From: Candidatus Dormiibacterota bacterium
GTDB taxonomy: Bacteria > Chloroflexota > Dormibacteria > Dormibacterales > Dormibacteraceae
DNA length: 64,000 nucleotides
Direction: 5' to 3'
Assembly (NCBI GenBank): GCA_963790575.1
Contig: CAWBPD010000026.1
Coordinates: 264,411-328,410, forward strand
In this document: one piece after another, positions 1 through 64,000 of the stretch
Layout of the letters: each line of letters opens with the position of its first letter
How positions within the stretch are numbered: the first letter of the stretch is position 1
Program-made: the position numbers and the translations under genes
Notes under the pieces: model-generated
Told to the model about the DNA's origin: nothing
Databases searched by the model: none
The model's input: the letters and a program-made list of their open reading frames with translations, nothing else

Positions 1-1800
1 GCGCATGCAGCCCTCGATGACACTTCGCGCCACCGTCTCGGCGCCGGCCCCGCAGTCGTAGCGCCGCAGCCCGTGGGCGATGATCGAGTTGTCGTGGGGC
101 CATACCGACCCGTTGTGGTAGCTCATCGGGTTGTAGAAGGGGCTTTCCTTGGAGAGCGTCCGCACCCCCCAGCCGCTGAACAGCTCGGGGGCGACAAGGC
201 GGGCGGCGACGCGCGCCCCCTTCTCCGGGTCCACGATCCCCGACCACAGGCAGTGACCGGGGTTGCTGGTGACCGACGGCACCTGCCGCTTGTCCCCGTC
301 CAGCGCCTGCGCGAAGTAGCCGGCCTCGGCCATCCAGAACCGCTGATTGAACCGCTCCCGCAGGAGCCCGGCCTCGGCCTCCAGGCGCTGGGCGAGGGCG
401 GCACGGCCGGTGCGCAGGCACCATCGGGAGAGCCCGACTTTGGCCTGGTACACATAGCCCTGCACCTCGACCAGGGCGGCGGGAAGCTTGGCCGGGTGCC
501 CGTCGGGTGACATCAGCGATTGGGCGGAGTCCTTCCAGCCCTGGTTGCGGACGCCCCAGCCGCGGTCATACTTGCGCTCAGGCGCGTGCTCGGCGTACTC
601 CACGAAGCCGTCGCCGTCCTGGTCACCGTAGCGATCGATCCACTCCAGCGCCGCCTCCACGTGCGGCCACAGCTCGGTGAGCAGCTCGACGTCGCCGGTC
701 CAGTCGAGCAGCTCGACCAGGAGCACCAGGAAGAGCGGGGTGGCGTCGACGCTGCCGTAGTACGGGGTGTGGGGCACCTGGTGGAGGTGCGCGAGCTCCC
801 CGAAGCGGATCTCGTGCATGATCTTGCCCGGCTCCTCCTCCCGGTCCGGATCGGTGGCCGTCCCCTGCTCCTGCGCCAGGTAGCGGAGGCTGCCGCGAGC
901 CAGCTCGGGATTCAAGCTCAGCGTCTGCAGGGAGGTGATCAGGGCGTCGCGGCCGAAGGGGACGGCGTACCAGGGGATCCCGGCGGTCGGCAGCAGCCCG
1001 GTGGGACGCTCGTCGGCGAGGACCCGCAGGTCCTGCTGATTGCGCCACAGCAACGCCCTGTCGAAGAGCTCGTTGTCGGTGTGGATACGGGTCGACTGCT
1101 GGTTCCAGCGGTCGTAGGTGTCCTCCAGCCCGGCCAGCGCCCGGTCGAAATCGGCGATGCGGGCGAAGTCGCCGTCGAGGACGGCGTGGATGCCGACCAC
1201 GCAGACGAAGACCTCGTGCGGGTCGAGCGTGATGCGGACCGAGATCCGGTCCTCGTGAACCGTGGGCTCGGGCCTGACCACGATCCGGGTCTGGCGCCGG
1301 ACGCGGTCCAGGCCCTCGTAGCCGAAGATCAGCTGGCCCCGCTCGCGGCGCGGCTGGGAAAGGGACCCGAGCGCCTGCGGCGTGACGTACTTGCGGACCG
1401 CGAAGATGTCCTGGAAGTCGGCCCCGAAGCGCAGCTCCAGCTCCAGCTGCATGGTGCGCGCGGTGCAGTTCTGGAGCCCGATCCGGTCGTGCAGCCCGTC
1501 GTGGACGAAGCGACTGCGCCGGATGCTGAGCGTCTGCTGAGCGATCGTCTGACCGTCGAGCCCGACCAGCTCCGGGTTGACCATCTGGAATGTGGCCACG
1601 TAGGCGCGGTCGACGCTGTGGCTGAGGAGGATCGGCGTCTCTCCGTTGAGCCGGAGCTCGTAGGTGCTCAGAAAGCGGCAATCCTGGCGGTAGAGACCGA
1701 AGCCGCGCTCGTCGTCCTGGGGGAAATCACCATGGTCGTCGGAGGCGCAAAAGGTGTCGTTCTCCTTCAGGACCACGCGGCTCTCGAGCACGCCTGTCAT
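1..1800 (-). CDS. Glycogen debranching enzyme, amylo-alpha-1,6-glucosidase (GDE_C) family. The ATG is at 1800..1798; the C-terminus runs off the window start.
   Basis: A manual reverse-complement translation from 1800 gives a continuous frame: MTGVLESRVVLKEND...GYFAQALDGDKRQVPSVTSNPGHCLWSGIVD...SPFYNPMSYHNGSVWPHDNSIIAHGL. These motifs are typical of bacterial and archaeal GDE_C debranching enzymes. It is absent from the ORF track only because it is truncated by the window edge. Confidence 0.75.
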   Translation of the reverse strand, partial: MTGVLESRVVLKENDTFCASDDHGDFPQDDERGFGLYRQDCRFLSTYELRLNGETPILLSHSVDRAYVATFQMVNPELVGLDGQTIAQQTLSIRRSRFVHDGLHDRIGLQNCTARTMQLELELRFGADFQDIFAVRKYVTPQALGSLSQPRRERGQLIFGYEGLDRVRRQTRIVVRPEPTVHEDRISVRITLDPHEVFVCVVGIHAVLDGDFARIADFDRALAGLEDTYDRWNQQSTRIHTDNELFDRALLWRNQQDLRVLADERPTGLLPTAGIPWYAVPFGRDALITSLQTLSLNPELARGSLRYLAQEQGTATDPDREEEPGKIMHEIRFGELAHLHQVPHTPYYGSVDATPLFLVLLVELLDWTGDVELLTELWPHVEAALEWIDRYGDQDGDGFVEYAEHAPERKYDRGWGVRNQGWKDSAQSLMSPDGHPAKLPAALVEVQGYVYQAKVGLSRWCLRTGRAALAQRLEAEAGLLRERFNQRFWMAEAGYFAQALDGDKRQVPSVTSNPGHCLWSGIVDPEKGARVAARLVAPELFSGWGVRTLSKESPFYNPMSYHNGSVWPHDNSIIAHGLRRYDCGAGAETVARSVIEGCMR

Positions 1801-1839
1801 TGTGCGCGACTCGTCATCGGGGGCCGGGAAGCAGGGACA

Positions 1840-3189
1840 ATGGCCGTCATGGCCCGTCCCCTGGTTGCCCTGGTGGGGCGGCCCAACACCGGCAAGTCGA
1901 CCCTCTTCAACCGCCTCGTCGGCTGGCGCCAGGCGATCGTCGACAAGGAGCCGGGCCTGACCCGCGACCGCCTCTACGGCACCACCGACTGGGAAGGGCG
2001 GGAGATGACGGTGATCGACACCGCGGGCCTCGACGTGCTGGAGGGCCTGCGGTCTTCCGATCCGGCCGAGCAGACGCGACTGGCCATCGATGAGGCGGAC
2101 GTGATCGTGCTGCTGCTCGACGCTCGGGAGGGCCTGACTCCGATCGACCGCGACATCGGCGAGATGCTGCGACGCTCCGGACGCCCGGTGGTGGTCGGGG
2201 CCAACAAGGCCGACCACCATGGGACGCCGTATCTGCGGCACGAGCTGTACGAGCTGGGCCTCGAACCCGTCGTCTCTTTGTCCGGCCAGCACGGGATCGG
2301 CGTCGACGATCTGCTGGACGCCATCGTCGAGCGCCTGCCACCGGCTCCGCCCGAGGAGGAGGAGCCGGAGGAGGTCGCCCGGCTCGCGATCATGGGGCGC
2401 CCGAACGTCGGGAAGTCATCGCTGCTGAACCGGCTGCTGGGCGACGAGCGGGCGCTGGTCGCGGATACGCCGGGCACCACGCGTGACCCGGTCGACACCC
2501 AGGTCATGTTCGACGGCCTGCCCATGACGCTGATCGACACCGCCGGGATCCGCCGCCGGGCCGCCGCTCGGGACCGTGCCGAACACTTCTCCCTGCTGCG
2601 CGGGATCAACGCGATGGAGCGGTCCGACTGTGTGCTGCTGGTCCTCGACGGTCCCGAGGGCGTGCTGCGGCAGGACCAGCACGTCGCCTCCTACGCGCTG
2701 GAGGCGGGCAAGGGGCTGGTCGTGGTCGTCAACAAAGTGGACCTGCTGGAGGGAGAGGACAGCCAGCGGCGCCACTGGCAGGAGGTGGTCCAGCGCGAGC
2801 TGCGGTTCGCGCCGCACGTGCCGGTGGTGATCGCCTCGGCGCGCACCGGCCGCGGGACCCAGCAGATCCTGCCCACGGCGCTCGAGGTGGTGGGGCAGCG
2901 CCACGTCCGGGTGCCGACCAGCCGGCTCAACCAGGTGCTTCGGGAGGCCTTCCTGGAGCATCCCCCGCCGTCCTTCCGGAACAAGCGGTTGAACCTCAAG
3001 TACGCGACCCAGGCACGCTCGGAAACGCCGACCATGGTGCTGTTCGTGAACGACACCGAACTCCTGCACTTCTCCTACCGGCGCTACCTGGAGAACCGGC
3101 TGCGGGCTGAGTTCGGGTTCGCCGGCAACCCGCTGCGGCTGGTCCTGCGGGCGTCGGCGCGGGAGGGCGAGCGGGCGGGCCGCCACTGA
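1840..3189 (+). CDS. der: Ribosome-associated GTPase Der/EngA, with two tandem GTPase domains.
   Basis: The sequence from 1840 reads MAVMARPLVALVGRPNTGKSTLFNRL...DTAG. A second G domain follows (IMGRPNVGKSSLLNRLLG...DTAGIRRR...NKVDL), then a C-terminal KH-like domain. The upstream part of ORF 520..3189 is antisense to the debranching enzyme gene and was discarded. Confidence 0.9.
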   Translation: MAVMARPLVALVGRPNTGKSTLFNRLVGWRQAIVDKEPGLTRDRLYGTTDWEGREMTVIDTAGLDVLEGLRSSDPAEQTRLAIDEADVIVLLLDAREGLTPIDRDIGEMLRRSGRPVVVGANKADHHGTPYLRHELYELGLEPVVSLSGQHGIGVDDLLDAIVERLPPAPPEEEEPEEVARLAIMGRPNVGKSSLLNRLLGDERALVADTPGTTRDPVDTQVMFDGLPMTLIDTAGIRRRAAARDRAEHFSLLRGINAMERSDCVLLVLDGPEGVLRQDQHVASYALEAGKGLVVVVNKVDLLEGEDSQRRHWQEVVQRELRFAPHVPVVIASARTGRGTQQILPTALEVVGQRHVRVPTSRLNQVLREAFLEHPPPSFRNKRLNLKYATQARSETPTMVLFVNDTELLHFSYRRYLENRLRAEFGFAGNPLRLVLRASAREGERAGRH

Positions 3190-3195
3190 CCCCAG

Positions 3196-4125
3196 TCAGC
3201 CGAGGACCTGGGCGGTGCGGCGGGCCGTGGCCTCGAGGTTGGGCAGGTCCCTCCGCCAGGCGTTGTAGATGAGGTGCGAGACCCCGATGCGGACCTCGTA
3301 GCAGCGCAGGCGGAGGTCGAAGTCCGTGAGGTCGACCCCGGCGGCGCGCCAGTGGTCCAGCGCCCGCTCGCGCAGACCGGCGGCGGCGATACCGCGGTGC
3401 CAGGGACCCCAGAACGTGAACCAGGCGAGCTCGTAGAGGTGGTCGCCGTAGAGCGCGCACTGCCAGTCGATCAGCGCCGAGACGCGGGCCCCGGAGACGA
3501 ACACGTTGCGGTTGAGCAGGTCCGAGTGGAGGAGATCGCGCCGGTTCGGGCAGCGGCCGGACAGCGCCTCCAACTCATCCATGCCCCGGCGGAAGGTCCG
3601 GTCGGCTAGGTCGGAGGCGGCCAGGTCACCGCGCCAGGTGGAGCGGAAGGCCTCCGGCGTCCCACCGTCCACGGCGAGCAGGAACTCCCGCCAGTCGCGG
3701 TGGCGGCCGTTTCCCCGCGCGTCCCAAGGGCCGAGGCCGGTCGACCCTGAGGTGTCGGCCGTGCGCAGCGCGTCCAAGGTGGCCAGGACCGAAGGCGCCG
3801 CCGCCTCCATCCGCTCCGGCGGCAGATCCTCCAGGAAGTCACCGAAGGCACGCTCCGAGATCGCGTAGTAGGCGCCTTCCGCCTCGCCCACCTCGAAGAC
3901 AGCCGGGATCGGGAGCGCCGGCGACGCGAAACGGAGGGCCAGCAGGTCGACGTCGAAGGTGTGACGGTCGGGGTTGAACCGCACCACCAGCTCGCGTCCC
4001 GCGTGCCGGAACGCGTAGGCGCGCGACCACTCCCCCTGCGGGAGGTCGGGTCCCACCTCGACGTCGCCGCCAAACCGCCCGCGCAGGAAGCGCTGCGCGG
4101 CCGCGACATCCACCTGTTCACCCAA
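3196..4125 (-). CDS. Phosphotransferase enzyme family protein (aminoglycoside/antibiotic kinase APH-like).
   Basis: HSDLLNRNVFV...IDWQCALYGDHLYELA matches the APH/choline-kinase catalytic loop (HxDxxxxN) and Mg-binding (IDW..D) motifs. It is convergent with der. Confidence 0.75.
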   Translation of the reverse strand: MGEQVDVAAAQRFLRGRFGGDVEVGPDLPQGEWSRAYAFRHAGRELVVRFNPDRHTFDVDLLALRFASPALPIPAVFEVGEAEGAYYAISERAFGDFLEDLPPERMEAAAPSVLATLDALRTADTSGSTGLGPWDARGNGRHRDWREFLLAVDGGTPEAFRSTWRGDLAASDLADRTFRRGMDELEALSGRCPNRRDLLHSDLLNRNVFVSGARVSALIDWQCALYGDHLYELAWFTFWGPWHRGIAAAGLRERALDHWRAAGVDLTDFDLRLRCYEVRIGVSHLIYNAWRRDLPNLEATARRTAQVLG

Positions 4126-4270
4126 GAACCGTGCTATGGGCCCATCATGAGCCAGCTTTCACTCGAAGACGGCGAACGCGGTGGCGGCAACCAGGGCCGC
4201 GGCCAAGGGCCCACTGTCCGCACCGGGACCTCAAAACGCGCGGGGTAAGGTCTCAGTGCGGACAGTCGGC

Positions 4271-5977
4271 CCTTAACCCAGATTTTTCATGAAGGTTTCC
4301 GGAGGGTGCGCAGTCAAGGACGGAGAGGGCTGAGGTTGACATTCGCGCCCGACTGATGGGTTCGTCGCGTTGGGTTCATGGCTTTCGCCAGGGTCGAGAG
4401 TCCGGAGCGGATGCCGTCGGGGGCCCGGACATGGGGCGCGCGCGAGCTCGAGAGGCGTGCCGACCTCGCCCCCTGCGGTGATCGGTCGAGGCGGCCGGGT
4501 GGTGGTGGGCCGGGATCAGGTCTCCGGGATCTGTCGGATGCGGGTGAAGGCGGTGGCCAGCAACTCGCTCCAGCGCCAGTTGGACTGCAGGCGCAGGAGG
4601 AGGCGGCGGCCGCCATGGACCAGGCGCCCGGCGGTGTGCAGGAGACGGTAACGCAGGGTGCGCGGTTCCCAGAGTTGGGCCGCGCCGCGCAGCGCGATGC
4701 GGCGGAAGTGGCAGAGCAGGTCGTGAGCGGCAAGCACCAGTTCCAGCCAGATCTGGTTGGGCAGAAAGTCGCGGAAGGGGAAGGCGCGGAGCCCGGTCTC
4801 CTTGGCACAGCGGATCTGGTCCTCGCAGCGGGCGCGGGCACGATGGCGTGCCTCCAGGAGGGCGAGATCGGACCCCTCCTGGTCGGTGATGAAGACCTGG
4901 AAGCGCCAGCCCTGGTGGTCGGTGAAGGAGAGCTGGGCACCGGGGTGGGGACGCTCACGGCGGCAGATGGCGCGGGTGCCTGAGGGCCAGGCGGAGAGAT
5001 CGAGGTCGACGAGCTCGCAGACGTCCGCCCCCTCGCGCTCCTCGGCGTCCTGGCGGATGGCCGGGGTCCAGCTCTCCTCGGGAACACAGAGGATGGCCTC
5101 GCGGACGTCCTCGCGGAGATCGAAGCCGACCGAGAACTTGGTGTGCTCGCGAGCGCGCACCGCCTTCCAGGAATTTGTGGGTGGCGCCGGCGCTGTCGCA
5201 GCGCACCAGCAGGGGGGCGTCGCGCACCCACTCCGGGAGCTGCCGGCAGGCCAGCTCGAAGACCTCGAGGTGATCGGTGACGGTGTTGGAGCCGGCGCTG
5301 CCCGGGCGCAGGACGGCGGCCATCGCCTCGCCGGTGGCCTCCAGGAAGCCAGTCAAAGGATGGTAGCCGAAGCCGTGCTTGTAGTTGCCCGAGGCCTGCT
5401 CCTTTTCGGAATGCGCGGTGACCAGGGTGGCGTCGATGTCGAGGACCAGCAGCTCGGGTGTGCCGGCGCTCTGCCAGGCTCGCCGGCGCATCTGCCCTCG
5501 CGCCTCGCGCAGGCGCTCCAGGTCGGCTTCATGAAGGCGCTCGATGACGCGCCAGGCGGTCGGGACGGAGGCGACGTGGCCGAAGAGGTCGGGCTGATCG
5601 CGGAGCGTGGAGATATCGCTCAGACAGTCACCGCCGTCGGCAATGCTGACGACGAGATCGGTGAGGACGAGGCCTGGGTGATGGACGGCGCGAGGCGAAT
5701 GGCGCGGGTCGAGACCGTGGCAGAGGGCCTGCGTGTAGCCGAGTCGATCGGCCATTTCGCGGAGTGCGGCGGCGCCCGCGTGATTGACGAGCCCGGAGCC
5801 GTCGGCGCTGACTGCGAAGGAAGGGCGACGAATGCTGCTACGCTTCACCTGAAAGGTGCCTCCTCGGCTGGACGAATCGGAAGTGAGCAACCGCATTCTC
5901 CCAGTTCTGGACAGGCACCTTTCCTGCCTCTACGCTGCCCTCGCTCAGCGCCCCACGTGAAATATCGGGGTTAATGA
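4271..5977 (-). mobile_element. IS1380-family insertion sequence, about 1.7 kb, with imperfect terminal inverted repeats.
   Basis: The right end (4274..4296) reads TTAACCCAGATTTTTCATGAAGG. The reverse complement of the left end (5953..5974) reads TTAACCCCGATATTTCACGTGG, matching at about 17 of 22 positions. The 1701 bp length fits IS1380-family elements. The transposase gene fills the interior. The boundaries are uncertain by a few bp and no clear target-site duplication was seen. Confidence 0.7.
4516..5896 (-). pseudogene. IS1380-family DDE transposase, split by a -1/+1 frameshift near 5165.
   Basis: The N-terminal part (ORF 4955..5896) reads VSADGSGLVNHAGAAALRE...LVLDIDATLVTAHSEKEQASGNYKHGFGYHPL...CDSAGATHKFLE. 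The C-terminal part (ORF 4516..5160, a different frame) reads REHTKFSVGFDLRED...FITDQEGSDLALLEARHRARARCEDQIRCAKETGLRAFPFRDFLPNQIWLELVLAAHDLL. Together they make a single IS1380-type transposase of about 460 aa. The frame switches between THKFLE and AVRAREHTKF at 5160..5170. This may be a real frameshift or a sequencing error. Confidence 0.7.
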
Positions 5978-6018
5978 GCGCGCGCCCTCACGCCGAACCG
6001 TGCGTTGTACGCTCAGCC

Positions 6019-6711
6019 ATGATGGCGCAGAAGGTCCTGGTGGTGGACGACGAGGACCACATCGTGGAGTTGGCCCGGCTGTACCTGGCACGGGAGGGCT
6101 TCGAGTGTGTGGGCGTCCAGGACGGGGCCGCCGCGGTGGAGCGGTTCGCCGACGTCCGTCCCGACCTGGTCGTGCTCGACGTCATGCTTCCCAACAAGGA
6201 TGGCCTCACCATCTGCAAGGAGATCCGTCGCCAGAGCCAGGTCCCGATCATCATGCTCACGGCCCGCGACGAGGTGACCGACAAGGTGGTCGGCCTCGAG
6301 CTGGGGGCGGACGACTACCTGACCAAGCCCTTTCACCCGCAGGAGCTGGTGGCGCGGACCAAAGCTCTGCTGCGGCGCGCGCAGGTCGAGCCGGATGAGC
6401 CCAAGGTCGTGCGCACGGGCGGCCTCGAGATCGACATCGAGCGTCACGAGGTGCGGTACGGCGAGGCGCGCATCCAGCTCCGCCCCAAGGAATTCGACCT
6501 CCTCACCATGCTCGCCCGCCATCCGGGCCGGGTCTTCCAGCGCTCGGAGCTGCTCGACCTGGTGTGGGGGTACGACTTCTCCGGCTACACGCGCACGGTG
6601 GACGTGCACGTGCAGCAGCTCCGCGACAAGCTGGCTCGCGCGGGGGTGGATCGGGTCGCGATCACCACCGTCTGGGGCGTCGGCTACAAGTTCGAGACCA
6701 AGGACACCTGA
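6019..6711 (+). CDS. OmpR/PhoB-family two-component response regulator (receiver plus winged-helix domains).
   Basis: MMAQKVLVVDDEDHIVELARLYL...DLVVLDVMLPNKDGL...LTARDEVTDKVVGLELGADDYLTKPF is followed by a C-terminal trans_reg_C domain (VWGYDFSGYTRTVDVHVQQLRDKL). The likely start at 6019 lies 42 bp from the IS1380 end. Confidence 0.9.
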   Translation: MMAQKVLVVDDEDHIVELARLYLAREGFECVGVQDGAAAVERFADVRPDLVVLDVMLPNKDGLTICKEIRRQSQVPIIMLTARDEVTDKVVGLELGADDYLTKPFHPQELVARTKALLRRAQVEPDEPKVVRTGGLEIDIERHEVRYGEARIQLRPKEFDLLTMLARHPGRVFQRSELLDLVWGYDFSGYTRTVDVHVQQLRDKLARAGVDRVAITTVWGVGYKFETKDT

Positions 6712-6720
6712 GGTCCGGCG

Positions 6721-8328
6721 ATGGGGAGCCTGCGAGTCCGGCTGCTGATGGCGTCGATCGGGCTGGTGCTGGTCGCGTTGGTGGTGAGCGGCATCATCTC
6801 GGTCCTGCTGGTGACTCGCCTGGAGCTGACCAGCACCCAGGATTCCCTCACCAACGCGGTCGGCAATATCGGAACACAGGTGGTGACCGCGGACACCGCC
6901 GCGGCCGCCGCCCAGACCGGGTGCGGCTCCGACAACTCCAGCAGCGTGGGACCACCGAGCGCGCACATCTCCAACCTCTACCTGTGCCAGCTGGCGGACC
7001 GGATGCAGAATCTATCGCTCACCGGAGACCAGCAGCTGATCGTCCTTTCCGGCGACCTCACCGTCCTCTACTCCTCTCAGGCCTACCTCTACCAGACGCA
7101 GGTGCTGCCGCATGGGACGCTCGGATTCCCGCACCCCGCCAAAGTGGGCGACCCCTCTCTCTCCGGGACCGGGTACATCGACGGCCAGGCTTTCCTCTTC
7201 GCGGCCACACCGGTGGAAGGCGTGCACGTGGCGTGGGTGGTCCTTACCGTCCCCCGGGGTAGTGTCTATAACCAGGCCGCCCGCATCGTCATCCCGCCGG
7301 TCCTGGAGGCGGCCGGCGCCGCGCTGATCCTGGCGATCGCGGTCAGCCTCCTGCTGAGCCGGGCGCTCACCCGCCCGCTGACGGAGTTGGAGCGGGCCGC
7401 CGGAGACATCGCGGCCGGCAACTACAGCCGGCGTGCCAAGGTGGAGGGACCGCGTGAGGTGTCGGTGGTCACCGAGGCCTTCAACCGGATGGCGGAGGCG
7501 GTGGAGACCTCGCGCGCCCAGCAGCGCAACTTCCTCGCCGACGTCTCGCACGAGTTGAAGACGCCGCTGACCAGCCTGATCGGTTTCAGCCAGGCGATGA
7601 CCGACGGCAGCCTGCCGGAAGGCGAGCCCCAGCGGCGGGCGGCCGCCATCGTCAACGAGGAAGCGCAGCGGGTGCTGGCGCTCTCGCAAGCGCTGCTGGA
7701 CCTGGCTCGGGCGGAATCCGGCCAGTTGGAGTATCACCTGGGACCGGTGGACCTGGGAGCGATGCTGCAGCAGGCGGTCACCATCGTGCATCCCCGCGCG
7801 GCCGCCCGCGACCTGCAGATCCAGCTCCGGCTGCCGGCGCTACCGCCAGTGGCCGCCGACCACGATCGCCTGGTGCAGGTGATCGAGAACCTGGTCGACA
7901 ACGCGGTCCGGTACGCGCCCCCGGAGGCACGGATCGAGATCGCCGCCAGCGCGACGGCCGATCAGGTAGTGGTCGACATCTCGAACCCGATCGGGGAGCA
8001 CCGGCCGGACCTGGACCGGATCTTCGACCGCTTCTATCGCGCCGACCCCGCCCGCTCCTCGACCCGGCGCGGAGCCGGCCTCGGGCTCGCGATCAGCCGC
8101 CGGCTGGTGCGCGGCCAGCGCGGGGACCTGACGGCGTGGATCGACCGCTGGGACCGCATCCACCTGACGCTGGTGCTCGACCGCAGCACCGGGAATCGCC
8201 TCACCATCGAGGCGCCGAACCCACTGCCGGATGAGGCGGAGGAATCGGCCACCGCCGCGGCGGCTCGAGCCTCCTACGCGGAAGCGCCCGCCACCGCCAG
8301 CAGCCAGTTGACAGAGCCCTTGAGGTAG
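6721..8328 (+). CDS. Sensor histidine kinase (two transmembrane segments, HAMP, HisKA, HATPase_c).
   Basis: There are N-terminal transmembrane helices, then a HAMP-like region, then an H-box (ADVSHELKTPLTSLIGFSQAM) and N/G boxes (ENLVDNAVRYAP...GLGLAISRRLV). It lies 10 bp downstream of the response regulator. Confidence 0.9.
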   Translation: MGSLRVRLLMASIGLVLVALVVSGIISVLLVTRLELTSTQDSLTNAVGNIGTQVVTADTAAAAAQTGCGSDNSSSVGPPSAHISNLYLCQLADRMQNLSLTGDQQLIVLSGDLTVLYSSQAYLYQTQVLPHGTLGFPHPAKVGDPSLSGTGYIDGQAFLFAATPVEGVHVAWVVLTVPRGSVYNQAARIVIPPVLEAAGAALILAIAVSLLLSRALTRPLTELERAAGDIAAGNYSRRAKVEGPREVSVVTEAFNRMAEAVETSRAQQRNFLADVSHELKTPLTSLIGFSQAMTDGSLPEGEPQRRAAAIVNEEAQRVLALSQALLDLARAESGQLEYHLGPVDLGAMLQQAVTIVHPRAAARDLQIQLRLPALPPVAADHDRLVQVIENLVDNAVRYAPPEARIEIAASATADQVVVDISNPIGEHRPDLDRIFDRFYRADPARSSTRRGAGLGLAISRRLVRGQRGDLTAWIDRWDRIHLTLVLDRSTGNRLTIEAPNPLPDEAEESATAAAARASYAEAPATASSQLTEPLR

Positions 8329-8708
8329 GGGTCCGAGAGCGGCAGCAGCCGCACCCGGAGGTGGGTCTCGTCGACGACTTCGGCGCCCCACCACCGCCAC
8401 TGCCGCTGGTCCGGCTGCAGCCAGTGCAGCCAGGCCCGGAGTGACCATCGATCGAGGACGCAGTCCCGCACCTGGCGATCGTCGACACAGGCCGCCACGA
8501 ACCAGGCCGGGAGCAGCGTCTTCCACTCGTCCAGCGACGGCCAGGCGCCTTCCTGGTGGTCGAGCACGGGGGCCAGCGCCTCGCGTACACGTCCCAGGGC
8601 GCGCCCGGCGCCCCCCTCGGCCTCAACCTCGATGACATCCAGCGCCCCTGGCGGGACCTCGGCACCGGCGCCCTCGGCCAGATGCCGCCGCTCGTCGGCC
8701 GGCGTCAC
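8274..8708 (-). CDS. Hypothetical protein, translationally coupled to the E2 gene. Its GTG start overlaps the E2 stop codon.
   Basis: This 144 aa ORF starts at a GTG in a GTGA overlap with the pdh E2 stop at 8705..8708. It has a Trp-rich C-terminal half (AWLHWLQPDQRQWRWWGAEVVDETHL). It is convergent with the histidine kinase 3' end, overlapping it by about 55 nt. No recognisable domain was found. Confidence 0.4.
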   Translation of the reverse strand: MTPADERRHLAEGAGAEVPPGALDVIEVEAEGGAGRALGRVREALAPVLDHQEGAWPSLDEWKTLLPAWFVAACVDDRQVRDCVLDRWSLRAWLHWLQPDQRQWRWWGAEVVDETHLRVRLLPLSDPYLKGSVNWLLAVAGASA

Positions 8709-10060
8709 CCGGGCGGAGCGGGGGGGAGTGCCAGGATGAGGGGCTTCTCGAGCAGCGAGCGGACCTCGCCCAGGAACTGCGCCGCCGTCTGCCCGTAGAA
8801 GACCCGATGATCACAGGAGAGCGTCATCCGCATCCCGGAGCCGATCGCGACCTGGCCGTTCTCGACCAGCGGGACCTGCTTGATCTGGCCCACCGCCAGG
8901 ATCGCCGACTCCGGCGGGTTGATGATCGCCTCGAACTCGTCCACCCCGTACATGCCGAGGTTGGAGATGCTGAAGGTGCCGCCCGAAAGGTCGGCGTCGG
9001 AGGGTCGTCCGGCGCGGGATCGCTCGATCGCCTGGCGGGTGTCGAGCGAGATCTGGATCACGTCCTTCTGGTCGCAGTCGTGGACCACCGGCACCAGCAG
9101 GCCCATGCCCTCGGCCGGAGGCACCGCGATGCCGATGTTGACGGCCCGCTTCCGCTCGAAGTGGTCCTCCACCCAGCTGGCGTTGACCTCCGGGAACCGG
9201 GTCAACGCGATCGCGACCGCGCGCGTCACGAAGTCGGTGACCGTCACACGCTCCGCCGCCGGGACCGAGTCCTTGAGCTGACGGCGAAGCGCGACCAGCT
9301 CGTCGACCCGTGCCTCCACCGTGACATAGAAGCTGGGCACGGTGCTGCGGCTGAGCGCCATGCGCTTGGCGATCGTCGCCTGCATCCGGGTCGGCCGCAC
9401 CACCTCGGCGGGCTCGGTGGGTCGGGGAGGGGCGGTCCGGGCCGGCGCCCCCGCGGCCGCCGGAGCCGGGGCCTGGGCCGGAGCACCCTGCGCCGCCTCC
9501 GCCGCCCGCTGGACATCCTCTTTCACGATCCGGCCGCCCGGGCCGCTGCCCCTCACGCGGGACAGGTCGACCCCGTTCTCGCGCGCCAGGCGCCGGGCCA
9601 GCGGCGAGGCGCGCACGCCCTCCGGAAGGCGCTCCTCGCCGGCGCCGCCCCCGGCCGCTGCCGGCGCCGGTGCGGCCTCGGTGGTTGCCGGGTGCTGTGT
9701 CTCCTCACCCGCGGGCTCGGGTTCCTGAGCCGGAGCCGCCTCCACCTTCGGCTCCTCCGCCGCCTCCGCAGTCGACTCCTCCGCCTTCGGTTGCTCCGCC
9801 GGTGGTGCCTCCTCCTGCGGCGCCTCTTTGGCGTCCCCGATGCGGGCGATGAGGTCTCCCACCGGGACCGGTTTCCCCTGGTCGACGACGATGTGCAGGT
9901 ACCCCGAAGCCTCCGCCTCGAGGTCGAAGCTCGCCTTGTCCGACTCCACCTCGGCGAGCACGTCGCCCCGCTTCACCTGGTCGCCCTCTTGGACCTTCCA
10001 GGTGAGCACTGTGCCCTCCTCCATGGTGTCGGAGAGCTTGGGCATGTTCACATCGGCCAT
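8705..10060 (-). CDS. Dihydrolipoamide acyltransferase E2 of a 2-oxoacid dehydrogenase complex, with one lipoyl domain.
   Basis: MADVNMPKLSDTMEEGTVLTWKVQEGDQVKRGDVLAEVESDKASFDLEA is a lipoyl-Lys motif. A Pro/Ala-rich linker follows, then a PSBD (LARRLARENGVDLSRVRGSGPGGRIVKEDV) and a catalytic domain ending ...LSCDHRVFYG. The true start at 10060 is internal to ORF 8705..10267. Confidence 0.9.
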   Translation of the reverse strand: MADVNMPKLSDTMEEGTVLTWKVQEGDQVKRGDVLAEVESDKASFDLEAEASGYLHIVVDQGKPVPVGDLIARIGDAKEAPQEEAPPAEQPKAEESTAEAAEEPKVEAAPAQEPEPAGEETQHPATTEAAPAPAAAGGGAGEERLPEGVRASPLARRLARENGVDLSRVRGSGPGGRIVKEDVQRAAEAAQGAPAQAPAPAAAGAPARTAPPRPTEPAEVVRPTRMQATIAKRMALSRSTVPSFYVTVEARVDELVALRRQLKDSVPAAERVTVTDFVTRAVAIALTRFPEVNASWVEDHFERKRAVNIGIAVPPAEGMGLLVPVVHDCDQKDVIQISLDTRQAIERSRAGRPSDADLSGGTFSISNLGMYGVDEFEAIINPPESAILAVGQIKQVPLVENGQVAIGSGMRMTLSCDHRVFYGQTAAQFLGEVRSLLEKPLILALPPAPPG

Positions 10061-10088
10061 CGACTGTCTCCCAACTGCAGGGTGCGGC

Positions 10089-11063
10089 TCAGCGCAGCGC
10101 CCGCTTGCAGAGCTCCACGATCCCGTCCACCGAGGGGATCGCCGCCTTCTCCAGGTACTGGTTGTAGGGCATCGGCACTTCCGCGCCGCCGAGGCGAAGG
10201 ATGGGGGCGTCCAGGTGGTCGAAGCACCGCTCCTGGAGCCCGGCCGCCAGCTCCGCGCTGACGCCATAGGTCGCCCAGCCCTCTTCGGCGATGACGCACC
10301 GGTTGGTCCGGCGCACCGACTCCTCCAGCGTCTCCCAATCGATGGGGCGCACGCTGCGGAGGTCGATCACCTCCAGGTCGTAGTCGTCTTCGGCCAGCCT
10401 CTCCGCCGCCTGCACCGCCTGCACCGCCTGGCGCGACACCCCGATGACGGTCAGGTCGCTGCCCCGACGCCTGGTCTCGGCCTTGCCCAACGGCGTTGTG
10501 TGGTCTCCCTCGGGCACCTCACCGCGGGTGTTGTAGAGCGACATCGACTCCAGGAAGATCACCGGGTTGTCGTCGCGGATCGATGCCTTGAGCAGCCCCT
10601 TGGCGTCGGCCGGCGTGGTGGGCGCCACCACCACCAGGCCCGGGATCGAGCCGTAGAGGTTCTCGAAGCTGTGCGAGTGCTGGCTCGAGAGCTGATGGCC
10701 GGCGCCGCCGGGCATGCGCAGGACGAGCGGGATCGTCACCTTGCCGCCGAACATGTAGCGGGCCTTGGCCGCGTTCTGCACGATCTGGTCGAACGCGACC
10801 AGTGAGAAGTTGACCGTCATCAGCTCGGTGACCGGGCGCAACCCGCACATCGCGGACCCGATCGACGCGCCGACGAAGCCCTCCTCCGAGATCGGGGTGT
10901 CGACCACACGCATGGGCCCGTACTTGGCGAGCAGGCCCTCGGTGACGCGGTAGGAGCCGCCGAAGGTGCCGATCTCCTCCCCGATCAGGTAGACGCGGTC
11001 GTCGCGCGCCAGCTCCTCATCGAGGGCCTCGCGGAGAGCGACCCGGTAGAGCGTCTCAGGCAC
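10089..11063 (-). CDS. 2-oxoacid (pyruvate/branched-chain) dehydrogenase E1 beta subunit.
   Basis: Transketolase-like pyrimidine-binding and C-terminal domains are present (YRVALREALDEEL...GEEIGTFGGSYRVTEGL...VVDTPISEEGFVG). Confidence 0.9.
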   Translation of the reverse strand: MPETLYRVALREALDEELARDDRVYLIGEEIGTFGGSYRVTEGLLAKYGPMRVVDTPISEEGFVGASIGSAMCGLRPVTELMTVNFSLVAFDQIVQNAAKARYMFGGKVTIPLVLRMPGGAGHQLSSQHSHSFENLYGSIPGLVVVAPTTPADAKGLLKASIRDDNPVIFLESMSLYNTRGEVPEGDHTTPLGKAETRRRGSDLTVIGVSRQAVQAVQAAERLAEDDYDLEVIDLRSVRPIDWETLEESVRRTNRCVIAEEGWATYGVSAELAAGLQERCFDHLDAPILRLGGAEVPMPYNQYLEKAAIPSVDGIVELCKRALR

Positions 11064-12168
11064 GGCGGCCCTCCTGGTCCTCGAACTGCCCGGCGTAGAG
11101 GAAGCGGTAGAGCTCCTCGACCTTCGGGTTCTCGCTCTGGTCCGCGAAGCGCACCACCTCGTCGATCTCGGCCTGGACGTCGTCGTCGACGCGCTCCAGC
11201 TCCTCGCGGCTGGCGATGCGGGCCTTCTCCAGCCGGTGCTCGAACGAGATCACCGGGTCGGCCTCCCGCCACTTCGCCTTCTCTTCGTCCGAGCGGTACC
11301 GGTCGGGGTCGATCACCGAGTGGCCGAGGTAGCGGTAGGCCACCGCCTCGATCAGGCGCGGCTGGGAGTCCTCGCGGGTCTTGCGGACCATCTCGGCGGT
11401 CTTGTGCAGCACCTCCAGGACGTCCATCCCGTCGACGCGAACCGACTCCATCCGGTAGGCGCAGGCGCGCTTGTAGATCTCCGGCTCCGCCGACGCACGG
11501 TCGACCGGGGTGCCCATCCCGTACTGGTTGTTGACGCAGAACCAGACCACCGGAAGGTCGAGGACCTTGGCCATGTTGAGCGACTCGGAGAAGGCGCCGA
11601 TGTTGGTCGCCCCGTCGCCGAACATGCAGAACACGATGTCCTGGCCGCCCTCGGGTGGCTCCTGCCCCAGCACCTGCTGCTGGTACTTGAGCGCGAAGCC
11701 GGCGCCCACCGCCAGCGGAAGGTGGCCACCCACGATCCCATACCCGCCCATGAAGCGACGCTCGTAGTCGAACATGTGCATCGAGCCGCCACGCCCGTGC
11801 GAGGTGCCGTCGACGCGGCCGAACAGTTCCGCCATCACGGCTCGCACCTCGACGCCGCGGGCGATCGCGTGCCCGTGCTCGCGATACCCGGTGTAGAAGT
11901 AGTCGCTCTGCCGCAGTGGCAGTATGCCGCCCGCGACCGTGGCCTCCTCACCCAGGTTGAGGTGGCAGTAGCCACCGATCTTGGCGTGCGTGTACTCGAC
12001 CTTGGCACGCTCCTCGAACCGCCGCACCAGCAGCATCAGCCGGTAGAGCCGGAGCAGATCATCGCGGTCCTCGGATCGCAGCTCGATCTCCTCCGGCGGC
12101 CGCTGAAGGCGGATCTGGCCGTCCACCAATGGGGACGCGCCGTCTCGCTCTCGCACCTCATGTGCCAC
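11056..12168 (-). CDS. 2-oxoacid dehydrogenase E1 alpha subunit (TPP-dependent).
   Basis: A TPP-binding motif is present (GDGATNIGAFSESLNMAKVLDLPVVWFCVNNQYGMG). There is a GTG start with the RBS AGAAGGAGAG six nt upstream. The gene overlaps the nadE stop by 2 nt. Confidence 0.9.
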   Translation of the reverse strand: MAHEVRERDGASPLVDGQIRLQRPPEEIELRSEDRDDLLRLYRLMLLVRRFEERAKVEYTHAKIGGYCHLNLGEEATVAGGILPLRQSDYFYTGYREHGHAIARGVEVRAVMAELFGRVDGTSHGRGGSMHMFDYERRFMGGYGIVGGHLPLAVGAGFALKYQQQVLGQEPPEGGQDIVFCMFGDGATNIGAFSESLNMAKVLDLPVVWFCVNNQYGMGTPVDRASAEPEIYKRACAYRMESVRVDGMDVLEVLHKTAEMVRKTREDSQPRLIEAVAYRYLGHSVIDPDRYRSDEEKAKWREADPVISFEHRLEKARIASREELERVDDDVQAEIDEVVRFADQSENPKVEELYRFLYAGQFEDQEGRRA

Positions 12169-12169
12169 G

Positions 12170-14074
12170 TCAGGCTCTCCTTCTAGTGGCGCGCGCCACT
12201 CCGCGGTCGTCGCTCCCCGGGTCGCGCCGTCCAGCCGACGCGTTGTCGTTCTCGGGTGGGTTGACTCCGGGGTCTCTGCGGGACCGGGCCGGCGGAGTCA
12301 GGTGGGGTATAAGACGCAACCCGTCAGGACGATACCGGTTCACGATCGGCATCCGGCGGTCACGGCCGAATGCCCGCGGCGTGACCTTGATGCCGGGAGC
12401 CCCCTGGCGTCGCTTGTATTCGCTGTGGTCCACGAGAGCGATCACGCGGCGGACCTGGTCGGGATCGTGCCCGGCGGCGATCAGCTCCTCGGGCGAACGG
12501 TCCTCCTCCACGTAGCCCTGGAGGATGGGATCGAGCTGCGCATAGGGCGGGAGGCTGTCCTCGTCGCGCTGGTCCGGGCGCAGCTCCGCCGAGGGTGCCT
12601 TGACCAGAACGTTGGCGGGAATGACGGGAACCGGGGGCAGGGCGTTGCGATAGCGGCTGAGCTCGAAGACCAGGGTCTTGGGGATATCCTTCAAGACCGC
12701 GAATCCGCCCACCATGTCGCCGTAGAGGGTGCTGTAGCCGGTCGCCAGCTCGGATTTGTTGCCGGTGGTCAGGACCAGCCAGTCGAACTTGTTGGAGAGG
12801 GTCATCATCAGCGTGCCCCGGATCCGGGCCTGCAGATTCTCCTCCGCGAGGCCCGGCTTTTGGCCCCGGAAGGTCTCAGCCAGGGTCTGCGTCAACGCCT
12901 CGCGCCCGGGCTCGATGGGCAGCTCGAGGGTCTCGATGCCGAGGGCCCGGGCCAGCTCGAGCGCATCGTCGTTGCTCGACCGCGACGTGTAGACGGACGG
13001 GAGCAGGACGCCGACCACCCGCTCGGGGCCGAGCGCGTCCACCGCCACCGCCGCCGTCAGCGAGGAATCGATCCCACCGGAGAGCGCGATCAGGACCTTC
13101 TCGAAGATCCCGGTCTTGCGCACGTAGTCGCCGGTGCCGAGGACGAGCGCCTGGTAGACCTCGGCCGCCCCCTCCAGCGGCGTGGCAAGCGGCCGGCGCG
13201 GCGGGCCCGCCGGCCGCGAGCGCGGGTGCTCGGTGACCAGAACCTCGTCGGGGTCGAGGTCGATCTGCACCGGCCCCACCGTCTCGCTGCGGAGCCGGGT
13301 GTCACGCAGGCGCTCGCCGAACACCGCGCCCACGTCGATGTCCGCCACCAGCAGCTCCTCTGCCATCGAGGGCGCGCGGGCGACGACCGCGCCCGAGGGA
13401 TCGAAGACGCAGCTGTTGCCATCGAAGATCAGCTCGTCCTGACCGCCCACCGTGTTGACCCAGACCATGAAGGCGCGCGCGTCCATCGCACGGGTGGCGA
13501 TCATCTGCTCGCGCGAGAGCCGCTTGCGGGCATAAAACGGGGAACCGTTGATGTTGACCAGGACCTCGGCGCCCAGCTCCGCCTGCAGGGAGACGGGCCC
13601 CGCCGGGTACCAGGCGTCCTCGCAGATCGACACGCCCACGCGAACGCCGTCGATGATGAAGATCGGGCAGCGCCGGCCGGCGCGGAAGTAGCGCTGCTCG
13701 TCGAAGACGCCGTAGTTCGGCAGGTAGATCTTGTGGTACACGCCGCGCAGCTCTCCGTCCCGGGCCACAAACGCGGCGTTGTGAATGTCGAGCTCGAGGT
13801 CGACGAAACCGCCGATCACCGTGATGCCGTGGGAGGCCGCCACCAGCCGGTCCCGATGCCGGAGGTTGTCACGGACGAAGGACGGTTTCAGGACCAGGTC
13901 CTCGGGGGGATAACCGGTGACCGCCAGCTCGGGGAAAACGACCAGGTCGGCACGCTCACCCCGCGCCCGCTCGATCCACTCGAGCATGCGGTCGGTGTTC
14001 CCGTGGAGGTCACCCACGGTGGCGTTGAACTGCGCCAGCGCCACTCGCAAGGTCCGCGGTACGTCGGTTTCCAC
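12170..14074 (-). CDS. nadE: Glutamine-dependent NAD+ synthetase, with an N-terminal CN-hydrolase domain and a C-terminal NAD synthetase domain.
   Basis: The N-terminus carries the nitrilase motif LVVFPELAVTGYPPEDL. The C-terminus carries the PP-loop LIALSGGIDSS. The last 50 aa (RPDGLRLIPHLTPPARSRRDPG...) look like a low-complexity extension beyond the usual NadE end. Confidence 0.85.
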   Translation of the reverse strand: METDVPRTLRVALAQFNATVGDLHGNTDRMLEWIERARGERADLVVFPELAVTGYPPEDLVLKPSFVRDNLRHRDRLVAASHGITVIGGFVDLELDIHNAAFVARDGELRGVYHKIYLPNYGVFDEQRYFRAGRRCPIFIIDGVRVGVSICEDAWYPAGPVSLQAELGAEVLVNINGSPFYARKRLSREQMIATRAMDARAFMVWVNTVGGQDELIFDGNSCVFDPSGAVVARAPSMAEELLVADIDVGAVFGERLRDTRLRSETVGPVQIDLDPDEVLVTEHPRSRPAGPPRRPLATPLEGAAEVYQALVLGTGDYVRKTGIFEKVLIALSGGIDSSLTAAVAVDALGPERVVGVLLPSVYTSRSSNDDALELARALGIETLELPIEPGREALTQTLAETFRGQKPGLAEENLQARIRGTLMMTLSNKFDWLVLTTGNKSELATGYSTLYGDMVGGFAVLKDIPKTLVFELSRYRNALPPVPVIPANVLVKAPSAELRPDQRDEDSLPPYAQLDPILQGYVEEDRSPEELIAAGHDPDQVRRVIALVDHSEYKRRQGAPGIKVTPRAFGRDRRMPIVNRYRPDGLRLIPHLTPPARSRRDPGVNPPENDNASAGRRDPGSDDRGVARATRRRA

Positions 14075-14129
14075 GGACCTCTATTCTGCGCCCGCCCCTG
14101 CGTCCGGTGAGGAGCGGCCAGCGGCGGCG

Positions 14130-14927
14130 TCAGCGGATCGGAAAGGCGACGTCGCAGACCTCCTCATCCGGCGCCGCGCCTTCCGGGGTGGCGCCGTCGC
14201 GGTAGACCTCTCGGGGCGGCCCCAGGCTGACCCGGCCGCGAGCGTCGATCCACCGCTCGACCGCGTCGTACGCCGACAGGATGTGGGGCCACTGCAGGTG
14301 CGCCGCCGTGACCTTGACGTAGGCCTCCCGGTGCGCGGGTTCAAGCCGCGTCTGCGCCGAGGCGGTCGCGACCGGCAAGCACACCTCGACGGGACCGTCG
14401 CTGTCCTCGTTGACTTCCCCGTGGAATGCCACGAACAGCTCACCGGCGGCTCCCCCGTGCGCTCCGGCCGACCTCCGGAGCAACGTCTTGGCGCCGATGA
14501 TCGTGGCCGGCAGCCCCTGCAGATAGGTCGCCCGCTGCTCGGTGAGGACGGTCTGCCCGGGCACGGTGCGCTCTCGCACGTCGAAGGCCTCGAGCGATGC
14601 CTCGCCGCAGGCCAGGCTCTGCCGCACCCGTCTTGCGAGCTCGCGCTGGGAGGCAAGGCGCCGTTCGACCTCCTCCCAGTAGGCCCCGATCAGGCGGGCA
14701 CCGTCGTCGCCCGGGGTGACCACCACCCTCGACACCTCGGACAGGGGCATGTCGAGCCGCCGCAGCGCGACGATCAGCCGCGCCGTGAACAGTTGCTCCT
14801 CCCGATACCAGCGGTAGCCGTTCTCGGGGTCCACCCGGGCCGGGGACAAGAGACCCAGCCGCTCGTACAGCCGCAGCGCCTTCATCGAGAGCCGCGACCG
14901 CCGGGCGAAGGTGCCGATCGCGAGCAT
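14130..14927 (-). CDS. MerR-family transcriptional regulator with a C-terminal GyrI-like effector-binding domain (BmrR type).
   Basis: An N-terminal HTH is present (MLAIGTFARRSRLSMKALRLYERLGLLSPARVDPENGYRWY), followed by a coiled-coil linker and a C-terminal ligand-binding domain. The preferred start is the internal Met at 14927. Confidence 0.75.
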   Translation of the reverse strand: MLAIGTFARRSRLSMKALRLYERLGLLSPARVDPENGYRWYREEQLFTARLIVALRRLDMPLSEVSRVVVTPGDDGARLIGAYWEEVERRLASQRELARRVRQSLACGEASLEAFDVRERTVPGQTVLTEQRATYLQGLPATIIGAKTLLRRSAGAHGGAAGELFVAFHGEVNEDSDGPVEVCLPVATASAQTRLEPAHREAYVKVTAAHLQWPHILSAYDAVERWIDARGRVSLGPPREVYRDGATPEGAAPDEEVCDVAFPIR

Positions 14928-14955
14928 TCGCTCGCCAGGCTCGCTCACACGTCCG

Positions 14956-15468
14956 TCACGTGGGGCCACTGGGGTCGGCGAGCCGGAACGCGAGCTCGGT
15001 CTCCCACGCGTTCATATCCGGCTGCTCGCGCGGGTCGGTCAGATACAGCTCCAGCCGTGCCCCCCAGCGCTCGCCCTCCGGCGACTGGGACACGTCCCAT
15101 GTGAGTCCGTGCTCATCGGCCCAGCGCAGGAGCCTGGCCGTCGCGTCCATCAGCGTGCTGGGATGACCGACGTGCCGCAGCGTCGCGTACCGGCCCGCCG
15201 GCAGCACGCCGGCATGCACGCGTTCGTCACCCTCGACCGGCTGTGTCGTCGCCACGCCCGCCTCGACCTCGAGCCCGCGCTCCATGTCGATGACGTTGTA
15301 CTTCCAGAACGGCGGCCCGGCCGGCTGGCCGCCATGCCGGCCGAGCCACCCGAAGACCTCCTGATTCAATGGCGGCACCACCTCGCCGAGGTTCTGCATC
15401 GTGACCTTCGCCGTGATCGCGGCGTAGGGCTGGGCCGAGCGTTCGGTGATCGTCGGTTCCGTGCTCAT
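14956..15468 (-). CDS. GyrI-like small-molecule-binding domain protein.
   Basis: This 170 aa protein (FWKYNVIDMERGLEVEAGVAT...ARLELYLTDPRE) resembles GyrI/SbmC-like effector-binding proteins. It lies directly upstream of the MerR gene. Confidence 0.6.
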   Translation of the reverse strand: MSTEPTITERSAQPYAAITAKVTMQNLGEVVPPLNQEVFGWLGRHGGQPAGPPFWKYNVIDMERGLEVEAGVATTQPVEGDERVHAGVLPAGRYATLRHVGHPSTLMDATARLLRWADEHGLTWDVSQSPEGERWGARLELYLTDPREQPDMNAWETELAFRLADPSGPT

Positions 15469-15501
15469 GCCGACAGCGTGAAGCCTGCCCTTGGGACAAG
15501 G

Positions 15502-16185
15502 TCAAGCGGTGTTTTGCCGGCGCCGTCCGGGGAGCGACGACCAGCCGCTGCTGGTGAGCGCGTAGAAGACGGCGATCGCGAGATACAGGAACGCGGCCAG
15601 GTAGGGGGAGAGCAGGCCCAGCGCCGCGCAGCCCGCGTAGGCGAAGACCCCGACCCAGGCGCGGACCCCCTCCCGGCGGGCGAAGGGTGCGTCGAAGGGG
15701 GCGAGGAAGAGGTGGGGGACTCGCACCAGGTGCCTCCAGAGCCCCACCCAGGGGAGGGTCATGAGGACGCCCGTGAGCCCGTAGAGCACCGCCGCCACCC
15801 GCCCGTTCCACCCCGGATCGTGGAGATGGGCGGCGAGGATCGCGGTCGGGAAGGGGAGGAAGGCGACGAACAGGAGCAGGGAAAGGTTCCCCCACTGCAG
15901 GGTGCGGTCGGTGGCCCGCAGCCGCTCGAAGAAGGCGTGGTGGTTGAGCCAGATGATGCCGATGGTGAGGAAGCTGGTCAGGTAGGCCAGGTAGGCCGCC
16001 CACTGATGGACCAGCGTCAGAAAGAGGGATCCGTGGGCCGGCACGTCGGCGTGAAGGTCGAGCACCAGCAGCGTGATCGCGATCGCGAGGACGCCGTCGC
16101 TGAACGCCTCGGTGCGCGAGGTCGCGGAGAGGCGGAGGCCCTCGTCGGTGACGGCGGCCGGCCGGCTGGAGTCGTCGTCGCCCAT
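15502..16185 (-). CDS. DUF1211 / TMEM175-family membrane protein (putative K+ channel).
   Basis: The signature RTEAFSDGVLAIAITLLVLDL is present and a second repeat follows. There are multiple transmembrane helices. Confidence 0.7.
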   Translation of the reverse strand: MGDDDSSRPAAVTDEGLRLSATSRTEAFSDGVLAIAITLLVLDLHADVPAHGSLFLTLVHQWAAYLAYLTSFLTIGIIWLNHHAFFERLRATDRTLQWGNLSLLLFVAFLPFPTAILAAHLHDPGWNGRVAAVLYGLTGVLMTLPWVGLWRHLVRVPHLFLAPFDAPFARREGVRAWVGVFAYAGCAALGLLSPYLAAFLYLAIAVFYALTSSGWSSLPGRRRQNTA

Positions 16186-16363
16186 GATCCTGGGTCCAGG
16201 ATCGTACGCCGGAAACTGCGGTCTCCCGCCCTCGGCTCATCCCTCCGCCCCCAGCTGGTAGGCGGTGACCGTCGGATGCATCACATTAGCGCCGGCTCGT
16301 GCACGACCCGCACCCTCCAGGACCCTGGCCTAGCGACCGCGCACCGTCGGCTTCTGAAGCCGA

Positions 16364-16861
16364 ATGTGGCAATGTGATCCAGCGCGACTCCAGGACGGGT
16401 CGCGACGCCCTGCGGGAGATGAAGTTGAGATGCCATGGTGGGGAACGGTCCTGATCGCGTTGGGTGCTGCCCTCATCGGGGTCTTCTGGCGAGCTGGTTT
16501 TGAGGAGTGGCGTGACTTCCGCGGTGCCCGTCGCGTCGTGGCCGGCGAGCTGTCACGAGCGGCTGCGGCGCTGCGCGCCATCGAGCGCGAGGGGGCAGCG
16601 GGCGTGCATCTCCCCACGGTGCTGAGCACCGAGGCGTATCGGGAAACCAGGCTGGTTCTGGCGCGATACCTGCCCGGTCCTCTTTGGACCGATCTCGAGC
16701 ATGTCTACGACCGCGTCCAGGCGCTGGAGCACGAGCTTGGAGGCCCCCTTCCGGACGCCGAGATCGAGGACCTGTGGCGCCAGGCTGACACCGTCGCGCA
16801 GAAGCTGCGCCATCAGCGGGTGTTCGGGGCATGGAGCCCGAGGCGGCGACTCCGTGGATAG
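16364..16861 (+). CDS. Hypothetical small membrane protein. The start is more likely the MPWWGT at about 16430.
   Basis: There is a single N-terminal transmembrane helix (WWGTVLIALGAALIGVFW), then a soluble region. No known domain was found. Confidence 0.4.
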   Translation: MWQCDPARLQDGSRRPAGDEVEMPWWGTVLIALGAALIGVFWRAGFEEWRDFRGARRVVAGELSRAAAALRAIEREGAAGVHLPTVLSTEAYRETRLVLARYLPGPLWTDLEHVYDRVQALEHELGGPLPDAEIEDLWRQADTVAQKLRHQRVFGAWSPRRRLRG

Positions 16862-17180
16862 GACGGTGGCCATCGTCGCTCATCCGACGTTCACGAGGGC
16901 TGTTCTCAGGCTCTCGATCGCTCGGCGAAAGGAGGTCTATATCGCTTTGCGAGCCATCGAGCGTGGAGACGAGCTGCTCGAGCGAGACCAGGGCAACATC
17001 TACCATTTCGATCTCGCGTGGGAACCCGGTCGCCGGCTGCGGCTGCTCCTGGCCCGAGGTGTGAAGGGGGACCGGGAGGTCGCCCTGGCGGTCAACGCCT
17101 TCTGGATTGACGCTGGAGGCATGACCTCAGCCACCCGGATCACCGCAGCCAGGCGTGCCTGGGAAACGTGGGCCCCTTGA
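16854..17180 (+). CDS. Putative type II toxin of the RelE/ParE-superfamily (HigB/gp49-like), with a GTG start.
   Basis: This is about 109 aa (...IALRAIERGDELLERDQGNIYHFDLAWEPGRRLRLLLARGVKGDREVALAVNAFWID). It lies immediately upstream of, and overlaps by 13 nt, an XRE-HTH gene, which is the HigB-HigA gene order. The family assignment comes from pattern and context only. Confidence 0.45.
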   Translation: MDRTVAIVAHPTFTRAVLRLSIARRKEVYIALRAIERGDELLERDQGNIYHFDLAWEPGRRLRLLLARGVKGDREVALAVNAFWIDAGGMTSATRITAARRAWETWAP

Positions 17181-17548
17181 TCCGGATGCCGGCTTGCTCG
17201 TATAACATGCATGGTATGGCGGGGCTGAATCACGGGGCTGTGCCCGAGAGGGCCATCTCGCTGGATGAATTGATCGATCGTGAGAACGAGCAGCATCCAG
17301 GGCTACGGGACGCGGTTGAGCTCGGCGTCCAGCGGCGGCGCTTCCTGAGCAACCTGGCGAGCCTGCGTGAGGCGCATGGTTTCAGTCAGCAACAGGTCGC
17401 CGTGCGGATGGGCACAGGGCAGCCGGCGGTGGCCAGGCTCGAGAGTGGTGCCATCGATCCGAAATTCTCCACGCTTCAGAAGTACGCGGGCGCCATTGGT
17501 CTGCGGATCGAGCTGATGGACGGGGCGGCGCCTTCGAGAACGGATTAG
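17168..17548 (+). CDS. XRE-family HTH protein, putative HigA-like antitoxin.
   Basis: The HTH_XRE motif is LREAHGFSQQQVAVRMGTGQPAVARLESGAIDPKFSTLQKYAGAIGLRIEL. Confidence 0.7.
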   Translation: MGPLIRMPACSYNMHGMAGLNHGAVPERAISLDELIDRENEQHPGLRDAVELGVQRRRFLSNLASLREAHGFSQQQVAVRMGTGQPAVARLESGAIDPKFSTLQKYAGAIGLRIELMDGAAPSRTD

Positions 17549-17577
17549 CCTCTGGATCCGATTCACGATCCGCGCCG

Positions 17578-17703
17578 GCGTGCACCGACTGCCGGCACTC
17601 GGGCGGGGCAGGGTCACCGGGGTGCACCGACTGCCGGCACTCGGGTGGGGCAGGGGCACCGGCGTGCACCGAGTGCCGGCACTCGGGCGGGGCAGGGTCG
17701 GTC
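17578..17703. repeat. Three tandem units of about 41 bp each, carrying the palindromic core CCGA(G/C)TGCCGGCACTCGG. This is a REP-like element lying between convergent genes.
   Basis: The units read gtgcaccgactgccggcactcgggcggggcagggtcaccgg, ggtgcaccgactgccggcactcgggtggggcaggggcaccgg, and cgtgcaccgagtgccggcactcgggcggggcagggtcggtc. The same core recurs at 48150..48225. Confidence 0.8.
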
Positions 17704-18694
17704 AGTCGAGGTGGGAGGGCAGCCCGAAGGCTCCGAACGCGGTCCCATCAAGGAACGAGGTGATCTCGTGGATCTGCCCACCCCGGAACCCGAACACGTT
17801 GATCGACCACGCCCGATACGCGCCGGCGCCCTCGGGACGGAGGTAGAGGGCGGCAGCCGGCTGCCCGTTGGCGCTGGTCGAGAGGTGGCGCCAGGCCCCG
17901 CAGCTTCCGAGCGGGACCCGCACGGCGAAGTCCATCACCGCCGCCCGTCCGCGATACCAGTGTGGGAGCGGCGGCATCGACCAGGTGGCGTCCTCGGTCA
18001 GCAGCGAGGTCAGGAGGGCCGCGTCGCCTCGCTCGAGTGCGGCGCAGTAGCGGTTCACGACCTCGCGCAGGCGGGCGTCGTCCAGCCGCCGCGGCGTCGG
18101 CTGCAGGCTGTGCTCGGGGGCGCGGGCGGCGAGTGCTTTGCGCGCCCGCTCCAGCGCGCTGTTGACGGCGCCCACCGAGGTGCCCAGCATGGTGGCGATC
18201 TCGGCCGCTGAGAGCCCGACCACCTCGAAGAGGAGCAGCGCGGCACGCTGGTTCCCGGTCAGATGCTGGAGTGCGGCCACGAACGCGAGTTCCACCGCCT
18301 CTCGCTGTTCGTAGCGGGCTTCGGGGCTGAGCTGGCCCGCGGCCGCCTCAGCATCCGGGTAGGGGCCGAGCCAGGCGACTCCCTCCAGCGCGGTGTCGTC
18401 CACCACGGCGTGGTCGCTCGGAGGGCCCAGGTCGGCCGGCAGTACGTGCGGCTTGCGGGTCCTGATCGCGTCGAGGCAGGTGCGAGTGGCGACGGCGTAC
18501 AGCCAGGAGCGCCAGGATCCGCGCCCCTCGAACCGATGCCGGCCCCGCCAGGCGCGGAGCAACGTCTCCTGCACCGCGTCTTCGGCGTCGTGTATCGAGC
18601 CCAGCATCCGGTAGCAATGGGCACGCAACTGCGGCCGCAGGGGCTCCACCAGTCGCTCGAACACGGTCGCGTCGCCCAGGTCCGTTCCGACCAT
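17702..18694 (-). CDS. ECF41-type RNA polymerase sigma factor (SigJ-like) with a C-terminal SnoaL-like extension.
   Basis: Sigma region 2 is present (LLRAWRGRHRFEGRGSWRSWLYAVATRTCLD). Region 4 is present (LTGNQRAALLLFEVVGLSAAEIATMLGTSVGAVNSALERARKAL). A C-terminal extension of about 100 aa follows (YCAALERGDAALLTSLL...). The internal Met at 18694 was chosen as the start. Confidence 0.8.
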   Translation of the reverse strand: MVGTDLGDATVFERLVEPLRPQLRAHCYRMLGSIHDAEDAVQETLLRAWRGRHRFEGRGSWRSWLYAVATRTCLDAIRTRKPHVLPADLGPPSDHAVVDDTALEGVAWLGPYPDAEAAAGQLSPEARYEQREAVELAFVAALQHLTGNQRAALLLFEVVGLSAAEIATMLGTSVGAVNSALERARKALAARAPEHSLQPTPRRLDDARLREVVNRYCAALERGDAALLTSLLTEDATWSMPPLPHWYRGRAAVMDFAVRVPLGSCGAWRHLSTSANGQPAAALYLRPEGAGAYRAWSINVFGFRGGQIHEITSFLDGTAFGAFGLPSHLD

Positions 18695-18754
18695 CAGCGG
18701 GGAAAGTTCACTCACCGCGATGAGTATGGGGGCGCGGCGCCGTCTTGTCCTTCG

Positions 18755-19279
18755 ATGGCACTCCATGACCGTGACTACAGCTACGATCCCGAGCGGGCAG
18801 CGCTGCTCGAATTCCTCTCCGCGCAGCGGCAGAGCGTGCTCGCCATCCTTGACGGACTGGCGGAGGCGGCGTTGCGCATCTCCGTGATCCCTTCCGGCTG
18901 GACCCCGCTCGGTCTCGTCGAGCACCTGACGGGAGCCGAATTCTTCTGGATCCAGGTTGTCCTGCTCGGCACGCGTGGCCCCATCCCTCCCCTCGACGAC
19001 TCGGCCGAGGTCGGGGAGTGGGGTCCCTTCCTCACCGATCGCCCGGTTTCCGAGGTGATCGATGAATACCGCCGGCAGTGCGCCGAGAATGACGCTGCAC
19101 TCCGTGACCTACCACTCGAGACTGCTCCCCGCTTCCGGCCCCCGTGGGCGGGACCGGGGGAGGCCACCGACCTGCGGTGGATTCTGCTCCACCTGATCGA
19201 GGAGACGGCTCGGCACGCCGGTCACCTGGACATCGCCCGGGAACTGCTCGACGGGCGGACCGGCCTGGGTCCGCGGTAG
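18755..19279 (+). CDS. DinB-like / DUF664 (mycothiol-dependent transferase-like) four-helix-bundle protein.
   Basis: MALHDRDYSYDPERAALLEFLSAQRQSVLAILDGL...LEHLTGAEFFW...ARHAGHLDIARELLDG is typical of the DinB_2/DUF664 family. It is divergent from the ECF41 gene. Confidence 0.7.
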   Translation: MALHDRDYSYDPERAALLEFLSAQRQSVLAILDGLAEAALRISVIPSGWTPLGLVEHLTGAEFFWIQVVLLGTRGPIPPLDDSAEVGEWGPFLTDRPVSEVIDEYRRQCAENDAALRDLPLETAPRFRPPWAGPGEATDLRWILLHLIEETARHAGHLDIARELLDGRTGLGPR

Positions 19280-19380
19280 TCCACCCGTCTGACTTCCGCT
19301 TTCGCGTGAAAGTGGGCTCATCGGCCCCGCCATGGTGCCCCTCTCGCGTGAAAGCGGGGTTATTGGTCGCGCCTCGGATA

Positions 19381-19590
19381 ATGGAGCGCATGGTCACGGT
19401 CACCATCCTCCCCGACCGCGCGGTGCGCGAAGTCGAGGCGGGAACCGTTGCCGAGACGCTGCGCCGTCTCGGGCTGCACCAGGACGCCCACCTCGTCGTG
19501 CGCGGCGAGGACATCTTGACCGGGGACACCCGCCTGCGCGACGACGATCGGGTGGACGTGCTCCCCGTGATCTCGGGAGGGCGCCGCTGA
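19381..19590 (+). CDS. ThiS/MoaD-like ubiquitin-fold sulfur-carrier protein whose C-terminus is ...VISGGRR.
   Basis: This is about 69 aa (MERMVTVTILPDRAVREVEAGTVAETLRRLGLHQDAHLVVRGEDILTGDTRLRDDDRVDVLPVISGGRR). Its stop overlaps the ATG of the downstream PP-loop thiolase gene (TGATG). Confidence 0.65.
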   Translation: MERMVTVTILPDRAVREVEAGTVAETLRRLGLHQDAHLVVRGEDILTGDTRLRDDDRVDVLPVISGGRR

Positions 19591-20543
19591 TGTACTGCCA
19601 CACCTGCCGCAAGCCCGCCAACGTAGAGATCCGGCGCAGCCGGATCGCCTTCTGCGCCGGCTGCTACCCCGATTGGTTCCGCAAGCAGGTCCAGGAGCGC
19701 ATCGATCACGACCGCATGTTCCGGCGCGCCGACAAAGTGCTGGTCGCGGTCTCGGGCGGTAAGGACAGCCTCGCCCTCTGGCATGCCTTGACGGAGCTCG
19801 GCTACCAGGCCGACGGCATGTACATCCGGCTCGGGATCGGCGCCTACTCCCGGCGCTCGCAGGAGAAGTCGGAGGCGTTCGCGGCTCAGCACGGCCTCAC
19901 GCTCCACCAGGTCGATCTGGAGCGCGAGGAGGGCTTCGACGTGCCGGATCTGCGCGACGCGCGGAGTCACAAGCCCTGCGCCGCGTGCGGTGCCGTGAAG
20001 CGGTACCACTTCAACAAGCTGGCCTTCGACCTCGGCTACGACGTGGTCGCCACCGGCCACAACCTGGACGACGAGGCAGCCACCCTGTTCGGCAACATCG
20101 TCCACTGGAACATCGACTACCTGGGCCGCCAAGGGCCGGTACTGGAGAGCACCCACCCGGGCCTGGTGCGCAAGGTGAAGCCGCTCTACCGCCTCTCGGA
20201 GCGGGAGACCGCCGCCTACAGCGTGATCTCACGCATCGACTACATCCTGGAGGAGTGCCCGATGGCCAAGGGCGCGAAGTCGCTGGCCTACAAAGACCTG
20301 CTCAACGGTCTCGAGGAGCAGCAGCCGGGCGCCAAGCATCGCTTCCTGGTCGGGTACCTGAAGGGCGGCCGCAACGCCGTCGCCCAGGGTACGTTCGATC
20401 CCTCCACCGAGCTGCACCCGTGCGAGCGCTGCGGCCAGCCCGCCACCGGCAGGATTTGCTCCTACTGCCGCCTCGCCGAGCGCGGCCGGCAGACGCGCGA
20501 GCGGCTGGCCGGCAAGTACGCGGCGATCCCGATGGCGAAGTAG
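19590..20543 (+). CDS. ttuA: TtuA/TtcA-family tRNA 2-thiolation PP-loop ATPase (with N- and C-terminal CxxC zinc fingers).
   Basis: MYCHTCRKPANVEIRRSRIAFCAGCY is zinc finger 1. The PP-loop is VAVSGGKDS. Central cysteines are present (PCAACGAVKRYHF ... ECPMAKGAKS). The C-terminal zinc finger is HPCERCGQPATGRICSYCRL. Confidence 0.85.
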   Translation: MYCHTCRKPANVEIRRSRIAFCAGCYPDWFRKQVQERIDHDRMFRRADKVLVAVSGGKDSLALWHALTELGYQADGMYIRLGIGAYSRRSQEKSEAFAAQHGLTLHQVDLEREEGFDVPDLRDARSHKPCAACGAVKRYHFNKLAFDLGYDVVATGHNLDDEAATLFGNIVHWNIDYLGRQGPVLESTHPGLVRKVKPLYRLSERETAAYSVISRIDYILEECPMAKGAKSLAYKDLLNGLEEQQPGAKHRFLVGYLKGGRNAVAQGTFDPSTELHPCERCGQPATGRICSYCRLAERGRQTRERLAGKYAAIPMAK

Positions 20544-20544
20544 C

Positions 20545-21324
20545 TTGACCTACTTCGAGCGGCTGCGAGCCGGGATCGCGCGCACCGGCTCGCACCTCTG
20601 CGTAGGCCTGGACCCGGATCAGGATCGGATCCCCGGCGGCGCCGAGGGTGCCTACCGCCACTGCTCGCGGGTGATCCGGGAGACGCTCGCGCACACCTGT
20701 TGCTACAAGCCCAACTCGGCGTTCTGGGAGCAGTACGGGCCGAACGGCCTGGCCGCGCTGCGCCGGCTGCGCGAGGAGGCACCGCCGGAAGTGCCGTTTC
20801 TGTACGACGCCAAGCGCTCGGACGTCCCCAACACGATGGCGCGCTACGCCGAGGCGGCGTTCGGGGCGCTGGGCATGGATGCGATCACCTGCCAGGCGTA
20901 TCACGGAGCCGACTCGCTGCGCAAGCTGACTCGATACGCCGACCGGGGCGTGTACGTCGTCTGCCGGAGCTCGAACCCCGGCGCCTCCGACCTCCAGTAC
21001 AAGGAAGCGGACGGAGCCCCCTTCTATCAGCGCGTGGCCGAGCTGGCCGCCTCTGTCGACGAGGCTCACAACGTCGGTCTTGTCATGGGGGCCACGGCGC
21101 CGCCCGAGATCGAGGAGGTGCGGCGGCGGTCGGAGCTCCCGTTCCTGATTCCCGGCGTGGGGGCGCAGGGGGGAGACCTGGAAGCCTCGGTCCGCGCCGC
21201 GCTGTCCGACGATCTGACCTCTTGTCTGATCTCCGCCAGCAGGTCGGTGCTGTACGCCGACTCGCCAGGAGCGGCGGCGGCCGAGCTGGCGGCCGCCATC
21301 CGGGCCGCGCTGACACCGGCGTGA
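20545..21324 (+). CDS. pyrF: Orotidine 5'-phosphate decarboxylase (type 2), with a TTG start.
   Basis: SHLCVGLDPD...FLYDAKRSDVPNTMARYAE... and the overall length fit the long-form PyrF family. Confidence 0.8.
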   Translation: MTYFERLRAGIARTGSHLCVGLDPDQDRIPGGAEGAYRHCSRVIRETLAHTCCYKPNSAFWEQYGPNGLAALRRLREEAPPEVPFLYDAKRSDVPNTMARYAEAAFGALGMDAITCQAYHGADSLRKLTRYADRGVYVVCRSSNPGASDLQYKEADGAPFYQRVAELAASVDEAHNVGLVMGATAPPEIEEVRRRSELPFLIPGVGAQGGDLEASVRAALSDDLTSCLISASRSVLYADSPGAAAAELAAAIRAALTPA

Positions 21325-21794
21325 GAGCGGCGGTCCGCGCGCTGCTGCTCGACCCCACCGACCGCCTCCTGTTGCTCTGCGGGCACGACCCCTCGCGTCC
21401 CGAGCGGGGCCGGTTCTGGTTCACCGTCGGCGGGGGGCTGGATCCGGGGGAGGTGCCGGAGACGGCGCTGCGACGGGAGGTCGTCGAGGAGGTGGGAATC
21501 CAAGACCTCGAGGTCGGGCCCCCGGTCTGGCTGCTCCGCAACCGTTTTGTCTTCAACGGGCGAGCGGTCGACCAGGAGAACACCTTCTACCTGGTGCGGA
21601 CCGGGGAGACCGCCGTCGACCGCAGCGGGCAGGACGAGGTGGAGCAGGAGTCGATCGTGGGCGCGCGCTGGTGGACGCTGGCCGAGCTGCGCACGACCCC
21701 GGACCGGCTCTACCCGGTGCCGCTGGCCTCAGCGCTGACGGCGTTGCTCCATGAGGGCCCGCCGTCCGCGCCGATCCGCCTGCCCGACGAGTAG
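21321..21794 (+). CDS. NUDIX hydrolase. Its GTG start overlaps the pyrF stop.
   Basis: The Nudix box is GGGLDPGEVPETALRREVVEEVGI. The upstream part of ORF 20700..21794 lies inside pyrF and was discarded. Confidence 0.75.
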   Translation: MRAAVRALLLDPTDRLLLLCGHDPSRPERGRFWFTVGGGLDPGEVPETALRREVVEEVGIQDLEVGPPVWLLRNRFVFNGRAVDQENTFYLVRTGETAVDRSGQDEVEQESIVGARWWTLAELRTTPDRLYPVPLASALTALLHEGPPSAPIRLPDE

Positions 21795-21809
21795 ATCCGG
21801 GAGCGCGGG

Positions 21810-22151
21810 TCAGGCGATGGCCGGGTTGTCGACCACCCAGCGCCAGGTCCCGTCCGGCTGGCGCCGCGCGATCTCAGCCGTCGTGCCGGTCGCGACCACG
21901 CTGGAGGTAAGGGCAAGGTCGCCGGCGCGCACCGTCTCCTGCGGGCGGCCCGGCTCAAAGTGCGGCCGCGACCCCAGCAGCTCCGCGTACACGGCCCGGA
22001 TCGCGGTGTGACCGCGCGCCACCCGCCCGGGCCCGACCCGCAACACCGCGTCCGGCTCGTAGAGCGCGACCAGCCCCTCGAGGTCGCCGGCGTTGGCCCG
22101 CTCGACGAAGAGCCGTGCCAGGTCCTCTGGTTCGCGTGCGGTTTCCGTCAT
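21810..22151 (-). CDS. NTF2-like (SnoaL/DUF4440-like) small protein, paralog A.
   Basis: It is 113 aa (LFVERANAGDLEGLVALYEPDAVL...RRQPDGTWRWVVDNPAIA). It is about 60% identical to the adjacent paralog. Confidence 0.65.
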   Translation of the reverse strand: MTETAREPEDLARLFVERANAGDLEGLVALYEPDAVLRVGPGRVARGHTAIRAVYAELLGSRPHFEPGRPQETVRAGDLALTSSVVATGTTAEIARRQPDGTWRWVVDNPAIA

Positions 22152-22171
22152 CCGTCTCCCTCGCGTCAGAT

Positions 22172-22510
22172 TCAGTAAGCGATCGCCGGGTCATCGACGA
22201 CCCAGCGCCAGGTGCCGTCGGGCTGGCGGCGGGCGACCTCGGCTGCGGTCCCGGTGGGCAGCACCGTCGCGGTGAGAGCCACGTCGCCGGCGATCAGGGT
22301 GGGGCGGGCGACGCCGGGCGAAAATCGCGGCTGCACGGCGAACAGCTCGGCGTAGGCGCGGCGGATCTGATCGTGCCCGAGGGCACGCAGCCCGCTCGGG
22401 AAGGCGACCACCGCGCCCGGCTCGTAAAGCTCGAGGACGCCCTCCACGTCGCCGGCGTTGGCACGGTCCAGGAAGAGGAGCGAGAGGGATTCCGGAGTGT
22501 GGTCGAACAT
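22172..22510 (-). CDS. NTF2-like (SnoaL/DUF4440-like) small protein, paralog B. Its ATG abuts the IS1595 end.
   Basis: It is 112 aa (LFLDRANAGDVEGVLELYEPGAVV...RRQPDGTWRWVVDDPAIAY). The start codon lies in the sequence CATATG, which is part of the IS target site. Confidence 0.65.
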   Translation of the reverse strand: MFDHTPESLSLLFLDRANAGDVEGVLELYEPGAVVAFPSGLRALGHDQIRRAYAELFAVQPRFSPGVARPTLIAGDVALTATVLPTGTAAEVARRQPDGTWRWVVDDPAIAY

Positions 22511-22515
22511 ATGTT

Positions 22516-23572
22516 ATGGGGTATCCATTTGAGTGCAGCGCCCCCAAGATCTAGTAATCGCTCCGGGGCGCGATGAGCTCGTAGTACGGATGAGGATCGG
22601 TGGCAACGGCCTGCTCCACGAGCCGGTACCAGAGCAGCCCGCGAGCCTTGGAGGCTCGACGGTTGAAGCGGAACGTGTACTCGTCGAGGTAGTACCCGAG
22701 CTGACGGGCGTCCAGGCCGTTCTGGATGGTTCCGGCGAGCCAGCGTTTGAGCAGCGACGCGACTCGGTGGACACCCGGCAGCAGTTCGTGCGCCAACGAG
22801 CCGGAGTGCTCGATGGTCCGCTGATCGACGGTCACTCCGACCTTCTCGCCGAAGTCCTGGTAAAGGGGGTCGCCATCCGTCTGCAGGATCGATCCCGGGG
22901 CCACGTTCGTTTTCGCGAAGCTCACCAGGTCGAGCTTTCGACGCGTCCGGTCGATGACCGACATCCGAATGCGACCCAGCCCTCGCATCTGAGCCGCGGC
23001 ATGCTCGACCGCGATCACGACCTCGGCCTTGTTGTAGTACCGCGGCGTATTCATTCCGGGCGTCCGGCCACCGATGAAGGTGCAGTCCATCTCGACCACT
23101 CGGCCTGGACCTCCGAGCTTCTCGCGGTCCGGACGCACCATGGCGCGGCGCAGTTTGTGCATCCAGGCCCAGGCGGTCTGGTACGAGCCGAACCCGAGGA
23201 CGCGCTGCAGACCCAGGGCCGAGACGCCGTTCTTCTGGGCGCAGATGAACCACATAGCCGCGAACCAGGTCGGGAGCGGCAGGTGCGAACGGTGGAAGAT
23301 CGTGCCCGCGGTTGCCGACGTCTTGCGCCCACAGCGCCGGCACATCCATCGGGGCCCGGCCACTTTCCAGGCGTCCCCGTGCCCACATGCCGGACACACG
23401 AAGCCAGCCTTCCACCGCACACGGGCCAGGAACTCGACGCAACTGCCCTCGTCCGGAAACCATCGCTCGAATGCCTGCCAGCCTCCGGGGTAGTCGCGAC
23501 CGGCTTGAGGGTGATCTTCATCTGCCACGAGCACAAGATACTGGGGCTACTGCATTCAAGCAGATACCCCAT
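22516..23572 (-). mobile_element. IS1595-family insertion sequence, copy 1 (1057 bp).
   Basis: The ends are ATGGGGTATCCATTTGAGTGCAG and CTGCATTCAAGCAGATACCCCAT, which are imperfect inverted repeats. It is flanked by ACATATGT(T). It contains transposase ORF 22551..23534 on the minus strand (327 aa, GTG start), which has an N-terminal zinc finger (FVCPACGHGDAWKVAGPRWMCRRCGRK) and an IS1595 DDE domain. Confidence 0.85.
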
Positions 23573-23580
23573 ACATATGT

Positions 23581-24637
23581 ATGGGGTATCCATTTGAGTG
23601 CAGCGCCCCCAAGATCTAGTAATCGCTCCGGGGCGCGATGAGCTCGTAGTACGGATGAGGATCGGTGGCAACGGCCTGCTCCACGAGCCGGTACCAGAGC
23701 AGCCCGCGAGCCTTGGAGGCTCGACGGTTGAAGCGGAACGTGTACTCGTCGAGGTAGTACCCGAGCTGACGGGCGTCCAGGCCGTTCTGGATGGTTCCGG
23801 CGAGCCAGCGTTTGAGCAGCGACGCGACTCGGTGGACACCCGGCAGCAGTTCGTGCGCCAACGAGCCGGAGTGCTCGATGGTCCGCTGATCGACGGTCAC
23901 TCCGACCTTCTCGCCGAAGTCCTGGTAAAGGGGGTCGCCATCCGTCTGCAGGATCGATCCCGGGGCCACGTTCGTTTTCGCGAAGCTCACCAGGTCGAGC
24001 TTTCGACGCGTCCGGTCGATGACCGACATCCGAATGCGACCCAGCCCTCGCATCTGAGCCGCGGCATGCTCGACCGCGATCACGACCTCGGCCTTGTTGT
24101 AGTACCGCGGCGTATTCATTCCGGGCGTCCGGCCACCGATGAAGGTGCAGTCCATCTCGACCACTCGGCCTGGACCTCCGAGCTTCTCGCGGTCCGGACG
24201 CACCATGGCGCGGCGCAGTTTGTGCATCCAGGCCCAGGCGGTCTGGTACGAGCCGAACCCGAGGACGCGCTGCAGACCCAGGGCCGAGACGCCGTTCTTC
24301 TGGGCGCAGATGAACCACATAGCCGCGAACCAGGTCGGGAGCGGCAGGTGCGAACGGTGGAAGATCGTGCCCGCGGTTGCCGACGTCTTGCGCCCACAGC
24401 GCCGGCACATCCATCGGGGCCCGGCCACTTTCCAGGCGTCCCCGTGCCCACATGCCGGACACACGAAGCCAGCCTTCCACCGCACACGGGCCAGGAACTC
24501 GACGCAACTGCCCTCGTCCGGAAACCATCGCTCGAATGCCTGCCAGCCTCCGGGGTAGTCGCGACCGGCTTGAGGGTGATCTTCATCTGCCACGAGCACA
24601 AGATACTGGGGCTACTGCATTCAAGCAGATACCCCAT
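23581..24637 (-). mobile_element. IS1595-family insertion sequence, copy 2. It is 100% identical to copy 1 and lies in direct tandem with it.
   Basis: It is base-for-base identical to 22516..23572 and contains transposase ORF 23616..24599 (minus strand). It is separated from copy 1 by the 8 bp ACATATGT and followed by ACATATGTT. Confidence 0.85.
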
Positions 24638-24731
24638 ACATATGTTCCATTCTGGCCACAGGCGGCGATCCGCCGCAACCCTCCGGACCCGCGCCGGCGC
24701 CGCAACCCTGCCGCCCGGTTAGCATCCGGCG

Positions 24732-25193
24732 GTGGACGTACTGGAGTTCCGCCCGCGGCAGCGACGGACGTACCTGATCTGGGCGGCCGTCAGCGTTTTT
24801 CTGGTTCTGCTCGGCGTCCTGGGTGTGGCCGTGGCGCCTCACGTTGCCGGCGGGTGGACGGGGTTGCTCGTGCTCCCGGGTGGAGTCGGTCTCGTCCTCG
24901 CGCCGCTGACGCTCAACGGCGCCATCGCTCGCACCGTGTTCTCGGAGCATGGGATCCGGACCGGAGGGATCGTCAAGCGCCGGGCACGCTGGTCAGAGGT
25001 GTCCGCGATCCAGACCACGCGGGCCCAGGCCAGGAGCGCGCACGGCACCCGGGTCCGGGTGCAGCTCTCGTCGGGGAAGTCGTTCCGGCTCTCGGCGCCC
25101 TCCGACCTCCCCGACGGGGAGGACTCGGAATTCCTGGCCAAGCTCGGCCGCATCGAGGCCTACTGGCACGCCCGGCGGAACCGGTCAGGTTGA
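24732..25193 (+). CDS. Hypothetical membrane protein with a bacterial PH-like C-terminal region.
   Basis: There are two N-terminal transmembrane helices, then a soluble beta-rich region (GIRTGGIVKRRARWSEVSAIQTT...VRVQLSSGKSFRLSAP). No firm family assignment could be made. Confidence 0.45.
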   Translation: MDVLEFRPRQRRTYLIWAAVSVFLVLLGVLGVAVAPHVAGGWTGLLVLPGGVGLVLAPLTLNGAIARTVFSEHGIRTGGIVKRRARWSEVSAIQTTRAQARSAHGTRVRVQLSSGKSFRLSAPSDLPDGEDSEFLAKLGRIEAYWHARRNRSG

Positions 25194-25311
25194 CCGGCCG
25201 CCCGGCATCGGTCGGAGGACGGACGCAATCCGCGGGCTGCGATTGGCACGATAGAGACATGCGATCCACCTTCAGCGCCGCGCCACCCGCGGCCAGGCTC
25301 GGGAGCGGCCG

Positions 25312-26235
25312 GTGAGCGACTCCCGCCGGCTCCGTCTCCTCTGTGTCCACGCCCATCCCGACGACGAGTCGAGCAAGGGGGCGGCGACCATGGCCAAATA
25401 CGCCCGCGAGGGCGTCCGGGTCATGGTCGTCACCTGCACCGGAGGGGAGCGGGGGAGCATCCTCAACCCGGCGCTGGAGGGCGACGAGACGCTGGCCGCC
25501 AACATGGGGGAGGTACGGCGTCGCGAGATGGAGCGGGCCGCGGCGATCCTCGGCGTCGAACATCGCTGGCTCGGCTTCGTCGATTCCGGTTTCACCCGCG
25601 ATGGCCCCGAGCCGGTGGCGCTGCCCGAGGGCTGCTTCGCGCTGCAGCCGCTGGAGGTGACGGCGGGGGCGTTGGTGCGGATCCTCCGCGAGTTCCGGCC
25701 GCAGGTCATGACGACCTACGACGAGAGCGGCGGCTACCCCCATCCCGACCACCTGATGACCCACCAGGTCTCGATGGCGGCGCTGAGGGCGGCCGCCGAC
25801 GCCGAGCAGTACCCGGACGCCGGGGAGCCCTGGCAGGTCTCGAAGCTCTACTACAACGGCGGGATGTGGCGGGGTGGCCTGCTCAAGATCCACCAGGCGA
25901 TGCTCGACCGCGGCCTCGAATCGCCGTTCGCGGAGATGCTGGAGTGGTTCGCGAAGATGCCGGTGCGTCTGCGGCCGCCCACTACCACCTACATCGACTG
26001 CGCCCGGTACTTCCCGATTCGCGACGCCGCCCTCAAGGCGCACGAGAGCCAGGTCGACCCCGAGGGTCGGTGGTTCAAGGCGCCGATGGACCTGCAACAG
26101 GAGATGGCACCCAACGAGGAGTTCACGCTCGCCGGCACCACCATCCCCGCCACGCTCCCGGAGACCGACCTGTTCGCCGGTCTGCGGGACCCCTCTCAGG
26201 CCTCAGCGGAGCGCGAGGCGGTCCAGGCTTCATAG
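25312..26235 (+). CDS. mca: Mycothiol S-conjugate amidase / LmbE-like (PIG-L) zinc deacetylase.
   Basis: LCVHAHPDDESSKGAATMAKYAREGVRVMVVTCTGGERGSILNP closely matches the N-terminus of the Mca/MshB family, including the HxDDE zinc motif. Confidence 0.8.
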   Translation: MSDSRRLRLLCVHAHPDDESSKGAATMAKYAREGVRVMVVTCTGGERGSILNPALEGDETLAANMGEVRRREMERAAAILGVEHRWLGFVDSGFTRDGPEPVALPEGCFALQPLEVTAGALVRILREFRPQVMTTYDESGGYPHPDHLMTHQVSMAALRAAADAEQYPDAGEPWQVSKLYYNGGMWRGGLLKIHQAMLDRGLESPFAEMLEWFAKMPVRLRPPTTTYIDCARYFPIRDAALKAHESQVDPEGRWFKAPMDLQQEMAPNEEFTLAGTTIPATLPETDLFAGLRDPSQASAEREAVQAS

Positions 26236-26777
26236 GCGCGACGCCAGTCGGCACGCGTCACGTCGAACAGCTGCTCGTCGATGTACCGGCCACCCTTGAC
26301 GTCCACCCACTTGCGCACACCCGCCCTCCGGTAACCCTGCTTCAGGAGCGCCGCCGCCGAGCGAGTGTTGGTCTCCGCCACCTCGGAGCGCAGCACGTGG
26401 AGCCCGATCCTCTCGAAGCAGTACCCGAGCAAGAGGTGCTTGGCCTCGGTGCCGTACCCCTGGCCCCGGATGACGGCCGGGCCCACGCCGCTGAACGTTT
26501 CTCCGTTCCGGTGCACCCAGTCGAGGTCGAACACGCCGACCACGCCGACGAGGCTGTCGTCCTGGCGGAGGCAGACGGCGAACGCGATGCTGTCCGGCGG
26601 GCGCGTCCGGTACTCCTGCTCGATCCCGGCCACGCGTTGGAGAGGGCTCGTCGGGACCCGCTCGCGGTACATGAACGTGTCTTCCTCGACCGCATCAAGC
26701 CACGCCAGTCGGTCCGCGTCGGAGAGTTCGAGCGCGCGCAGGTACACACGCTCGCCGATCAGGAGCGGATTACGCAT
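26196..26777 (-). CDS. GNAT-family N-acetyltransferase (RimJ/RimL-like), copy 1.
   Basis: 193 aa (...GVVGVFDLDWVHRNGETFSGVGPAVIRGQGYGTEAKHLLLGYCFERIGLHVLRSEVAETNTRSAALL). Confidence 0.8.
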   Translation of the reverse strand: MRNPLLIGERVYLRALELSDADRLAWLDAVEEDTFMYRERVPTSPLQRVAGIEQEYRTRPPDSIAFAVCLRQDDSLVGVVGVFDLDWVHRNGETFSGVGPAVIRGQGYGTEAKHLLLGYCFERIGLHVLRSEVAETNTRSAAALLKQGYRRAGVRKWVDVKGGRYIDEQLFDVTRADWRRAYEAWTASRSAEA

Positions 26778-27351
26778 CGCGGACCGAGGAGGCTCGCCCG
26801 GACTCGTGAGCCCGGCGCCAGTCGTCGCGCGTGAGGTCGAAGAGGTGCTCGTCGATGTACCGGCCGCCCTTCACGTCGTGCCACTTGCGCGCGCCCGCCC
26901 TCCGGTATCCCTGCTTCAGCAGCGCCGCCGCTGAGCGGGTGTTGGTCTCTGCCACCTCGGAGCGAAGGACGTGGAGGCCGATGCGATCGAAGCAGTACCC
27001 CAGCAGCAGGTGCTTGGCTTCGGTGCCGTACCCCTGGCCGCGGATCCCGGCCGGGCCCAGCCAGCTGAACGTCTCTCCGGTCCGGTGCAGCCAGTCGATG
27101 CTGTCCACACCCACCATGCCCAGCAGGGTGTCATCCTCGCGACGGCAGACCGCGAAGGCGATCTCGTGCGGCGGTCGCACTTTGTAGGCACCCTGAGTCC
27201 GGGCGAGATGATCGAGCGGGCTGGTGGGGAAGCGCTCGCGGTACATGAACGTGTCTTCCTCGACCGCGTCCAGCCGGGCCAAGAGCTCGGCGTCGGAGGT
27301 CTCCACCGCGCGCAGGTAGATCCGCTCGGCGACCAGGACCGGGTTACGCAT
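26770..27351 (-). CDS. GNAT-family N-acetyltransferase (RimJ/RimL-like), copy 2. It is a tandem paralog of copy 1.
   Basis: 193 aa, about 70% identical to copy 1. It overlaps copy 1 by 8 nt. Confidence 0.8.
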   Translation of the reverse strand: MRNPVLVAERIYLRAVETSDAELLARLDAVEEDTFMYRERFPTSPLDHLARTQGAYKVRPPHEIAFAVCRREDDTLLGMVGVDSIDWLHRTGETFSWLGPAGIRGQGYGTEAKHLLLGYCFDRIGLHVLRSEVAETNTRSAAALLKQGYRRAGARKWHDVKGGRYIDEHLFDLTRDDWRRAHESGRASSVRDA

Positions 27352-27886
27352 CGCGCACCACCCAGTTCGGGTTCAAAGCCTCGTAGACGAGGGCGTCGAC
27401 GCGGCCACCGGGCCGCAGGAACCACTCCCGCAGCGTCGCGTGCTGCTGCATCCCGATCTCTTCCGCTGCCCGCACCGTCTCCACCTGGTCGGCGGGAAGC
27501 GTCACACCCACCACCATCGCCTCCCACTCGTCGCGGAGCCAGCGGACCGCGATCCGGAGCGCCGCGGCACGCAGCGAATCCTGGTCCGGTTCCCAGCCGG
27601 CCATCGAGAACTCGAGACGGCACCGCCGCACCTCCGAGCCCCAGGAGACCCGGATCCCGCCCACCACCGTGTCGCCCTCCGCTCGCACGATGATCAGGCG
27701 CAGGTTGGGACGCTCCCAGAAGGGCGCCTTGTGCTCGTCCTTGAGGACCGCCTCCGCCGCCGGGGCGTTGGTGGGGAAGGTCGCGTCGAGCCAGGCCGCC
27801 GCGTGCTCCTTGTCGCTCTCGACCGGCGCGCGCAAGTAGACCATGGGGCCGCTCAGGTAGATCGCGCGCAGGCTGGATGGTTCCAC
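27344..27886 (-). CDS. GNAT-family acetyltransferase, a third and more divergent copy.
   Basis: 180 aa (...TVVGGIRVSWGSEVRRCRLEFSMAGWEPDQDSLRAAALRIAVRWL). It overlaps copy 2 by 8 nt. Confidence 0.65.
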   Translation of the reverse strand: MEPSSLRAIYLSGPMVYLRAPVESDKEHAAAWLDATFPTNAPAAEAVLKDEHKAPFWERPNLRLIIVRAEGDTVVGGIRVSWGSEVRRCRLEFSMAGWEPDQDSLRAAALRIAVRWLRDEWEAMVVGVTLPADQVETVRAAEEIGMQQHATLREWFLRPGGRVDALVYEALNPNWVVRDA

Positions 27887-27983
27887 GGCGTCGCAGCGTA
27901 GGCCTCACGCGCGCGCCGTGGCGGGGACATCCGAACGCCGTCTTCCCCGATCATTTCGAACAGGCGTTTGGTATGATGTAAGC

Positions 27984-28379
27984 ATGCGGACCCTGATGAC
28001 GCAGATGCGGGTACTGCGGCTGGTGCGGCTGCACGCCGCCGAACTGGCACGTCTGCGGGACCGGCCGTTCGACCGTACACCGCGTGAGGCGGCGGTCCGC
28101 AAGCTGCTGGAGCAGGCCCGCAACATCCGCCGCGGCTGGGCCGCCGAGCTGGCCGCGGAGGGACCGACGGCGCCGGGTCCCGCCGTGGAGCGCCAGGTCG
28201 TGCGCCGGATCGTCGCGCTGGAGGCCGCGATCGCGCTGCTGGCGCAGCCGAGCGTGGATGTGGACCGCGCCCGCGCCGAGTTCGAGGACGCCGCGCTGCC
28301 GCTGCTGCTGATGCTGCGCGGCCTGGACGGCTTCTCCGAACCGGCCCTCCTCGGCACCGGTCTCGCCCGCAGCGCCTAG
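27984..28379 (+). CDS. Hypothetical alpha-helical protein.
   Basis: This is the internal Met start of ORF 27918..28379 (MRTLMTQMRVLRLVRLHAAELARLRDRPFDRTPREAAVRKLLEQARNIRRGWAAELAA...). No known domain was found. Confidence 0.35.
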   Translation: MRTLMTQMRVLRLVRLHAAELARLRDRPFDRTPREAAVRKLLEQARNIRRGWAAELAAEGPTAPGPAVERQVVRRIVALEAAIALLAQPSVDVDRARAEFEDAALPLLLMLRGLDGFSEPALLGTGLARSA

Positions 28380-29404
28380 GCGGCGCCGTTCGACTCGTCC
28401 CGCCGCGCCCAGTCGAGCAGCGGCGAGATGTCGAACGCCGCTTCGTCGATCCCGCGGTGGAGGTCGCCGAGCGCGGCCACCCGGGCCGGCATGGTCGCGA
28501 TCGTGAAGTCGTCGGGCGCGATATCGTCGATCTCTTCCCAGCGAACCGGCGACGACACCGTGGCCCGCGGGTTGCCGCGAACGGAGTAGGCGGCCGCCAT
28601 GGTGTGATCGCGCGCGTTCTGGTTGTAGTCCAGGAACAGCTTGCGCGGGTCGCGATCCCGACGCCACCAGCTGGTCGTGACCGCGGCCGGGGCCCGCCGC
28701 TCGACCTCCCGAGCGAAGGCGAGCGCGGCGCGCCGCACGTCCGCGAAGGGGTACTCGGGCCGGATGCGCACGTAGACGTGCATCCCGTTGCCACCCGACG
28801 TTTTGGGCCAGCCCCTGGCGCCAAGCTCGAGCAGGACCTGGTGGACCACGTGGGCGGCGCGCCGCACGGTTGCGAACGTACATTCGGGCATCGGGTCGAG
28901 ATCGATGCGCCACTCGTCGGGTCGCTCGGTGTCGGCCCGGCGAACGTTCCAGGGGTGGAACTCGATGGTCGACATCTGGACCGCCCAGAGGACAGCCGCG
29001 GGCTCGGTGACGCAGAGCTCGTCGGCGGTGCGGCCGAAGCGCGGAAACCGGATCTGGACCGTCTCGACCCAGGGGGGCGCGCCCGCCGGCAGTCGCTTCT
29101 GGTGGACCTTGTCGCCGCCGGTCCCGGCCGGATACCGGTGCAGCATGGTCGGCCGCTCGAACAGCGCCCGCGTGATCTCGCCGGCGACGCTCAGGTAGTA
29201 GCGCGCCAGATCCAGCTTGGTTTCGCCGCGATCGGCGAAGTAGACGCGATCGGGATTGGTGAGCCGGATCGTGCGCGTGCCCACCGCCAGCTCGACCGAC
29301 GGAACGGAGCCCGCCATGCCCACGAGGCTACCCGCGGCGCCGAAGCGTACCAGTGTCCGCAGTAGAACGCCAAACCCTGCCGGTTGACGTCCGAGTGCGG
29401 ACAC
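28376..29404 (-). CDS. LigD-type NHEJ primase-polymerase domain protein (standalone PolDom). The start is uncertain and may be 29404 or about 29317.
   Basis: TIRLTNPDRVYFADRGETKLDLARYYLSVAGEI...IEFHPWN...KTSGGNGMHVYVRI match LigD polymerase (AEP primase) domain motifs. No ligase or Ku gene lies adjacent in this window. Confidence 0.8.
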   Translation of the reverse strand: MSALGRQPAGFGVLLRTLVRFGAAGSLVGMAGSVPSVELAVGTRTIRLTNPDRVYFADRGETKLDLARYYLSVAGEITRALFERPTMLHRYPAGTGGDKVHQKRLPAGAPPWVETVQIRFPRFGRTADELCVTEPAAVLWAVQMSTIEFHPWNVRRADTERPDEWRIDLDPMPECTFATVRRAAHVVHQVLLELGARGWPKTSGGNGMHVYVRIRPEYPFADVRRAALAFAREVERRAPAAVTTSWWRRDRDPRKLFLDYNQNARDHTMAAAYSVRGNPRATVSSPVRWEEIDDIAPDDFTIATMPARVAALGDLHRGIDEAAFDISPLLDWARRDESNGAA

Positions 29405-29424
29405 TCGGCCCTCTTTCGATGGCT

Positions 29425-29456
29425 ATGCTATCGTAAAGGGTCATTATCGATAGCAT
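29425..29456. promoter_or_regulatory. AT-rich inverted repeat ATGCTATCG-N14-CGATAGCAT, lying between the divergent LigD-Pol and P-loop kinase genes.
   Basis: Perfect 9 bp arms sit in the only low-GC patch of this intergenic region (29405..29491). This is operator-like. Confidence 0.5.
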
Positions 29457-29491
29457 CATGTAGCCACGGACAACTGCTACCGTCCCTTCGA

Positions 29492-30028
29492 ATGCCTGAG
29501 CGCATCCTGCTGTACGGGGTCACGGGCTCCGGCAAGACGACGTACGCGGCCCGGCTGGCCGACCAGACGGCCCTGCCCTGGTACTCCGTCGACGACCTCA
29601 CCTGGGATCGGAACTGGGTGCCGGTCCCGCCGGAGGAACAACGAAGACGGATCGCTGAGATCTGCGGTCGCGAGCGGTGGATCCTCGACACCGCCTACGG
29701 CCAGTGGCTCGACATTCCGCTGGCTCGGGCCCAGCTGATCGTCGCGCTCGACTTTCCGCGCTGGGTGTCCCTCACTCGCCTGCTGCGGCGGACCGCGGCG
29801 CGCATCGTTGACCGCCGCCAGATCTGCAATGGCAATCGAGAAAGCCTGCGGACCGCGCTCTCGCGCGACTCCATCATCGTCTGGCACTTCCGTTCGTTCC
29901 CGCGCAAGCGGGCCCGGATCCGCGCCTGGTCAGCCGACCCCGGCGGCCCGGAGGTGGCACGCTTCACCTCGCCGCGGAGGCTCGAGGGGTGGCTCGACGC
30001 GATCGCCCCTACGCTTCCGGCGGAGTAG
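29492..30028 (+). CDS. P-loop NTPase of the adenylate-kinase-like / topology-modulation (FlaR-like) family.
   Basis: The Walker A motif is MPERILLYGVTGSGKTTYAARLA, and a Walker B-like ILDTAYG is present. The start was chosen at the internal Met. Confidence 0.65.
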   Translation: MPERILLYGVTGSGKTTYAARLADQTALPWYSVDDLTWDRNWVPVPPEEQRRRIAEICGRERWILDTAYGQWLDIPLARAQLIVALDFPRWVSLTRLLRRTAARIVDRRQICNGNRESLRTALSRDSIIVWHFRSFPRKRARIRAWSADPGGPEVARFTSPRRLEGWLDAIAPTLPAE

Positions 30029-30305
30029 CGGGCACCTCGAAACCCCGGCGCGTAGAACTGTGTGGTCCCGGGCAGGGACTCTGGGGCGGCCTGGGCACCC
30101 ACCGTCGAACAGAGGATGCCCACGACCCGATCGCCGTCGCGCCCGCGACCCATCGCGTGATCCGCGCCCCCATCATGGTCGATCTCCTCGCATGTGCCCG
30201 GCGCCCTACCACGGAGCTGATCCCCGCACGGGTACTTCTTTCGCGCGCCCTCCGTCAAGCTCCCGGACGCCGCTCCCCTCCCCTCTCGGGAACGCTCGCG
30301 TGCGG

Positions 30306-31130
30306 TCAAACCGGCACCAGCAGCCGGCCGCAGTTGTCGCAGGTGAGCAGCGCGCCGTGCCGCAGCGCCTGGCGGCCGCTCGAGGTGACCGCCACGTGGC
30401 AGGCCCCGCAAAGTCCGTCGCTCATCTCGGCCACGGCGTCGGCATGGTGGTCGTGGATCCGTTCGATGGCCCGCTGCCACTCAGGCGGTAGGTCTTCCCA
30501 GGTGGACCGGACCTCGGCCTCCACGCGCTCCAACTCCGCGTTCGCCGCCTCCAGCCGCTCTCGGAGTTGAGGCGAGGCGCCGGCGACTTCGGCACGCCGG
30601 TGCTCGAACGTCTCCTCCAGGGTTCGCATCTCCGCGTCCTGCCGGTCCACATCCTCGAGCAGGGCCAGCTCCCGGTCCTCGGCCTCCCCGAGCGCCTGCT
30701 GCAGGTGCTCCACCTCCTGGCGCAGCTTCATCAGGCCGGCCGGGCTCCCGATGTGCCCGCTCATCAGCTCGCGCTCCCGCGCCGCCGTCCGGGCGCGCCG
30801 GTCTTCCGTATCGCGATCCACCTCGCGCACCCGGCGCTCCAACTCTTGCTTGCGGGCCCGCGCCTCGTCGAGGCGGGCCCGCAGCCGCTCGGTCTCGCGG
30901 TCGCCGGCGACCTGGTGCTGGAGGCGGGCGATCTCAGTCCGCAATCGGATGGCGTGCTGAGCCGAATGCTCGTGCTGGAGCGCGGTTCCGTAGGTGGTCA
31001 CAACCTGGCCGCCACACTTTACGATGCGCGCGCCGACCCCGCTTCCGCCGCCGTGCGTTGTGCGGTTGGAGATGCTCGAGCTGAGATCTACGACCCGACC
31101 GGGACCCAGGAGGGGTAGGGTCTCGGTCAT
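30306..31130 (-). CDS. COG1579-type zinc-ribbon protein with a long coiled coil and a C-terminal C4 ribbon. The N-terminal start is uncertain.
   Basis: A coiled coil (RLRARLDEARARKQELERRVREVDRDTEDRRARTAARERE...) is followed by LPPEWQRAIERI...DGLCGACHVAVTSSGRQALRHGALLTCDNCGRLLVPV. The same architecture is seen in COG1579 proteins. Confidence 0.7.
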   Translation of the reverse strand: MTETLPLLGPGRVVDLSSSISNRTTHGGGSGVGARIVKCGGQVVTTYGTALQHEHSAQHAIRLRTEIARLQHQVAGDRETERLRARLDEARARKQELERRVREVDRDTEDRRARTAARERELMSGHIGSPAGLMKLRQEVEHLQQALGEAEDRELALLEDVDRQDAEMRTLEETFEHRRAEVAGASPQLRERLEAANAELERVEAEVRSTWEDLPPEWQRAIERIHDHHADAVAEMSDGLCGACHVAVTSSGRQALRHGALLTCDNCGRLLVPV

Positions 31131-31389
31131 GGCTTCCTGGCCCGAGGACGAAGCGGGATCGGCCCAATCGCCGGTTGGCCTTCAGGGTGTGATGGTGACC
31201 GCGTCCCGGGGTGGGGAGGGCCCCGGGGAGGTCGAGATCGAGATCCGCGGCGGGTCCGAGGTCTTCATCGCCCGGTCCGCGCAGCCCGTCGGCAAGGGCG
31301 TTTCCGTTCTCTGCGTCCAGAGCCTGGGGCCCCGCACGGTGTTCGTCGCGCCCTGGGATGAGCCCGAGCCCGCTCTCGGCACGACCTAA
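31129..31389 (+). CDS. NfeD-like OB-fold domain protein (short, with no transmembrane segment).
   Basis: About 87 aa (MASWPEDEAGSAQSPVGLQGVMVTASRGGEGPGEVEIEIRGGSEVFIARSAQPVGKGVSVLCVQSLGPRTVFVAPW). This resembles the C-terminal beta-barrel of NfeD/YuaF proteins that partner with SPFH proteins. Its ATG overlaps the ATG of the divergent COG1579 ORF, so one of the two starts is probably wrong. Confidence 0.5.
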   Translation: MASWPEDEAGSAQSPVGLQGVMVTASRGGEGPGEVEIEIRGGSEVFIARSAQPVGKGVSVLCVQSLGPRTVFVAPWDEPEPALGTT

Positions 31390-31403
31390 AGGAGAAGTTT
31401 GTA

Positions 31404-32597
31404 ATGCTCGGCTATCGCGTTCCGCCGCCCGACCAGGCGATGTTGGTCTCCGGAGGGCGCGGCTCGGGCGCCATGCCGTTCCGCGTGGTGACCGGGCACG
31501 GCGCCTTTGTGCTGCCGTTCTTCCGAAAGGTGCGATTCCTGACGCTATCCATGTTCGAGGCCGAGGTGGACGAGCCCTGCGTCACCCGGCAGGGCATCGC
31601 GCTGATAGTCAAGGCCGTGATCGCGTCAAAGGTGGGGAACGACCAGGCCAGCATCGTCAACGCCGCCCAACGGTTCCTGTCCGATCAGAGTCAGATGCCG
31701 ACGCTGACCGGTCGCATCTTCGCCGGGCACCTGCGCTCCATCATCGGATCGATGACGGTGGAAGAGATCATCACTCAGCGGCAGGCACTGGCTACCCAGG
31801 TGCTCGACGCCTCCAAGGAAGAGATGGCGCGCATGGGTCTGATCGTCGACGCCCTCCAGATCCAGTCCATCGACGACGGCAACCTCGGCTACATCCGGGC
31901 CTTCGCGGCGCCCCACAACGCCGCCATCCAGCAGGCGGCGCAGATCGCCCAGGCGCAGGCGGCGCAGAACGCGGCCAAGGCGCAGCAGGAGTCGCTGCGG
32001 CAGCAGGCGCAGTACGAGCGCGACACCGCGATCGCGCGGGCCGGGTTCCAGGCTGAGACCCAGAGCGCCCAGCAGAAGGCGGCGCAGGCGGGACCCCTGG
32101 CTCAGGCGCAGGCTCAGCAGGACGTGATCCGGGAGCAGACGGCCCTCGCCCAGCGGCAGGCGGAGCTTCGCCAGCAACAGCTGGTGGCAGAGGTCATCAA
32201 GCCCGCCCAGGCCGACGCCGAGAAGATCCAGATCATGGCCGAGGCCGAGGCCAACAGCACCGAGGTGAGGGCCGCGGCCGCCGCCTCCAGCAACCGGGTC
32301 ACCCTCGACCAGGCACTGATCCAACAGCTCCCGACGATCGTGGAGAAAGCCGCGCAGGGGCTGTCCCAATCGAACCTCACGGTGCTCAACGGCTCGGAGG
32401 GTCTGACCGACCTGGTGGCTTCGCTGGTGAGCCAGGGTCTGGCGGTCTACAAGTCGGTTCGCGACAACGTCGGCGGCGGGAGCGAGAGCGACAGCGTGGC
32501 GAACGGAACCGGTCCGGTGGCCAACCGCCCGCAGCTGCCCGAGCAGCCTCCGGCGGTGCAGCCGCCGCCTCGCGTGGCGCCCCCCGCGCGCAGGTAG
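31404..32597 (+). CDS. Flotillin-like SPFH/band-7 protein.
   Basis: An N-terminal membrane hairpin is followed by an SPFH domain (IVKAVIASKVGND...MTVEEIITQRQALATQVLDASKEEMARMGL). A long Ala/Gln-rich coiled coil and a C-terminal tail follow. Confidence 0.85.
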   Translation: MLGYRVPPPDQAMLVSGGRGSGAMPFRVVTGHGAFVLPFFRKVRFLTLSMFEAEVDEPCVTRQGIALIVKAVIASKVGNDQASIVNAAQRFLSDQSQMPTLTGRIFAGHLRSIIGSMTVEEIITQRQALATQVLDASKEEMARMGLIVDALQIQSIDDGNLGYIRAFAAPHNAAIQQAAQIAQAQAAQNAAKAQQESLRQQAQYERDTAIARAGFQAETQSAQQKAAQAGPLAQAQAQQDVIREQTALAQRQAELRQQQLVAEVIKPAQADAEKIQIMAEAEANSTEVRAAAAASSNRVTLDQALIQQLPTIVEKAAQGLSQSNLTVLNGSEGLTDLVASLVSQGLAVYKSVRDNVGGGSESDSVANGTGPVANRPQLPEQPPAVQPPPRVAPPARR

Positions 32598-32663
32598 AGC
32601 GGTTTCAGCGGGTGGCGGCGGCCGGACACCGCCGCCACCCTGCGAACGTCGAGGTCAGCAGCT

Positions 32664-34430
32664 CTAGGCTGTGGCCTTCATCGCCCACTGCTGGTCGTTC
32701 CAGGGCAGGCCATCGCTCGCGTCGGGCACGATGTTGGCGTACTTGGTCGACCACGCGTCGTAGTCGGGCTGCTGGAAGAGCGGCAGCGACACCATGTCCT
32801 TCCAGAGCAGAGCGTCCGCCTGATTCATGTACTTGGCCTCTTGGGTCAAGTTCGAGGAGTTGACGCCCTCCTGGAGCAGCTTGTCGACCTGCGGGTTCGC
32901 GTAGTGGTCATTGTTGGAGCCGCAGAGGTTGGGGTTGGTGTAGGAGCAGAAGATGGCCTGGGTCCCGGAAGCGAACGGGGACTGAACCCACTCGAACTCG
33001 TTGATGTCGAACTCCCCCTTCGGGATCACGGTCCCGAACAGGGTGCTGGCGGGGTAGTTCTGGATGTTGATCTTGATGCCCAGGTCCTTCATCTCAGACT
33101 GGAACAGCTCCTCGATCTGCGCCCGGACCGCGTTGTTCGAGGTGGAGCTGATGGTGAAGGTGAGGTCCTGACCCGCGAGGGGGCCGGAGCTGGGGTGAAG
33201 GTAGCCGTCCGACCCCATCGACATGCCCGCCTGCTGGAGCAGCTGCTTCGCCTTCGCGGGATCGTAGTTGCCATAGGAACCACTCGTGTTCTGGTACTGC
33301 GGCTGGGTCGACATGTAGATTCGGTTTTGGAGCGGCCGGACGCTGGAGTCGATCTCGTCGGCGGTCCGCTGGACGATCTCGTTGCGGTTGGTGCCGTACG
33401 CGATCGCATGCCGGATGTCGGGGTTCGAGAGGTAGTAGTTCGCCTCGTTGAAGTCGATGTGCTGGTATCCGAGCCCGGGCAGCACCCGGCTGGTGAAGTT
33501 GGAGATGCTCTTGATGGAGCCCATGAACGGGATGGTGGCGATGACGGGGTTCACGATCTGGACCTCGCCGTTCTGCGCCGCCGCCGGCTGCTGGCTGTCG
33601 TCGAGGATGAAGCGGAAGACGAGCTTGCCCAGCTTTGGTTTGGGACCCCAGTAGTGCGGGTTGGGGACCTCGACCAGGTCCTGACCCTTGCTGTAGCTCT
33701 GGATCATGTAGGGGCCGCCGGAGACCTGGGCCTCGGGGCCGAAGTTCGCGAAACCGGTGTTGAACCCAACCTTCTTCGCGATGTGCGCCGGGACCACGGG
33801 CCGGAACAGGTTCTGCCAGTCCGCGAACGGCGATGAGAAGACCACGGTGACGGTCTTGCCGTTGTTGGAGCCGGTCACCGACTTGATCGAGCTGTAACCC
33901 GTCGTGGTCGCAGGCTGGTAGGGCTGACCGCCCACGTCCGTGTACTTCGGGTCGCCGCTCTGCGCCTGCCAGTTGTAGATGAAGTCTGCGGCGTTGATGG
34001 GCACGCCGTCCGACCAGGTGGCCTTGGGGTTGATCTGATAGACGAGCGTCTGTGGATTGGTGCTGGTCATCTTGACGCTGGTCACGAAGTCGGTCTGGAG
34101 ATGTGGCTTGAGATCGGGATTGATGGTGTAGGCCTGCGGCCAGACGTGGGTCAGCATCTCGCCCAAGACCGCTTCATTCTCGGCTGCGTTCAGCACGTTG
34201 AAGCCGGCGACATCCTCATCCAGGGCGAACGTGAGGGTGGCGCCGCTCTTGGTGCCCGAGCCGCTCCCGTTGGTGGTACCGCAGGCCGCTATCAGCAACG
34301 CCGCCGCGATGGCGGCCCCTGCGCGCGCCGCCCAGGGTTTCGCCCCCAACCCGGGGGCCCGGCCTTTGGGCGCGGTCACCTCCCTTGCTCGCGCGAACAC
34401 GCGACGAAGACGCCAAACGATTCCGTGCAT
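32664..34430 (-). CDS. ABC transporter substrate-binding lipoprotein, family 5 (peptide/nickel type). It is an orphan.
   Basis: A lipobox is present (AALLIAACGTT). SBP_bac_5 motifs follow (TLTFALDEDVAGFNVL..., ...YTINPDLKPHLQTDFV...). No permease or ATPase genes are adjacent. Confidence 0.8.
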   Translation of the reverse strand: MHGIVWRLRRVFARAREVTAPKGRAPGLGAKPWAARAGAAIAAALLIAACGTTNGSGSGTKSGATLTFALDEDVAGFNVLNAAENEAVLGEMLTHVWPQAYTINPDLKPHLQTDFVTSVKMTSTNPQTLVYQINPKATWSDGVPINAADFIYNWQAQSGDPKYTDVGGQPYQPATTTGYSSIKSVTGSNNGKTVTVVFSSPFADWQNLFRPVVPAHIAKKVGFNTGFANFGPEAQVSGGPYMIQSYSKGQDLVEVPNPHYWGPKPKLGKLVFRFILDDSQQPAAAQNGEVQIVNPVIATIPFMGSIKSISNFTSRVLPGLGYQHIDFNEANYYLSNPDIRHAIAYGTNRNEIVQRTADEIDSSVRPLQNRIYMSTQPQYQNTSGSYGNYDPAKAKQLLQQAGMSMGSDGYLHPSSGPLAGQDLTFTISSTSNNAVRAQIEELFQSEMKDLGIKINIQNYPASTLFGTVIPKGEFDINEFEWVQSPFASGTQAIFCSYTNPNLCGSNNDHYANPQVDKLLQEGVNSSNLTQEAKYMNQADALLWKDMVSLPLFQQPDYDAWSTKYANIVPDASDGLPWNDQQWAMKATA

Positions 34431-34602
34431 GCTTTCTTGGCCCCCCAAAGGGAAGAGTTCTTCCGCCCGGCAGCGGGCCCGGGCCGGCCAGCACGCGGCC
34501 ACAGGGCACCTACCCCCGGTGTCATAGCACCGGCCATCGTAGACGCCAATCGCGCTGCGGTAAAGACTGACAGTCAGTGCCCGGCGCGGTGCGGGGCGCT
34601 GA

Positions 34603-35463
34603 CTACTCGATCAACGCTTCGGCCAGCGCCCTCCACTGGGTGACCGGAAATGCCTGCGGCGAGTCGGTGAGCACCTGGATGGTGACGTGCGAGGCGCCCG
34701 CCTCCAGGTGCGCTCGCACCCGCCGCGCGACCGCCGTCAGGTCGCCCCAGCCCACCAGGGCGTCGATCAGCCGGTCGCTACCCCGGTTCTCGAAGTCCCG
34801 GTCCTCGAAGCCAAGCCACCTGAAGCTGTTCAGATAGTTGGTCAGCTGGAAGTAGCGCTCGAGGTTGGCGCGAGCGGTCGCCCGCGCCCGGCCGGCATCA
34901 GTCTCCAGCACCACCCCCTGCTCCGGTGCCAGCAGCGCCTGGGGACCAAGGATCTCACGAGCCCGCGCCGTGTGCTCGGGCGTGGTCAGGTACGGGTGAG
35001 CACCCAGCGAGCGGTCGCGTGACAGGCGCAGCATCCCGGGCCGCAGCGCCGCCAGAGCCCGCCGCCCGGGCGGCACCGGGTGCGCGGCCCCATCGAGACC
35101 GTCGAGGTAACGGCGCATGGTCTCGAGCGGCGGCCCGTACTGCCCGGGCGCCAGGGCCTGCGGGTGCCCGACGCCGAGGCCGAGCAGGAAGCGCTCGGGA
35201 CCGGCAGCGTCGATCTCGTGGAAGACCTGCGCCGTGCGCTCGGGGTCGGTCTCGCGGTAGACGTTGAGGATCCCGGTCGCGACCCGCAGCGTGGTCGTGC
35301 CCGCGACCAGGGCGCGCACCCGCTCCAGCTGGCCCACCTCGCCGCTCGGCAGCCAGGCGGTGGTGAACCCGAGCGCCTCGACCTGCCTCGCCGCGTCGAC
35401 CGCCTCTTGCTCCGGCGAGTTGCGGAGGAGGCTGCTCCAGATCCCGAAGGTGCCGATATCCAT
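34603..35463 (-). CDS. LLM-class (luciferase-like) F420/flavin-dependent oxidoreductase.
   Basis: MDIGTFGIWSS...AARQVEALGFTTAWLPS... is typical of the LLM TIM-barrel family. The internal Met start is at 35463. Confidence 0.75.
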   Translation of the reverse strand: MDIGTFGIWSSLLRNSPEQEAVDAARQVEALGFTTAWLPSGEVGQLERVRALVAGTTTLRVATGILNVYRETDPERTAQVFHEIDAAGPERFLLGLGVGHPQALAPGQYGPPLETMRRYLDGLDGAAHPVPPGRRALAALRPGMLRLSRDRSLGAHPYLTTPEHTARAREILGPQALLAPEQGVVLETDAGRARATARANLERYFQLTNYLNSFRWLGFEDRDFENRGSDRLIDALVGWGDLTAVARRVRAHLEAGASHVTIQVLTDSPQAFPVTQWRALAEALIE

Positions 35464-35606
35464 GCCGGCTGGAACCCACCCCGCGCACACGGACATTCCG
35501 GCCCGTTTCCCGGCGGCGGGACCCAATTTCGCGCGCGAAGTGGGACGTTTCCTGGCAATGAGCGTCGCGCCCACGCGAAACTAGTCCCAAAGGAGGCTGC
35601 GAACGG

Positions 35607-37199
35607 ATGGCAACCGGGCGGGCGGTGCCGCTACCCAGCGCCGATCAGGAGCTGTCGCGTCGGCGGATCAACCTCATCTTCGGCGCGCTGATGCTGGCGA
35701 TGCTAATGGCGGTCCTCGACCAGTCGATCGTGAGCCCGGCCCTCCCCACCATCGTGGGCGACCTGCACGGCTTGGAAGAGATGCAGTGGGTCATCACCGG
35801 CTACCTGCTGACCTCGACCATCGCGCTGCCGATCTACGGCAAGCTCGGGGATCTGATCGGCCGCAAGGGCCTGTTCCTGTTCGCGATCTCGGTCTTCGTC
35901 CTCGGGTCGGTCCTCAGCGGGGCGAGTCAGAACATGGCCGAGCTGATCGCGTTTCGCTCCCTGCAGGGGGTCGGCGGCGGCGGCCTCATGATCTCGGCTC
36001 AGGCGGTCCTGGGCGACATCGTCAGCCCGCGCGAGCGCGGCCGCTACATGGGACCCATGATGGGCGTGCTGGGGGTCGGCACCTTCCTCGGCCCGCTGGT
36101 GGGTGGCTTCTTCACCGACACGGCGAGCTGGCGCTGGTGCTTCTACGTCAACGTGCCGATCGGCATCGCGGCGCTGGCCGTCGTCTTCGTAGTGCTCCAG
36201 GCGCGCACCCGGCAGGGCGACCGACCGCGCCTCGATGTCCTCGGTGCCCTCCTCATCGCCTGCATCTCCACCCTGCTCGTGTTCCTCACCAGCTGGGCGG
36301 GCACCAAGTACCACTGGGCCTCGTGGCAGATCGGGCTGCTCGCGCTTGGATTCCTGGTCGCGGCCGGCCTCTTCATCTGGGCCGAGCGAGAGGCGGCGGA
36401 ACCGCTGATGCCGCTCCGACTGTTCGCCATCCCCACCTTCAGCATCTCGGTCGTGATCGGGCTCTTCGCCGGCTTCGCGATGTTCGGCGCCCTCGCCTAC
36501 CTGCCCACCTTCATGCAGATGGTGAAAGGGGTCTCCGCCACCGCCTCCGGATTGCTCCTGCTGCCTTTGGTGGTCGGGATGATGATCACGTCGGTCACCG
36601 CCGGGGCGCTGACCGCCTCCCTCGGCCGCTACAAGATCTTCGCCATCGTGGGGACCGCCGTGGCGGCCTTCGGGATGGTGCTGATGTCGCGGATGAACGA
36701 GCACACCGGGTTCCTCGAGAACAGCCTCTTCATGTTGATCTTTGGAGCCGGCCTCGGACTCTTGATGAACGTGCTCACGCTGGCGGTGCAGAACGCGGCC
36801 CCGGTCCGCGACCTGGGCACCGCGACCTCCTCGGCCAACTACTTCCGGCAGATCGGGTCGTCGGTCGGCGGCGCGGTCGTCGGCTCGCTCTTCGCCAACC
36901 GTCTCACGGCCAACATCGCAGCCAACATTCCGCCTGCGCTGGCTGCGCACGTGCCCGCCACCAGCGGCCTCACCCCGGCCCTGGTGCGCAGCCTGCCCGG
37001 GGCGCTGCAGACGGTATTCATCCACGCCTACGCAAGTGCGCTCACCCCCCTCTTCCTCTACCTCGCGCCTGTCCTCGGAGTCGGCTTCCTGCTCGCTCTC
37101 GCACTGCCCGAGCTCCCGCTGCGGACCGCCAGGGAGACCCGCGCTCAGGTGGCGCAGCAAGGGGCCGAGCCGCCGCCGGCGGAGGTGGCCGCCCCCTAG
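35607..37199 (+). CDS. MFS transporter of the DHA2 (14-TMS drug:H+ antiporter, EmrB/QacA) family.
   Basis: FGALMLAMLMAVLDQSIVSPALPTIVGDLHG...LPIYGKLGDLIGRKGLFLFAI... are DHA2 signature motifs. The protein is 530 aa. Confidence 0.85.
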   Translation: MATGRAVPLPSADQELSRRRINLIFGALMLAMLMAVLDQSIVSPALPTIVGDLHGLEEMQWVITGYLLTSTIALPIYGKLGDLIGRKGLFLFAISVFVLGSVLSGASQNMAELIAFRSLQGVGGGGLMISAQAVLGDIVSPRERGRYMGPMMGVLGVGTFLGPLVGGFFTDTASWRWCFYVNVPIGIAALAVVFVVLQARTRQGDRPRLDVLGALLIACISTLLVFLTSWAGTKYHWASWQIGLLALGFLVAAGLFIWAEREAAEPLMPLRLFAIPTFSISVVIGLFAGFAMFGALAYLPTFMQMVKGVSATASGLLLLPLVVGMMITSVTAGALTASLGRYKIFAIVGTAVAAFGMVLMSRMNEHTGFLENSLFMLIFGAGLGLLMNVLTLAVQNAAPVRDLGTATSSANYFRQIGSSVGGAVVGSLFANRLTANIAANIPPALAAHVPATSGLTPALVRSLPGALQTVFIHAYASALTPLFLYLAPVLGVGFLLALALPELPLRTARETRAQVAQQGAEPPPAEVAAP

Positions 37200-37345
37200 A
37201 TGAGTTATTCCGAATTGCCGACGTCGGCAACTGGAGTTCGGCGGTGGAAGGCCTGGGCTTCAACCATCGCGAGCACGGGGTCAACTCCCACCTGAGACCA
37301 CTGATGGTTTGGATAAACTCATCTAGCAGGAGCCGCCCGATCGAC

Positions 37346-38140
37346 TCAGGCGGCTTCCGTGGCCGCCGGCCGGCACACCGAACAAGGCCGGTAGCCGACC
37401 GCACGGGCCTCGTGCTCCGAGCGGAAACGCACCTCGTGGGAGGGTCGGATCCGGCGGGCGGCGGCGCAGGAGGGTGTGCAGAAGACGTGGGTGGTGTCAT
37501 TCCCCAGGTAGCGCACACCGGCGGCGGCCAGGCGCTCCAGGCGATCGACGTCGAGACCCTCGGACGCCAGGGCCTGGCGCTTCTGCTCGGGGCCGCCACA
37601 GCTGTAGCTGCCGAGGTGGAGGTCGGACGGGACCACCCGATGACACGGTATCGCCAGTGGCACCGGGTTGCGGGCGAGCGCCGTTCCCACCGCCCGCACC
37701 GCGGCCGGGTGCCCGATCTCGCGCGCCACCCAACCGTAGGTCCGGACCTGGCCCCGGGGGATGGTCTCCGCGGCGCGCAGCACCGACTGCTGGAAGGGCG
37801 TGCGCCCGCCCAGATCGAGGGGGACCACCACCCGCCGGCCCGCCAGACAAGCCTCCCAGACTTGCCGGATCGCGTCCGGCAGGGCCCGCTCGGGCCGGAT
37901 GGTGGCGCCATGCTCGGCACGGAACCAGGCCTCGAACACCTGGTGCCCGTCCGCCGCCCGCCGGACCCCGGCGATCCCGCGCGGGCCGTGACCGACCAGC
38001 ACCGGCCCGAGCGGGCTCTCGGCCGGGGCGTACCAGTAGCCCGAGCCGGCCCGCTGGAGCACCGCCTCCAGGACGCCACGTGGCGCCGGCGTGCGCCCCA
38101 GGGCGGCCAGCCGCTCCAAGGCGCGGTCAGGTTCGGCCAT
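37346..38140 (-). CDS. ogt: O6-alkylguanine-DNA alkyltransferase (Ogt/MGMT) fused to a C-terminal Ada-type Zn-Cys4 methylphosphotriester acceptor domain.
   Basis: An MGMT N-domain and C-domain are present with the active site PCHRVV and ...GSYSCGGPEQKRQALASEG. A C-terminal 60 aa then reads THVFCTPSCAAARRIRPSHEVRFRSEHEARAVGYRPCSVCRP, which matches the Ada_Zn_binding pattern (FCRPSC...RPCxxCxP). The start lies 4 nt after the ECF sigma stop. Confidence 0.8.
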   Translation of the reverse strand: MAEPDRALERLAALGRTPAPRGVLEAVLQRAGSGYWYAPAESPLGPVLVGHGPRGIAGVRRAADGHQVFEAWFRAEHGATIRPERALPDAIRQVWEACLAGRRVVVPLDLGGRTPFQQSVLRAAETIPRGQVRTYGWVAREIGHPAAVRAVGTALARNPVPLAIPCHRVVPSDLHLGSYSCGGPEQKRQALASEGLDVDRLERLAAAGVRYLGNDTTHVFCTPSCAAARRIRPSHEVRFRSEHEARAVGYRPCSVCRPAATEAA

Positions 38141-38143
38141 GGA

Positions 38144-38761
38144 TCAGATCTCCTCCTCTTGCAGCACCCGGCGCAGACGTGCCAGGCCGCGGTGGACGTG
38201 TGACTTGACGGTGCCCTCGGGCAGGCGCAGGATCGCCGCCACCTCTTCGACCGGCCGGTCCTCGGCGTGCCGGAGCAGGATCGCCGCCCGCGCCGGCCCG
38301 GCGATGCCCGCCAGCGCACGCAGCAGCTGCTCCTGCTCCTCGCGTCGAAGGGTGACCACTTCGGGGTTCCGGTCGGGGGTGGGATCGGCGCTCGGGGGCG
38401 GATCCGCGGCCACGACCTGCTCGCGATGCCGGCCCCGCACCGCGTTGCGCAGCGTGTTGAGCGCGATCCGGCGCAGCCACGGCCCTAAGCGCAGCTCCGC
38501 CACCCGCGCCGCGGGATACCGTCGAAGGGCCCGGTACGCCTTCCACAACGTGTCCTGGGCGAGGTCCTCCGCCTGGCCCCCATCCCCCGTCATACCGAGC
38601 AGGAAGGCGTAGAGCCGGTCCTGATGGGTTACGACCAACTCCTCGAAGCTGCTGTCGAGGTCCGCCGCCAGGCGGGTCGCGAGGGCGACTTCGGCGGCCG
38701 GGCGGGCGGGCGCGGGGGCTCGGCGGTCCGGGGGCGCGGGCTCGATCACGGGCACTGCCAC
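38144..38761 (-). CDS. ECF-subfamily RNA polymerase sigma-70 factor.
   Basis: Region 2 is present (ELVVTHQDRLYAFLLGMTGDGGQAEDLAQDTLWKAYRAL). Region 4 is present (RAAILLRHAEDRPVEEVAAILRLPEGTVKSHVHRGLARLRRVL). It is 205 aa. Confidence 0.85.
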   Translation of the reverse strand: MAVPVIEPAPPDRRAPAPARPAAEVALATRLAADLDSSFEELVVTHQDRLYAFLLGMTGDGGQAEDLAQDTLWKAYRALRRYPAARVAELRLGPWLRRIALNTLRNAVRGRHREQVVAADPPPSADPTPDRNPEVVTLRREEQEQLLRALAGIAGPARAAILLRHAEDRPVEEVAAILRLPEGTVKSHVHRGLARLRRVLQEEEI

Positions 38762-38812
38762 ACCCCATCAACACCCCGCGGGTCGGTTCGGGTTGCAGGC
38801 CAGGGGGCTGAG

Positions 38813-38942
38813 GGGCCCGTTGATGCACCAGCGGGTCCTAACACCCTGGTATAGCCCCCCGTTGGTGCACCAGCGGGGCACTCGGGGCGGGGATGGCACC
38901 CGTTGGTGCACCTCCGGGTCTTAACAACCCCTCTTGACACGG
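38813..38942. promoter_or_regulatory. Three direct repeats of about 41 bp, each carrying the palindrome TGGTGCACCA (or a near-palindrome). They lie upstream of the sigma-ogt operon.
   Basis: The units read cccgttgATGCACCAgcgggtcctaacaccc, cccgttgGTGCACCAgcggggcactcgggg, and cccgttgGTGCACCTccgggtcttaacaaccc. The spacing equals four helical turns. A TTGACA hexamer on the plus strand lies at 38931..38936, facing the FTR1 gene. Confidence 0.6.
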
Positions 38943-39069
38943 CCCCTCCGAAATGCCACTTTGGGCCCGCCCCCCTTGGGAGGGTGGGGGCAGGGTGTGT
39001 GAGAGGGGCTGGGCTCTCGGGCGTTAGCCGCAACTAACTCGACGGTTAACGTAAGCTACGCAAGAGCAC

Positions 39070-40107
39070 ATGGCGCTGGACACGTTAGGGGTCAGGACGT
39101 CCCGAGCCGTCTGGGGAAGGGTAGGCCTGGTCGCGGTCGGGCTGTCGGTGTTCCTGGTCTTGGCGGCCTTGACCTGGGCCGCGGTGGCCTTCGCCGGCAA
39201 TCCGGATCCAACCGTCCCGGGCGCGGCGCGCCGGATGTCGGGTGGCGCCGTGGTCATCGGCGCCGGCATCCTCGTCTTCCGCGAAGGCCTGGAGACGATC
39301 CTGGTGCTGGCCGCCGTCACGGCCAGCATGCTGGGCGCCCACGCGGGCCAGCGGCGGCCGGTCGCCACCGGTGGCCTCATCGGCTTCGCCGCCTCGGTCG
39401 CCACCTGGTTCGTGGTGGTCGCCATCCTCAACTCGGTGAACGCGCCCGAGCTGCAGGTCCAGGCGGTGACCGGGCTGGTCGCGGTCGTGGTCCTGCTCGT
39501 GGTCATGAATTGGTTCTTCCACAAGTTCTACTGGACGGGGTGGATCCAGACCCACAACCGCGCCAAGCGCCGCCTCTCACTTCCGGGTTCGCCCCGCCGG
39601 CGCCTGCTCTTCGGTCTCGGCCTGGTCGGCTTCGCCTCCGTCTATCGCGAGGGCGTCGAGGTGGTGCTGTTCTTGCAGACGCTGCGCCTGCAGTCGAGCA
39701 CCTGGACCGTGTTCCTGGGTGTCCTGATCGGCCTCTACCTGACGGCCGCGGTTGGAACGCTCACCTTCGTCATCCATCGCCGGCTGCCTTACAAGCGGAT
39801 GCTCACGCTGACCGGGGTGATGCTCGGCGCGGTGCTGCTGGTCATGGTCGGCGAGGAGATCAACGAGCTGCAGCTGGCCGGTTGGATGCCGGCCACCGCA
39901 CTCCCCTTCGGGATCCAGTTTCCGGCCTGGACGGGCACCTGGCTGTCGCTCTTCGCCAACTGGGAGACGCTGGCGGGGATGGCACTGGCCGCCGCCTTCG
40001 TGATCGGCTCCTACTATCTCGCCAACTACCGCAAGGTGAGGCGGCCGCGACGTCAGGGTGAACGACCCGCCGTCCGGCCGGCGGCAGCCCCCGTGCGCGA
40101 GTCCTGA
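39070..40107 (+). CDS. FTR1-family high-affinity iron permease (EfeU-like).
   Basis: Two REGLE motifs are present (FREGLETILV and YREGVEVVLF) and there are seven transmembrane segments. Confidence 0.85.
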   Translation: MALDTLGVRTSRAVWGRVGLVAVGLSVFLVLAALTWAAVAFAGNPDPTVPGAARRMSGGAVVIGAGILVFREGLETILVLAAVTASMLGAHAGQRRPVATGGLIGFAASVATWFVVVAILNSVNAPELQVQAVTGLVAVVVLLVVMNWFFHKFYWTGWIQTHNRAKRRLSLPGSPRRRLLFGLGLVGFASVYREGVEVVLFLQTLRLQSSTWTVFLGVLIGLYLTAAVGTLTFVIHRRLPYKRMLTLTGVMLGAVLLVMVGEEINELQLAGWMPATALPFGIQFPAWTGTWLSLFANWETLAGMALAAAFVIGSYYLANYRKVRRPRRQGERPAVRPAAAPVRES

Positions 40108-40146
40108 GGGCCGGCGGTCGAGTTCGCGTCGCGTACGGTTGAGGGG

Positions 40147-41025
40147 ATGCGCCGGACGCAGCTTCTCACCCACACCGACCTGGACGGCGCCGGCTGCGCA
40201 GTGCTGGTCCAGGGAGCGGTCGAGAACGCGGCGCCGGCCCGGCTGGTCGACAACGGAAGCATCGACGAGCAGGTCCGCGCCACCATCACCGAACGCCTGG
40301 CGGAGGCGCCGCAGCACCGGGTCCTGATCACCGACCACGGGGTCGACGGCGGCACCGCCTCCTTGATCGATGAGTGGCTGGCGGCGGGCGGCGAGCTGCA
40401 CCTCCTCGACCACCACCGCAGCTCGGACCACCTGACGGGAAAGCCGTGGGCGACGATCGACGAGACGCACAGCGCCACCGGGTTGCTGTTCGCGTACCTG
40501 GGCAGCCCCGCGCGCTTCCATGACTTCGCGGCACTGGTCGAGGACCACGACCTCTGGCACCACCAAGACCCCCGCTCCCAACGCCTCGCGATGCTCCTCG
40601 GGCTCCTCGGCACGCAGCGATTCCTGAGCCGGTTCGTTGCCGACCCCATCGTTGAGTTCACGGAGGGCGAGCGACTGGTGCTCGAACTGGAGGAGTCCCG
40701 GCGCGAGGGCTACCTGGCCCGCAAGACCGAACAGGCCATCCTGCGCGACCTGCGAGGGGTCACGTGGGCCATCTGCTACGCCGAGTCCTTTCAGTCCGAG
40801 GTCTCAGAACGCCTGATGGCGCGGTTCGGCGCCGACGCGACCGCGGTCGTGAACCCGAGCAAGCGAACGGTCTCGTTGCGCGGTCGAGGGGTCGACGTGG
40901 CGGCGATCGCCCAGCGTCAGGGCGGAGGCGGCCACGCCCGGGCGGCGGCGTTCAGCTTCCGGGGCGCCCTGCTGGAGGTGACCCTGGAGCGGTTCGAGGA
41001 GGAGTTGCAGGATCTTTTCGGGTGA
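40147..41025 (+). CDS. DHH/DHHA1-family phosphoesterase (NrnA-like oligoribonuclease / pAp phosphatase).
   Basis: A DHH motif (HLLDHHRS) and a DHHA1 GGGH motif (RQGGGGHARAAAF) are present. Confidence 0.75.
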   Translation: MRRTQLLTHTDLDGAGCAVLVQGAVENAAPARLVDNGSIDEQVRATITERLAEAPQHRVLITDHGVDGGTASLIDEWLAAGGELHLLDHHRSSDHLTGKPWATIDETHSATGLLFAYLGSPARFHDFAALVEDHDLWHHQDPRSQRLAMLLGLLGTQRFLSRFVADPIVEFTEGERLVLELEESRREGYLARKTEQAILRDLRGVTWAICYAESFQSEVSERLMARFGADATAVVNPSKRTVSLRGRGVDVAAIAQRQGGGGHARAAAFSFRGALLEVTLERFEEELQDLFG

Positions 41026-41436
41026 GTCCGGCATCATCTCGGGTGAGTCCGGGATCATCCACCTCCACGTCGAGGCGCACCACGGCCCCGACTCCCAGCA
41101 CGTTGAGGGCCGACCCCAACAGGCCAAAGCTGAGCGAGGCGATCACGCCCCAGAAGATCGCCATCGCAATCCCGGACGCCGGCACCACCAGCGGCCAGTC
41201 GCTGCTCAGCTGCGAGAGGAGCGGACCCTGATCGCCGAATGGCAGCAGGTCGGGAGACACGCCCAGCGTGAAGCCGAGCTGCCGTTGCCAGTACACGATG
41301 GCTCCGCTCGCCCAGCTCACGAAGGCACCCAGCAGGCAGCCCACGAACAGCCCGGGTACCACGCCCGCCACGGCTCCGGTCAGCATCGCCGCCCGCACCG
41401 GGATCCGCGCCAGGCGGGCCCGTGTCCCCCTTGTCA
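40952..41436 (-). CDS. Small hypothetical membrane protein, translationally coupled to the GH2 gene.
   Basis: This is the internal Met of ORF 40952..41986 (MTRGTRARLARIPVRAAMLTGAVAGVVPGLFVGCLLGAFVSW...). Its ATG overlaps the GH2 stop (TGATGA). There are 3 to 4 transmembrane helices. The C-terminal tail overlaps the convergent DHH gene. Confidence 0.4.
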
Positions 41437-43680
41437 TCACGTGCCCATCTTCCGTGGCCGGCGTACGTGTCCCAGGCCCACCAAGAGCGCGATCAGGGCG
41501 AGGACCGTGAGCGCGGGCAGGGCCACGGCGTAGCCCGCCGAGAGCGCGACCGTCCAGCCGGGAGTGGCCTGAGGAGCCGGCTGTCCGGCTCCCCCACTTG
41601 TGACCGCCGCCGGCGGCCCGCCCCCGGGTGACGTCCGATACGCGTCCTGGAGCACCTTCCCGGCCGGGCGCAGCGAGCCGTCGGGCCGGAAGAGGCCGAA
41701 GTTCTCGACGCCGATGTTGGGGCGCTCCGTCCAGTAGTCGTCCAGCGACCACCACACGGCAGCGCCCAGATAACCGCCGCGCTCGGTGTCGAACGACCGG
41801 CGCATCGCGGCGTAGGTGGTCCGGGCGAGGAAGGCCTGATACGCTTCGCCGCCTGGAGAGTCCGCCCAGTACCCGAACTCCATGACCATGATCGGTTTGT
41901 TGGGGTTGGCCCGGTGGGCGCGCGCCAGCTCCCGGGCGATCAGCTGCTCGCTGAGCGGGCCGCCATAGAAGACGCCCCAGTACCACGTGAACCCGGCCAC
42001 ATCGAGCGGGGACTGCGTGGGGTCGGCCGGATCCGAGCCAAGCGCCGCTTGGCCGGTGAGGCGGGTGCCGTCGACCTGCCGGTCGAGGTCCCGCAGGGTG
42101 CTCAGCACGCTCTCTCGCTCGCCGGTCCCGGTCGACTCGTTGGTGAAGCCATGGAAGAGGACCGAGGGGCGGTCCAGGTCGCGCAGGTCCATCTCGACCA
42201 GCATCTGTTGGGGAATCCCCCGGTTCATCGCGATCGAGAAAGTCTTCGGGGTCTCGTGATAGAGCGGGATCTCCTCCCAGAGCGCCACCCCCAGCCGGTC
42301 CGCCAGCAGCGGCAGCCAGTGCACGGGTGGCTGGTGGCCGGCCCGGATCAAGTCGGCGCCCACCTCCTGTGCCTGCCGCAGGATGCTGAGCGCTTGCTCG
42401 GCAGTCGTCACAGGGCCGCCCTGCGGGGCGCCGTTCGACACCGGCTGCTGTTGCTGCTCTTGCAGGTCGACGCCGTGGAAGGCCACCGGCTCACCGTTGA
42501 GCAGGAGCCGGGAGCGGCTGGAGTCGACCTTGATCTGGCGGAGCCCGAAGCTGTCCGCCCACTGGTCCACCGTGTCCTGTGCCACCGTGATCGTCACCTC
42601 GACCACGTACAGCGCGGGTGTCGAGGGCGTCCAGTAGTCGACCTTCCGCAGCACGAACGAGGCGTCCCCGCGGTAATAGCTGCCCGGATCGAGAGCGGGC
42701 AGCTGCTGGGTCCGCTGCACGAGGGGCGTGGCCCCGGTGGGCACCAGGCTGAGGGCGTCCGGATTGAGGAGGTTGGCGGGCGTGGTGGCGGCGGGCAGGA
42801 TCGCGACCGTGACCTCGGGCGCCATCGACCGGTGCTGTTGGTTGGCGATCACGAACCCCACGTCCGCCCCGTCCAGGTGGGGCGTGACGTCGGCGCGGAC
42901 CACGTGCACCGGGTTCGAGGCCTCCAGCCACACGTCGGACAGGATGCCCCCGTAGTTCCACCAGTCGGCCAGTCCCCAGGGCACGATGTCGTCACGGGTG
43001 CCCCAGGGCGGATTGTCGACCCGGACCGCGAGGGTGTTCTGGGCCCCCACCTTGAGCCGCCGCGAGACGTCGAACGCGAACGGGGTGGATCCGCCTTCGT
43101 GGTAGCCCAGGTAATGGCCGTTGAGCCACAGATCCGCGACGTAGTTGACCGCCTCCAGGTTCAGCGTCGTCGAGAGCCCGCTCCAGCTCGCCGGGACCTC
43201 GAACGTCCGCCGGTACCAGCCACCGTTGACGACGCTCTGCGGGGGGTTGTTGAAGCTGCTCGGGACCGCCACCGATGCCCAGCTCTGATCGTCGTAGGCG
43301 ACGCGCTGACGGCCGGCGGCGCCGCGCTCGATGAGGGGGAGCGTCCGAGAGCGAGCACCCAGCGAGAGTGCGTCGTCCATCGACCCCGCCTGCCATCTCC
43401 AGCTCCCGTCGAGGTCGAGGGTGGGCCGCGCCTGGCGCTGGAAGCCCGGCACCGGGACGCCGTTCTGGAAGGCCACGGTGGTGCCGTTCAGCGTCCGGAG
43501 GCTCAGCGTCGGGGCCAGGTCCGCCAGCGTCGTGGCGGTGGACGCGCACCCGGTCGCGAACAGCGGCAGGACGACCGCCAGCAAAAGCGGAAGCAGCAGC
43601 GAGCGCTTCAGGAACCGGCGCCGGTCAGGCCCCCCGCCGGAGCCTTGAACGGACGCTGGCCGAGGCGCGCGAACCCGCAC
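41437..43680 (-). CDS. Glycoside hydrolase family 2 (beta-galactosidase/beta-mannosidase-like) lipoprotein with a C-terminal transmembrane anchor.
   Basis: A signal/lipobox is present (LLLAVVLPLFATGCAS). The GH2 sugar-binding domain is present (TFEVPASW...LNLEAVNYVADLWLNGHYLGYHEGGSTPFAFDVS). A TIM-barrel region follows. The C-terminal hydrophobic anchor is ALPALTVLALIALLVGL. Confidence 0.75.
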   Translation of the reverse strand: MRVRAPRPASVQGSGGGPDRRRFLKRSLLLPLLLAVVLPLFATGCASTATTLADLAPTLSLRTLNGTTVAFQNGVPVPGFQRQARPTLDLDGSWRWQAGSMDDALSLGARSRTLPLIERGAAGRQRVAYDDQSWASVAVPSSFNNPPQSVVNGGWYRRTFEVPASWSGLSTTLNLEAVNYVADLWLNGHYLGYHEGGSTPFAFDVSRRLKVGAQNTLAVRVDNPPWGTRDDIVPWGLADWWNYGGILSDVWLEASNPVHVVRADVTPHLDGADVGFVIANQQHRSMAPEVTVAILPAATTPANLLNPDALSLVPTGATPLVQRTQQLPALDPGSYYRGDASFVLRKVDYWTPSTPALYVVEVTITVAQDTVDQWADSFGLRQIKVDSSRSRLLLNGEPVAFHGVDLQEQQQQPVSNGAPQGGPVTTAEQALSILRQAQEVGADLIRAGHQPPVHWLPLLADRLGVALWEEIPLYHETPKTFSIAMNRGIPQQMLVEMDLRDLDRPSVLFHGFTNESTGTGERESVLSTLRDLDRQVDGTRLTGQAALGSDPADPTQSPLDVAGFTWYWGVFYGGPLSEQLIARELARAHRANPNKPIMVMEFGYWADSPGGEAYQAFLARTTYAAMRRSFDTERGGYLGAAVWWSLDDYWTERPNIGVENFGLFRPDGSLRPAGKVLQDAYRTSPGGGPPAAVTSGGAGQPAPQATPGWTVALSAGYAVALPALTVLALIALLVGLGHVRRPRKMGT

Positions 43681-43704
43681 CGGTCACTACCTTCGTCTTC
43701 GAGC

Positions 43705-45585
43705 TCAGGAGGGCGCGGTGCCGGCCGCGATCGCCCGGCGCCGGGCACGGGCCCGGTCCACCTCGGTCAGATGCCGCTTGCGCAGGCGCAGGTGGGACGG
43801 CGTGACCTCCAGGAGCTCGTCGTCGACCAGGAAGTCCAGGGACTGCTCGAGGCTGAGGCGGGTGGCCGGCACAAGCCGGACCGCGATGTCCGCGGTCGAG
43901 CTGCGCACGTTGGACTGCTTCTTCTCCCGGCACACGTTCACCTGCATGTCCCCGGCGCGCCGCTGGAGACCGACGATCATGCCCTCGTACACCTGCTCAC
44001 CGGGCTCGATGAAGGTCTCGCCACGTTCCTGCGCGTTGGCCAGCCCGTAGGTCAGCGCGGTCCCGGCGGAGGACGCGACCAGCGCCCCGTTGCGCGGGTT
44101 GCGCAGCCCGCCCGCCCAGGGCCGGTAGCCATCGGCGAGCGACGCGATCAGGCCGGTCCCCCCAGTCAGGGTGAGGAACTGGTTGCGGAAGCCGATCAGG
44201 CCCCGGGTCGGGATCGTGTACTGGAGGCGGACCTGCCCCTCCCCGTCGTAGTCGATCGAGGTCATCTCGCCGCGCCGGGCGCCCAGGGCCTCCGAGGTCG
44301 CGCCCAGATAGTCATGGGCGACCTCGATGGTCACGCGTTCGAACGGCTCCAGCAGGCGTCCGCCGGCGTCGCGACGGACGATCGCCTCCGGTTTCGAGAC
44401 CTCCAGCTCATACCCCTCGCGCCGCATGGTCTCGATCAAGACCGAGAGGTGCAGCTCGCCCCGCCCACTGACCAGCCAGCGCTCGGAGGTGTCGGTGTCC
44501 TCCAGCCGCAGCCCCAGGTTGGTGTCGAGCTCCCGCCAGAGCCGCGCCCGCAACTGCCGGGAGGTGGTGTACCTGCCCTCGCGGCCTCCCACCGGCGACG
44601 TGTTGACGCCGAACGTCATGCGCACGGTGGGCTCGTCGATCTCGATCCGCGGAAGGGGCTGGTGGTGATCGGGGTCGCTCAGCGTGTCGCCGATCGCCAC
44701 CTCGTCAAGGCCGGTCAGCAGGACGATGTCCCCCGCCCGCGCCTCCTCCGCCGGGACCCGGGCCAGCCCCTGATAGCGCAGCACCTGCCCCACCCGTGCG
44801 GGCTGGATCCCTTCGATCCCGAGCACGCTGATGGCCTGGCCGGGAGCCACCGACCCGCGGGTGATCCGGCCGATGGCGAGCGTCCCCGTGAAGTCGTCAT
44901 GCCCTCGGTTGGCGACCAGCATCTGGAAGGGTCCGTCAAGCGCGAGCGGCGCCGGCACGTGGTCCAGGATGGTGGTGAAGAGCGGCTCCAGCGATGCCTC
45001 CAGACGCTCCGGAGCGAACCCCGCACGTCCCTCCTTGGCGATCGTGTACACGACCGGGATGTCGAGTTGGTCCTCGGTGCGTGCCAGCTCCAGGAACAGG
45101 TCGTGGACGGCCTCCAGGGCGCGCGCCGCATCCGCGTGCGGCCGGTCCAGCTTGTTGATCACCACGATCGGTCGGAGACCCGCCTCGAACGCCTTGTCGA
45201 GAACGAACCGGGTCTGCGGCATCGGACCCTCCGCGGCGTCCACCAGCAACAGGCAGCCGTCCGCCATGTTGAGGACGCGCTCGACCTCGCCACCGAAGTC
45301 GGCATGCCCGGGGGTGTCGATGATGTTGATCGTGACCTCCCCATGCCGCACCGCCGTGTTCTTGGCCAGGATGGTGATGCCCTTCTCGCGCTCCAGGGCG
45401 TTGGAGTCGAGGATCAGCGTTCCCACCTCCTGATTGGCGCGGAAGGTGTTGCTCTGCTTGAGCAGCGCGTCGACCAAGGTCGTCTTCCCATGGTCGACAT
45501 GGGCGATGATCGCCAGGTTGCGGAGATCGGCGCGGCGATGCACGTCGGTCGCGGGCGCGCGGCCTGGGGCTTGTGTGTCGCTCAT
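43705..45585 (-). CDS. typA: Translational GTPase TypA/BipA.
   Basis: [20 protein letters not shown]...[16 protein letters not shown]...VVINKLDRP is followed by EF-G-like domains. The true start is at 45585; the first 140 codons of ORF 43705..46005 are spurious. Confidence 0.9.
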
Positions 45586-45812
45586 GGGTACTTCGGGCAG
45601 CAGAAAACCAGCGGGTAGGGCATTCACTTTGTTTATACCCAAGAGTCCCAAGGAACAATCCAAACCAGTGCGCGCCAAGCCGCGTACTCCGCTAGACTCG
45701 GCACCAAGCCCTCGTTGGGGAGGGCCCGCAATACAAAGACATCCTCCCTCCCTCCGGGCCGTCGGGGCTTTGCCTCGGCGGCCCTTCCTGTTGCAACGCC
45801 GCGCGACTCCGC

Positions 45813-46034
45813 TCACCCGGCGAGCGCGCGCAGGATCGACGCCGCGTGCAATCGGCCCTCCGCCCGGACACGTCCATCCACCAGCAACACCGGCACCCGG
45901 TCCGTGAACTGCCGGTGGAGGTTCGGGTCGGCGTCCACATCGCGCTCCTCGAACTCGACGCCCAGCGCGCGCAGTGTCGCGCCGGCTTCGTCGCAGAGCC
46001 CGCATCCGGATCGTCCGACCAGTTCGACCGCCAT
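45813..46034 (-). CDS. Glutaredoxin-like small redox protein (CGLC active site).
   Basis: It is 73 aa (MAVELVGRSGCGLCDEAGATLRALGVEFEERDVDADPNLHRQFTDRVPVLLVDG) and has a thioredoxin fold with a CxxC motif. Confidence 0.6.
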   Translation of the reverse strand: MAVELVGRSGCGLCDEAGATLRALGVEFEERDVDADPNLHRQFTDRVPVLLVDGRVRAEGRLHAASILRALAG

Positions 46035-46070
46035 CGCCTCGAGCCTACGAGACGCGGCCGCGGACGCCCT

Positions 46071-46437
46071 TCAGGCGGCCGGCAGCCGTAGGCGCTCACC
46101 CGGGTATACAACGCCTCCATGCAGATGGTTGGCGCGGTCGATCTCGTCCACCGTCTGGCGGGGATCCTGGTTCGGGAACCGGGCCTCCGCGATCGACCAC
46201 ACGGTCTGGCCGGGCTGCACCACCACCACCTGGGCCGGCCGGGGCGGCGTCGCCCCCATCACCCGGCTGGTGAAGATCAGGAACAGCAGCGCCAGTACGG
46301 CGACGCCGATCGCGAGATTGCGAACCGTGCGCCTCCACCGTGCCACCCGACGCCGTGGGCGCGGCACCGTCAGCCGGCTGTAGCCGAACCGGCGGGCTCG
46401 TGCAACACCGGGAACACCATTGACTCGCTCGTACATC
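46071..46437 (-). CDS. LysM-domain membrane protein, ChiZ-like, divergent from lexA.
   Basis: A transmembrane anchor (NLAIGVAVLALLFLIF) is followed by LysM (VVVQPGQTVWSIAEARFPNQDPRQTVDEIDRANHL..GGVVYPGERLRLP). It has the same divergent arrangement as mycobacterial chiZ-lexA. Confidence 0.7.
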
Positions 46438-46466
46438 CGTTCGCCTCCTCCTCGTCCCGGACCATA

Positions 46467-46482
46467 CGGAACAGACGTTCGA
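46467..46482. promoter_or_regulatory. LexA (SOS) box CGGAAC-AGAC-GTTCGA. Further degenerate boxes lie at 46493..46506 and about 46552..46567.
   Basis: This matches the Gram-positive/actinobacterial consensus TCGAAC-N4-GTTCGA at 11 of 12 positions. Additional GAAC-N4-GTT(T/C)G-like sites lie in the same chiZ-lexA intergenic region. Confidence 0.7.
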
Positions 46483-46643
46483 ATGTCAAGGGCGAACAAG
46501 AGTTTGCCGAACAGACGCTTTCTTTGCTAGGATGAGCCGAAGCCCGCGGGCCTCCCGGCGAGCAGACGTTCTGTTCTCAGGCGGTGCTCGGCGAGGTCCG
46601 CGTGACGTCCCAGCATTCCGATTGCCAAGCGAGGCGCAGATCG

Positions 46644-47255
46644 ATGAAACGACAGGTATCCGGACGGCAGGAGCAGATCCTGGACTACATCCGCGAGGTC
46701 ACGCGTGAGCGGAACTACCCGCCCAGCGTCCGCGAGATCGGCGAGGCGGTGGGGCTCTCCTCCAGCTCCACCGTGCACAACCACCTGAACCAGCTCGAGC
46801 GGCTGGGCCTGATCCGCCGCGATCCGACCAAATCGCGCACCGTACAGCTGGTCGAGCAGGTGGACACCGCCCGCATGCGGCGTCAAGCGGTGGCGGTCCC
46901 GGTGGTCGGCAACGTGGCCGCCGGCACCCCGATCCTGGCCGAGGAGCACATCGAGGACCACCTGCTGCTGTCCCCGGAGATCGCCCAGGAGGGCTGGTTC
47001 GGGCTCCGGGTGCGCGGCGACTCCATGGTCGGCGCCGGGATCCTCGACGGCGACATGGTCATCGTGCGGCCACAGAAGGACGCGCCGGACGGGACCATCG
47101 TGGTGGCGCTGGTGGGCGACGAGGCGACCGTCAAGCGCCTGGACCGGCAGCGGGGCCACGTCCGGCTGCTCTCGGAGAACCCTGACTACGCGCCGATCGA
47201 GCCCGAGCAGGTGGACATGGTGGGCGCGGTCCGCGGCGTGCTCAGGACCTACTGA
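46644..47255 (+). CDS. lexA: LexA repressor.
   Basis: A winged HTH is present (LSGRQEQILDYIREVTRERNYPPSVREIGEAVGLSSSSTVHNHLNQLERLGLI). The Ala-Gly cleavage site is present (VPVVGNVAAGTPI). The S24 peptidase Ser/Lys signature is present (VRGDSMVGAGI...ATVKRL). Confidence 0.9.
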   Translation: MKRQVSGRQEQILDYIREVTRERNYPPSVREIGEAVGLSSSSTVHNHLNQLERLGLIRRDPTKSRTVQLVEQVDTARMRRQAVAVPVVGNVAAGTPILAEEHIEDHLLLSPEIAQEGWFGLRVRGDSMVGAGILDGDMVIVRPQKDAPDGTIVVALVGDEATVKRLDRQRGHVRLLSENPDYAPIEPEQVDMVGAVRGVLRTY

Positions 47256-47269
47256 CAACGGCCGGTCGC

Positions 47270-48127
47270 GTGCGCTACGGGTTCGTCGTCCCGGCCGCCG
47301 ACGCCGCCGAGTTCGCCGAGGTGGCGGCGCTTGGTGAAGAGCATGGCTGGGATGCCGTGTTCACCTGGGAGTCGGTGTTCGGGGTCGACGCCTGGGTGAC
47401 GTTGGGAGCCGCCGCGGTGCGCACCCGGAGGATCCGGCTGGGCACGCTTCTGACCCCCGCCTCGCGCATTCGGCCCTGGGACCTGGCCTCGCGGGTCGGG
47501 ACCGTCGACCGGCTCAGCGGCGGACGCGTGATCCTGAGCGTCGGCCTCGGGGCGCTGAACGAGAACTGGCTCGCCTTCGAGCCCGACGAAGGGCGCCGGA
47601 CGCGGGCACAGAAGCTGGACGAGTCGCTCGCCATCTTCGCGGCTCTCTGCGCCGGCGGCCCCCTTACGTTCGAAGGCAGGCACTACTCCGCCCACCTCCC
47701 GGCCGAGGTCAGCCCGGCGGCGCCCCCTCCGACCGTGCAGCGGCCCCACCCGCCGGTATGGGTCGTCGGACTGCGCGTGCCGGACCATGCCCGCCAGCGA
47801 TCGCTGGAGCGCGCCGCGCGCTGGAACGGACTGCTCCCGGCCAGCGTCGACGGGCGGGGGAGGTGGCAGACGCTCACCCCCGCCACGCTGCGCGAGATCG
47901 CCGGCGAGGTGAGCCGCCTGCGCGAGGCGGAGGGCCGTGCTGCCGAGCCCTACGACGTGGTGGTGGAGGGAGACACCTGGGGCGGCTTCATTCAGCGCCG
48001 GGAGCGGCCGGCCGACTTCGAGGACGCCGGCGCCACCTGGTGGATCGAGAGCTGGTGGGACCTGCCGCGCGATGCCAAGGGCCAGGCGGAGGTGCGCCGT
48101 CGCGTGGAGGTAGGTCCTAGAAGCTGA
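47270..48127 (+). CDS. LLM-class F420/flavin-dependent oxidoreductase (short variant).
   Basis: FAEVAALGEEHGWDAVFTWES...RIRLGTLLTPASRIRPW... indicates a luciferase-like TIM barrel. Confidence 0.7.
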   Translation: MRYGFVVPAADAAEFAEVAALGEEHGWDAVFTWESVFGVDAWVTLGAAAVRTRRIRLGTLLTPASRIRPWDLASRVGTVDRLSGGRVILSVGLGALNENWLAFEPDEGRRTRAQKLDESLAIFAALCAGGPLTFEGRHYSAHLPAEVSPAAPPPTVQRPHPPVWVVGLRVPDHARQRSLERAARWNGLLPASVDGRGRWQTLTPATLREIAGEVSRLREAEGRAAEPYDVVVEGDTWGGFIQRRERPADFEDAGATWWIESWWDLPRDAKGQAEVRRRVEVGPRS

Positions 48128-48149
48128 GCGGTTGCGCTGCTCTCGGAAT

Positions 48150-48225
48150 CCCCGAATGCCGGCACTCAGGTCCTCTGGCGGCCGCCCCAACCCCCGAGTG
48201 CCGGCACTCGGGTGGCATTCGGGCA
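48150..48225. repeat. A second locus of the palindromic REP-like element: GAATGCCGGCACTCAGG ... CCGAGTGCCGGCACTCGGGTGGCATTCGGG.
   Basis: It carries the same CCGAGTGCCGGCACTCGG core as the triple repeat at 17578..17703. It likewise sits between convergent 3' ends (the LLM oxidoreductase and dapD). Confidence 0.75.
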
Positions 48226-48233
48226 CCAGCAGG

Positions 48234-49049
48234 TCAGGTGGCGACGCCCAGTTCCCGCAGCTGGTCGTTGAGCGTGAGCTTGCGATCGGTGGCGTCGCTC
48301 CGCCACCCGATGATGAGCCCGCACGCCAGCTGGTACTCGCCCGCCGGGAAGGTGCGCGTACGTGTCCCCGGGACCACGATCGCGCCTGGCGGGACCTCAC
48401 CCCGGTGCTCGACCGGAGAGGGTCCGGTGACGTCGATGACGGGAGTGGAGCCGGTGAGGACGACGTTGGCGCCCAGCACCGCCCATTCCCCCACCACCAC
48501 GCCTTCCGTGACCACCGCGCGCGAACCAATGAAACAGCCGTCCTCGATGACCACCGGCCGCGCCTGCACGGGCTCCAGCACGCCCCCGATGCCCACCCCG
48601 CCTGCCAGGTGGACGCCGCTGCCGACCTGCGCGCAGGACCCGACGGTGGCCCAGGTGTCGACCATGGTGCCGGCGCCCACGCGGGCTCCGACGTTGACGT
48701 AGGACGGCATCAAGATCACGCCGCGTTCCAAGTGTGAGCCGTAGCGCGCCACCGCCGGGGGCACCACCCGCACGCCGGCGCCCTCGTAGTCGTGCTTGAG
48801 CGGGATGCGGTCCCGGTACTCGAAGGGCCCGGTCTCGATGGTCTCGATCTCGTAGAGCTTGAAGTAGAGGAGGATCGCCTTCTTCACCCATTCGTTGGCC
48901 ACCCACCGGCCAGCATGCTTCTGGGCGCTGCGCAGGCTCCCGTCATCGAGGCCGGCGATCGTCCACTCCACCGCCTCCTTGTCCTGCCCGCCCTGGGCAT
49001 AGGCGGCTTCGATACGAGCCTGGAGTTCGTCCGGGTCGGGGTCAGTCAT
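48234..49049 (-). CDS. dapD: 2,3,4,5-tetrahydropyridine-2,6-dicarboxylate N-succinyltransferase.
   Basis: Left-handed beta-helix hexapeptide repeats are present (VGAGTMVDTWATVGSCAQVGSGVHLAGGVGIGGVLEP...), with a DapD-like N-terminal domain. Confidence 0.8.
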   Translation of the reverse strand: MTDPDPDELQARIEAAYAQGGQDKEAVEWTIAGLDDGSLRSAQKHAGRWVANEWVKKAILLYFKLYEIETIETGPFEYRDRIPLKHDYEGAGVRVVPPAVARYGSHLERGVILMPSYVNVGARVGAGTMVDTWATVGSCAQVGSGVHLAGGVGIGGVLEPVQARPVVIEDGCFIGSRAVVTEGVVVGEWAVLGANVVLTGSTPVIDVTGPSPVEHRGEVPPGAIVVPGTRTRTFPAGEYQLACGLIIGWRSDATDRKLTLNDQLRELGVAT

Positions 49050-50343
49050 CTCCGACGAGCCTATCCGGTCGGTCCACCGCGAGCTCCCGGTAGCGGTACA
49101 CCGCCTGCTCGGGCGCGCGGGCCAGCGTCAACGTGCCGCGGTCGGTGTATTCGGTGTCCTCCACCACGCCCTCGCGCCGCAGCTCCTCGATCACCCCCTC
49201 GCGACCGTAGGGGACGAGCAGGCGCACCGGTACCAGCGCGCGCTGATCCGCTTCTGCCAGCGCCGTGTCCAGCTCGTCGAGGCCGGCGCCCGTCTGCGCC
49301 GAGATGGGGACGACCGTGCCGTACCGGACCCGGAACCCGGGCAGTACCCGGCGCAGGCCGGCCACCCCGAGGAGGTCGATCTTGTTGAGCGCGACCACGC
49401 GCGGTACCTCCCCCGCGCCCAGCTCCTGAAGCACCTGGTCGACGGTCGCCGCCTGATCGAGGGCGGAAGCGGCGCTCGCATCGACCACGTGGAGCACGAC
49501 ATCGGCTTCCGTCACCTCCTCCAAGGTGGAGCGGAACGCCGCGACCAGGTCGGTGGGCAGGTTCTGGATGAAGCCGACGGTGTCGCTCAACAGCAGCTCG
49601 CGGCCGCTCGCGGTCCGGTGCCGGCGCGTGGTCGGGTCGAGGGTGGCGAACAGCTGGTGCGCGGCGGGCACGCCGGCACCGGTCATGGTGTTGAGCAGCG
49701 TGGACTTCCCGGCGTTGGTGTAGCCCACGATGGCGACCGTGATCAGGTCGGCCCGGTGGCGGCCCTGGCGCTGCTGTTCGCGGCGGGCCCGCACCTGCTC
49801 CAGCTCGCGCTCCAGGTCCCGGACCTGACGCCGGACGCGGCGGCGCTCGATCTCGGTCTGCTGCTCGCCGGGGCCACCGCGGGTTCCGCGGCCACCCATC
49901 TGTCGGTTGACGTCGTAGGCGCCCACCAGTCGCGGGAGCCAGTGGCGCAGCCGTGCCACCTCGACCTGCAGGCGACCGTCACGGGTGCGCGCGTGCAGCG
50001 CGAAGATCTCGAGAATGATCTCGGTCCGGTCCAGCACCGGCACCGCCAGCTCCCGCTCCAGGTTCCGCTGCTGGCGTGGGGAGAGGTCCTCGTTGCAGAC
50101 CAGCAGATCGAATTCCAACTCGCCGCGCCGGGTGCGGATCTCCTCGACCTTGCCCCGACCGCAGAATAGTGCCGGGTCGATCGCCGCCCGCCGCTGGAGG
50201 TCGGTGCAGACAGGATCCGCACCCGCGGTGCGCACCAGCTCGGCGAGCTCTGTCATCTGCTCCTCAAGCCGGGCCGGCTCGGTGCCGGGCAGCAGGACGC
50301 CCAGCAGGTAGGCGCGGTCGCGCCGCTCGGCGGTGTTCAGCAA
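49042..50343 (-). CDS. hflX: GTPase HflX.
   Basis: An HflX N-domain is present (AYLLGVLLPG...ELVRTAGA). The G domain is VAIVGYTNAGKSTLLN...DTVGFI...NKID. Confidence 0.9.
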   Translation of the reverse strand: MLNTAERRDRAYLLGVLLPGTEPARLEEQMTELAELVRTAGADPVCTDLQRRAAIDPALFCGRGKVEEIRTRRGELEFDLLVCNEDLSPRQQRNLERELAVPVLDRTEIILEIFALHARTRDGRLQVEVARLRHWLPRLVGAYDVNRQMGGRGTRGGPGEQQTEIERRRVRRQVRDLERELEQVRARREQQRQGRHRADLITVAIVGYTNAGKSTLLNTMTGAGVPAAHQLFATLDPTTRRHRTASGRELLLSDTVGFIQNLPTDLVAAFRSTLEEVTEADVVLHVVDASAASALDQAATVDQVLQELGAGEVPRVVALNKIDLLGVAGLRRVLPGFRVRYGTVVPISAQTGAGLDELDTALAEADQRALVPVRLLVPYGREGVIEELRREGVVEDTEYTDRGTLTLARAPEQAVYRYRELAVDRPDRLVGDD

Positions 50344-51371
50344 AGCCTCGGGCCCCCACGAAACGGAGCTTGCGGAGTTTCGCGGGGTGGGCTATCGAGG
50401 AACTGCGGAGCGGTCATGGAAAGGAGCTTGAGAATACGACCGCTGGGATCATCCGTTGCATCCACCCAGCGGATACGCGGATCTCGGCGCAGCCACCGCA
50501 GCTGGCGCCGCGCGTACCGGCCGTTGGCCCGCGCCATCGCGGCCAGGAGCTCCTTCGGGGCCAGCTCGCCCTGCAGGAACGCCAGTGCCTCGGCGTACCC
50601 GATCCCGGACAGGACCGGTGCCGAGGCGGGCACCCCGCGCTCCAGCGCCTGCCGCGTCTCCTCCACCAGGCCGCGTGCCACCTGCCGGGCCGACCTCCGG
50701 CGCAGCCGGCGGTCGAGGTCCGCCAGGGGCACCTCGAGGCCCAACCGCAGGACGTCCCAGTCGGGCGGCGTGCGTTCCCGGTGCCGGGCGAGCGGACCAC
50801 CCAGCTCGTCCAGGATCTCGATCGCCCGCACCAGCCGGCGGGGATTCTGCCAGTCCACCTCCGCCCGGGGGTCCAGCCGGCGGAGCCGGTCCTGCAGCTC
50901 GGGCAGCGGCAAGGTCGCGAGCTCCGCGCGCCGTTCCTCGCCAGGTGCGCCGCCGGGCAACGCGTAGCCGTCGAGCAAGGCGTCGGCCCACAGCCCAGAC
51001 CCCCCCTCGAGGACCGCCACCCGTCCTCGCGCCGTGATCTCCCCCACGGCCGGGGTGGCCAGCCGCTGGAAGTCGTGGACGGTGAAGGTGTCCCGTGGAT
51101 CGGCCACGCCCACCAGGTGATGAGGCACACGCGCCAGCTGGTCGGGGGGCGGCTTGTTGGTCGCGATGTCGAGCTCCCGGTAGACCTGGCGGGAGTCGCA
51201 GACCACGATCTCCGCGTTGAGCCGGGTGGCGATGGCGTACGCGGCGTCGCTCTTGCCGGCGCCGGTCGGCCCCAGGATGGCGAGCACCCGCGGACGCGTC
51301 GCCAGGGGCCGTTTCCCGGGAAGCGGCCCCTCGGACGTCCCTTCCCCGGGAAACGGCGGGTGCGTGGTCAC
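50337..51371 (-). CDS. miaA: tRNA dimethylallyltransferase MiaA. The N-terminal roughly 25 codons may be spurious.
   Basis: The P-loop is ILGPTGAGKSDAAYAIA, followed by VCDSRQVYRELDIATNKP. The upstream Gly/Pro-rich codons coincide with a short direct repeat in the DNA. Confidence 0.85.
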   Translation of the reverse strand: MTTHPPFPGEGTSEGPLPGKRPLATRPRVLAILGPTGAGKSDAAYAIATRLNAEIVVCDSRQVYRELDIATNKPPPDQLARVPHHLVGVADPRDTFTVHDFQRLATPAVGEITARGRVAVLEGGSGLWADALLDGYALPGGAPGEERRAELATLPLPELQDRLRRLDPRAEVDWQNPRRLVRAIEILDELGGPLARHRERTPPDWDVLRLGLEVPLADLDRRLRRRSARQVARGLVEETRQALERGVPASAPVLSGIGYAEALAFLQGELAPKELLAAMARANGRYARRQLRWLRRDPRIRWVDATDDPSGRILKLLSMTAPQFLDSPPRETPQAPFRGGPRLC

Positions 51372-51380
51372 GAAAGGGGT

Positions 51381-53051
51381 TCAGTAGTTGCGGCGGAAGT
51401 GGCGGCGGAGCTCAGGCCAGGAGAGCACGAGCCGGGTCGGACGCCCGTGGGGACAAGTGGTTGAGTTGCGGGTGGCCGTCAGCTCCTCCAGCAGCCGGCG
51501 CTGCTCGGCGAGCTCCAGCCGGTCGCCGAACCGGACCGCGGAGTGGCAGGCGACCGACGCCGCCGCCGCCTCCCAGCTGCCGTCGTGTCGCTGCTCCGTC
51601 AGCACCGCCAGCAGGTCGAGCAGGGCTTCGGCGAGACGGCCCGGTGGGGTCGCCGCGGGGCCTGCGAGCAGGCGCAGCTGTCCGGGGCCGAACGCCTCCA
51701 CCTCGAAGCCCAGCGCGCGCACGCGATCGCCCTGGTCCTCGGCGGTCGCCACCAGCGATGGCTCCACGTCCACCACCTGGGCCAGCAAGAGCGGTTGGGT
51801 GACCGGCGTCCCACCCGCCAGGTCGGACAGGATCCGGTTGTAGAGGACCCGCTCGTGGGCGGCGTGTTGGTCGACCAGCACCACCCCGTCCTCGCCCTCG
51901 CAGATGAGGTACGCATCGTCGACCTGCCCCAGCGCGCGCAGCACACCCGGGCCGGCGTCCGCGGCGTCGGGCACCGGGGCGGAGAACGTGACAGCGGCCT
52001 CGTGGAGCGTGGGTGAACGCATCGCCGGCGATGGCTGGGGGCGGCCGGTGACGTCCGGCTCCGGTTCCGGTTCCGGCGGCAGCCGCAGGCTGAAGGGACG
52101 GCTGTCCGTGAGCACGTCCCGGACCGCGCGCTGCAGCCGTCCGAAGACTTCGCGCTCGTCGTGAAAACGGACCTCGCGCTTGGTGGGGTGGACGTTGACG
52201 TCGACAGCATCGCGAGGCAGCTCGAGATCGAGGACGCACACCGGGTGGCGGCCCCGCTCCAGCGCACCCAGATAGCACTCCTCTACCGCGTAGGCGAGCG
52301 AGCGCGAGGCGATGGGCCTGCGGTTGACGGCGAGCAGGAGAGCGTCCCGGGTCCCGCGGGAGAGCCGCGGTTCCGAGACCAGGCCCGAGATCCCGTCGCC
52401 GGCCACCTCGAGCAGAGCACTCCCCACCCCCTCGCCGTGCACCGCCGTCATCGCCCCGCGCCGATCGCCGGCCCCCACCGTACGGAGCGCCGTCCGCCCA
52501 TCGGCCGTGACGGTGAAGCGGACCTCCGGGTAGAGGATGGCGTACGGCTGCACGGCACGCAGGCAGAGCGACTGCTCGGTCGCCTCCGACTTCAAGAAAC
52601 GCAGCCGGGCGGGGGTGGCGCCGAACAGGTCCCGGACCTCGATGACGGTGCCCGGGGTCGGCATCGAGACCCCCTCCTCCACCAGCGCACCGCCGCGCAG
52701 GCGTACCCGTGCGGCTTGGCTCCGGCACTCGACGTCGGCCACCGCCGCGATCGACGCCAGCGCCTCGCCGCGGAAGCCCAGCGTCGCGATCGCCCGCAGG
52801 TCCTCCAGGTCGTGGACCTTGCTGGTGGCGTGACGCTGGAAGGCGAGTGCCAGCTCGTCGGGCTCGATCCCGCCGCCGTCGTCGGCGACCCGGATCAAGG
52901 TGCGGCCCGCGCCCCGCACGTCCACCTGGATCTGGCGGGCGCCCGCGTCGAGCGCGTTCTCGACCAGCTCCTTCACCACCGCGGCCGGCCGCTCGATCAC
53001 CTCCCCGGCGGCGATCGCGTCCGCGACCGGGGGCGGCAGGATGGTGATCAC
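51381..53051 (-). CDS. mutL: DNA mismatch repair protein MutL. Its GTG start overlaps the mutS stop.
   Basis: VITILPPPVADAIAAGEVIERPAAVVKELVENALDAGARQIQVDV...DDGGGI is the GHKL ATPase signature. The first 250 codons of ORF 51381..53798 are a spurious Arg/Pro-rich extension over mutS. Confidence 0.85.
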   Translation of the reverse strand: MITILPPPVADAIAAGEVIERPAAVVKELVENALDAGARQIQVDVRGAGRTLIRVADDGGGIEPDELALAFQRHATSKVHDLEDLRAIATLGFRGEALASIAAVADVECRSQAARVRLRGGALVEEGVSMPTPGTVIEVRDLFGATPARLRFLKSEATEQSLCLRAVQPYAILYPEVRFTVTADGRTALRTVGAGDRRGAMTAVHGEGVGSALLEVAGDGISGLVSEPRLSRGTRDALLLAVNRRPIASRSLAYAVEECYLGALERGRHPVCVLDLELPRDAVDVNVHPTKREVRFHDEREVFGRLQRAVRDVLTDSRPFSLRLPPEPEPEPDVTGRPQPSPAMRSPTLHEAAVTFSAPVPDAADAGPGVLRALGQVDDAYLICEGEDGVVLVDQHAAHERVLYNRILSDLAGGTPVTQPLLLAQVVDVEPSLVATAEDQGDRVRALGFEVEAFGPGQLRLLAGPAATPPGRLAEALLDLLAVLTEQRHDGSWEAAAASVACHSAVRFGDRLELAEQRRLLEELTATRNSTTCPHGRPTRLVLSWPELRRHFRRNY

Positions 53052-55528
53052 TCTTCGACCTCCTGGTGCAGGTCGAACAGCGTCTGCAGCGCGTCGAGCG
53101 GGGTGAGCCGGTTCGGGTCCACGTCCCGCAGGCGCTTCCGCAGCGGATCCTCGGCGGCGATCAGGGGCAGCCCCAGCTGCTGCTCGGGCGGCTCCAGCGG
53201 CCGCTCGCTCTCCAACTGTGCCAGCAGCTGTCGCGCCCGCGCGATGAGAGGTCCGGGAAGTCCCGCCAGCGCCGCCACGTGGATACCGTAGGAGCGGTCG
53301 GCACCCCCTGGCACCACCCGGTGCAGGAAGCGGATGGTGTCGCCCTCCTCCTGGACTTCCACGCGCTGATTGCGCACGCGAGGCAGACGGTCGGCAAGTG
53401 CGGTCAGCTCGTGGAAATGGGTCGCGAACAGGGTCCGGCAGCCGAGCCGCGGCGAGTCGTGGATCGTCTCCACCACCGCCTGCGCGATCGAGAGTCCGTC
53501 GTAAGTGGAGGTGCCCCGGCCCACCTCGTCGAAGACCACCAGCGAGCTGCGGGTGGCGTGGTTCAGGATGTTCGCCGTCTCCGCCATCTCGACCATGAAG
53601 GTGGACATGCCGGCGGCCAGGTCGTCGTGGGCGCCGACGCGTGTGAAGACCCGGTCCGTGAGGCCGATCGAGGCCTGCTCGGCGGGGACGAAGCTGCCGC
53701 ACTGGGCGAGCAGGACGATCAGCGCCACCTGCCGCAGATACGTCGACTTGCCGGCCATGTTGGGGCCGGTCAGGATCACGATCTGGTCCCGATCGCAAGC
53801 CAGGTGGGTGTCGTTGGCGACGAACTCACCCAGCGCCACCGCCTGCTCCACGATCGGATGCCGGCCGCCCCGGATGGAGAGCTCAAGCCCCTGCGAGATC
53901 TCGGGCCGGCTCCATCCGTAGTCGACGGCGGCGGCCGCGAAGGCGCTCAGCGCATCCAGCTCGCCCACCGCCTCCGCCGCCCGCAGCAGCTGGGGCGCCG
54001 CCTCCTGGACCCGGCGGGAGAGCTGGGCCAGCAGCTCCTGCTCCCGGCGCAGGCAGTCCTGCTGAGCGCCCAGCACCAGCGCCTCGTGGGTCTTCAGCTC
54101 CGGCGTCAGGTAGCGCTCCCCGGTGCTCAGCGTCTGCTTCCGCTCATAGTCGTCGGGCACCGCCTGGCGATTGGCGTGGGAGATCTCGAGGTAATAGCCG
54201 AAGACGCGGTTGTAGCCCACCTTGAGACTCTTGATCCCGGTCCGCTCCCGCTCACGGGCCTCCAGCGCCGTCAGCCACTCCCGGGACCCCCGCGACGCCT
54301 CCTTGATGCGATCCAGATCGGCGTCGTAGCCGTCACGGATGGCGCCGCCACCTTCCCGCAGGATGGCGGGCGGCTCATCGACCAGCGCCCGGCGCAGCTC
54401 ATCGGCCACCTCCGGCGCTCCCTCGACGGCCGCCGCCCGCCGCCGCACCGCCAGCGACGACGCCGCTTCCGCCTCCTGGCGCACCTCGGGGAGCGCCTCC
54501 AGGCTCCTCCTCAGCGCCGCCAGCTCCCGCGGTCCCGAGAGGCCCTGTGCGGCCCGCGTCACCAGCCGCTCCAGGTCCGCGACCCCGCGCAGCGCCTCTC
54601 GGAGAATGGAGCCGATGGGCCCCCCCAACTCCTCGGTGGCGCCCAGCCGGAGCTCGATCTCTTCTGTCTCGCGCAGCGGCGCCCGCAGCCAGCGCCGGAT
54701 CCTCCGCGCCCCGATCGGCGTCGTCGAGCGGTCGACGAGGCGGATCAGCTGGTCGAGCTCCAGGTTGCGGACGGTCGCCTCGTCCAGCTGCATGGTGGTC
54801 TCCGGCCAGTAGCTGGCGACGCGGAGAAGGCCGGGGACGACCTGCACCTGGTTCTCGCGCAGATAGTCGAGGACCACCCCGGCGGCGCCGATCGCGAGCG
54901 GCGCCGCCTCCGCGCCGATCGACTCGACCACCGTGATGCCGAGGAGGTCGCGCAGGCGCTGGCGCCCCCGCTCGGGGTCGAAGCGGTAGGCCTCGAGGGG
55001 CGGCGTGGTGAGCAGCTCGGCCGGGCGCAGGCGCGACAGCTCCGCGGGCAGCCGCTCCGCCGGCAGCTGACAGAGCTGAAGCTCGCCGGTGGAGATGTCG
55101 CAGGAGGCGAGCCCGGCCTCGGCCCCCCGCGAGACCGCCGCCACCAGCCAGTTGGACCGATCGGGCTCCAGGTATGCGTCCTCCAGGACCGTGCCCGGGG
55201 TGAGCACGCGGGTCACCTCGCGGCGGACCACGGTGCGCCCGTTCGGCTGCTCCATCTGGTCGCAGAGGACCACCTTCTTGCCCGCGCGCAGCAGCTTGCC
55301 GACGTACGACTCCCACGCGTGATGCGGCACGCCGCACATCGGCTGACGGCCGCCCTGCATGGGACGGGAGGTGAGCGCGACGCCCATGATCGGCGCCGCC
55401 TCGCGAGCATCGTCGAAAAAGACCTCGAAGAAGTCGCCCATGCGAAAGAGCAGGAGGGCGTCCGGGTGCTGCCGCTTGGCCTCCCAGTACTGCCGCATGG
55501 CGGGCGTCTCCCCGCCCGCCCGGGCCAT
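53048..55528 (-). CDS. mutS: DNA mismatch repair protein MutS.
   Basis: A mismatch-binding N-domain is present (TPAMRQYWEAKRQHPDALLLFRMGDFFEVF). The Walker A motif is GPNMAGKSTYLRQVALIV. It also reads ...STFMVEMAETANIL...DEVGRGTSTYDGLSIA. Confidence 0.9.
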   Translation of the reverse strand: MARAGGETPAMRQYWEAKRQHPDALLLFRMGDFFEVFFDDAREAAPIMGVALTSRPMQGGRQPMCGVPHHAWESYVGKLLRAGKKVVLCDQMEQPNGRTVVRREVTRVLTPGTVLEDAYLEPDRSNWLVAAVSRGAEAGLASCDISTGELQLCQLPAERLPAELSRLRPAELLTTPPLEAYRFDPERGRQRLRDLLGITVVESIGAEAAPLAIGAAGVVLDYLRENQVQVVPGLLRVASYWPETTMQLDEATVRNLELDQLIRLVDRSTTPIGARRIRRWLRAPLRETEEIELRLGATEELGGPIGSILREALRGVADLERLVTRAAQGLSGPRELAALRRSLEALPEVRQEAEAASSLAVRRRAAAVEGAPEVADELRRALVDEPPAILREGGGAIRDGYDADLDRIKEASRGSREWLTALEARERERTGIKSLKVGYNRVFGYYLEISHANRQAVPDDYERKQTLSTGERYLTPELKTHEALVLGAQQDCLRREQELLAQLSRRVQEAAPQLLRAAEAVGELDALSAFAAAAVDYGWSRPEISQGLELSIRGGRHPIVEQAVALGEFVANDTHLACDRDQIVILTGPNMAGKSTYLRQVALIVLLAQCGSFVPAEQASIGLTDRVFTRVGAHDDLAAGMSTFMVEMAETANILNHATRSSLVVFDEVGRGTSTYDGLSIAQAVVETIHDSPRLGCRTLFATHFHELTALADRLPRVRNQRVEVQEEGDTIRFLHRVVPGGADRSYGIHVAALAGLPGPLIARARQLLAQLESERPLEPPEQQLGLPLIAAEDPLRKRLRDVDPNRLTPLDALQTLFDLHQEVEE

Positions 55529-56904
55529 CAGACCAGCTGTGGAGTGCCTACCGGCTGCCGGGCGCCTACCGGGCGGCCGGCCAGCTGGCCCGCCGTCGCC
55601 TGCTCGATCCGGACCCCGACCAGCTCCCCCGGCTCGAGGGGGGTGCGCGGCTCCTGACCCACGAGCGCCAGCGGCACCCGGCCGCCCGGCGCCAGGCAGG
55701 CACCGAGCACGGCCGTGCGCTTGCCCTGCCGCGAGCGTCCGAAGGGCCGGCCAAGCTCGTCGGCGCCCTCCACCAGCACCTCCACGGTGCGCCCGATCCA
55801 GCGCTCGGCTCGCCGGCGGGCGATCCCTCGCTGGAGCTCGAGCAGGTCGTTGATCCGCCGTCGCTTCTCCTCCGCCGGCACGTCGTCGGGCCAGTGATCG
55901 GCGGCGTAGGTGCCGCCCCGCGTCGAGTACTGGGCCAGGTGCACGACGTCGAACTCCAGCTCCGAGAGCAGCCCGCGGGTGTGCTCGAACATCTCCCCGG
56001 TCTCGCCGCTGAAGCCCACGATCACGTCGGTGTAGAGGCCCAGGTCGGGCATCAGGCGGCGCGCGTGGTCGATCAGCGCCCGGTAGTGGCGCACCTGGTA
56101 GCCGCGGGCCATCCGCTTCAGCATGTAGTCGTCGCCGGACTGGATCGGGAGCTGGAGCTCGTGCGCGATCTTGGGGTGCTCGGCCATCACCCGCAGCAGG
56201 CGGGGCTCCAGGTCCTGGGGATGCGAGGTCATGAAACGCACCCGCCGGAGGCCCTCGATCCCGGCCACCGCCTCCACCAGGTGGCTCAGTCCCTCACCGC
56301 TTTCGGGGTCGCGATAGTCGTCGACGTTCTGTCCCAGCAGGACGATCTCGCGCGCGCCCTCGGCCACCGCCAGACGGCATTCTTCCAGCACCGCCGGCCG
56401 CGGCTTCATCACCTCTCGTCCGCGGACCTTGGGAACGATGCAGAAGGTGCAGTTGTGATCGCAGCCCTGGATCACGTTGACGAAGTGGCTGACGCCGGTC
56501 CGACCCGCCGCTGGCAGCGGCTCGCCCTGCGTCAGGTCGTAGCGCGCCTCCAGGTCGGCGACGAAGCGGGCCCCGTCGCCAATCGGAACCACCGCGTCGA
56601 GGTGCGGGAACCGGCTCTGCAGGCGGTCCCCCTCCTTCCCCACCAGGCAGCCGGTGACCGCGATGGTGCGCTCGGGCCGCTTCCAGCTGCGCAGTTCACC
56701 CAGCTTCGAGTAGACCTTGTCCTCACTGGCCTGGCGCACCACGCAGGTGTTGAGGACCGCGATGTCCGCGCGCTCCAGGTCTGGCTCCTCCGCGAAACCG
56801 GCGGCGAGCAGCTGACGCGACAGCGCCTCCGAGTCGGCGAGATTCATCTGGCACCCGATGGTCCAGACATGGAAGCTACGACCTCGGGGCCACCGCGAAA
56901 CCAT
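55528..56904 (-). CDS. miaB: tRNA-i6A37 methylthiotransferase MiaB (radical SAM).
   Basis: An MTTase N-domain is present (FHVWTIGCQMNLADSE...NTCVVRQ). The radical-SAM motif is CDHNCTFC. A TRAM domain is also present. Confidence 0.9.
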   Translation of the reverse strand: MVSRWPRGRSFHVWTIGCQMNLADSEALSRQLLAAGFAEEPDLERADIAVLNTCVVRQASEDKVYSKLGELRSWKRPERTIAVTGCLVGKEGDRLQSRFPHLDAVVPIGDGARFVADLEARYDLTQGEPLPAAGRTGVSHFVNVIQGCDHNCTFCIVPKVRGREVMKPRPAVLEECRLAVAEGAREIVLLGQNVDDYRDPESGEGLSHLVEAVAGIEGLRRVRFMTSHPQDLEPRLLRVMAEHPKIAHELQLPIQSGDDYMLKRMARGYQVRHYRALIDHARRLMPDLGLYTDVIVGFSGETGEMFEHTRGLLSELEFDVVHLAQYSTRGGTYAADHWPDDVPAEEKRRRINDLLELQRGIARRRAERWIGRTVEVLVEGADELGRPFGRSRQGKRTAVLGACLAPGGRVPLALVGQEPRTPLEPGELVGVRIEQATAGQLAGRPVGARQPVGTPQLV

Positions 56905-56999
56905 CCCGGGTGGGGAGCCTGCGGAGTTTCGTGGGGTGGGGCTCGGCATCGCTGCGGCCACTTTACCCGGCCGGGGTTGGGCGCCCGGCGACGACGCGC

Positions 57000-57293
57000 T
57001 CAGACGGGGTGCCGCACCTCGACCAGCAAACGGATCCCGGTGCGCTCCTCACCATCGATCGAAATGTCGATGAACGAAGGGATGCAGACGATCTCGATCC
57101 CCCCCGGCGCCACATACCCCCGAGAGATGGCAATCGCCTTGACCGCCTGATTGATCGCCCCCGCGCCGATGGCCTGTACCTCCACCCTGCCTTGGGTGCG
57201 GATGACGCCCGCGATCGCACCCGCGACGGCGACCGGCTTCGAGGAGGCCGACACTTTCAGCACCTCGACCGCAGGCCGGCCGTTCTGTGTCAT
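57000..57293 (-). CDS. spoVS: SpoVS-family protein.
   Basis: It is 97 aa (MTQNGRPAVEVLKVSASSKPVAVAGAIAGVIRTQGRVEVQAIGAGAINQAVKAIAISRGY...) with strong SpoVS similarity. The RBS is GGAGAAG. Confidence 0.85.
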   Translation of the reverse strand: MTQNGRPAVEVLKVSASSKPVAVAGAIAGVIRTQGRVEVQAIGAGAINQAVKAIAISRGYVAPGGIEIVCIPSFIDISIDGEERTGIRLLVEVRHPV

Positions 57294-57310
57294 TGCTGCA
57301 ACTTCTCCCA

Positions 57311-58099
57311 TCATGCGTTTTCTCTGTCGACGCGCGTGATCGTTGTGGCTTGTCCTTGTGGCCCCCACATCGTAACGAGTACTGAGTTGAAAGTCACGGG
57401 ACCCGACGCGACCAGGTTGCGCTGTGGCATCCCGGTGAGGAAGCGCGCCAGCGATGCTTGCGGGACCACCCCGATCACACTGTCGCGCGGGCCGACCATT
57501 CCGACGTCGGTCACGTAGGCGGTCCCCCCGGGAAGTATGCGCTGGTCGGCGGTGGGCACGTGGGTATGGGTTCCGGCCACCAGCGAGGCCCGCGCGTCCA
57601 GGTGCCAGCCCATCGCCACCTTCTCCGCCGTCGCCTCCGCGTGCATGTCGACGATCACGCAGTCGGCGCCCACATGGTCGGTCAGGATCGCGTCGACGGT
57701 CCGGAAGGGGTCGTCGAGCGCCGTCATGAACGTGCGGCCCTGGAGATTGACGACCAGGACGGTCTTTCCCCGCACCTCGATCTCCAGCGCGCCGCGCCCC
57801 GGCGCCCCGCGCGGGTAGTTGGCGGGACGGAGGACGCGGTCCTCGTGCTCGATCTCCGCCAGGAACTGCTTGTGGTCCCAGACGTGATTGCCGGTCGTGA
57901 CCACGTCGGCTCCCGCCTCTCGCAGCTCGCGCGCGGTGGCGGCCGTGATCCCGAATCCGCCGGCGGAGTTCTCCCCGTTGACGACCAGCAGGTCGAGCGC
58001 CAGCTCCTCCCGCAGCCGCGGCACCAGCTGGGCGAACGAGTGGCGGCCCGGCCGGCCGATCACGTCGCCCACGAACAGCACCCGCAGCTCGTCCGGCAT
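57311..58099 (-). CDS. ymdB: YmdB-like metallophosphoesterase (2',3'-cyclic-nucleotide phosphodiesterase family, TIGR00282).
   Basis: LRVLFVGDVIGRPGR...VVNGENSAGGFGIT...GNHVWD...MHAEATAEK...GTHTHVPTAD matches the calcineurin-like YmdB family. Confidence 0.85.
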   Translation of the reverse strand: MPDELRVLFVGDVIGRPGRHSFAQLVPRLREELALDLLVVNGENSAGGFGITAATARELREAGADVVTTGNHVWDHKQFLAEIEHEDRVLRPANYPRGAPGRGALEIEVRGKTVLVVNLQGRTFMTALDDPFRTVDAILTDHVGADCVIVDMHAEATAEKVAMGWHLDARASLVAGTHTHVPTADQRILPGGTAYVTDVGMVGPRDSVIGVVPQASLARFLTGMPQRNLVASGPVTFNSVLVTMWGPQGQATTITRVDRENA

Positions 58100-58123
58100 C
58101 GAGCGGTGAGTATGGAGCAAGCC

Positions 58124-60061
58124 TCAAGCGTCGGCCGGAGCTGCGACGCCGAGGCTGGCTCGAATCCGCGCCAGCTTGACCGCCTGGGTCAGGGTCGGCA
58201 GGTCATAGGCCGCGCGGTACCGCTGGCCGTTGATGAAGAAGGATGGGGTGCCGGTGACGCCGCTGAGCTCCGCGCTCTCGCGGTCGTCGGCCACCTGGGC
58301 GGCCCCGGCGCCTTCTTCCAGGTCCCGCTCAAAGCGCTCCCTGTCCAGCCCCAGCTGCTCGGCGTACCCGATCAGGTCGGAAAGTGCCAGATGGTCCTGG
58401 TGGTCGATCAGGAGGTCGTGCATGGGCCAGAACGCACCCTGGTTGGACGCCGCCTCGGCCGCCTCGGCCGCCAGCTGGGCGCGCGGGTGGACGTCGTCGA
58501 GCGGGAGGTGGCGCCAGACATACCGGAGATCCCCGGCCTCGGCCAGAAGCTCGCGGACGGACGGCTCGGCCCGCCCACAGTAGGGGCACTCGAAGTCTCC
58601 GTACTCGACGAGCGTGACCGGCGCGTCGGTCGGTCCACGCACATGATCCCGCCCCAGGTCGACCGGGCTGCCCAGGTCGGTGATGGACGCCGTGGTGCCG
58701 AGCACGAACCGGGCCCTGAGCCGCTTGGGAAGCAGCTTGAGAGCACGAAAGAGACCCCAGCTGATGACGCCGCCCAGCACGATGGTGGTCAGCAGGCCGA
58801 CCTTGGCCTGCTGCAGTTCCTCGCCGCGGAGCACGATCGAAGCCACGAGCAGCGAGACCGTGAACCCGGTGCCGGCCAGCGTACCCGTCCCCAGTACGGC
58901 ACCCCACCCGACCGGCGGCCGCAGCCGTCCCAAGGAGAGGCGGTTCGTCAACCAGGACGCGACGAAGACGCCGACCGGCTTGCCGATCACGTAGCCGGCC
59001 ATGATCCCGAGCGTCACCCGGGAGGTATAGGCGCCCACCAGGAACGGCCCACTCAACGCGATCCCCGCATTGGCGAGCGCGAACAGCGGCACGATGACGT
59101 AGCCGGTCCACTTCTGCAGGCTCTCCTGGAGGATCTCGTTCGGTGATACGGCCGCCCGCACCGCACCTCCCGCGAGGCGGGCCAGCTCGGGCGTCGGCTG
59201 TTCGCGAAAGCCGCGGAACAGGACCGAGGCCCGTTCGAGGTCGGCCCGTGCCGGTGGACGCGCGTAGGTGAGCAGGCCCATCGCGAGCCCCACGATCAGC
59301 GGGTCGATCCCGGCCTCCCTGAGTGCGGTCCAGACGGCGGCCGCGCCGGCCAGATAGACCCACCCCTGGCGCAGCCGCAGACGCACCGCCAGGACGATGA
59401 GGCCGAACAGGAGGATCGCAACCACCAGAGCCGCCACGTTCGGCCGCCCGGCGTATACCACGGTGATGACGGCCAGGGTGAGCGCGTCATCGACGACCAG
59501 CACCGTGACCAGGAACGCACGCAGCCGCTGGGGGTAGAGGGGTCCGGCGAGCGCCAGGGCGCCCAGGGCGAACGCGGTGTCGGTCGACATCGCCGCGCCC
59601 CAGCCCCGCGCTGCCACATGCCCGGCATTGAAGGCCAGGTAGAGCGCGACAGCGATCGCCATACCGCCCAGACCCGCCGCCAGGGGCAGGACCGCCCGGC
59701 GGCGCTCGCGCAGATCGCCGACGTCGAACTCTCGCCGGGCCTCCAGCCCGACCACGAAGAAGAAAAACGTCATGAGCCCGCTGTCGACCCAGTCCACCAG
59801 GCTCATCGACAGGCCCCGTCCGCCGATGCCGATCGACAGTGGCGTCCCCCACAGGCCGGTGTAGCTGGCGGCATCGACGTTGGCCCACACCAGCGAGGCC
59901 ACCACGGCGGCGGCGAGCACGATCGCGCTCGCGCTCTCGCTGCCCGCGATCTTCCGCTTCGGCGTGGCCAGTCGCGGGCGCCAGGGCAGCCGCCGCCCAA
60001 CCGTATCGGCGAGGTCCGCGATCGCGCCTGCGGGTCTGGCGAGCGCCTGCGGGTCACCCAT
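58124..60061 (-). CDS. nhaA: Na+/H+ antiporter NhaA fused to a C-terminal DsbA-like thioredoxin domain.
   Basis: An NhaA core is present (LMTFFFFVVGLEARREF...) with about 11 transmembrane segments. A C-terminal DSBA domain follows with the CPYC active site (VTLVEYGDFECPYCGRAEP...GTPSFFINGQRY). The start is uncertain, at 60061 or 60133. Confidence 0.8.
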   Translation of the reverse strand: MGDPQALARPAGAIADLADTVGRRLPWRPRLATPKRKIAGSESASAIVLAAAVVASLVWANVDAASYTGLWGTPLSIGIGGRGLSMSLVDWVDSGLMTFFFFVVGLEARREFDVGDLRERRRAVLPLAAGLGGMAIAVALYLAFNAGHVAARGWGAAMSTDTAFALGALALAGPLYPQRLRAFLVTVLVVDDALTLAVITVVYAGRPNVAALVVAILLFGLIVLAVRLRLRQGWVYLAGAAAVWTALREAGIDPLIVGLAMGLLTYARPPARADLERASVLFRGFREQPTPELARLAGGAVRAAVSPNEILQESLQKWTGYVIVPLFALANAGIALSGPFLVGAYTSRVTLGIMAGYVIGKPVGVFVASWLTNRLSLGRLRPPVGWGAVLGTGTLAGTGFTVSLLVASIVLRGEELQQAKVGLLTTIVLGGVISWGLFRALKLLPKRLRARFVLGTTASITDLGSPVDLGRDHVRGPTDAPVTLVEYGDFECPYCGRAEPSVRELLAEAGDLRYVWRHLPLDDVHPRAQLAAEAAEAASNQGAFWPMHDLLIDHQDHLALSDLIGYAEQLGLDRERFERDLEEGAGAAQVADDRESAELSGVTGTPSFFINGQRYRAAYDLPTLTQAVKLARIRASLGVAAPADA

Positions 60062-60131
60062 CACCACGATTATCGAGGGGCCGGCGGCTCCACCCCGCAG
60101 TAGCTCACGCCTGTGAGAGGATGCGGCCGTC

Positions 60132-60719
60132 ATGAGCGACCAAGCATCACCCCTGAGTACCTTCGATCGCGTCGTCAGCTCGGTCCGGCATCTGGTCGAG
60201 GGGGTTCGGCCCGACCAGTGGTCGGATTCCACGCCCTGCACCGAGTGGAACGTCGGTCAACTGGTGGACCACCTCATCGAGGGCAACCGCCGGGTCGCCT
60301 CTCGGGTCAGGGAGGAAGGTGGCGGACCGGCCGGCGCGCCGGCGGATTCGGGGGCGGCGGCGGACCGAGCGGGCGCGTACCGGGCCTCCACTCAGAGCCT
60401 GCGAGAGGCGTTCTCGCCGGAGGGGGCGATGGAGCGTACCTACAACTCCCCGTTCGGCCCGATTCCAGGACCTGCCCTGGTGCAGCTCCGGTGCACCGAG
60501 GAGCTGATCCACGGCTGGGACCTGGCGCGGGCCACGGGCCAGTCCACAGAGGGCCTGCCGGCCGACCTGGCGGAGGCGGCGCTGGCGGGCGTCCGTCACC
60601 AGCTGGGCGATCGTCCGCGCGAAGGACTTCCCTTCGCTCCCGCGCAGCCGGTCTCAGAGGACGCGCCGGCGATCGACCGACTGGCAGCCTTTTGCGGTCG
60701 CGCCGTGGAGCGAGGCTAG
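60132..60719 (+). CDS. TIGR03086-like / MDMPI_N (DinB-like) actinobacterial protein.
   Basis: TFDRVVSSVRHLVEGVRPDQWSDSTPCTEWNVGQLVDHLIEGN...ELIHGWDLARATG matches the mycothiol-dependent maleylpyruvate isomerase N-terminal-like family. Confidence 0.7.
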   Translation: MSDQASPLSTFDRVVSSVRHLVEGVRPDQWSDSTPCTEWNVGQLVDHLIEGNRRVASRVREEGGGPAGAPADSGAAADRAGAYRASTQSLREAFSPEGAMERTYNSPFGPIPGPALVQLRCTEELIHGWDLARATGQSTEGLPADLAEAALAGVRHQLGDRPREGLPFAPAQPVSEDAPAIDRLAAFCGRAVERG

Positions 60720-60759
60720 CGACCCCCTGACCGATGTGCGTCCTGGCCGCTGCGCATGC

Positions 60760-61731
60760 TCAGGCGGCCAGCACGGCCGGCTCGATCTGGTGGACCCGGT
60801 CCACGACCGGAGCCAGCGCCTCCAGCGTCTTTTGGTCCCACGGCCGCCCTCCACCGGGTCCGCCCAGGATCGCGTGCTGAATGCCAAGCCCGGCCAGTCT
60901 CTGCAGGTGCTCGACCAGTTGGTCGCCGGCGCAGACGTCGATGTCGCCCACTGCCACCGTCTTCTCGATCTCCCGGTGGTCGCGACCGATGGCACGGCAG
61001 TGCTCGCGCAACACCTCCAGCTTGTGCGGCAGCTCCTCCTGGAACCGCTCGGGATTGTCGAAGAGGTTGCAGGCGTCCGCGTACCGGGCCACCAAGGGCA
61101 GCGTCCGGCGCTCGCCGGCGCCGCCGATCAGGATCGGCGGGTGAGGCCGCTGGACACTGTTGGGGGAGTTCAGGGTCCGGTTGAGCCGGTAGTAGGTGCC
61201 CTCGAAGGGACTGTCGTCGTCCCGCCACATTTGGTGCGCGATCTGCAACAGCTCCTCGAGCTGGCCGAAGCGTTTGCCGAGTGACAGAAACGGGATGCCG
61301 AGACCACCGACCTCGTGCTGCTCCATCATGCTGGGCTCGCGCGAGGGGTCAGGATGCAGCGGATCGAAGTCGGGAGCCGAGAAGGGCGCACCCGCCCCCA
61401 CGCCGAGCACCATCCGTCCACCCGACAGCACGTCGAGCGAGGTGACCAGCTTGATCAGCGGACCCGGGTGACGGTAGGAGACGGAGGTGACCAGCGCGCC
61501 GAGGCGAATCCGACGTGTGCGAGCCGCCATGAACCCCAGCGTCGCGTACGCCTCCAGCATCGGGGACTCGGGCGGCAGGCCGGTCATGCGGATCTGGAAG
61601 AAGTGGTCCATCGTCCAGAGGCTGTCGACACCGACCTCGTCGGCGGCCTCGGCGATGCCGGCCACCATGGGGCCGATCTCAGACCTGGGTAGGTCCCATG
61701 AGAATGTGGCGACGTTGATCCCAAGCTTCAC
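60760..61731 (-). CDS. LLM-class F420-dependent oxidoreductase.
   Basis: MKLGINVATFSW...GVDSLWTMDHFFQI...GALVTSVSYRHPGPLIKLVTSLDVLSGGRMVLGVGAG is the luciferase-like signature. Confidence 0.85.
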   Translation of the reverse strand: MKLGINVATFSWDLPRSEIGPMVAGIAEAADEVGVDSLWTMDHFFQIRMTGLPPESPMLEAYATLGFMAARTRRIRLGALVTSVSYRHPGPLIKLVTSLDVLSGGRMVLGVGAGAPFSAPDFDPLHPDPSREPSMMEQHEVGGLGIPFLSLGKRFGQLEELLQIAHQMWRDDDSPFEGTYYRLNRTLNSPNSVQRPHPPILIGGAGERRTLPLVARYADACNLFDNPERFQEELPHKLEVLREHCRAIGRDHREIEKTVAVGDIDVCAGDQLVEHLQRLAGLGIQHAILGGPGGGRPWDQKTLEALAPVVDRVHQIEPAVLAA

Positions 61732-61733
61732 GG

Positions 61734-61812
61734 TGCCTCCTTTTAGGAACGATCGATAGTCTTAGGAACGATCGATAGTCGGCTCACAATTTACGTGAGC
61801 CGACTAACGATG
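61734..61812. promoter_or_regulatory. A MarR-type operator/promoter region. It has a tandem 19 bp direct repeat, the perfect inverted repeat GTCGGCTCAC-N7-GTGAGCCGAC, and a minus-strand TTGACA-N17-TAAATT promoter.
   Basis: The direct repeat ttaggaacgatcgatagtc occurs twice (61734..61771). The inverted repeat is at 61769..61795. On the minus strand, TTGACA (61810..61805) and TAAATT (61787..61782) overlap the inverted repeat and would drive the LLM gene. Confidence 0.6.
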
Positions 61813-61838
61813 TCAATCGCTTACCCTGAGATACGAAC

Positions 61839-62264
61839 GTGGCAGAGGATCCGACGCACGACTTCCAACCCGTCTTCTGGGCCGCCAAGCGCGCGCTCGC
61901 CCAGGCCTCTGCCCGCGCCTTCTCGCGGCACGGCGTCCACAACGGGCAGCAATACGTCCTCCAGTGCCTGTGGGAGGAGGACGGCCTCACACCAGGTGAG
62001 CTGGCCCGCCGGCTGGAGCTGGCCACGCCGACCGTGACCCGGGCGGCGCGCCGGATGGAGGCCTCGGGTCTGCTCTCCCGCCGTCCCCACGAGCGCGATG
62101 GCCGCCTGGTGCGGCTGTTCCTGACCGACCGTGGCCGGGGGCTGGAGCGTGTGATCGAGGAGGAGCGAGAGCGCCTGACCGAGCGGGCCCTGGCGTCGCT
62201 GGACTCCTCCGAGCGGGCGACCCTGGTGCGAGCGCTCGCGACCGTCCGCCGGAACCTGGACTGA
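61839..62264 (+). CDS. MarR-family transcriptional regulator.
   Basis: The winged HTH is QYVLQCLWEEDGLTPGELARRLELATPTVTRAARRMEASGLLSRRPHERDGRLVRLFLTDRG. Confidence 0.85.
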   Translation: MAEDPTHDFQPVFWAAKRALAQASARAFSRHGVHNGQQYVLQCLWEEDGLTPGELARRLELATPTVTRAARRMEASGLLSRRPHERDGRLVRLFLTDRGRGLERVIEEERERLTERALASLDSSERATLVRALATVRRNLD

Positions 62265-62271
62265 GGCCGGC

Positions 62272-62685
62272 ATGACAAGGTACGTCATCACTCCTGACGT
62301 GGCGATGGAGCTGGCACGGACCCGGACCGTGGTTGCGGACGACCACAAGTTGGTGGCGCCGACCCTGCTGCGTTCCCAGATGCTCGCGCTGCTCTACGGG
62401 GCGGTACGGCGGGGTGAGCTGCGCCGGCAGGAGGCCGCGGCCCAGCTCGACCACGTTCGCAGCCTGCGGATCCGTCTGCTCGGCGACCGTCACCTTCAGG
62501 GCGTGGCGTGGAGGGTCGCAGCGCAGTTGGGCTGGGCGGATACCTTCACCGCGGAGTACGTGGCACTGACCCAGATCCAGGCGGATGCTCTGATCACCCT
62601 CGACGCCCAGCTCGCGGGTGCGGTGCGGCCCCTGGTGAAAGTCGCCACTATCGACCAGCTCAGCCGGCAGGTCCCTGGCCGCTAA
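62272..62685 (+). CDS. PIN-domain protein (VapC-like). This assignment is tentative.
   Basis: It is 137 aa (MTRYVITPDVAMELART...AEYVALTQIQADALITLDAQL) with PIN-like acidic positions. It lies 8 bp downstream of marR. Confidence 0.45.
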   Translation: MTRYVITPDVAMELARTRTVVADDHKLVAPTLLRSQMLALLYGAVRRGELRRQEAAAQLDHVRSLRIRLLGDRHLQGVAWRVAAQLGWADTFTAEYVALTQIQADALITLDAQLAGAVRPLVKVATIDQLSRQVPGR

Positions 62686-62687
62686 AG

Positions 62688-62727
62688 AAAAAAAGGCCCC
62701 GCCGGATGGCGGAGCCTCTTTTGATCA
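62688..62727. terminator. Bidirectional Rho-independent terminator (GGCCCCGCCggatGGCGGAGCC, flanked by A7 and TCTTTT).
   Basis: The GC-rich hairpin has an A-run upstream and a T-run downstream. It would therefore terminate both the marR-PIN transcript and the convergent rny transcript. Confidence 0.7.
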
Positions 62728-64000
62728 GCGAGCGTATTCGATGGCGCGGGTCTCGCGGACCACGGTCACCCGGATCTGCCCGGGATAGCTCATCTCCCCC
62801 TCGATACGAAGGGCGATGTCCCGTGCCAGCAGCTGCGACTGGGCGTCGTCGATCTGATCCGGTCTGACCAGGATGCGGACCTCCCGTCCGGCCTGGATGG
62901 CGAAGGACTGCTGGACGCCGCCGAACGAGTTGGCGATCTCCTCCAGCTTGGCGAGCCGCTTGACGTACGCGTCGAGCGTCTCCCGGCGCGCACCCGGGCG
63001 GGCGGCCGAGATGGCGTCGGCAGCGATCAAGAGCAGCGCCTCGATCGTGCGCGGCTCCTCCTCGTAGTGGTGGGACCGCACGGCGTGGACCACCGGCTGC
63101 GGGACGCCGTGGCGCTGGACCAGGTCGGCGCCGATCACCGCGTGGGATCCCTCGACCTCGTGGTCGATGGATTTCCCGATGTCGTGCAGGAGACCGGCCA
63201 GCCGGGCGGTCCGGACGTCGGCACCGATCTCCGACGCCATCATCCCGGCCATGTAGGCCACCTCCTTGGAGTGGTTCAGCACCTGTTGGCCGTAGCTGGT
63301 GCGGAAGCGGAGCATGCCCAGGTGCCGTACGACCTCCGGGTGCAGTCCCTGGAGGCCGAGTTCCAGCACCGCCGCCTCGCCTTCCTCCTTGATCCGCCGG
63401 TCGACTTCCTCGCGCGCCTTCTGGACCGTTTCCTCGATGCGCGCGGGGTGAATGCGACCGTCGACGATCAACTTGTTGAGCGCGACCCGGGCCACCTCGC
63501 GGCGGATCGGATCGAACCCGGAGATGACGACCGCCTCGGGCGTGTCGTCGACGATGAGGTCGATTCCGGTCGCTTGCTGGAGCGCACGGATGTTGCGCCC
63601 CTCACGACCGATGATCCGGCCTTTGATCTCTTCGTTCGGCAGCGGCAGCACGGAGACCGAGCTTTCCGCCGTCTGATCGGCAGCCACACGCTGGATCGCC
63701 TCGGTGACGATTGCGCGTGCACGCCTCTCCCCCTCGTCTCGAGCCTGCAACTCGGCCTCGCGCACTTTGCGCGCGATCTCGTTGCGCAGGTCTTGCTCGA
63801 CCTGCCCCATGACGATGCCTTGCGCTTCCTGACGGGTCATATTGGCGACCCGTTCCAGCTCACGCAGCTGGGCCGTCAGCGTTTCGTCGACCTGAGCGCG
63901 CAGGTCGTCGATCGACCGTTCGCGGGTAACCAGCTCCCGCTCCCGGTCCTGCATCTGCTCGGTGCGGCGCTCCAGGTGTTCTTCACGGTTCTGGAGGCGG
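62725..64000 (-). CDS. rny: Ribonuclease Y (partial; the N-terminus lies beyond the window end).
   Basis: A KH domain is present ([26 protein letters not shown]). An HD domain is present ([26 protein letters not shown]). The C-terminus reads ...[16 protein letters not shown]. Confidence 0.85.

Follow-up and report, generated by a model that had tools for sequence, protein, structure and literature searches.

The ECF sigma factor gene described here and the gene behind it, which encodes an O6-alkylguanine alkyltransferase (Ogt) fused to an Ada-type zinc domain, form a pairing that recurs in many phyla and is already catalogued as ECF122, and the module is therefore probably an uncharacterised switch sensing alkylation damage. 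Linkage, gene overlap, natural fusions and differential conservation, all read from sequence, support a regulatory partnership between the sigma factor and its partner, be it inhibitory or activating. The reading that we modestly favour is that the two genes make up a self-contained module of the ECF122 type that regulates itself and in which the partner inhibits the sigma factor until it is methylated. All positions refer to the window, the whole 64-kb stretch of DNA that was analysed (Table 1).

The group ECF122 is described as having conserved 6-O-methylguanine DNA methyltransferases and an "unknown mechanism" (PMC8999054, summarising Casas-Pastor et al. 2021), with the actinobacterium Cellulomonas sp. 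Root930 (WP_057211282.1) as its representative (PMC8999054). A sequence-only reading of this DNA had taken the pairing to be undescribed, which was wrong, given that ECF122 already lists a sigma factor with a methyltransferase neighbour (PMC8999054). A literature search for an experimental study of a sigma/Ogt-Ada pair found none.

Table 1. Features of the sigma-partner locus and its surroundings, in window coordinates.
Feature	Position	Strand	Details
Ogt-Ada(Zn) fusion gene (partner)	37346-38140	-	264 aa
Ada-type zinc domain	37367..37525	-	Cys221, Cys225, Cys253, Cys256; CX3C...CX2C
Ogt C-terminal (DNA_binding_1) domain	37556..37798	-	PCHRV active site, Cys166
N-terminal extension of partner	38042..38140	-	aa 1-33; from alignments and AF2 secondary structure
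ECF (group IV) sigma factor gene	38144-38761	-	205 aa from GTG 38761
Alternative sigma start	GTG 38749	-	relatives annotated at 190-193 aa
Predicted autoregulatory ECF promoter	38766..38798	-	TGCAAC 38797-38792, 17-nt spacer, GTGTT 38774-38770
Three tandem 31-nt units with CCGNTGGTGCACCANCGG-like palindromes	38816..38929		upstream of promoter
Conserved 40-nt element just upstream of FTR1 gene	39022..39061		near-invariant alignment block in four genomes
FTR1 iron permease gene, divergent neighbour	39070-40107	+	family assigned

Sigma gene and its coupled partner

A Pfam search of the upstream product placed Sigma70_r2 at aa 42-113 (E=4.9e-13) and Sigma70_r4_2 at aa 144-196 (E=5.4e-12), and the protein scored 79.2 bits against TIGR02937 sigma70-ECF (cutoff 42.9), matches that confirm the original call of an ECF sigma gene. 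Sigma2 and sigma4 were the only sigma regions detected in its roughly 200 aa, which places it in ECF group IV. At this locus the sigma and partner ORFs share one reading frame, the sigma stop TGA (38146-38144) being followed by TCC and then by the partner ATG at 38140; the close adjacency on which translational coupling had been proposed is thus real, and the distance is 3 nt rather than the 4 nt first given. Scans for sigma70 promoters and for terminators across 37150-39120 gave no matches, and the sole match in an Rfam search, mir-550, was judged to be chance.

Domains and conserved residues of the partner

The partner opens with an extension of two helices, continues with an O6-alkylguanine alkyltransferase of two domains and ends in a Cys4 zinc domain of the Ada type, and the motifs IPCHRVV, FCTPSC and RPCSVCRP were all found in it. 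The Pfam family DNA_binding_1 matched at aa 115-195 (E=1.7e-29, 101.9 bits) and Ada_Zn_binding (PF02805) at aa 206-258 (E=4.2e-10, 39.9 bits, gathering score 23), with Cys221, 225, 253 and 256 aligning with E. coli Ada Cys38, 42, 69 and 72. Those are two of the three Pfam families that had been proposed for this protein; the third, Methyltransf_1N, had no sequence match, yet the predicted fold covers that N-domain. In the AF2 model of the partner (pLDDT 93, pTM 0.85), Foldseek comparisons with 1sfe and 4bhb gave TMt values of 0.77-0.79 over ~165 residues, and the zinc domain matched the methylated N-Ada/DNA complex 1u8b (E=9e-3, 68 columns, 32% identity).

Conservation across homologs revealed the same picture, with the residues matching hAGT Y114, R128, N137, C145, H146, R147, Y158, K165 and E172 invariant in 118/118 main-type homologs, the window protein included, and the zinc Cys4 invariant or near-invariant in both partner subtypes (main type and Streptomyces type). 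Judged by these residues, the partner belongs to the Ogt/AGT family and is a predicted repair enzyme candidate with every catalytic residue kept. No AraC-type HTH or HTH_18 was found in the partner by Pfam at E up to 1, nor by NCBIfam, whose best match, the PRK15435 Ada model, scored 100.8 bits, far under its 345-bit cutoff; the anti-sigma families of the zf-HC2, HxxxCxxC (ASD/ZAS class I) kind likewise had no Pfam match anywhere in the protein. The sequence-only reading was therefore sound in describing an intact Ogt with a PCHRVV active site (family match, residues and fold agree), an Ada Cys4 domain (which passes its threshold and resembles 1u8b) and the absence of an AraC HTH.

The N-terminal extension is made up of two helices in the AF2 model (aa 6-16 and aa 23-31) and carries the conserved residues L11, L14, A19, P20, L28 and G32, whereas the canonical stand-alone Ogt sequences with which it was compared are without it. 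A Pfam search with the first 40-52 aa of four homologs matched no family and no known anti-sigma family. This extension is a candidate sigma-binding element.

Linkage across phyla

In 78/78 partner-homolog loci with enough upstream DNA, the next gene upstream, in the same orientation, is an ECF sigma gene, and these loci span at least five phyla (Dormibacterota, Chloroflexota, Acidobacteriota, Actinomycetota, Entotheonella and others), with cultured Rubrobacter, Streptomyces and Nonomuraea among the carriers. Both genes are present together in at least 598 genomes. A 4-nt stop/start overlap joins sigma and partner genes at 60/79 loci. Neighbourhood clustering of the homolog loci revealed no third conserved gene, and therefore no alternative anti-sigma factor is evident there. 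Besides the Cys4 threshold, the sequence-only reading had staked its proposal on two points, that homologs elsewhere would also sit beside ECF sigma genes and that the pairing would not prove peculiar to one strain with the true anti-sigma encoded elsewhere, and all three held: every locus with enough upstream DNA was linked, and the pairing occurs in many phyla with no other conserved neighbour.

Loci of the Chloroflexia have a clade-specific downstream transporter, apparently of the EamA/DMT type as judged by eye from sequence motifs.

Natural fusions and a clade whose Ogt residues have decayed

In at least four Streptomyces strains, Sigma70_r4_2, DNA_binding_1 and Ada_Zn_binding are found in a single continuous ORF, and the same sigma-Ogt-like-Ada(Zn) fusion is present in S. 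violascens at 88% identity; the sigma part of the fusion matches the module-linked sigmas (E ~5e-21). The Streptomyces-type clade shows strongly uneven conservation across the partner. Residues aligning with Tyr114, Arg128, Tyr158 and Lys165 are kept in 0/47 sequences, while the four zinc Cys are kept in 47/47 and the extension retains P20 in 44/47, L28 in 46/47 and G32 in 47/47, and in 3/3 loci examined a canonical Ogt is encoded separately, just downstream. Because this clade has decayed Ogt residues and a separate Ogt downstream, the sigma-linked function does not depend on Ogt repair chemistry.

The AF2 model of the natural fusion has a pTM of 0.55, with low confidence in its C-terminal half, where the alignment is shallow. 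Its sigma2-sigma4 portion superimposes on the anti-sigma-bound states of SigW-RsiW, RpoE-NepR and CnrH-CnrY (TMt 0.75-0.77) but not on holoenzyme states (TMt 0.30-0.40), and the conserved helix motif is modelled at pLDDT 84 beside poorly predicted segments. AF2 tends toward the compact state for ECF sigmas regardless.

Promoter of the sigma operon

The predicted promoter has the ECF pattern of an AAC-containing -35 and a G/T-rich -10 some 16-17 nt apart, and the block is conserved in an alignment of four Dormibacterota relatives. Across the family, TGCAAC(C)-N16-G(T/G)GTT stands upstream of the sigma gene at 65/77 loci, the Streptomyces and Nonomuraea loci likewise having the motif, and the family matrix gave the window promoter a score of 21.8, the top of the whole window. 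We infer that this sigma recognises the TGCAAC-N16/17-GTGTT promoter. The GTG start sits 8 nt past the -10 element, a short distance that suggests a leaderless mRNA or one with a very short leader. A second promoter-like match inside the 3' end of miaA (50461-50429, minus strand) scored 18.6, below the shuffled maximum of 21.1, and was set aside as chance.

How the partner may act on the sigma factor

Under the favoured reading, the sigma factor would recognise the promoter in front of its gene, TGCAAC-N17-GTGTT in this DNA, and drive transcription of both that gene and the gene for the translationally coupled partner, which would be a double suicide methyl acceptor without a sequence-reading HTH. 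The Ogt domain would take an alkyl group from O6-alkylguanine onto Cys166, and the zinc domain a methyl group from DNA methylphosphotriesters onto Cys221. Unmethylated partner would hold the sigma factor by means of its two N-terminal helices, perhaps aided by the zinc domain, and irreversible methylation would alter or destabilise the partner such that the sigma factor is freed. AGTs lose stability once they are alkylated, and in Ada the methylation of Cys38 is known to switch transcription. Free sigma would then yield more sigma and fresh acceptor until enough unmethylated partner has built up to stop the loop, making this an Ada-like adaptive response with a dedicated sigma factor in place of the AraC HTH of Ada. 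We infer three elements of this scheme, namely that the partner physically binds the sigma factor, that the effect is inhibitory and that methylation provides the signal.

Taken to its end, this scheme would make the partner a new kind of anti-sigma factor, a suicide repair enzyme whose irreversible methylation releases a dedicated ECF sigma, a claim that we put forward only tentatively. Were it true, the cell would gauge its remaining unspent repair protein directly, an Ada-type response would run on a sigma/anti-sigma pair in at least five phyla, and the actinomycete form would be a derived one in which the Ogt half has turned into a pure sensor. Two counterpoints apply, in that a fused sigma-partner protein is equally compatible with an activating partner, and close linkage in an operon would also follow were the partner simply the main product of the regulon.

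The first counterpoint leads to a positive cofactor, in which the methylated zinc domain would help the holoenzyme engage promoter DNA and the sigma factor alone would be inactive; methylation of the zinc-domain Cys would remove negative charge and act as an electrostatic switch, as in E. coli Ada. Consistent with this, the zinc Cys4 and the adjacent basic R229 and R230 are the most conserved part of the partner, the zinc domain matches a methylated N-Ada/DNA complex, and the natural single-chain protein recalls ECF sigmas with activating C-terminal extensions. Ada itself activates through contact with sigma70 region 4. We nevertheless consider such a cofactor distinctly unlikely: the promoter matrix has no information content upstream of the -35, though contacts to the backbone only would leave none, the loop would be strictly positive with no obvious off-switch, and the compact sigma state in the fusion model weakly favours inhibition.

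The second counterpoint leads to a plain operon, in which the partner would be merely an expressed repair enzyme that makes no contact with the sigma factor, control of the latter falling to another promoter, proteolysis or an unlinked anti-sigma factor. The complete set of Ogt catalytic residues in the window partner, the undetectable anti-sigma motif and the lack of any mechanism in the ECF literature all speak for it. Set against these are the linkage at all 78 loci across phyla with its 4-nt overlaps, the maintenance of natural fusions, the conservation of the extra N-terminal helices, and the retention of an Ogt-decayed partner beside the sigma gene with a real Ogt downstream; moreover, an ECF sigma that drives its own transcription would become locked in the on state if no negative regulator restrained it. 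Such an arrangement seems improbable to us.

Relation to known systems

The window module agrees with ECF122 in having a methyltransferase neighbour and no recognisable anti-sigma factor, an assignment made by description, and it shares gene order and promoter motif with the actinobacterial modules of Streptomyces, Nonomuraea and Rubrobacter. It differs in its taxonomic setting, the ECF122 representative being actinobacterial whereas the window organism is Dormibacterota-like and the linkage extends to Chloroflexota, Acidobacteriota and other phyla.

Like E. coli Ada (and B. subtilis AdaA/AdaB), the locus combines a Cys4 methylphosphotriester acceptor with an O6-alkylguanine alkyltransferase under predicted autoregulation, and the structural resemblance covers both C-Ada (1sfe) and N-Ada (1u8b). 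Unlike Ada, the window partner has the domains in reversed order (Ogt, then zinc), is missing the AraC-type HTH and has the extra N-terminal two-helix extension, and promoter recognition would fall to a separate ECF sigma where Ada works with sigma70.

Among sigma/anti-sigma pairs, SigR-RsrA (ZAS) resembles the window pair in two respects, in that the partner is co-transcribed and coupled and in that covalent modification of a zinc-thiolate centre could set the sigma factor free; the window partner, however, is without HxxxCxxC, and the signal proposed for it is a methyl group passed irreversibly from DNA and not reversible oxidation. The short two-helix element is similar in size to CnrY/NepR, and the sigma conformation modelled for the fusion superimposes on CnrH-CnrY and RpoE-NepR. 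The Streptomyces variant, which joins a sigma factor and an Ogt-like/zinc module in one chain, resembles ECF41, ECF42 and ECF44 CorE, from which it differs in that the domain joined to the sigma factor is a methyl acceptor derived from DNA repair; the window and most lineages encode the two as separate proteins.

Should the partner indeed gate the sigma factor by accepting methyl groups from DNA, the module would be the first sigma switch to run on a DNA-repair reaction that is irreversible, and it would explain induction of alkylation repair in many phyla without an Ada/AraC regulator. Testable material includes the TGCAAC-N16-GTGTT promoter, the residues C221, C166 and N-terminal P20, L28 and G32, and two natural variants (the fused form and the sensor-only form), and the cultured carriers include Rubrobacter radiotolerans RSPS-4, Nonomuraea gerenzanensis and a number of Streptomyces NBC strains, NBC_00503 among them.

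Palindromes and the divergent FTR1 gene

The palindromes upstream of the promoter had been described as three evenly 41 bp-spaced copies of one site. Three sites are present; only the middle copy (38863-38872) is the exact palindrome TGGTGCACCA, the outer copies TGATGCACCA (38821) and TGGTGCACCT (38904) having one mismatch each, and the spacings are 42 and 41 bp. Each belongs to a unit of ~31 nt (38816-38846, 38858-38888 and 38899-38929; 68-84% identical), within which the palindrome extends imperfectly to ~20-22 bp (CCCCGTTGGTGCACCAGCGGGG). The 18-nt palindrome pattern, with up to 3 mismatches, had no further copy within the window, and at least three pattern matches arose in 13/100 shuffles of the whole window, such that the count alone is not unusual. 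Three copies within ~115 bp that share a 31-nt unit are nonetheless a real repeat, the shuffles having scored the count and not the clustering.

The same reading had taken these sites for a cooperative operator or a triple promoter of the operon; as a conserved operator or promoter they did not survive comparison with other loci. At the orthologous position there is one copy in an 85%-identical relative (L081) and none in two others (L082 and L001). As duplicated promoters the palindromes are rejected, each scoring <9 on the family matrix against 21.8 for the real promoter. A metagenome scan found the same palindrome paired at a 42-bp period in two unrelated loci (L089 and L202), both times in a short spacer between same-direction genes and after a stop codon, and otherwise mostly single, coding or chance matches. 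The palindromes are probably a REP-like extragenic repeat unrelated to the conserved module.

Cooperative operators for a dimeric factor, bound on one helical face and regulating either the sigma operon or the divergent FTR1 gene, seem to us a somewhat unlikely explanation. The dyad symmetry of 20-22 bp, the 41-42 bp phasing and the position in a divergent promoter region would suit such operators, and the 42-bp pairing at two other loci could reflect a regulon. However, relatives in which both module and promoter are retained have the palindromes in single copy or not at all, the palindromes lie at differing distances from the -35 (24 nt in the window, 38 nt in L081), there is no fit to the family promoter matrix, and copies after stop codons between same-direction genes are typical of REP-like elements. 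The REP-like interpretation shares with REP/BIME sequences the imperfect, GC-rich palindromes of 20-22 bp, their tandem arrangement at a ~42 bp period and their presence in extragenic spacers of unrelated loci; it departs from them in that the window copies occupy the promoter region of divergent genes rather than a 3' end, and form a single cluster in 64 kb.

The conserved 40-nt element beside the FTR1 gene is, from its near-invariance in the alignment, probably an operator for that gene and lies outside the sigma module.

Conservation of the sigma factor and its alkyltransferase partner

Profile searches bore out the gene-level description given by the sequence-only reading (ORFs, domains and motifs, with no AraC HTH), with an ECF sigma factor that passes the ECF superfamily model threshold followed by an Ogt-Ada(Zn) fusion, hereafter the partner. 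The DNA_binding_1 domain of the partner (aa 115-195, E=1.7e-29) contains IPCHRVV, and its Ada_Zn_binding domain (aa 206-258; motif FCTPSC...RPCSVCRP) lies above threshold, at 39.9 bits vs a Pfam gathering score of 23. These searches found no AraC-type HTH in the partner, which also fails the sequence tests for known anti-sigma domains. A sub-threshold NCBIfam match to the NF051437 'sunset domain' (18 bits vs a cutoff of 27; 37367-37525) overlaps the Ada zinc domain, a possible sign of a related, small and Cys-rich fold.

An AlphaFold2 model of the partner, built from 89 homologs, was confident (pLDDT 93, pTM 0.85). In it, an additional pair of N-terminal helices (aa 6-16 and 23-31) precedes the alkyltransferase, which is complete with both of its domains, and a small domain forms the C-terminus. 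Foldseek matched this model to C-Ada (1sfe) and M. tuberculosis OGT (4bhb) with TMt of 0.77-0.79, and its tail to the methylated N-Ada/DNA complex 1u8b. Both methyl-acceptor chemistries are shared with E. coli Ada, in reversed order. The defining AraC HTH is missing, so that the partner is not an Ada regulator.

Features of the sigma-partner module and its surroundings (window positions unless a locus is named)
Feature	Location	Strand	Description
Predicted ECF promoter	TGCAAC 38797-38792; GTGTT 38774-38770	-	17-nt spacer
ECF sigma ORF	38144..38761	-	205 aa, GTG start 38761; Sigma70_r2, Sigma70_r4_2
Partner ORF	37346..38140	-	264 aa, ATG start 38140; DNA_binding_1, Ada_Zn_binding
31-nt repeat unit, three copies	start 38816, 38858, 38899		each with a 20-22 bp imperfect palindrome
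Conserved block	39022-39061		40 nt, CGTTAGCCGCAACTAACTCGACGGTTAACGTAAGCTACGC
FTR1 gene	39070-40107	+
Luciferase-like ORF	34603-35574	-	outside the sigma/partner operon
Promoter matrix runner-up	50429-50461	-	GGATGCAACGG...CGTATTC, score 18.6
hflX	49042-50343	-
Streptomyces plasmid loci	L085 4287-4859; L087 4294-4884; L088 4307-4864		sigma, 'Ada metal-binding domain protein', canonical Ogt

Many proteins, at least 2376 at E<=1e-5, share the fusion architecture, and both Pfam domains are present in all of the best 120 of these matches. Scanning one genome per species revealed at least 598 relatives, the best 80 loci of which span Dormibacterota, Chloroflexota, Acidobacteriota, Actinomycetota, Entotheonella and others. 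Among cultured organisms, the module is carried by Rubrobacter radiotolerans RSPS-4 (on plasmid 2), Nonomuraea gerenzanensis and several Streptomyces strains. Linkage to an ECF sigma gene extends to every informative locus, as the next gene upstream, on the same strand, is a homolog of the window sigma in 78/78 loci whose upstream DNA is long enough to judge (phmmer E from 1e-20 to 1e-86). At 60 of 79 loci the sigma stop and an in-frame start codon share a 4-nt overlap (ATGA or GTGA), which is a classic signature of translational coupling. In the window, only TCC separates the sigma TGA (38146-38144) from the partner ATG (38140), such that the two ORFs share one frame with TGA-TCC between them (38138-38146), and the closest relative (Dormibacterota locus L081, 85% identical) is likewise in frame with TGA-ACC; because most other lineages have the out-of-frame ATGA overlap, no conserved read-through is implied.

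No third gene was found to be conserved among the neighbourhoods compared. In a subset of Chloroflexia an apparent EamA/DMT-type transporter, called by eye from sequence motifs only, lies downstream of the module. In L081 a second ECF sigma, with a DUF4232 protein after it, is encoded a few kb downstream (8290-10028).

The pairing had been taken as undescribed but is already catalogued as ECF122: a 2022 review (PMC8999054), which cites the 2021 ECF re-classification, places this group among the groups without anti-sigma factors, lists 6-O-methylguanine DNA methyltransferases as conserved neighbours with the mechanism given as unknown, and names a representative from Cellulomonas. Gene context, together with the promoter and gene order common to actinobacterial modules, would assign the window module to ECF122. 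Our literature search found no experimental study of a sigma-Ogt/Ada pair, and the window module is a Dormibacterota-like example of this catalogued but uncharacterised pairing.

A putative alkylation-responsive switch

The best-supported reading of the module is an alkylation-responsive sigma/partner switch. That the partner is merely expressed together with the sigma factor, as in a plain operon, fits their coupled arrangement, yet we consider it improbable given several signs of a further role for the partner. The two-helix extension is conserved in alignments (L11, L14, A19, P20, L28, G32) and missing from the canonical stand-alone Ogt compared. Sigma and partner form one continuous 448-codon ORF in Streptomyces sp. 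NBC_00212, carrying Sigma70_r4_2, DNA_binding_1 and Ada_Zn_binding, with a sigma half that matches module-linked sigmas (E ~5e-21); the fused protein recurs in Streptomyces sp. WM6378, in NPDC050516, in S. violascens (88% identity) and in ENA and Logan assemblies, and is therefore not a sequencing artefact.

Differential conservation adds to these signs. Main-type partners, including the window protein, keep all Ogt residues (118/118). Within a Streptomyces-type clade, equivalents of hAGT Tyr114, Arg128, Tyr158 and Lys165 are each kept in 0/47 and the active-site Cys is gone in 5/47, with all four zinc cysteines in 47/47 and the N-terminal P20/L28/G32 motif in 44-47 of 47. Selection thus always keeps the Ada zinc centre and the N-terminal helices beside the sigma gene, not Ogt chemistry. 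In 3/3 such loci examined, the Ogt-degenerate partner is followed directly by a separate canonical Ogt gene (DNA_binding_1 at 92.9 bits plus Methyltransf_1N in the Streptomyces plasmids), which suggests a sensor and effector split into two proteins.

We prefer an inhibitory version of the switch, in which the unmethylated partner would hold sigma, methyl transfer from DNA to the partner (at Cys221, as Ada Cys38, and perhaps Cys166) would release it, and the induced operon would refill the methyl acceptor and so close a negative feedback loop. The AlphaFold2 model of the natural fusion (pTM 0.55) is confident in the sigma half alone, with the conserved helix motif at pLDDT 84 flanked by poorly predicted segments. 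Its sigma2/sigma4 superimposes on anti-sigma-bound SigW-RsiW, RpoE-NepR and CnrH-CnrY (TMt 0.75-0.77) and not on holoenzyme states (TMt 0.30-0.40), although this compact arrangement is weak evidence because AlphaFold2 favours the compact state. A positive cofactor, with the partner acting as an Ada-like electrostatic switch that helps sigma, would draw on the same zinc centre and seems to us about as improbable as the plain operon. The damage-gated idea of the sequence-only reading is plausible, with comparative support from linkage, fusions and differential conservation, but unproven.

Predicted promoter and upstream repeats

Aligning the intergenic region of the window with three Dormibacterota relatives revealed a conserved block ~20 nt before the sigma start. 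The corresponding motif, TGCAAC(C)-N16-G(T/G)GTT(C), was found in 65/77 loci, with the start codon usually ~9-12 nt after the -10 element; the sigma mRNA would have almost no leader. Streptomyces and Nonomuraea also have this motif ahead of their sigma genes. Across all 64 kb the window copy scores highest against the derived matrix, and because its score of 21.8 is near the top of the shuffled range (maximum 21.1), the call rests also on position and on conservation in relatives. Judged from these features, the predicted TGCAAC...GTGTT site is an ECF promoter of the usual group-specific and autoregulated type. The matrix runner-up, which lies upstream of hflX and within the 3' end of a miaA-like gene, was rejected as a second module promoter, as it scores within the shuffled-sequence range and is probably a chance match. 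Some Chloroflexia (L040 2353-3391, probably also L070) have the family promoter ~950 nt further upstream of the sigma gene, with a luciferase-like monooxygenase gene between; the window contains a luciferase-like ORF of its own, outside the operon.

The three palindromes reported upstream are a real repeat, but the exact TGGTGCACCA is in the middle copy only, and their reading as an operator or triple promoter gained no support. Promoter and both genes are retained in three Dormibacterota relatives, of which L081 has one palindrome copy at a different distance to the -35 element and L082 and L001 have none; as copy number and position vary, the palindromes lie outside the conserved module. Matrix scoring found no resemblance of the units to the family promoter, and no further copies occur elsewhere within the 64-kb window. 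A metagenome scan returned mostly chance matches, along with paired GGGCCGTTGGTGCACCAACGGCCC 42 bp apart on two unrelated GC-rich contigs (L089 273-330, L202 105-165), in short spacers between same-direction genes with no sigma module nearby. These pairs may represent an undescribed REP-like repeat family, and a REP-like extragenic repeat fits the window palindromes better, on thin evidence, than a dedicated operator.

Just upstream of the divergent iron permease gene FTR1, a block nearly invariant across four Dormibacterota genomes includes the dyad GTTAG-N6-CTAAC; this block is probably an operator controlling FTR1, perhaps one that serves a metal regulator.
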